In this document: positions 1 through 36,243 of the stretch, in pieces | Layout: each line of letters starts with the position of its first letter | Numbering within the stretch: position 1 is the first letter of the stretch | Source of the DNA: Chiloscyllium plagiosum | Lineage: Eukaryota | Direction of reading: 5' to 3' | Length of the DNA: 36,243 nt | Assembly: GCF_004010195.1 (NCBI RefSeq) | Contig: NC_057759.1 | Span: 62,001 to 98,243, forward strand | Notes under the pieces: model-generated | Told to the model about the DNA's origin: nothing | Databases searched by the model: none | Seen by the model: only the letters and a program-made list of their open reading frames with translations | Made by a program: the position numbers and the translations under genes

Positions 1-168
1 AAACTCATCTGGTTTAGTAATGTCCTTGAATGAAGGAAACTGCTATCCTTCCCTTGTCTGGCCTGCATGTGACTCCAGACCCACATCAATGTGGCTGCAT
101 AGATAGTTAGGGATGGGCAATAAATTCTGGCCGAGTCCGTGATGCCCCCATCCCATGAATGAATTAGA
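1..168 (+). mobile_element. SINE 3' part (conserved body plus LINE-derived tail), cut by the window edge
   Basis: catctggtt..taatgtcctt..gaaggaaac..ggcct.catgtgactccagacccaca..gggatgggcaataaat..catcccatgaatgaat; an inverted copy lies at ~19470-19680. Confidence 0.7.
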
Positions 169-1658
169 AAAATATTCTGTGACTGTGATTCAATCTGTGA
201 TAATAGTGTTTAGGGTGTTGAGATTGGGCCCTAATCTCTTATGCATTTTGTGACTTATGATTAAATCACAGAATTGGTACAGCCATTCAGCCTGTTGTGT
301 CTGCACTGGGACATTCTATTCTTATTCGGTTCTTCATAAGAGTTTCCACTAATTGTTGGGATTCTAATCGTCTTTCACTCACTGCCAGTGTCTCGGTGTA
401 AATGCCAATTTGAGATTAGTTCTGCAGTTATCGGCCTTTGAATACCTATTGTGCCAGTTTTGCTCTGTGTGCAACAGTGATGAGTCGAGTATGTGGATGC
501 CATTCTCTTTCTATGTTCAGTTGTGTTTTTTCAGCAGGGTGTAGGATAAACCCATTCAATATTTGATAAACCTGTGTGATTGAGGGATTAATGTTGGTTC
601 AATACTTATCTTTGCCAAGAATCTGAATTTTACTGTATTCAATCTCAGTTTTCTTTTTATATTTTGTGCATGCAGTAGTCTTTGGCAGTTGCTGTTGGGC
701 ACTGCAATAATGTAACATCTAATACTAACATCTTCTGAAGTGATTAATTATTTGGTCAGTCAATTTATGACTGCCCATATCTGGAAGTAATTGTGGGCCT
801 AAATTGTACTTTTTCCCTTTTACCATTAACTGGCTGAGTGAGAGTGAGGTTTCTGTTGTGCTGCCAATCTGTATCACTTTGAAGAGTGGTACTGGCCTAT
901 ATAACACCAACATTGTCTGTATGTCTCTGTGATTCCAGTTCCACAAGTCATAACTTGATACACTTTATAAGGTGAGTTTAATGTCTTATCAATCAGTGTT
1001 TCATACATTAAACAAAATATGGAAATGCTTCTGCATTAGTCAGGCCCTCAACCAGAATGGGAGCGTGCATAAAGCCTGAGTGAGAATGAAAGAGACAGAG
1101 ACAGACACAGATGTGTATGTACGTATGTGAATGAACATTTAGCATCTTCTCTAGAAGCATCCTCTGTCGTTCAGGCTTGACCAAGAGGTTCATTTGAAAT
1201 TTACATTGTTTGATTATTGTCTTTATACAGGACAACTTTTTATCAAAAGAATAATTTTGTTCTGCTCAGTTACTCCAACTTTGCTTCTATATCTGAACTC
1301 AATATCTACTTCATATATATATTATATTTGTTATAACAATGTAACAGCATGATCAATTTGTTCATATTGATGTAATTTAAAAATACCAAATCTATGTATG
1401 GATTTAATGCAGGTCATTAAATGTATATTTATTATAAGCATACAGTCTAAACTGCTTATAATCTTATGAATGATAATTGGCTTTGAATAATTGGAATTTG
1501 CCATCACTGAGGTGGTATGCACTGAGAAGAGGGCAAAATAATATAGATTTATATATCGTCAGTTGTGTTTAACTCTTGGATTGAATCTCAATGTGTGTCT
1601 GACTCAATCCACTCAGACAGAGGAAAGGACATTCTCCTCTCTTACAATGATAACATAC

Positions 1659-1713
1659 CTGCTGGGTGTGAGAAGCAGCTGGTCACACTTGGATTGGTCC
1701 ATCAAATATTTGC
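1659..1713 (-). other. Candidate small non-coding exon, copy 1 (55 nt)
   Basis: Minus strand: ctttttgtctttctccAG|gcaaat...cagcag|GTATGT; homologous to 16478-16548 and 25561-25642. Confidence 0.45.
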
Positions 1714-1829
1714 CTGGAGAAAGACAAAAAGAAGAGAGCTCCTGTACATCACTAGCAGCCAAGTAGGAAGATGTCAAATGACCAAAGCAATATTCAGGTC
1801 ATGATCATTATAGTTCTTTGTTTCTCCAT

Positions 1830-2070
1830 CCCTTTGAGAAAGCGGTGGTGAGCCACCTTCTGGAACAGCTGTTGTCCATGTGCTGCCCACAATGCCATGA
1901 GCACAGAGTTCCAGGGTCTTGATCCAGTGACAGTGAGAGAAAGCGGTTTTATTTCCAAGTCAGCATGGTGAGTGCCTTAGAGGGGAACTTGTCCGATATC
2001 AAGGCGGTGTTCCCTGACATCAGCTGCCTTTATCCTTTTAGATGGAGGTAGTCGCGATTTGGAAGGTCCT
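1830..2070 (-). mobile_element. LINE 3'-end fragment (L2/CR1 group)
   Basis: Minus strand ..gtcactggatcaagaccctggaactc..gaaggtggctcaccacc..; the same fragment with shared diagnostic changes is at 14765-15040. Confidence 0.6.
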
Positions 2071-2107
2071 CCTTTTACAAATTACAAAACTCAAATCTCT
2101 TTGTCAG

Positions 2108-5100
2108 CGGCACAGACAGACGTCTCTCCGGCCGACAGCGTGAAATCAGAATAGTGTGTTGCCTCCCTGGTGTCAGGATCAAGGATATCTTGGAGAGAGT
2201 GCAGGATAATCATAAAAGGGAGAGGGACCAGCCGGAGTATACATTGGAACTAACTACCTAGGAAGGGGAAAGGATGAGATTCCGAATAAGTAAGAGAGGC
2301 AAGAATTTAGAAGGGAGTTCCTCTCCGGTCGTAATATCTAGATTACTTCCGCTGCTCCACGCAAGTGAAGGTAGGAGTAGGATGATAGAGTAAGGTAAAG
2401 CCCAAATCAGGAGCTGGTGCAGGGGAGAAGGATTCATATTTTTGGATCATTCGAATCTCTTCTGGGGAAGACGTGACTTGTATAAAAAGGATGGATTGCA
2501 GCTGAATTGGAAGGGGTCTAATATACTGACAGGGACATTTCCTGGAGCTGCTGGGGAGGGATTAGACTAGTATGGATGGGGGTGGGAGATAATGAAGAAA
2601 GAGATCGATCTGAGGCTGGTATAGTTGGCAAGTCAAACAGTCAGGGCAGGCAGGAACAAAGCAGAGAATGGAGTAGGATTCATAAATTAAACTGCGTTTA
2701 TTTGAATAAAAGAGGCCTAACAGGGAAGAACGATGATCTCAGGACATGGTTAGGAAAATGGAATTGGTCTTGGGATATCATAGCTATTACAGAGACATGG
2801 TTTGGGGATGGACACAACTGCAGCTTACTGTCCCAGGAATCAAACGATGGGGGGAGGCGGGCAGCAAGAGAAAATGGGGAGTGACGTGTTTGGTAAGAGA
2901 TAAGCTTACAGATATACTTAGGGGGGTTTTTCCTGGGAATTATTTGGGTGGAACTGAGAAATAAGAAAGGGTTTGATCACCTTATTGGGATTGGACTGTA
3001 GACACCCCAACAGTCATCAGGAAATGAGAAGCAAATTTGTAAGGAGATCTTAGATCTGCAGGAATACTGGTGTGGTTATGGTGAGGGATTTTAACATTCC
3101 AAACATAGATTGGGACTGCCATTTTGTTAATGGTTTCAACAGAGAGGAATTCCTTAAGTGTGTACAAGAAAGTTTTCTGATTCTGTATGTGAATGTACCT
3201 TCCAGCCAAGGTGCAAAACTTGACCTACACTTGGGATATAATGATGTGGCAGTGGGGGAGCATTTTGGGGCCAGTGACCATAATGTAAAACTGTTATTGA
3301 AAAGGATAAACCAGATCTCAAAGTTAAATTTCTAATTTGGAGCAAGGTCAATTTTGAGAGTATTATGCAAGAACCTTCAAACGTTGACTGAGGGCAGATG
3401 TTCACAGGCAAAGGGATGGCTGGAAAATGGGAAGCCTTCAAAAATGTGAAAACAAGGGTCCAGAGACAGTATGTTCCTGTTAGAGTGAAAGGCATGACTG
3501 GTAAGTGTAGGAAATGCTGGATGAGAAAAGAAGTTGAGGTTTTGGTCCGAATGAGAAGGAAGCATATATTAGTTAAATACAGTAGAGGTTGACAGCAATA
3601 GGGAAAAACTTAAGATGGAAATCAGGAGGGCAAAAAAGGGACATAAGATACCTTTGGCAAATATTGTTAAGGAGAATTTAAACCGATTTTATAAATACAT
3701 GAAGGACAAAAGGGCCCAACAAATATTAGCAGGGCAGCCTATGTGTGGAACAACAGGAAATGTGGAGATACTAAGCAAGTTCTTACTGAGGAGAAGGAAA
3801 TGGAAGATGTAGAATGTGGGAAATAGATGGTGACATTTTGAAAAATGTTCATAATACAGAGGAGGTGCTGCTGGATGTTTTTAAACATAAAAGATGGATA
3901 AAGCATGAGCACCTGATCAGGTGTATCCTGGAACACGGTGATAAGCTAGGGAAGTGATTGTTGGGCCCCTACTGAGATACCTGTATCATCAATAGTCACA
4001 GTTGAGGTGCCCAAAGACTGGAGGTTGGCTAACGTGGTACCACTGTTTAAGAATGGTGGTAAGGCAAAGCCAGGGAACTATTGAACAGTGAGCGTAACAT
4101 CAACAGTAGGCACACAGTTGAGGGGATTGTGAGAGACAGGATTTACATCTTTTTAAAAGGCCACTGGGAAGTCATGTATCACTAACTCAACTGATTTTTT
4201 TTAATTGGTAAGGAAGAGGACTGATGAGGGCAAAGTGGTGAATGTGATCTATATGGCCTTCAGTAAGGCGTTTGACAAGGTTCCCCATGCGAAATTGATT
4301 AGCAAGATTGAATCACATGGAATACAGGGAGAACTCGCCATTTGAATATAGAACTTGTTTGAAGGTAGAAGACAGAGGGTGGTGGTTGTGGGATGCTTTT
4401 CAGACTGGAGGCCTGTGACAAGTGATGTGCTACAAGAATCACTGCTGGGTCCACTGCTTTTCATCATTTATATAACTGATTTTAGTTAAAAACATGACAA
4501 CACCAGGTTATAGTCCAACAGGTTTATTTGGAAGTACAAGCTTTCAGAGTGCTGCTCCTCCGCCAGGTGTCGATGCTCTGAATGCTTGTACTTCCAAATA
4601 AATCTGTTGGAGTATAACCTGGCGTTGTGTCATTTTTAACTTTGCACACCTCGGTTCAACTCCAGCCCCTCCCATTATTATGAATGATTTTGGATGTGAA
4701 GGTGCACCTATTGTTAATAAGTTTGCAGATTACACAAAAATTGGAGTTGTAGTGGCCTGCAAAGAAGACTACCTCAGAATACAGCAGGATCTTGATCAGA
4801 TGGGCCACTAGACTCAGCAGTGGCATATTGAGTTCAATTTATATCAATATGAGGTGCAGCAATTTGGAAAGGCAAATCAGGGCAAGACTTACACACTTAA
4901 TATTAAGGTCCTGTGGAGTGTTGCTGAACTAAGAGACGTTGGAATGCAGATTCATTGTTGCTTGAAGGTGGAGTTATAGTTAGATAGGATAGCAAAGAAG
5001 GCATTTGATATGTTTTCCTTTACTGGTCAGAGCTTTGAGTATGTAACTTAGGAGGACACGTTGTGGGTGTACAGAACATTGTTTATGCCACTTTTGGAAT

Positions 5101-5151
5101 ATTATGTGCAGTTTTAGTTTCTCTCCTATGGAAAGGATGTTGTGAAACTTG
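2108..5151 (+). mobile_element. Decayed CR1-type LINE: ORF1 esterase-like C-terminus, ORF2 endonuclease and RT fragments
   Basis: Translated pieces IVCCLPG.RIKD (ORF1), LNCVYLNKRGL..WDIIAITETW and VMVRDFNIPNIDW..SDHN (APE endonuclease), AFSKAFDKVPH (RT); many stops and frameshifts. Confidence 0.9.
4483..4675. mobile_element. Fold-back Penelope-derived short element (family B) inserted in the CR1
   Basis: gttaaaaacatgacaacaccaggttatagtccaacagg.. is inverted against ..ctgttggagtataacctggcgttgtgtcatttttaac; flanked by similar repeats tataactgatttt / tatgaatgatttt. Confidence 0.7.
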
Positions 5152-5154
5152 AGA

Positions 5155-6045
5155 CAGCTATTCAAGATAGTTTTTGGTCCAAAGAAAAGGCCTAAAATTT
5201 GGGAAGATATATAGTGAAAGACATGAAGGCTGCAAACAGATCTAAATTTAGCCAATGGCAGGGAAAAGGGATTTGACTAACAAAGGGCAAATGAAGAAAA
5301 CAGTAATGTTGCAGAAGCCATTAAAGGAAAAACAAACAGTTGAAGCACGAATACATTTGTAAAGAGAGAAATAGGTTGGTAAAGAGGACCATATATCAAT
5401 TACAACATAAAAAAAGGAGTTTAAAATGGGAAACAAAAACGTCTCAAAAATCTCTAACATAATGTTGTTCTCTGTTCACAAATGTTCACACAGCTAACAC
5501 AGTTGGGGAGTTTACTGAGAGGGAAAAACTGAGCCAAATCAGTATTATTTGGGAAATGATGTTGGGACAGTGGGTAGGATTGAAGGTTGGGCATTGATCA
5601 TCTACGTCACAGAGTATTTAATGTAGTGGGTTGAGTAGTACTGGATGCAGTGGTGATTCCTGATGAAGGGCTTTTGTCTGAAACATCGATATACCTGCTT
5701 CTCGGATGCTGCCTGACCTGCTCCAGCACCACTCTGACTTCAACTCTGGTTTCCAGCATCTGCAGTCCTCACTTTTGCCTGGATGCAGTGGTGGTCATGT
5801 TCCAAGATTCTATAAGCTCTGCAATAATTTACACAGATGGGGGGGGGGGGGGTTGCTAGTGTAAGTAATCCAATGGAAAAGGGAGGTAGGTATAAAATTG
5901 GGAACTATAGACCAGTCAGCCTACAGGGAAAAATCAAAATGAAAGCTTCAATTGCGAAGCATTTGACAAAACAGTATTCAGGATCCGATAGAGTCAGCAT
6001 GGACATGAAGGGCCTGTTCCAGTGCACACTGTTCTGTCCTCTAAG
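5155..6045 (+). mobile_element. Older, internally deleted CR1-type LINE remnant
   Basis: KGGRYKIGNYRPVSL motif, then gagtcagcatgga fused to the 3'-UTR-like aagggcctgtt..gttctgtcct; mirrored at 14320-14700. Confidence 0.7.
5656..5778 (+). mobile_element. Penelope-derived short element (family A) with a 15-bp target-site duplication
   Basis: cctgatgaagggcttttg..gaaac..ggatgctgcctgacctg..ccagcatctgcagtcctcactttt; TSD ctggatgcagtggtg at 5641-5655 and 5779-5793. Confidence 0.8.
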
Positions 6046-6634
6046 CCTGATAAACCGACTGGCCATCTTGAGGATGGAAACAGTAGAGCTGATGAGAATA
6101 TAAAAGTTACTGAGGAGAAGAACTTCAACAAACTCCCTGGACACCGCAGCAAAGGCTGAAAGGAGGAGACATTCTATCCTTCCACACTTACATTTGGTGA
6201 TATTTCTGACGTGTGACTGTGTGAATGTGAATACTGTGTCAGAGAGGCTGTCGGAAAAGGGCGGACGGTTAGTCGAACGTAACTGTCTTTGTGTGTCCGC
6301 GAATATTATATTTCTGGGTCTCTCTTGTGAAAATCAAAAACATTTTCAAGTCAACTTATTCCCCGGCTCTCCCACTAGACCCCGAAGGTAGAATCTAAGA
6401 CAATATATTTGTTGATTTCAAGATTTCGATCTAAAAGTACCGACAATGTCACCGTTCAGCTGAAAGAGCTCGATCTGTGCAGCAGCAAAATGCGCTTAAC
6501 TAAGAACGGAGCCGGTCTATTCGAGTGAAAACTTTTCAGTCGCAAACCTTCCCATGTCAGGGTGAGGAGCGATCGAGCCTGGCTCTCTGGAGATGCGGAA
6601 TTTCAGAGGAATCGGAGAGTTTAGGCCGTTAGAG

Positions 6635-6641
6635 AAACACA
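6635..6641 (+). promoter_or_regulatory. H1 box (AAACACA)
   Basis: Exact H1-box heptamer ~150 nt upstream of the H1 ATG. Confidence 0.6.
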
Positions 6642-6789
6642 GAGAGGCAGCTGGAACAGGGAGCTGACGGCAGGTTGTCCCTGCGAAGTCCGCTCGCTGC
6701 CTTGAAGTTGCTCAGTGCCGCCCCCAGCAGCTTCTTTGCTGACCCAGTTCAGACTGTCCCAGAGAGAGATTCAGCGCAGAGTTCTCAAC

Positions 6790-7379
6790 ATGAGCGACAG
6801 TGCAGCCGCCGAAACGGCTCCTCCAGCCGCCGCTCCCACCAAAGCCAAGGCTCCCAAGAAGAAGGCNNNNNNNNNNNNNNNNNNNNNNNNNNNNNNNNNN
6901 NNNNNNNNNNNNNNNNNNNNNNNNNNNNNNNNNNNNNNNNNNNNNNNNNNNNNNNNNNNNNNNNNNNNNNNNNNNNNNNNNNNNNNNNNNNNNNNNNNNN
7001 NNNNNNNNNNNNNNNNNNNNNNNNNNNNNNNNNNNNNNNNNNNNNNNNNNNNNNNNNNNNNNNNNNNNNNNNNNNNNNNNNNNNNNNNNNNNNNNNNNNN
7101 NNNNNNNNNNNNNNNNNNNNNNNNNNNNNNNNNAAGGCGACAGCAAAGAAATCCCAGGCCAAGAAAGCGACAGCCAAGAAGTCCCCAGCCAAGAAAGCGA
7201 GCGGCAAGAAGACGGCACCGCCAAAGAAAGCGGCGAGCAAAGCAGCGCCAAAGAAACGGACTCCCGTGAAGAAGGTGAAAAAGGCCAAAGGCCCAAAAGC
7301 CCCTAAACCCCTCAGCAAACCGGCTAAAAGCAAGGCCAAGCCCAAAGCGAAAGTGACCAAGACAGCAGCAAAGAAATGA
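6790..7379 (+). CDS. H1: Linker histone H1 (globular domain hidden in an assembly gap)
   Basis: MSDSAAAETAPPAAAPTKAKAPKKK N-terminus; K/A/P-rich C-terminus with SPAK and TPVK motifs ending at TGA 7377-7379; histone stem-loop downstream. The two halves are out of frame only across the N gap. Confidence 0.9.
6867..7133. other. Assembly gap (267 N)
   Basis: Run of N. Confidence 1.
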
Positions 7380-7409
7380 ACCCGTAATATATAACCATCT
7401 GAACCCAAA

Positions 7410-7450
7410 GGCTCTTATCAGAGCCACCCACATCTCTCAGGAAAGAGCTG
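7410..7450 (+). terminator. Histone 3' stem-loop plus U7-binding HDE of H1
   Basis: ccaaa GGCTCT-TATC-AGAGCC acccac at 7410-7425; AAAGAGCTG at 7442-7450. Confidence 0.9.
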
Positions 7451-7703
7451 AGCCCGGATCCAATGTTCTCCGTCCGGCGCCGGGCGCAGACCTACCTTAG
7501 ATATTAATTGATCTGAATAACTCAAATACACACTCATGCTATGGTTCACGAGAGCTGAGACCTGTGAATGGGGAAGGTATCACATAGGGAAGGTTTATTG
7601 ATCTCCATCTGGATATTTCACTTCGCGACTTATAACTCTACCGAGTCACGAATGTGACATATTGTAGTATTTGTATTTCATTGACCCGTTCAGGAATGTT
7701 ACT

Positions 7704-8172
7704 TTGTTCAGTTTTGATTCTGAGACCCTGCGGATGTTTTCATGGCGTGTTCCTTCCATCTGCCTGTTACAGACAGTTCAGGTAGTAATTCCACATTGTC
7801 TTCGGGCTAATTACAATCTGGGGATAATAAAAAAATAGCAGATAAAGTGAGATTCTGTCCTTTTATCGGTGTATACTGCATTAGCTTTTAAGATGATTAA
7901 ATTGGCGGGGTTATTTAGATTGATTCACGGCCGATACAAGTTCCGTTGTTCAGTTTGTCTGAGCTGTTTTAAACCCTGCCTTTCCTCCTGCTTGTTACAG
8001 ACAGATCAGGCAATGATCCCGCCTCGTGTCCGCGCTGACAGCTAACTAGGTTTTGAAGAAATACTACGAAGTATTAAATTTTATCTTAGTTGCAGACGGA
8101 TGGTGTTTTGCGTTTGAATGTTTAATTTAATTTCAGTGTTTTGTGAGGGTGAATTCGGCGGGCATTTTCAAA
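7704..8172 (+). repeat. Degenerate ~240-bp tandem duplication between H1 and H3
   Basis: ttgttcagttt..ctgag..ctg(c/t)..tgttacagacag.tcagg..ggcggg at ~7704-7915 and ~7946-8172. Confidence 0.65.
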
Positions 8173-8280
8173 CTGACCAACTGTCATTTCACGTCAGCAA
8201 ATCAGCCTCCAACAATTCTTTTCCTGCCTTTTCTGTCCCATCCGGAGCTGTTTCTCTGTGGGCTGAGGGACAGGGCTGTA

Positions 8281-8322
8281 TCCAATCCCAGCTCTAGGGC
8301 GGGCTCTCCGTTCCCTTAAATA
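8281..8322 (+). promoter_or_regulatory. H3 core promoter (CCAAT, GC box, TATA-like)
   Basis: CCAAT 8282-8286, GGGCGG 8297-8302, TTAAATA 8316-8322, ~70 nt before the ATG. Confidence 0.65.
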
Positions 8323-8350
8323 GGCAGCACCGCAGCAGCCTCAGCATTGA

Positions 8351-8803
<453 letters not shown>

Positions 8804-8859
8804 ACGGAGCATAGTCGGCCCTACACATTCACCCCGAGACAGAGAGAGAAAAACACAAC

Positions 8860-8898
8860 GGCTCTTTTCAGAGCCACTAAACCATCCAGAGAGAGCGG
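8860..8898 (+). terminator. Histone 3' stem-loop plus HDE of H3
   Basis: GGCTCT-TTTC-AGAGCC at 8860-8875; purine-rich AGAGAGAGCG downstream. Confidence 0.9.
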
Positions 8899-9142
8899 GA
8901 AATGATGGGTTGCATGAATATTGTAATTATAAATCTATGAAGTAAATGGGGATGGAGTGAAATATTGATCTGGAGTTAGTCAGCAACTATGAAGATTCAG
9001 CAGCCGAGGTCTTCGGTGATTGCAGAATTTGTTATAACATGATATTAGAGATTTGAAATTTTGCTACACAATTGGGAATTCCCCGAACAAAAGCCCTCTC
9101 TCCTCACTGTTTATCGTCGTGGTAAACATGGTTTGTGCTTGT

Positions 9143-9213
9143 GGAGAAGGCGCGGGAGAACATTTGGCGCCAAGAGATCAACCGCTTTTATTTTGAATGG
9201 AAAAGCCCGCCAA
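9143..9213 (-). promoter_or_regulatory. Orphan copy of the H2A upstream module (GGCGGG-CTTTTC..GCGGTTGAT..TTGGCGCC)
   Basis: Reverse complement ttggcgggcttttccattcaaaataaaagcggttgatctcttggcgcc aligns to 10888-10936. Confidence 0.6.
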
Positions 9214-9549
9214 CATGCCAGAGGAGAATGCGTGAATTCTTATTCGGTGATTTGTTTTTGCCATTACAAAAATACAGTCCAAACAATCATACCTTACTCC
9301 CTTTCTAATTTGCATCTGAAAAAAAAGACTCACCAGTGAGTCAATTTTTTGAGACAGTCTTTTTATTCCGAGAGCGAAAGCGAGCATATTAAACAGCAGT
9401 GAGTAATGCATAGCTGGGGAGTTATTCTCATTGAGCGGCAGTGAAAAGAATACATACTGCAATGTAATTTGTTCATCATATATTAAGGTAGTGGAGTATT
9501 CCGGATTAAAGATCCTTGGCGTTCCCACCAGCTGTAACTATATGATCAT

Positions 9550-9637
9550 TGTTAAAAATCACACAACACCAGTATATAGTCCAACAGGTTTAATTGGAAG
9601 CACTAGCTTTCGGAGCGACGCCCCTTCATCAGGTGGA
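9550..9637 (-). mobile_element. Penelope-derived short element (family B) with a hammerhead-like core
   Basis: Minus strand ccacctgatgaaggggcgtcgctccgaaagctagtgcttccaattaaacctgttggactata..gtgatttttaac. Confidence 0.8.
9601..9635 (-). ncRNA. Minimal type-I hammerhead ribozyme motif
   Basis: CAC-CUGAUGA-A-GGGGC/GUC/GCUCC-GAAA-GC-UA-GUG. Confidence 0.6.
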
Positions 9638-9711
9638 GAGTAACTTGAGCAAATAGCAGCAAACAGAAAGAAGATTCACTAGTACTTAATATGTTCCCAA
9701 GAGGCAGAGAA

Positions 9712-9790
9712 GAGAGGGCACGTTCTCTTCTCTCGAAGCCAGCGCCAAATCATAATCAGCTTTCTTTCCAATTTGAAAAGCCCGCCGATT
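9712..9790 (-). promoter_or_regulatory. Orphan near-identical copy of the H2A upstream module
   Basis: Reverse complement ggcgggcttttcaaattggaaagaaagctgattatgatttggcgctgg..cgtgccctctc versus 10890-10967. Confidence 0.7.
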
Positions 9791-10889
9791 CACAAATAAA
9801 GAAGTATGTTTTGCATAAAAGAATGATGTATAAGAAAGGAAGACGTTGTTCAGAGGAGAATCCACCGATACCTGTTAATTAGGTTACAAATGTATACTTC
9901 AGACAATCTCTCTCGCTCATTCATTTGCCAAACCGCATTTGTTTCTTTCTACACTCTTTTTTTTAATCTTTTCTGGACCTGACGAACTGGCAGAAACAAA
10001 AGCAAGCGCCACGAACTGCAATTAATCTCTTCATTTCACATTTGAAAAGCACCCCGGTATGTTAATTAAACATCTCATACTTTCTCTCACGGAATAAACC
10101 GCAGTCACGGAGAATATTAGTGGCTGCCAGAGAATTAAGCCAAATTGGCACGCAAGAGTAGAAAGAGGTTATTCGTGTATATCCTGTACCCACTGCCTGG
10201 GGACAGAGATCACGTTAAATGCCGCGGAGTCATTTTTCATGTGCCCGTGTTACTCTTTGTTAGTCGAACAGGTCGGGAACTGCAAGCCCCGGTGGTGGGT
10301 TGGGGGGCGGTGGCATGAGCTTTGAGTTTCACCCCCGGCAACCAAAAGTGCCCCAGCACCCGCCGGCAATCAAAAGCAACGTTTCCATCTGAGTTCTATT
10401 TTACTTTATTTTTCGTTTCCAAATCCCCGCACAAATATTGCCCGGATGCTGATTGTGGCAAATGAGGCTTTCTGCTGTTGGTGAGAGATATTCAAAATGA
10501 GCCGAAATAAAACTAGAAAGCCTTCAGAAGTGGCACAGTAAATGTGGAGCTTTTACTGATCTATGAACGTGTGCTGTAGGGAGTGCAACGTTAAAATATT
10601 CTCGAAAAACTGCGTTCGCTACTGATCCGCTCACTCGGAAGAACGTAATCTCATGTTTTATCAGTAAATCGGGGTGCTGTTGCAATGTGAAATAAAATAT
10701 TGGTTCCGGAGTGCGGGGTTTCCCGCCTTTTCTGATTAATGTACAGACAATTTCATTCGAAATCAGAAATGGACAGATTCAAGTCGACTTGGGTATGAGT
10801 TAAAGGGAGATAATGTAAAGTGTATACGTCTATTGTAGAAGTAAATCAACTCGAGTATTTGTGCATTCCTCAGTACAAAACTATATATT

Positions 10890-11313
<424 letters not shown>

Positions 11314-11343
11314 AGAGAGTATTCTTGAATCTGACAACCCAAA

Positions 11344-11359
11344 GGCTCTTTTAAGAGCC
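11344..11359 (+). terminator. Histone 3' stem-loop of H2A
   Basis: ccaaa GGCTCT-TTTA-AGAGCC actcac. Confidence 0.9.
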
Positions 11360-11904
11360 ACTCACAGCATCTGTGAAACGAGTTCTCCCTTCCATCAGAT
11401 TGAATTACCTTCCTGTGGTTAATTGTCTTTAATCGTCGTCCTATAAATGCATTACTCAGTCCCTGTACTCGCTCGCAGGCAGATTCACGTTACGTTGTGC
11501 TGTATTTAGGAAGAGCTGAATTGCCCCCGTGCCATAAGTTTATAATGAGTGGTCGCTGACCCTCTGTTTTATTCTCTGATGTGTTCGTGTATAAGATCCT
11601 TTGCCTGGTCATGAGAGGGAGCATAATAGAGGCCACAGTCATTTTCAGCTACTTCCAGTTTGTTGCTCTTTAATAGTCAACCAGTTCGGTAGTAACGCCC
11701 CCATGGAGTATGAGCCCGAGTTTGATCTCCGGCAAACAACAAGTGCCCCATCTTTGATTTCCACGGATAGATTCATTTTACGCTTTTTAAATTTCAGAGT
11801 ACCGATGGTGTTGTCTGATTGCAAAAGGCTCTGAATGAGGCGTTCTGCTGTCAAAGCTTTAAAAATGAAGAGCTCAAACCAGAACAGTTGCCTCACTGTA
11901 AGAC

Positions 11905-12415
11905 TCAGTCAAGTAGCATAGATACAGACCCTTTGGTCCAACCAGTCCATACCCACAATAATCTCGAACTAGACTGGTTCTAATTGCCTGTTCTTGTCCC
12001 GTAGCCCTTTGAAACTTTTCTTATCTTGTCCCGTAGCCCTTTGAAACTTTTCTTATCATGTACTTATCCAAATGTCTTCTAAATATTGTGACTATCCATG
12101 TCCATCACCTGCTTTCGAAGTGAATTCCACACAAACCACATCATTTCACCGTAGTTACAGATGATACAAATATTTCTGAAACAGGCACCTTATTTTCCTG
12201 CTTAACTTCTTCGCACAATGTCCTGGGGTGTGCTAGATCAGATCTGAGATTTATCCAAATCTGTCTTCTAAGACCTCCAGCATGCCTCTTTGTAATGTGA
12301 ACTGTTTTCAAAACATCAATATTTATTTCCCTAAGTTTACTAGCTTCCCAGTTTAAAAAAAAACTGATGTGAAATATTCATTTTGAGCTTGTCCCATCTT
12401 CTGAGATTCAACAGA
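11905..12415 (-). mobile_element. CR1-type LINE fragments (3' end plus ORF2 piece), continuing at 13615-13835 after the LTR
   Basis: acagaccctttggtccaac..atccaaatgtctt tail as at 25861-25980; ORF 13639-13974 contains YEIALADTVKHNSKGFYKFIQSK. Confidence 0.75.
11992..12055. repeat. Perfect 32-bp tandem duplication
   Basis: tcttgtcccgtagccctttgaaacttttctta x2. Confidence 0.95.
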
Positions 12416-12417
12416 AC

Positions 12418-13600
12418 GGCAGGGGTGAACTGGATCTACTTATTACCAAATGGCCCATGTCTCCTCTCAGAATAGCTGACAAACAAAAAAAGACAATCTG
12501 CCTTAGAATTAAAACACAAGAATGGCTGAAAAGAAATAAATGAGATTAACAGTCTGTCCTAGCCTTAAAGTAAAGAAAATGATACCTTTGAACAAACCTA
12601 CTCCAAAGCCAGTTGCCTTGAGTAGCAACCATCATAGATCAGAACATGTCCACAAGCCAAACATAGGAATGTTCTCAGCTTACTAATGAAAGAGTGACTA
12701 TGCAACCCGAGGAATAAATACCAGATGCAAAAGATAACATACTGAATTCCCTAAATATCTACCAGATCAACAATTAGCTATTGCGTGGTAAGCAGTAGTT
12801 TCTTCATTAGATTGCAATATTAAGCAATAATTACTAGTTAGAGATTCTACAACATAAATATAGATTCATGTAACAAATGTTTATGCCTATGTGTGAAGGT
12901 TAGTAAGTTTTCAGAAGTACCCTAATTCATCCTGGACAATGGCTATTCACAGCCATTAAACACAATGTACTATGGGTAGTTAGAAATAGCTGTCCCTAAA
13001 CTTAACTAACCAGAACAGAAAGCGTCATTACAAATCTTTCAGCAACTAATTACAACTAAATGCCTTTGGCATTTTTATATACATAATTAGGACGATGGGA
13101 AATATAAGAGGAAAAACTGAATTTGATAAAGACAGCAAATGAGATACGATAAATAATGGAATTCAAACTATCTCTCCATATAAAACCAGCCTGAGAGGCC
13201 TGAAGGAATCTAGCAATTAAGTTTGGAATGTGAATGACTAGGATGCATCGAAAAATCCCAAGGACTAGAGACTATAGTGTGTTAAACACCATGAGGTCAT
13301 GGGAGGCTGAGACCTGCTAAAAAAATGCCCATCATTAATTATGTGTCTTATAGGATTGGGTTTATAAAGTAAGAGGGAGGGACCTAGTGATTATGGTGCA
13401 TGTCATTGTTAACAGTGCATAAAATACTGTTTTTTTTATAATAAATTCAGGATGCATCATTGGTCTCTCTTCCAAGGCTGGCCTCTGGGGAAGGTCCTTT
13501 GGCCCTCTCCCTGCTTTAACTGGGTTTTGCATGAATAAACGTCAACTTGCCTGCCTCCTGAGCTTACATTCTCTTTTCAGGGGAAAAGGCTCCCACAACA
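12418..13600 (+). mobile_element. Solo LTR-like element (~1.2 kb), family shared with 30670-32057
   Basis: Colinear homology with 30670-32057 (tggcccatgtct, aatgatacc.ttgaa, ataattaggac, tttggaatgtgaatga, tttggccctctcc, gaataaa); TATA-like box and AATAAA near the 3' end; ends in ..ACA; interrupts a CR1. Confidence 0.75.
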
Positions 13601-13614
13601 ACAACAACAACAAC

Positions 13615-14315
13615 TACCTCTTGGATCTTTAATGTATCCTACTCTCTCTTTCTAGTCACTAATTTGCTTTGAATGAACTTGTAGAATCCCTTTGAATTAT
13701 GTTTAACCGTATCTGCCAAGGCTATCTCATAACACCACCCCCTTGTCCTTCCTGATCTCCCTCTTAAGAATGCCCCTACATTTTTCATGCTGAACAGAGA
13801 TTCATTTGAACTCAGTTGTCCATATCTAAGATATGCTTTACTTGAAGTCTCAAATAAAACATCAATTTTGCTGCTCCTCCAATGCTGCCTGACCTGTGCC
13901 TTTCCAGCTTCACTTCTTATCAACTCTGACTTCCAGCTTCTGCTGTCCTTTTTAAAAACCTTACATTTATCCACATTATATTACATCTGACTTGCATTTG
14001 CCCATTTACTACACCTCATCACAATCACATCTCACCACTCAAAGCAGTTTTATGTCATCTGTCAATCTGAAGATATTACATTTATTTCCCTCATCTAAAT
14101 CATGGTGAATATATAGTGAAGAGTTGGATTCCAACACTAAGATTTGCCATGTCCCCAAGGCACTGCTTGTCATTGTGAAAATGATCCACTTATTCCCTTT
14201 GTGTTTTCTTTCAACCAACCAGTTTTTTTAAAAATCCATCTCGATACCATGCTCTTTCGTTATTCTCAGGTGTGAACTTGCCAAAATCTTCTGAATGACC
14301 TCCACCTGTTCTTCC
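13615..14315. mobile_element. Mixed CR1-type fragments (minus strand) with a family-A Penelope-derived fragment at ~13850-13950 (plus strand)
   Basis: CR1 ORF2-like minus-strand sequence; ctgctcctc..atgctgcctgacctg..ttccagc. Confidence 0.6.
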
Positions 14316-15649
14316 AGCAGAGAACATAGAACATTATAACACAGAAACAGACCGTTAAAATCCATGCTGACTCGGTTTGATTCTGATTTTTTTTAACCCC
14401 AGACACTCTGCATTCTTTTTTCCCTGCAGGTTGAGTGGCCTATAATTCCCAGTTTATCTCTACCTTCCTTTTCAAATAGTTTTTCTGTTTCTGTTTCCTC
14501 TCTACACATTTTATAAATACTTTAACAGTTGTTTCTTTTTCACAACAATTGCAAGCTTACTCTTGTCATCATTTTCTCTTTCTTCCTCAATGTGCTCATC
14601 TCCTCGTTTGCTGAAATCTAAACTGTTCCACCCTTTAGGTCTGTCTATTTATTTTCTTCGCAATTAGAACACGTGTTCTTGGAATCAAATACAATCTTAC
14701 AGAACCCTAACGTTCCGTAAAGTTTACAAAAGTAATACTGAAGTTTTGTGAAATCTAAAACGAATACCGTCCAAACTCAGGGCAACTTCTATCTCAAAAG
14801 TTGAATGCAGCTGATGTAGGGGTACATCAGCTTGATCGAGGATAGGTTTCTCTCTAAGCCAAACACCATGATAACTTGGAAATGCAACATATCCCCTTTC
14901 ATTCACTGTCACTGGATCAAGACCCTGGAACTCTGTTCATGGTATTGTGGGTAGCACATGGACAACAGCTCCAGAAGGTGGCTCACCACTGCGTCCTCTA
15001 AGGGAAGGATAATAAATGCTAGGCTCAGCCAGCGACAGACATGTTCCAGGAGTGAATCAGTAAAAATAGCTGGGGTGTCTCATCGTGGCATACAACATAT
15101 CACAAGGTTTCTGTCTGCAGCATACCTGACACTAAAATTTGTCATCCACTATAAACTAAAACGAGTCCCAGTGATCCTATTGCACATCTCCCTGATCCAG
15201 GTTTGATTTCTTCGGGCCTCCTGACGCAGAAATAGGGAATGATACTATGACGCAAGACTCTGCAAACAGTTACATACTGTCTTCGTAAAAAAGTTCCACT
15301 TATTCTATCTATCTGTCTGTGTGCTACTTTCAACCAGGTGTTAGTATTTGTGGATGAGGGTAAACAGGATTAATTACCACACCTAACATAAGATGAGATC
15401 TGATATTATTGAATGGGCTGAGTGGCCGCCAGTTTCTCCGCTCCCTGATCAGAATGTGAGAGAGTCGGAGGGAGGAGTTATTAACATGACTCGGGAAAGA
15501 GCTCAGTTGGAGCTTTATAAAGGGATGATGTCCCAGCTTGAAACCTTCTCTACCCTTCCTCCCACAGTCCCAGTTCTTTTGGTCAAACTGGGAGAAAAGG
15601 GAATTGGGGAAATGACCAATTGATGTTTGTTTCTGGGAATCAGTGGGAA

Positions 15650-16050
15650 AAAGTAGCGCGTGCGCAGTGCCGCCCTATCCGCAATGCTATCAGTCCCTGA
15701 CCAGAAGAACGCATGCGTGAGGCCCTCCCCCAGCGCTGCCATTGAGGAGCATTTACTCAGTGAGTGCAAGAGGTTTGTTTGAAACAGACCGCAATGGAGA
15801 GATCAGCGCCCAGGGAAGCGAGGGAACAGCAGGCTCCTTCCAGCAGCACATCGGGATGGGAGCCTGGGACACAGAGGGGGCTCCGAGACCGGGATTGATT
15901 CGGGTGAGTTCAGGGAGAACCGGGGGCTGTTTGTAAGAGGCCGAGCGGAGCAGGAACTGGTCCCGGAACTTGGAGTGAGCGGGCTGGGGGGAAGAGAGAG
16001 GCCTTTCTCGGGCTGTGTGTGGGCCTGCTGAGGGAGGCAGAGCGGGAAGA
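15650..16050 (+). promoter_or_regulatory. CpG/GC-rich promoter-like island with NRF1-type sites and a candidate first-exon donor
   Basis: GCGCGTGCGCA 15656-15666, ACGCATGCGT 15709-15718, CGG|GTGAGT at 15903/15904, followed by G-rich intron-like sequence. Confidence 0.6.
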
Positions 16051-16402
16051 AGCTGCTGTGGGATATTCTTGTGGTTTTTAATCCCCGAAACACTGATGGG
16101 AATTGTTTGGCTTCTGTTTGTTGCGAATAGACGTTGAATTGTTGTGCCCGTTGTTCTTCCTTCTACAGTGTATTGGGAGCTGAATATTGAACTGGGTAAT
16201 CATTCTACTTATGAAAGTATGCAGATGTTGGTTAGTTTTTGTACCTGAGTAAATTGTTTTAGAATTTCGCAAACAGAAAATGACTGGGAGGAGCTCAGTG
16301 TTGAAGCGTAGCCGGGCCTTGCTCTGTTCACCTTGCCCTGTTAAAAAACAAAAAAAAATTCATGATCACGGCCTGAATTTGGCATTGATCAGTTGATGTC
16401 TC

Positions 16403-16432
16403 TCCCCCTCCCCCTCCCCCTCCCCCTCCCCC
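16403..16432. repeat. (TCCCCC)5 microsatellite
   Basis: Direct reading; absent from the homologous left-arm position. Confidence 0.9.
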
Positions 16433-16477
16433 AGCTGATGGTGATTTACAGGAAATGTCTCTCTTGTCTTCCTCCAG

Positions 16478-16548
16478 GCAAATGATTGATGGACCAAGAT
16501 AATGCATATTCCCTCAGTATAAAGCCAGCTGCTTCTAACAACTAACAG
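16478..16548 (+). other. Candidate small non-coding exon, copy 2 (71 nt)
   Basis: ctctcttgtcttcctccAG|gcaaat...aacag|GTATGT. Confidence 0.5.
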
Positions 16549-19469
16549 GTATGTTACTGTTGTCAGATTGGAGAACGTCATTTCCTCTGTCTAAGTGGAC
16601 TGAGTCAGACACATATTGAGCTCAATTTCCAGAAGTACACATTCAAGCCAAGAGTCAAACACAACTGTTGAAATATATTTTTTTGATTTCTCCCTGTACT
16701 AAATGCACAACAGATCAGTTCCAATAAATGCCATTATACATAGTCAATTATCATTTGCAATATCAGAAGAGGGATAGACTGTATCCTCTAATGACATATA
16801 CATTCAGGAACTGCATTAACTCCACATGTAGTAAAGTCAATTTTAAAGTTACAATCAAGGTGAACAAACAGATCATGCTGTTACGTTGTTACAGCAAGGA
16901 TTTCTGAGGGAGATATTGAGTGTAGATATAGAATGAAATTTTGGCATTATCAGTAACTGAGAGGGACAATTTTTTTTTGATAAATAGAAGTCCTATGCAA
17001 AAGGTACAACAATTAAATGGTGTAAATTCCAGATGAACCTCTCAGCCAAACCTGATGTAGAGAGAATGTTGACTACATGAATATACACATACAGACAACC
17101 ACCATCTCCAACCCGTCCTTAATATCTGTGCTTACATGCATGTGCACACACACCATTCTCTCTCAGCTACTGATTGATTTACAATAGTTGCAAATTTGTA
17201 CACCATCCTGAAATACGCATTCCAACAACTAACAGTAATGAAAATCCATATACACCGCAACTAGCAGAAAACATTTCATCAAACTGATTTCTATTCTCAG
17301 ATGTCAAGTCAAAGAAATTTACAGCACAGAATAAGTCTCTTCAAATTATTAAATCTGACTGATCAAAGACAGTCCATAACATAACATAACAGTTGATTGA
17401 GCTAACAATTCTAATCCATTTCAACCAGCATTCCCTTTCCATGAAAATATCATGGCAGCAGAGAAGTTGTCATCCCCATGGATATCGGAACATGATTCTC
17501 CATTTCATTATTTTGTAGTTATTTTCTTTTTCTGTCCAGCAAGAGCATTTTTAAAATTATTCTATATATATTTCAAAATTCGTTTTGATTTTCAATGAAG
17601 AGCCCTGCATTCCTCTTAACACTCCCTTCATTATAGTACCAAAAAAAGCCAGGAAGCAGAATATAGTTTTGTGACGGAGTTATTGGAATTGGAACATTAC
17701 TATTTAAAGCATAGCAGAATGAAAGAAAAAGCCAAAATTGGTCAGTTTGCCAAGCTGCTCACTTTTCTTTCAACAAGAGTTGATATTTAAATTGTCAAAT
17801 TCAATTTATTGAACTATTTAAATATGCTTTACAGAATGGTGGAAAATAAAAGTCCTTTTAATTTCCCCCTCCCTACCATAGAGCAACACAAGAGTCTGCT
17901 AATGGCTTGCACCAGATCCTGTCCAAATGGGTAAACAAATTGGAATTGGCCAATTCTCTTTCCTGTACAAGGAACACTGTGGTCAGTCAGCTGCAATGCA
18001 GTTGAAGTGTTCACTTAGTTGCAAGTGGGTTCGGTTAATACTGATTATTAATTCATTGGTTAAAACATGTCACAATGCAAAAATTAATAGCATCCTGAAA
18101 ACCAGACATTGATATCCCCACTGTTCCTGGTTAGACTCTGCACTATAGGAGTTACAAAAGTCCATTGCTTTCTACCATTGATTCTGAAGAAAAGCCAGAT
18201 GCTTTTTTGCCGCAATGTGATGCATGCTCACCTGTCCATGGATCCTCTCGGCACTAAAGATAAAGAACACTGGCTGTGGACATTATCAAACTAAATGTGC
18301 AGTGCCAGAGATTAAAGATATACAAACACATGCACTTTCACTGACAAGAGTTGACTCCAGTGACAGTAGATAGTACCTCATTCATGTCAAGTAACAGAAG
18401 TTTGAACAATGAAGTACTCTTGCAGTTTCTAAAAGGGACATGTTTCAATTTAAATGACACTGAAGCACTGTGAAACACAATAACCAAGTATAAGGAGCTC
18501 ATTGATATCTAGTATCAGAGAGTGAATGAATCTCATTCTCACACTGAGCCTGGTGCTGATGAACACACCCTTTCTCCACACTCACATTCTGGTTGAGGGA
18601 CTGAGTAATGCAGAAGCATTTCCATACTTTTTAATATATGAAACACTGATTTATAAGGCGTTAAACCCACCTCATAAACTCTATCAGATCATGACATGCT
18701 GAACTAGAAACAAGGCAACATTCAAAAAATGTCAGTGTGATATAGACCAGTGCCACTCCTTTAAAGTGATACAGATTGTCAGCATAACAGAAAACTCACT
18801 CGCACTCAGCCAGTTAATGCTGAAAGGGAAAAATAATGAAATTTAGGCCCAGGTATTTCCAAATATGGACAGTTATAAATTGACTTACCAAACCATTAAT
18901 CACTTCAGTTAGTGTCAGATGTTACATCTTGCAGTGTCCAGCAGCAACTGATAAAGTCTCCTGCAAACACAAAATATTTAAAACAAACAATTAATGCAAT
19001 AAAATTCAGATTCATGGCAAAGATAAATATTGAACCAATATTAATCCCTTAATCACAAAAGGTTAGTCAATATTGATACAGTTTATCCTACGCTCAGACC
19101 AAAAAAAAACACAACTGAACATGAAAAGAGAATGAGATCCACATACTCTCCCTGATGCTGTTGCATACAAGCAAAACTGGTACTATAATTATCAAAGATA
19201 GGTAACGGCAGAAATAATCTCTAATTTGCATTTAGATAGAGATACAGGCAGTGAGTGGATAAAGTTCAGAATCCCAACAGTTAGTTGAAACTCTTATGGA
19301 GAACAGGTGAAGAACAGAATGTTCCAGTCTGGACACAATGGGCTGAATGGCTGTACCAATTCTGTGACTCTGTCATAAATGACATGATGCAGAAGAGATT
19401 CAGGCCCAATCACAACACCCTAAAATCAACTATCACAGAATCAATCACAGTCACAGAGAATTCTGTTTT

Positions 19470-19680
19470 CTAAATTCATTCATGGGATGAGGGCATCAAT
19501 AGCTAGGCCAGCATTTATTGCCCATCCCTAACTGCCCAGAGGTTGGTTATGTGTCAGCTACATTGCTGGGGGTCTGGAGACACATGTAGGCCAGACCAGG
19601 TAAGGATGGCAGCTTCCTTCCTTAAAGGACATTAGTGAACCAGATGGGTTTTTCAGACAAGAGTCATTGGACTCTTAGAA
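19470..19680 (-). mobile_element. SINE 3' part, inverted counterpart of 1-168
   Basis: ttcattcatgggatg..atttattgcccatccctaa..ggtctggag.cacatgtaggccagacc..ggacattagtgaaccagatgggttt. Confidence 0.7.
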
Positions 19681-20204
19681 TATTATTGGCTGTCAGCGAA
19701 TTAAACAACCTTGATGCATGAGAGTTGAAAGTGACTGGTACTGATTGAGCACTTGACTCAGTCACATAGCAGAAACTGACGAGGATAGATCAATTCCTGA
19801 ACACTCATATGGACACAACGGGGACTGACAGGCATAGATTGATAGCTGCTCTCACATATTCACTCTGCAGAAATTGAAAGGGAGAGCATGATACTTAAAC
19901 ACACACCCCACACCACCTCCCACACTCCCCACATGCACTTTATAAACACTGGCAGGTACAATCTGATAAATGCATTTGCATATTTATAAACTAGACGTTG
20001 ACAGATACAGATTCATAGCTACGTCCTGAGATACACAGAGCAGAATATAACAGGGACAGATTGAACAATCACACTCACATGCACATGACAGGACATTTCA
20101 GAGGATGACTGAAAACTGCATTCTCATTCACAAAACAGAGACTGACAGGAACATATTGATGCCACTCTCTGTTTCAAATTACTTGTACGGTTTGATAATG
20201 ACAC

Positions 20205-20962
20205 TCAAGAAACTGACAGGTTGAGATTGATGACAAAAGAAATCACAGTTACATTTGAGGTCAAGTGACTCTTCCTCAGAACTGATTGTCTGCATTTTCC
20301 TCGCTGCTGTGTGGTCTTCTGGGGAAACTGAGTATAGATTGGGTGTCCACTGTGCAGAGCACCTACATTCTGTCCAGAAAAAAAAAGACCCTGAGCTTCC
20401 AATTGTCTGCCCCTTCAACACAGAACCCTGTTCCCTGGCCAACATCTCTGTCTCAGGCTTGCTGTATTGCTCCAGCGAAGCTCCGTGCTAGCTGGAAGAA
20501 CAACACCTCATTTTCTGCTTGGGAACTCGACAGCCTTCTGGACTCAATATTGGGTTCAATGACTTTAGAGCCAGAGCTCTCCCATGTCATTACCCGAATT
20601 CCCACACACCAGGCAGTGTTAACACATAGTATACTATTATACACCAACAATTACTAACAGTCCCTATTAACAGCTATTCACCCTCCTCGTCTGACCATGA
20701 TCCACTCATTTGTCTGTCCAACTGTTCTTCCCTCTCTATGGATTCTATCTCCATATATCATTTACTCCATACTCTTCAACACACCCTATCTTCTGCATGG
20801 AAACTAATATTTTCCTGGCTACCACCAGTTCTCAGGAAGGGTTACTTGATTGGAAATTTTTATCTCTAATTTTCTCCACAGGCTCTGTCAGACCTGCTGA
20901 GCTTTTCCAGCAATTTAATTTTGTTTCTGATTTCCAGCATCTGCAGTTCTTTTGGTTTTTAT
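20205..20962 (+). mobile_element. Penelope-like element 3' fragment (GIY-YIG remnant plus pLTR, with an inverted pLTR piece at the 5' end)
   Basis: GETEYRLG..AEHLHSV.KKDPELPI.CPFN..CS..NISVSGLL.CSSEA..LEEQHLIF.LGT.QPSGLNI; 20205-20285 is inverted relative to 20825-20900. Confidence 0.85.
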
Positions 20963-21054
20963 TTAGAGATTAAGAACTACATTTTCACACTCTCAGAGCA
21001 GAAACTATCAGAAAAAAATTGATAACCACATTCATATGTTCACAAAAGAACTTC

Positions 21055-21145
21055 TAGATTCGAGTGGTGCTGGAAAAGCACAGCTGGTCAGGCAGCATCT
21101 GAGGACCAGGACAATTGATGTTTTGGACAAAAGCCCTTTGTCAAG
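21055..21145 (-). mobile_element. Penelope-derived short element (family A) fragment
   Basis: gagtggtgctggaaaagcacagc.ggtcaggcagcatctgagga..aaaagccctt. Confidence 0.75.
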
Positions 21146-21299
21146 TATTGATAAATACACTCGCATTTTTATTACAGATCCTGATGGGGAAAGAACCTAA
21201 TTAAACCATCACAAAGCATAAACTGACAGGGACTGTGAAGAACTAAATCCTCACATTCACAGATCAGAAACTGGCAGTCTTAGATTGACAATTACCTAA

Positions 21300-21491
21300 G
21301 AACAGCAGGTCAGGCAGCATCTGAGGAGCAGGAAAATCGACATTTTTGGCAAAAGCCCTTCATCAGAAAGGGCTTTTGCCCGAAACATTGATTTTTCCTG
21401 CTCCTCGGATGCTCCCTGACCTGCTGTGCTTTTCCAGCACCACTCTGATCTCCACTCTTGTTTCCAGCATCTGCAGTCCTCACTTTTGCCT
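21300..21491 (+). mobile_element. Fold-back family-A element with a 10-bp TSD
   Basis: Inverted arms ~21302-21360 and ~21368-21426; TSD aattacctaa at 21290-21299 and 21492-21501. Confidence 0.85.
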
Positions 21492-21511
21492 AATTACCTA
21501 AACACGTTCAC

Positions 21512-22040
21512 CAAGCAGATTTCCTCAGCAGGCTAAGGACGTTCAGCATGTCTATAAAGACTCTTCCAAATTGTCTCACAGAAAGCATCCTGTCTGAGTG
21601 TATCACAGCGTGGTATGGCTGCCTAAGACCACAAGAAACTGCAGAGAGTTGTAACACAGCTCTGTCCATCACAGAAACCAACCGTCCATCCAATAACCGC
21701 ATTTCCACCAACCCCTGACTCGGGAAAGCAACCAACATAATCAAGGACCCATCCGACCCTAGTTATACTCTCCTCCATGCTCTTCTGTCAGGGAGAAAAC
21801 ACTGAAGTTTGAATACACCATCCAACAGATTCAAGAACAGTTTCCCTGCTGCCATCAGACTTTTGAATGGATCACTCAAATTTTAATGTTAATCTCTCTC
21901 TGCACCATTAACACTGTATTCCGGATTCTGTTCTATTACCCTGATGCACTTTGTATGATATGATCTGCCTGTAAAGCGCACAGAACAATACTTTTCATTA
22001 CAACTCGTGATTGTGCCAATAACAAGTCAGATCAAATCAA
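21512..22040 (+). mobile_element. Rex1/Babar-type LINE 3' end
   Basis: FLSRLRTFSMS..ESILSECITAWYG..KKLQRVV..IIKDPSDP..LLSGR..RFKNSF; tail tcaaatcaa. Confidence 0.8.
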
Positions 22041-22394
22041 GTAGATAACTACAGCCTCATTCATATAGCAGAATCTGAGAGTTACATGTTGATAACTACA
22101 GTCACAAACTGACAGAAAAAGATGAATAAATACACTCAAATATTCGCATTTCGGAGCCTGACAGGGAAAGATTGATAACTTGAACACTCACATTCACAAG
22201 ACTGAAACTGATAGTGACAGATGAAAACTCAGCTCACACATTCTCATTGCAGGGATAGATTGACAATTACACAAACCTATTCAGCGAGCAGAAACTGACA
22301 GCCACAGATTGGTAAATATCTCTGTATTCACACGGCAGAGTCTGAAAGATACAGATTGACAATTACACTCACTTTGACAAGGAGGAAATTAAAA

Positions 22395-24153
22395 TCAGCA
22401 AGGTGGCCTTTGTGCGGAGCAGCAGAAAATGGGGGAGATACTAAATAAGTATTTTGCATCAGTATTTACTGTGGAAAAGGATATGGAAGATATAGACTGT
22501 AGGGAAATAGATGGTGACATCTTGCAAAATGTCCAGATTACAGAGGAGGAAGTCCTGGGTGTCTTGAAATGGGTAAAGGTGGATAAATCCCTAGGACCTG
22601 ATCAGGTGTACCTGAGAACTGTGGGAAGCTAGAGAAGTGATTGCTGGGCCTCTTGCTGAGATATTTGTATCATCGATGGTCACAATTGAGGTGCCGGAAG
22701 ACTGGAGGTTGGCAAACGTGGTGCCACTGTTTAAGACAGGCGGTAAGGACAAGACAGACCAGTGAGTCTGACCTCAGTGGTGGGTAAGTTGTTGGAGGGA
22801 ATCCTGAGGGACAGGATGTACATGTATTTGGAAAGGCAAGGACTGATTCAGGATAGACAACATGGCTTCGTGCGTGGGAAATCATGTCTCTCAAAATTGA
22901 TTGAGGCTTTTGAGCAAGTAACAAAGAGGATTGATGAGGGCAGAGCAGTAGATGTGATCTGTATGGTCTTCAGTAAGGTGTTCGACAAGATTCCCCATGA
23001 GAGACTGATTACCAAGGTTAGATCTCATGGAATACAGAGAGAACTAGCCATTTGGATGCAGAACTGGCTCAAAGGTAGAAGACAGGATGGTGGTGGAGGG
23101 TTGTTTTTCAGACTGGAGGCCTGTAACTAGTGGAGTGCCACAAGGATCGGTGCTGGGTCCTCTACGTTTTGTCATTTACACAAATGATTTGGATGCGAGC
23201 GTAAGAGGTACAGTTAGTAAGTTTGCAGGTGACACCAAAATTGGAGGTGTAGTGGACAGTGAAGAGGGTTACCTCAGGTTACAACAGGATCTTGACCAGA
23301 TGGGCCAATGGGCTGGGAAGTGGCAGATGGAGTTGAATTCAGATAAATGCGAGGTGCTGCATTTTGGGAAAGCAAATCTTAGCAGGACTTATAGACTTAA
23401 CGGTAAGGTCCTAGGGAGTGTTGCTGAACCAAGTGACCTTGGAGTGCAGGTTCATAGCTACTTGAAAGTGGAGTCGCAGGTAGATAGGATAGTGAAGGTG
23501 TTTGGTATGCTTTCCTTTATTGGTCAGTGTTTTGAGTACAGGAGTTGGGAGGTCATGTTGTGGCTGTACAGGACATTGGTTAGGCCACTGTTGGAATATT
23601 GTGTGCAGTTCTGGTCTCCTTCATATTGGAAAGATGTCATGAAACTTGAAAGGGTTCAGAAAAGATTTACAAGGATGTTGCCAGGGTTGGAGGATTTGAG
23701 CATTAGGGAGAAGCTGAACAGTTTTCCCTGGAGCATTGGAGGATGAGGGGTGACCTTACAGAGGTTCCTAATGAAAGGCTTTTGCCCGAAATGTCGATTT
23801 TGCTTGTCCTCGGATGCTGCCTGAACTGCTGTGCTCTTCCAGCACTACTAATCCAAAATCTGGTTTCCAGCATCTGCAGTCATTGTTTTTACCAAGATAT
23901 AAAAGAGACCTAAGGGGCATCTTTTTCATGCACAGGGTGGTACGTGTATGGAATGAGCTGCCAGAGGAAGTGGTGGAGGCTGGTACAATTGCAACATTCA
24001 AGAGGCATTTGGATGGGTATAAGAATAGGAAGGGTTTGGAGGGATATGGGCCGGGTGCTGGCAGGTGGAACTAGATTGGGTTTGGGATATCTGGTCGGCA
24101 TGGACACTTTGGACCGAAGGGTCTGTTTCCATGCTGTACATCTCTCTGACTCT
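22395..24153 (+). mobile_element. 5'-truncated CR1-type LINE (RT to 3' tail), relatively young
   Basis: GEILNKYFASVFT, SLTSVVGKLLE, QHGFVRGKSCL, SGVPQGSVLGP, SKFAGDTKIG, LVRPLLEYCVQFWSP, RVVRVWNELP; tail ctctctgactcta. Confidence 0.95.
23765..23893 (+). mobile_element. Family-A Penelope-derived element nested in the CR1 3' region
   Basis: ttcctaatgaaaggcttttgcccgaaatgtcg..ccagcatctgcagtcattgtttttacc. Confidence 0.8.
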
Positions 24154-24321
24154 AGGTACAGAATAATAACTGTACTCCCACATTCACATAGCTGAAACTG
24201 GATACAGTTTTATTAATACATCCATTTTCACAGAACATAAGCTGATGTGTACTGATCAATAACTGTACTTGCATACTGACAGGGTCGGATTCATACTTGC
24301 ACTCTTGTATTGACATATTAG

Positions 24322-25070
24322 TGTTATGACACAGTGGTAAATCCCTCTGCTAATTAAACCAAACACACAGAAAAGCTCACCTCGCCTAATAATCTGTTAA
24401 AATATGAGGGACAGAGAATGACCCAAATTCCACTATTTAACAAGAGCATCAATTATATTCTTTAATGCTGAAAGTGAACATTAAACAACAACTATTTACA
24501 ACTCTAAGCCTCCTTTCGCTTGAAGACTTGTTATCTACCTCCCACTCTTTAACAATATGCTGATTCAATAAACCCCCTATTAAATTTACAGCAACTTAAT
24601 TTTCAAAACCAGACAGTGGTTGTCATCCCCAGTGTCGATCTTCCTCTGTAGATCTCCCAGGGTCATCTTTGGTCTTTGGCTGTAAAGATGTTTCCTATGA
24701 AAATGGTACCTTTGATTGAGATTGTTGTGAATAACAGTCTTTCAATGAACGTTCATTCTTTTTTTGGCCAATTGTCCAAAATGTCTGATTTTTTTTGTTA
24801 ATACCCCAAACATCGGATCATCTCATTGGTTTGATAATGTCAAAACAGTAAAATACAAATTCAATTGTATTTTAGGAGCTTGAGGCATAATTTAAATGGA
24901 TTGGTTAAATGTGAAATACGAACTAAGGTATCTAGGTAACAGCCAAATGTTACATCTTTCAATTTTCCATCACACTCTGTGACTGCTAGTCAGTCACAAG
25001 ACAGGTGCTTGCCAGCTTTCAGCTTTCACTCTCTGTTAAAGGTACAGTACATACCTTCAACTTCATAACA
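24322..25070. mobile_element. Solo LTR-like element, 749 bp
   Basis: Termini TGTTATGA...TCATAACA (8-bp inverted repeat); flanks ttag/atag; cleanly interrupts the minisatellite. Confidence 0.75.
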
Positions 25071-25560
25071 ATAGAAACAGATTGATCATGATGCTCAGGT
25101 GTCAAATAGCAAAATCTGATAGCATTTGGTATTTGCACTCCGATATTGATATAGCTAAATCTGACAAAGATCAATATGTACATTCACATAGAAGAAACTG
25201 AAGGGTACAAATTGATGCGTGCATGTTTATAGTCAGGCAGCCGGAACTGACAGGTATAGATACATAAGTAAACTCTCATATCCAGACATGCACTTACATC
25301 AGGTAGTCCCATTTGTGGCACTGTAGAGGTACTGGTTAGGATCTGGGTCTCAGTGAATTGGTATAGATTTTGTTTTTTGTTACAATGACCAGACAAAGAG
25401 CAGCTGAGGCCAAGAATAGAATCAGTGGTTCTGTTGGAATTACTGGCTTGAAAGAAAAACAGCCTAATGATTAGTAAATAAATATTACATTGAAAGGTTT
25501 GATACTGTCAAACTCACATAATGTTGAGTTATAGGCGATGCCTCCTCTCTCTTCCTTCAG

Positions 25561-25642
25561 ATAAACACTTGAAGGACCAAGAGAATGTAATATTATCTCA
25601 GTATGAAGCCAAGTGTGATCAGTTCCTTCTGACAAACAGCAG
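25561..25642 (+). other. Candidate small non-coding exon, copy 3 (82 nt)
   Basis: cctcctctctcttccttcAG|ataaac...cagcag|GTAAGT. Confidence 0.5.
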
Positions 25643-25834
25643 GTAAGTTTACCATTCTCCGACTGAAGAGCAGCCTTTCTGTAGTCATAGAGCAGTTTGA
25701 ATTGAGCTCAATTTCCAGAGAGGAATTTTCGAACCAGGAATCAAATATTACCAAGCAATTATAATTTATTTTTTTATCTCTCTCCATTCTCAATGCACAT
25801 TACCCCAATTCCAATAAATTTTAGCATTCACAGC

Positions 25835-27964
25835 CATAGAGTCACAGAGATGAACAACACAGAAACAGACCCTTTGGTCCAAATTATCTCTGCCAACCAA
25901 ATATCCTAGTCACATTTGCCAGCACTTGGCCCATATCCCTCTAAACCCATCCTATTCGTATACCCATCCAGATGTCTTTTAAATTTTGTAATTAACCCAG
26001 CCTCCACTTCCTCTGGTAGCTCATTCCATACACACACCACCTTACACGTGAAGAGGTTGCCCCTTAGGCCCTTTTTAAATTGTTCCCCTTTCCCCTTACA
26101 CCTATGCCCTCTAGTTTTGGACTCGCTCACCCCAGGGAAAATACATTGTCTAGTAATCCTATCCATGTCCCTCATGGTTTTATAAACCACTATAAGTTCA
26201 CCCTGCAGCCTCCAACGCTCCTGGGAAAACTGCCTCTTTATTCAGCCTCTCCCTATATCTCAAATCCTCCAACCGTGGCAAGATCTTTGTAAATCTTTTC
26301 TGAACCCATTCAAGTTTCACAGTACCACAGTTTAGGAGGGAGATCAGAATTGCACACAGTATTCCAAAAATGGCCTAACCAATGATCTGTACAGCTGCAA
26401 CATGACCTCTCAACTTCTACGCTCAATGCTCTGACCAATAAAGGAAAACATACCAAATGTTTCTTCACTATCCTATCTTTCCACTTTCATGGAACTATCA
26501 ACCTGTATTCCAAGGTTTATTTCTTCAGCAACATTCCCCACAACCTTATCATGAAGTGTATAAGTCTTCCTCTGATAAGCTTTTCCTAAATGCAGCACCT
26601 CACATTGATCTGAATTAAACTCTATCTGCCAGTCTTCAGCCCATTGGTCCATCTGATTCAGATCCTGTTGTACTCGGAAGTAACCTTCACTGTCCACAAC
26701 ACGTCCGATTTTGGTGCAATCTGCAAACCTACTAACTATACCTCCTGTGTTCAGATCCAAATCATTTACATAAATGATGAAAAGCTGTGGACCCAGCACT
26801 GATCCTTGTAACACACCACTGGTCACATGTCTCCGGTCTGAAAAACAACCCTCCACCACCATCCTCTTTCTTCTACTCTTCGCGGCAGTTCTGTTTCCAA
26901 ATGGCTAGTTCTTCTTGTATTCCATATGATCTAACCTTGCTAACCAGTCTACCATGAGGAACTTTGTCAAACGCCTTACTGAAGCCCATAAAGATCAAGT
27001 CTACCAGTCTGCCCTCATCAATCCTCTTTGTTACTCCTTCAATAAACTCAATCAAATTAGCGAGACATGATTTGCCACATACACAACCATGTTGCCTGTC
27101 CCTAATCAGTCTTTGCCTTTCCAAATACATATAAATTCTGTCCCTCAGAATTCCCTGCAACAGCTTGCCCACCACCAATGTCAGACTCGCCAGCCTATAG
27201 TTCCCTGGCTTGTCCTTGCCACCTTTCTTAAATCGTGGTACCATGTTAGCCAACCTCCGGTCTTCCAGCACCCCACCTGTGACTATCGATGATACAAATA
27301 TCTCAGCAAGGGGCCCAGCAATCACTTCCCTAGCTTCCCACAGAGTTCTCGGATGCACCTGATCAGGTCCTGGGGAGTTACCATTTTTGCGTTTTAAGAC
27401 ATCCAACACCACCACCTCAGTAATATGGACATTTCTCAAGATGTCACCATCCATTTCCCCATATTCTGTATTCTCCATGTGCTTCTCCACAATAAACACT
27501 GATGCAAGATAGTCATTTCTTATCTCTCCCATCTCCTGCGGTTCCACACATAGGCTGCCTTGCAAATCTTTGTGAGGGGCCTCATTTTCACCCTAGTTAT
27601 CCTTTTGTCCTTAATGTATTTTTAGAATTCCTTAGGATTCTCTTTAACCCTATTTGCCAAAGATATCACATGTCCTCTTTTTGCCTTCTTGATTTCCCTC
27701 TTAAGGAAATGCCAACTGCCTTTATACTTTTCTAAGGATTCACACTATCTTTGCTGTCTATACCTGACATATGCTCCCTTCATTTTCTTGACCAAAACTT
27801 CAACTTCACTCATCATCCACATTGCCTACACCTACCAGGCTTTCCTTTCACCCTATCTGGATTCTCGTTCTCATTTTTGAAAGCTTCTTATTTTCTAGCC
27901 ATCCCTTTACCTGTGAATATCTGCCCCCAATGAACATTTGAAAGTTCTTGCCTAATACTGTCAA
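25835..27964 (-). mobile_element. 5'-truncated CR1-type LINE
   Basis: Minus-strand ORFs with NSPGPDQVHPR, KPGNYRLASL, FSKAFDKVPHGRL, SGVLQGSVLGP, FADCTK, SKTRGHR, WNELP. Confidence 0.95.
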
Positions 27965-28305
27965 GCCCATTGACATTGACACCTTTTTCCAAGAGCGTTA
28001 CTCTGCATTCTTGTCTGAAATGCACACTTGGGAATGACATTGAATCTACAGTTAATATGACATTTTAAAAATTAAAAGCAAGATGGGGAAAAGTCAGGCT
28101 GTAACATAATTTCAAAAACCACACATAACATCCATGTTAAATATAGACATATGAGGAAAGTAAACAAAAGTCACCAATTTACAGGATGAAACACAGTTAT
28201 TGAATTTATTAGAGATTGGGCAGGACAGAATTAATCCTGTGAACAGCTATCACATTAAAAAAATGTGAATTCCAAACACACATTCTGTGCCAAAGCCTGA
28301 CAAAT

Positions 28306-28459
28306 AAAACTGCAAATGACAGAAACCAGAAACAAAGTAATAATTGCTGGAAAAACTCAGCACATCTGGCAACATCTGTTGAGAGAAAGCAGAGTTAAAG
28401 CTTTGTGACCAGTGATTGTTGTTCAGAACTCAGTTTCTCCAGGAATTTCTGTCTTTGCT
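28306..28459 (-). mobile_element. Penelope-derived short element (family C) with a 10-bp TSD
   Basis: attgctggaaaaactcagca.atctggca.catctgt.gagagaaagcagagttaa; TSD cctgacaaat at 28296-28305 and 28460-28469. Confidence 0.75.
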
Positions 28460-29299
28460 CCTGACAAATGGAGAATAATTACTACAGACACACACACATA
28501 GACACACACACACAGAGCAACTGACTAATTCAGAATTTGTTTGAAATGCTAACATCATAACTACAGACAATGACTAACGGTTATGGAATTCCATATATAC
28601 TGCAGGCAACAGAAAAAGGTTACAATCAAAATGAATATCACCTATGAATTCATTGCGGTCTGCAGCAGTCAGAAACATCCAGCTAACAATTCTACTCCCA
28701 TTCAGACAGCATTCCATTTCCATAAATGTATCATGGTGGCAGAGGAGCTGCCTTCCCTACCTTTATCACAACATCATTCTCCATTTTTCCAAATTGCAGG
28801 AACAGATTTTCTTTTTAACCCTACCTGTATCAAAAACACATCCCATGCCTTTGCTTCAAATGAAATTAAGTTTTCGACATATAATCCTGTGTTTCACTTG
28901 ACCCTCCTTCTGAAGTCTGATGTAAAACGCAAGAAAACTTGGTGCCATTTTCTCAAATACTCAATGTGATCACAATCCTATTTTGAAACAGTGGAGTAGG
29001 AAAGATTTAGTGACATAAGGCAGATAGGTAAAGCTGCTCAATTTTCTTTTTGCGACAGGAGTTCAAGAGTTTAATTCTTCAATAAATTTACTTTGACCGT
29101 TCCAATTTCCTCCACTGCACGAGAGAAAATCAGAGTCCTTCTGCATTCCTCCTCCCCCGATAGAGCCATACATGTGTCCCAATGATGGTGAGCACCATCA
29201 CAATACAGAGCAGGGTAATGAACACCTACCTTTACTTCAACACTGTTCAAATAGTTATATCACTGTGCACTGAGAACACTTACTGGTTATGATCCTGAT

Positions 29300-30669
29300 T
29301 AGGAAGGACAATGAGCTGAGGAGTGGCAGATGGAGTTTAGTTTAGATACATGTGAGATTTTACATTTTGATAACGCAAACCAGGGCAAAACTTATACTTG
29401 GCAAGTCTTGCTGAACAAAGAGACCTCGGGAGGCAGCTGCATATTTCCTTGAAAGTAGAGTCACAGGTAGACAAGGCGGTGAAGGAGGCATTTGGCATGC
29501 TTGCCTTCATTGGTCAGAACATTTGAATGTAGGAGTTGGGATGTCATGTGGTGGATGTACAAAACATTGGTGAGGCCACTTTTGGAGTTTGTACAATTCT
29601 CATCAACTTGCTACAGGAAGGATGTTGTTAAACTTAAGATGGTGCATAAAAGATTTACAAGGGTGTTATAGAGATATAGAGTCATACAGCAGAGAATCAG
29701 GCTCTTCAGCCCACCATATCCAACAAACACCAAACTGCAATCTACCTGCGCTTAGCCCATAGCCTACCATACCCTGGCTTTTTAAAGGCATATCCAGATG
29801 CTGCTTAAATGCTGTGAGAGTACTCCACCACCCCCTCAGGCAGCACGTTCCAAACTTTGCCCACTCTCTAGATCAAAATATTTTTCTCTGGTATCTTCTA
29901 AACTGCATTCTCCGCACCTTCAACTTGTAACCTTTGGTCTTAGACACATCTGCCATGGGCAGAAAGATTCTCACGATCCACTCTGTCTGCATCACTCATA
30001 ATTTGGTATACTTCAGTCAGATCCTCCCTCCACCTCCTCTGCTACAATGAAACCAAACCTGGCCTATCCAGTCTCTCCTCATGATGGAGACTTTCCAACC
30101 CACTGCACCCTCTCCAGTACAATCAAAACTGCACATTCCAGTATTCTATCTGTGGCCGAGCCAATATTTTGTAAATTTGTTAGAAGACTTCCTTGCTGTT
30201 ACATTGTACAGCTCAGGTAATTCTGTATGCCTCCTTCAGCAGCCTGTCTGCCTGTGCTGACACCTTCTGGAATCTATAAACTTGTACACCATTGTCCCCT
30301 TCTTTCTCAGTATTCCCTAGGGACCAGTCCTTCATTGTGTAATTCTTTCCCGTATTAGACCTACGAAGATGCATTACCTCATACCTACCAGGATTAAATT
30401 CTGTCTGCCATTGCCCTGCCCAATGTACTCATACTGTAGCCTGAGACCATCCCCCTTACTGTCAATCACACCCCTAATTTTCATATCATGGAAAAAAGAA
30501 CAGTACAGCACAGGAACAGGCCCAATACCCTCCAAACCTGCACTGAAAAATTTTGCGCTTCCACGTTAAAATCTCATCTACAGGCTGATTAATCATATGC
30601 TCTACATTCACATCCAAGTTGTTAATTTACATAACAAACAGCAAGGATCCCAGCACTGATCCCCGTGGC
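29300..30669. mobile_element. Tail-to-tail CR1-type fragments (+ at ~29300-29665, - at ~29670-30669)
   Basis: gagtggcagatggagttt..aaaacattggtgaggccacttttgga (+); gagtcatacagc..cttcagcccac..cccagcactgatcccc (-). Confidence 0.75.
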
Positions 30670-32057
30670 TGTAGTGGTGGCCTGTATCTGGCCAGAATAG
30701 AGTGGCCCATGTCTGTTACCACAAACTGGTGTGTAAATGGAAAGTAGAATTAAACAGGATGTGAAACAGAATGGCAGGCAGAAACTAAGCTAAACAGCCT
30801 ACTTACACTCAGTGGGGCGTAATGATACCATTGAATAAGCCACTGCAAGGACAGTAAAAATTACAGGAAGACATAAGGTCCAATAAATGAGTAACTCCAG
30901 TCACATTAAATGAAAGGGTAATTGTCCCAGTTAATGAACAGATATCAGATGCTAGTTACAGCCCATTAATGCCCTAAACCAGCTGAGGATGCAACAGCTA
31001 AAGTTATCTTATCGTACTCAGTTTCTTGAAATATGTTAGAGTATTAAGACAAAGATTCTCACAAAGAGTAGTTTTCAACATAACAAACGGGTGCATAATA
31101 CCAAAGCATAAAGGGGAAAAGAAGCATTTAAACATGGAAGTGAAGGTTAGCTAGCTTTAGGTAATGCCTTCTTTTGCACCCAGAACAAAATAGATTGCTC
31201 ACAGCCCATTAATCACAAAGTGCTAACAGTTGGGGCAAATACATTACTTTACACTTTGTAACTAAGTTTTTATAACAGAAATTAAAATTACAAGTTGATA
31301 GTAATTAAGTCAAAACAGACTGTACTTTGTTTTTTCTTCATATATAATTAGGACAGTTGGGGATATAAGAAGAGCAATTGAATTTGATAAAATGGAATAC
31401 AATGAATAACAACATTCAAGCTGTCCCTAGAGATGAGCTACCCTCAGAGAAACCCAAAGGTGTTCAGCAAATAACTTTGGAATGTGAATGAATAGGATAC
31501 ATAGAAAGATCGCAAGGCCTAGAGATTACATTTACCTCCATTTATCCCCATTTATCTCTCCACCCTGAAGGCTTCCTGCCTCTATTCCTGATGAAGGGCT
31601 TTTGCGCAAAACGTTGATTTTTCCTGCTCCTCAGATGCTTCCTGACCTGTGCTTTTCCAGCACCACTCTAACCTAAACTCTGGTTTCCAGCAACTGCAGT
31701 CCTCACTTTTGCATAGCGATTACAGTGTCCGCTAAATACTGAGAGGTCAGGGAATCATGCGGCTGTCCATAGAAATACCAGTCATTGGTTAAGTGTCTCA
31801 TAGAATAGAGTATGCAAAGTAAGGGGAGGAACATGACAATTACATACAATGTGATTACTAACAGGAAGTTTATAAAAAGTACTGCTTTTTATTGTAAAAT
31901 CAGTGTGTCATGGACCTCTCTTCTGAGGCCAGTCTCAGGGGAAGATCATTTGGCCCTCTCCTTGCACTAACTGGTTTCTGCTTGAATAAATACCAACCAT
32001 TTGCCTGAATCCTGCATGCCTAGTCTTTCATCTCCAGCTGTGGGTTATGTTCCGACA
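30670..32057 (+). mobile_element. Solo LTR-like element (TGTAG...GACA), homologous to 12418-13600
   Basis: TG..CA termini, TATAAAAA at ~31871, AATAAA at 31985-31990, colinear homology to 12418-13600. Confidence 0.78.
31531..31713 (+). mobile_element. Family-A Penelope-derived element nested in the LTR, with an 11-bp TSD
   Basis: TSD tagagattaca 31520-31530 and tagcgattaca 31714-31724; the other LTR copy shows the empty site (ctagagactatagtg, ~13265). Confidence 0.85.
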
Positions 32058-32119
32058 AAGGCCATACGGAAGTCCATGTTTACCACGTCAACCGCAATAC
32101 TCTCATCAGAATGTTTTGT

Positions 32120-32775
32120 TGCTAGGACTGGAGGTTTTGAGTTAGAGGGAGAGGCTGAACAAGCTGTTGCTTTGTTCTCTAGACTGTCAGAGAATGAGGT
32201 GTGACTTTTGTACAGGTTGAGAAAATCATGAGGGGCATGTTAGGGTGAATAGCCACGGTCTTTTTCTGAATGTGGGTGAGTGCAAAAATAGAGGACACAG
32301 GTATGAATTGTGGAAAAAAGATTTTAAAAGGGCCTGTGGGGTTACTCTATCACATAGAGGATGGTGCTTGTATGGAATGAGATACCAGAGGAAGTGGAGG
32401 TGGTGGGTACAATTACAACCTTTTATAGGCACCTGGATATATCCAAGAATAGGAACAGTTTAGAGGGGTATGCGCTAAAAGCTGGCAAATGTGACTAGCT
32501 ATGATATGGAGGTGCCAGTGTTGGACTGGGGTGGACAAAATTAAGAACAACACAACACCAGTTTCTTGAACAGCAGGTTTATTTGGAAGCACTAGCTTTC
32601 AGTGCACTGCTCCTTCATCACTCTGAAAGCTGTTGCTTCCACATAAACCTATTGTACTACAACCTGGTGTTGAGATTTTCAACTTAAATGGGACGAAGTC
32701 AGATTAGGATCTCTCGTCAGCACTAACAGCTTGCACCAAAGGATCTGTTTCTGTGCTGTATAACTGTATGACTCT
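32120..32775 (+). mobile_element. CR1-type LINE 3' end with a nested fold-back family-B element (~32505-32685)
   Basis: ECKNRGHRYEL, gtatggaatgag..ccagaggaagtgg, tail ctgtttctgtgctgtataactgtatgactct. Confidence 0.8.
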
Positions 32776-34080
32776 CTGAAGGCAGGACCTTGATATCACT
32801 GCTCCCAGTTAGACACTGCACTATCAGAGTTGCAATGGTCAATTGCCTTTCCCTCCTTGACTCTGAAGAACAGCACAGATCCATTCTATGACAATGTTTT
32901 GGGATTTCACTTGCCTGTGAATTCTACAGGTGCAAACAGTCAAAGAAAATAAGGTCTTTCCCATTCACTTCAGGAAACATGAACTGAAAACTCTCTCCTT
33001 TTGCGAAGTGGCTGTCCACTTAATCGCAAGCACTTAAACTGCTCAGTAACACAATGCAGGAAGATTGAAGCAGGTTCAATCGAGTGTGAGCATCCTTCCT
33101 GCATCATAACAACTGTTTCTTTCAAAAATCTTTTTTATACATAAAATCAGTGCATGTACACAACAGCCCAAGTAGTCAACATTAAATTTTAGTTTCCAAG
33201 TTTTTCACCAGGCAACATGGTTCTAATCTGTTCACAGTATGTCACATCTGAGCAGAGTTTTGAAGTACAATAAACCATATTATCAGTCCCATGGAATAGC
33301 ACAGACTGACAGGTAGAAAGTACTTTCTGAGTACACAAAACGTACAAGTGAATGGAAGAAACAAGATTAGTTCTGTACTCCCAGAAGAACAAAGAGTTGC
33401 AGACTGCACCAGTTATTGTCCTTATTCATGTAAGGAAGGACTTGAAGGAAACTGATAATTTCTGGATATACCAAAGAATGAGATGCTGTCAATACACAGT
33501 GGATACAGAATAACTTGCAACGTACAGGAATACTGTCAGGTTAGTAGGTCTATTGGCAAAAATGGAAAAGTCATGACCTCAAAGATCTTGCAGTTGGGAG
33601 AACTAGCATTTCATTTAAAATGTAGTCCAGGACAGTGTGTCAGCCCGAGTGAACAAGTGAACTTCCTATAGATTTTAAATGCATGGTATCACCTTGGTCA
33701 AAAAGTAAATTCTACTTGTTTATTAGAAAATACTGAACCTACTGCATGTTCACAATGTATTCCACTTAAGTAGGGAAAGAAGTAAATAAAAATCCAGACT
33801 AATTATTCATCCAGTTATCTCACCATGGCTTAAACATGCTGTCTGACTCTGACTGTATGTAATTCATGTATCAATTCTTGTTGTCCAAACTGGAGGGATT
33901 AAATAGCAGACCAAGTGCCAGATTGAAACACATATTGCAATTTCATTTGTTTCCACAAGGAGAAAACAGAACACATCTCAGACGAAATGACTGAATAAAT
34001 ACTTTGTTTTCAAAAGTCCAAGGGGAAATCAAACATTGACATGAAAATGTACACGTTTAAACAGATATCCAGAGATTATT

Positions 34081-34135
34081 GGACAGTCGCCCGAAACTGG
34101 AATCGAACCAGTGTCCCTGGCTCGGTGAGGCAGAT
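34081..34135 (-). mobile_element. tRNA-derived SINE head remnant (HE1-like)
   Basis: acagtcgcccga..ctggaatcgaacc..gtccctggc..gtgaggcag; B-box-like GGTTCGATTCC on the minus strand. Confidence 0.55.
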
Positions 34136-34350
34136 AGGACCAGAAACAGACATGCTGAGCTGCAAACTCACCCTTCCACTCCCACATCAGCGCAACAACG
34201 AGCAAAAGGAAACCGAGCCAATATCACAGTCACTTTCTGTGTCACAGACACAAAACACATCTCCCTCAGTCAGACTCATAGGAACAGAATCACCATCCAC
34301 TTTACATTTCGTTGCAGATTTTGACAGATCTCCATTGGATCGCATGTAAA

Positions 34351-34460
34351 CCAATCCGAGAGACTCAATGTTTGGGAATGACTCAGTGTAAACTACCCAA
34401 TCAGGAACCAGACATTCCTCCATCCTTCATTAGCATTGATGACGTCGTCAGGCTATAAAA
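34351..34460 (+). promoter_or_regulatory. H2B promoter: CCAAT x2, octamer variant, CRE-like site, TATA
   Basis: CCAAT 34351-34355 and 34397-34401; ATTAGCAT 34429-34436; TGACGTCG 34440-34447; TATAAAA 34454-34460. Confidence 0.8.
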
Positions 34461-34513
34461 AGGGAGTTCCGAGCTCGCTTTCACTTATTCTGGGACTGAA
34501 AGTGAGCGGTGCT

Positions 34514-34894
34514 ATGGCTGATGAGAAGAAAGCGCAGCAAGCCTCCAAGAAGGGCGCGAAGAAAATCATCAAGAAGACGCCAGCGAAGGGAGGCAAGAAG
34601 AGGAAGCGGACCAGGAAAGAAAGTTATGCCATCTACATCTACAAAGTGATGAAGCAGGTTCACCCCGACACCGGCATCTCCTCCAAGGCCATGAGCATCA
34701 TGAACTCGTTCGTCAACGATATTTTCGAGCGCATCGCGGGGGAGGCTTCCCGCCTGGCCCATTACAACAAACGCAGCACCATCAGCTCCCGGGAGATCCA
34801 GACCGCCGTGCGGCTGCTGCTGCCCGGGGAGCTGGCCAAGCACGCCGTGTCGGAGGGTACAAAGGCGGTGACCAAGTACACCAGCTCCAAGTGA
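34514..34894 (+). CDS. H2B: Histone H2B, 126 aa
   Basis: [110 protein letters not shown]. Confidence 0.98.
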
Positions 34895-34935
34895 GGGACC
34901 GCATTGTACTGAAACACACACATCCACAACCCAAA

Positions 34936-34976
34936 GGCTCTTATAAGAGCCACCCACAACTTCCCAGAGTGAGCTG
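34936..34976 (+). terminator. Histone 3' stem-loop plus HDE of H2B
   Basis: ccaaa GGCTCT-TATA-AGAGCC acccac at 34936-34951; AGAGTGAGCTG downstream. Confidence 0.9.
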
Positions 34977-35211
34977 AATTTTTTTTTAAAGATTGGTTTT
35001 GTTTTAGTTTATAAATGATTATTTTTAGCGTTATATTAAAGTTTTGCAAACTAATGAGGTACGGCGCGGGGAAGATTGCATTTACAGGCTCGTCCCTGTC
35101 TGTTGGAAGTGGGCAGATTAACTGTAAGTGAGTCATTTTTCACCTTGTTTATTTAACATTGGTAAAAGCCCTGGTAGAATGCTAATACTTCGTTTCACAC
35201 CTTGCAAACAA

Positions 35212-35288
35212 CCACCAAATGAAGGAGCAGCACTCCGAAAGCTAGTGCTTACAAATCAGCCTATTGGTGATACGTGATTTTTAACTTC
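35212..35288 (+). mobile_element. Family-B Penelope-derived fragment (mutated hammerhead core)
   Basis: ccaccaaatgaaggagcagcactccgaaagctagtgctt..gtgatttttaactt. Confidence 0.75.
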
Positions 35289-35306
35289 GCCAACAACACA
35301 TACTTG

Positions 35307-35492
35307 GTTCTGGATTAGTGGTGCTGGAAGAGCACAGCATTTCAGGCAGCATGCAAAGAATTATTCCTGATGAAGGGCTTTTGCCTGAAACGTCGATTTC
35401 GAAGCTCCTTGGATGCTGCCTGAACTGCTGTGCTCTTCCAGCACCACTAGTCCAGAATCTGGTTTCCAGCATCTGCAGTCGTTTTTACCTCA
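35307..35492 (+). mobile_element. Fold-back family-A element with a 15-bp TSD
   Basis: Arms ~35308-35357 and ~35409-35458; TSD aacaa(c/t)acatacttg at 35292-35306 and 35493-35507. Confidence 0.85.
35363..35398 (+). ncRNA. Minimal hammerhead-like motif (family A)
   Basis: AUUC-CUGAUGA-A-GGGC/UUUU/GCCU-GAAA-CG-UC-GAUU. Confidence 0.5.
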
Positions 35493-35749
35493 AACAATAC
35501 ATACTTGTCGACATCTTTCATCGCATACATTTTCATCTGATTTAAAAAACATATTTGCAATGCGCGGGTATAATCCGATTTTTCAGAATGCAAAAACCTA
35601 AGCACTTTCTGCTGTCGTTAAGAGGCTTTCAAAGGGAACCGAGAGAACGCCAAAACAGCTGCCGGATTGAAATGTGATGATTTTGCTGATTGATAGAGCG
35701 AGAGCAATAAGGGAGGACAGCTTTAAAATATCGTCTAAACAACATAATT

Positions 35750-36080
35750 TGGAGATGCCGGTGATGGACTGGGGTGCACAAAGTTGAAAATCACACAACA
35801 ACAAGTTATAGTCCAACAGGCTTAATTGGAAGCACACTAGCTTTCGGAGCGTAGCTCCTTCATCAGGTGGTAGTGGAGGGCTCAATCCTAACAGAATTTT
35901 TAGCAAAAATTTACAGTGTGATGTAACTGAAATTACGCATTGAAAAATTGATTTTGTTAAGCCTTTCATCTGTTAGAAAACCATGATAGTTTCACTTCTT
36001 TAATGTGTAAATCACAACTTTTTTAAAAAGTTGCATTCTCAGGTTAGCTGTTAACAATGGTGATAGCTAGACAATATGTT
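35750..36080 (-). mobile_element. Longer family-B Penelope pLTR fragment
   Basis: ggagatgccggtg.tggactgggg..aaaaatcacacaac..ttatagtccaacagg..ctagctttcggagc..ccttcatcaggtgg, followed by probable further element sequence (right boundary uncertain). Confidence 0.7.
35835..35869 (-). ncRNA. Minimal type-I hammerhead ribozyme motif (best-preserved copy)
   Basis: CAC-CUGAUGA-A-GGAGC/UAC/GCUCC-GAAA-GC-UA-GUG. Confidence 0.65.
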
Positions 36081-36124
36081 GTCTAACCACCGGGTTCGCC
36101 AACGCTACTGTGCTGGAAGAATGT

Positions 36125-36243
36125 TTAGATTAGATTAGATTACAGTGTGGAAACAGGCCCTTCGGCCCAACAAGTCCACACCGACCCGCCGAAGCGAAAC
36201 CCACCCATACCACATTTACCCCTTACCTAACACTACGGGCAAT
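36125..36243 (-). mobile_element. HE1-like shark SINE 3' end, cut by the window edge
   Basis: (TTAGA)n tail followed by tacagtgtggaaacaggcccttcggcccaacaagtccacaccgacc; the tail resembles the CR1 3' ends in this window. Confidence 0.8.

Follow-up and report, generated by a model that had tools for sequence, protein, structure and literature searches.

Minimal hammerhead ribozymes have been described in the pseudo-LTRs of metazoan Penelope-like elements (PLEs), where monomers were reported to be inactive and dimers to cut weakly (Cervera and De la Pena 2014, PMC4209133). Among Xenopus dimers, one of nine cut (bioRxiv 10.64898/2026.07.22.740005), and the PLE hammerhead of Anolis cuts only with the element protein and is dispensable for insertion in vitro (PMC11167929); the function of these motifs is treated as an open question in PMC8557442 and PMC11167929. 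An optional tail of 30-40 bp, truncated inverted neighbours and short duplications are given as hallmarks of endonuclease-positive PLEs (PMC8557442, PMC3846280), PMC11167929 also lists PLE hallmarks of the kind found here, and a Cys-rich linker between reverse transcriptase (RT) and endonuclease marks the Neptune and Nematis clades (PMC8557442). Retrozymes have been reported in one chondrichthyan genome (bioRxiv 10.64898/2026.07.22.740005), and sharks are not named in the accessible text of PMC4209133 or in its supplement file 2.

Here we analyse a window of 36,243 nucleotides from Chiloscyllium plagiosum (NC_057759.1, positions 62,001 to 98,243), in which a hammerhead motif lies at 35835-35869 on the minus strand. 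By every feature testable in its sequence, this motif belongs with the minimal hammerheads of PLE pseudo-LTRs (PMC4209133): it is of type I and has no real helix III, its 15.1-16.1 segment is palindromic, an extra nucleotide stands between positions 9 and 10.1 next to a G10.1-C11.1 pair, and the copies are mostly solo with some opposite-strand pairs. Unlike the families of S. mansoni, in which helix I has 4-5 and helix II 7-8 bp (PMC4209133), it has helices of 3 and 5 bp. As in PAc / Poseidon of Anolis carolinensis (Frangieh et al. 2024, PMC11167929), two element ends set an optional tail; unlike PAc, whose ORF starts inside the motif (PMC11167929), the present motif has an internal AUG that hits a stop after 8 codons. 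The pseudo-LTR derivation, the type-I motif and the dispersed monomer copies are shared with non-LTR retrozymes, but these consist of tandem units (bioRxiv 10.64898/2026.07.22.740005), whereas the copies of the repeat family studied here (family A) are solo or inverted and have target duplications and a tail.

Anatomy and detection of the hammerhead motif

Read directly from the sequence, the minus strand from 35869 to 35835 forms a complete minimal type-I hammerhead of 35 nt (Table 1). The anatomy proposed in an earlier note on this DNA, CAC-CUGAUGA-A-GGAGC-UAC-GCUCC-GAAA-GC-UA-GUG, is exactly what the strand reads, and the cut predicted there between 35838 and 35837 agrees with the sequence in position. 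The motif contains the catalytic boxes (CUGANGA and GAAA) with U16.1-H17 as well as a helix II with G10.1-C11.1 and one additional nucleotide after A9, and its helix III is shrunk to a palindrome that would permit dimers, AGCU being present in all five copies compared. Helix changes within family A comprise one A-U to G-U exchange and no two-sided change.

A strict descriptor, requiring exact boxes, a helix II of at least 5 bp, a helix I of at least 3 bp and at most 6 nt in place of helix III, detected two sites in the window, 9601-9635 and 35835-35869. Dinucleotide shuffles of the window gave a mean of 0.005 strict matches, with any match in 1 of 200 and two matches in none of the 200. A pattern of the boxes only was not above chance (6 in the window against a shuffle mean of 4.12; 23 of 100 shuffles), and an Rfam scan of the window yielded no hammerhead family among 13 matches with E values up to 10. 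The Rfam result was not counted against a hammerhead because minimal motifs are not expected to score.

At position 17 (35838), a G was observed in about 4-8% of the depth of organism B; in run X1 of organism A its share was about 43%. By the NUH rule, a G at position 17 is non-cleavable, and the reads with G perhaps reflect either a single deep contig or a subfamily that spread with its site already dead.

Table 1 Features of the hammerhead motif, the surrounding element, related copies and the histone genes in the window
Feature	Position	Strand	Basis or remark
Hammerhead motif	35835..35869	-	3-bp helix I, CUGAUGA, extra A, 5-bp helix II, GAAA, AGCU palindrome, UA
Helix I, 5' strand	35869-35867	-	Sequence
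CUGAUGA box	35866-35860	-	Sequence
Extra A between first box and helix II	35859	-	Sequence
Helix II, 5 pairs, G10.1-C11.1 first, 3-nt loop	35858-35854 / 35850-35846	-	Sequence
GAAA box	35845-35842	-	Sequence
AGCU palindrome	35842-35839	-	Sequence
A17	35838	-	Sequence
Helix I, 3' strand	35837-35835	-	Sequence
Predicted cleavage site, 3' of A17 (35838)	35837..35838	-	Position from sequence alone
2-nt duplication particular to the 35835 copy, just behind helix I	35833..35834	-	Missing in other aligned window copies, L002, reads and contigs
Probable 3' end fragment (pseudo-LTR) of a family A Penelope-like element, truncated at its 5' end, about 338 bp	35744..36081	-	Depth limits, flanking duplication
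Decayed target-site duplication, left copy	35733..35741	+	8/9 identical to 36081-36089
Decayed target-site duplication, right copy	36081..36089	+	Partner of 35733-35741
Optional tail separating the two 3' ends of family A, about 40-43 bp	35744..35787	-	Loose ends 35747/35750 and 35787
Poly(A) hexamer position of the family (AAUAAA/AUUAAA), here AUUAAG	35821..35826	-	Hexamer kept in 4/7 window copies
Sites of poly(A) addition in transcripts of the family (from other copies, in organism B)	35806..35810	-	844/3,291 reads
GU/U-rich stretch behind the poly(A) sites, presumably the downstream element	35785..35805	-	Sequence
Second family A copy, intact motif 9601-9635, short form	9551..9636	-	Descriptor, profile
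Family A copy, first box broken, deletion	35212..35285	+	Descriptor, profile, alignment
Family A head-to-head inverted pair, broken cores	4484..4682	.	Profile, alignment
Head-to-head inverted pair of family A with its junction inside the motif; cores broken or cut	32501..32685	.	Profile, alignment
Family B inverted pair; + copy with both boxes (35367-35390), first helix II pair G-U; 14/15 duplication	35308..35490	.	
Family B copy; both boxes exact, helix II weak, palindrome broken; 15/15 duplication	5656..5781	+	
H1, replication-type histone gene	6790-7450	+	Histone stem-loop after gene; 267-N gap inside
H3, replication-type histone gene	8397-8899	+	Histone stem-loop after gene
H2A, replication-type histone gene	10990-11384	+	Stem-loop after gene; frame seems without clean N-terminus in ORF list
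H2B, replication-type histone gene	34520-34976	+	Histone stem-loop after gene

The element around the motif and its relatives in the window

The limits of the element were derived from public contigs and reads at 80% likeness in four runs (three of the 18 containing the stretch, plus one raw-read run). In the index, none of the runs containing the stretch is listed as RNA. At 35742, contig and read depth climbs to 4e5 from about 1.6e3, and it drops past about 36090, the summed contig depth at 35742-36090 not being taken as a copy number, and in the public contigs the repeat carries on as a loose end behind 36081. The studied copy measures about 338 bp, compared with 90-130 bp for copies elsewhere in the window; the continuation of the repeat beyond 36081 indicates that it was cut short at its 5' end. 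Its limits are flanked by a decayed duplication, whose score of 8/9 was reached by 0.95% of 2,941 random boundary pairs. Family A has 3' ends at 35787 and at about 35744-35747, some 40-43 bp apart, the long end being present in three and the short end in four of the seven window copies. The locus displays the traits of endonuclease-positive PLEs: an optional tail, 5' truncation with adjacent inverted copies, and target-site duplication. The left flank of the studied copy contains a low-copy repeat (35540-35700) that is present in RNA runs, too.

Profiles built from window copies identified 19 element copies, seven of family A, nine of family B and three of family C. The earlier estimate of about a dozen cores in three families was therefore roughly right in number, but both boxes are exact in only four of the 19 copies (9601, 35835, 5660 and 35367), and in the two of these that belong to family B (5660 and 35367) helix II opens with a G-U pair. 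Four units in the window are head-to-head inverted pairs, and tandem family A units are absent from it. Searches for target duplications at nine other units gave 15/15, 14/15, 10/10 and 11/13, the remaining five being weak. Two further observations concern the arrangement of the copies: the junctions of inverted pairs at 4560-4580, 21355-21375 and 32615-32630 lie within the hammerhead motif (first box or helix II), and at 35204-35507, 240 bp from the studied copy, a family A copy is located beside a family B inverted pair.

Indirect link to a Penelope-like open reading frame

No PLE ORF was detected within the window (best tblastn E value 0.28), and a pattern scan of viral contigs gave no matches. 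The same scan of metagenome contigs revealed two loci, L001 and L002, whose motif shares 32 of 35 positions with the one studied here; the L001 motif retains both helices and has a different loop. In L002, the motif is preceded on its own strand by an ORF, which ends 750 nt before it. The peptide of this ORF matches two RT-bearing proteins (E values 1e-33 and 5e-32; 2 of 92 candidates) and, at 0.97, GIY-YIG clusters of the ESM Atlas in which the family is annotated on 23-34% of the members; Pfam assigned no family to this peptide. A CxxxxCxxC motif is found in the L002 peptide and in P0001 and P0002. In L001, an inverted RT fragment (RVT_1, E value 1.1e-5; 51% identical to P0002) adjoins the same element end. 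The first 109 bp of L002, at the contig start, and its positions 983-1091, in the 3' region, form a 109-bp inverted repeat (94%), like the fold-back structures of PLEs.

Both loci are contigs of another organism. As no PLE ORF was detected in the window itself, the link from family A to the ORF is indirect. Outside the motif, nhmmer found no match between family A and L002; a likeness behind the motif that is visible in the alignment was dropped as evidence for this reason. A position behind an ORF with RT and GIY-YIG domains was found for the L001/L002 motif, and the motif of the window family would by extension lie in the 3' region behind such an ORF with a Cys-rich linker of the Neptune/Nematis type. 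In this linker the linked ORF of L002 (marine) differs from Poseidon. Together, the strict descriptor, the pseudo-LTR hallmarks and the ORF link of L001/L002 support the Penelope-like origin and the minimal dimer-type hammerhead claimed in the earlier note.

Folding, cleavage and conservation

The isolated 35-mer is predicted to fold into helices I and II. When it is embedded in a context of 101-338 nt, the predicted probability of helix II is 0.72-0.90 and that of helix I 0.005-0.11. Only weak folding z-scores were obtained for the motif (-2.08, -0.46 and -1.90; -0.61 in context). The modelled active dimer has an energy of -16.3 kcal/mol, 6.6 kcal/mol above the best cofold (-22.9 kcal/mol), so that an active dimer through AGCU appears possible in the model, not favoured. 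The nearest intact family A copy on the same strand is 26.2 kb away.

Among the read ends listed, none coincides with the cut site at 35838/35837, which is a weak test. It provides no evidence against cleavage, since an oligo(dT) library misses the 5' product and would lose a 30-nt 3' product. For PAc / Poseidon, no RNA-seq read ends at the cut site either, and RT was described to use uncut RNA (PMC11167929).

The core deviates from the majority in 11 of 121 cells and the flanks in 64 of 636 (Fisher p 0.87), a comparison of low power that covers the 11 window copies reaching the first box (5/7 of family A, 6/9 of family B), several of them old. The cores decay like the flanks, that is, neutrally, in this test. 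An absence of excess core conservation among young copies had been named beforehand as one of two observations that would jointly speak against the ribozyme proposal, and the result agrees with this one half, on few and old copies.

A probable polyadenylation site behind the motif

Run X19 is a poly(A) single-cell run of one sample of the related organism B; the raw reads analysed make up about 2% of it and include uncollapsed duplicates. Among these, reads have poly(T) loose ends before 35806 (504/3,291) and 35809 (340/3,291). The RNA is on the strand of the motif and its depth is level across the cut site (1309, 1429 and 1395 in three bins), the poly(A) ends being located about 30 nt past the uncut cleavage site. 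AAUAAA or AUUAAA precedes the poly(A) sites by 11-15 nt in four of the seven family A window copies, and position 35821 differs from the studied copy in 1279 of 1303 plus-oriented RNA reads. Behind the poly(A) sites the sequence is GU-rich, and its first 20 nt contain only 1-2 A in all four window copies checked, so that mispriming by oligo(dT) is not the favoured explanation. The hexamer AAUAAA is also present in L002, 18 nt past the cut site, and in none of the four family B copies checked. Only 4 of the 3,291 reads are at least 99% alike to the stretch studied here; the X19 reads derive from other copies, perhaps of another species.

Uncut, polyadenylated RNA of the family exists, and a cut fraction is not visible in this type of library. 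We consider the poly(A) site behind the hammerhead to be probably real. It is not mentioned in the accessible part of PMC4209133, and no description of a poly(A) site behind a PLE hammerhead was found in the literature searched, as far as accessible (including PMC2377424, PMC3846280 and PMC7140322, with most subscription papers and the Repbase reports lying outside the search), so that the site may well be known already.

Origin of the short copies

We regard it as highly probable that 35744-36081 is a 5'-truncated PLE end copy with a minimal dimer-type hammerhead, and that the short copies result from truncation. All parts of a minimal hammerhead are present in the motif, which lies inside a repeat with a tail, inverted pairs and target duplications. 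By analogy with published PLE work, the element protein would nick DNA and start reverse transcription inside the RNA at 35787 or about 35744, on a template RNA presumably left uncut at the ribozyme. Synthesis would often stop early, most often just upstream of the motif, and in the present case after 338 nt. Family transcripts are, in one library, polyadenylated about 30 nt behind the cut site; as the poly(A) sites fall 20-60 nt short of the genomic 3' ends, the templates for integration must, by this reasoning, be read-through RNA. The ribozyme itself would act only when two copies pair via AGCU, as in tandem element transcripts, probably with the help of protein.

Alternatively, the short copies could be a true non-autonomous family, SINE-like or a monomeric retrozyme. 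Their template would then be a short RNA beginning immediately upstream of the hammerhead, and a PLE protein would copy it in trans. In most short copies of families A and B, the start is indeed no more than about 5 nt away from CUGAUGA; at 5656 it is directly bordered by a perfect 15-bp duplication. Non-autonomous elements derived from pseudo-LTRs have also been published (bioRxiv 10.64898/2026.07.22.740005; PMC8557442). However, the repeat runs on upstream of the studied copy of 338 bp, the window holds no family A tandem array, and polyadenylation at 35806-35810 stops short of both genomic 3' ends. We therefore judge this alternative unlikely, and the SINE-like, non-autonomous family suggested in the earlier note is not needed: the 338-bp copy, the continuation past 36081 and the varied lengths all fit 5' truncation.

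Genomic surroundings and host transcripts

Histone genes form a cluster in the window, which is also rich in LINE fragments. RT-bearing LINE fragments occur in large inverted pairs of 72-80% identity (1-1074 / 18570-19651; 22398-23766 / 26185-27563; 3343-5152), and at 19800-22370 and 24150-25290 a degenerate repeat with a spacing of about 40-90 bp was observed (families D1 and D15). The region 15600-16100 is a GC-rich island with a GC box and, on the plus strand only, a splice donor match (15903); its repeats are NRF1-like, and no protein-coding exon was identified in it.

The motif at 35835-35869 is antisense to the upstream H2B gene (about 34.4-34.9 kb). It can never be sense in RNA from the 15.7-kb promoter, since plus-strand transcripts carry it in antisense and minus-strand transcripts run away from it; downstream of 15.7 kb, a single plus-strand copy, that of family B at 35367, retains both boxes. 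The cutting of a lncRNA from this promoter, as once proposed, is thus incompatible with the orientation of the motif in either direction, and the broader claim that host transcripts are cut is unsupported, given the distance to the partner, the decay of the cores and the weak or protein-dependent activity in the literature. That the host uses this or similar copies to cut or terminate transcripts crossing them is extremely improbable: the core is intact, and family RNAs are polyadenylated in the sense of the motif, so that sense copies elsewhere could end host transcripts, but the 35835 copy is never sense from 15.7 kb and is antisense to H2B, it has no partner within 26 kb and has lost the hexamer, the cores of the copies decay like the flanks, only the few RNA reads noted above closely resemble it in a run that may stem from another species, and published activity is low or protein-dependent, with one of nine dimers cut (bioRxiv 10.64898/2026.07.22.740005).

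Significance for Penelope-like elements

Being solo and without a poly(A) hexamer, the studied copy itself is most likely inert. For the element from which it derives, a layout resembling that of a retroviral LTR may be considered, in which the RNA start lies just upstream of the hammerhead, the poly(A) site some 30 nt past the cut and the start sites of reverse transcription still farther along. The element mRNA would then lose its poly(A) tail through a protein-assisted cut, and the many sense solo copies would provide host transcripts with a poly(A) site coupled to a conditional tail-clipping ribozyme. We put this proposal forward as a speculative and rather improbable one, and an action of the ribozyme on the poly(A) site in cells is a long shot. 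If true, tail clipping would be a switch that silences translated RNA and spares the read-through templates.

The copy in itself matters little, and the immediate result is that the class described in 2014 is extended to one more repeat family. If the poly(A) site behind the cut were found in more libraries and clades, it would give these hammerheads a concrete, testable role, the removal of the tail, and would identify read-through RNAs as the templates of integration.
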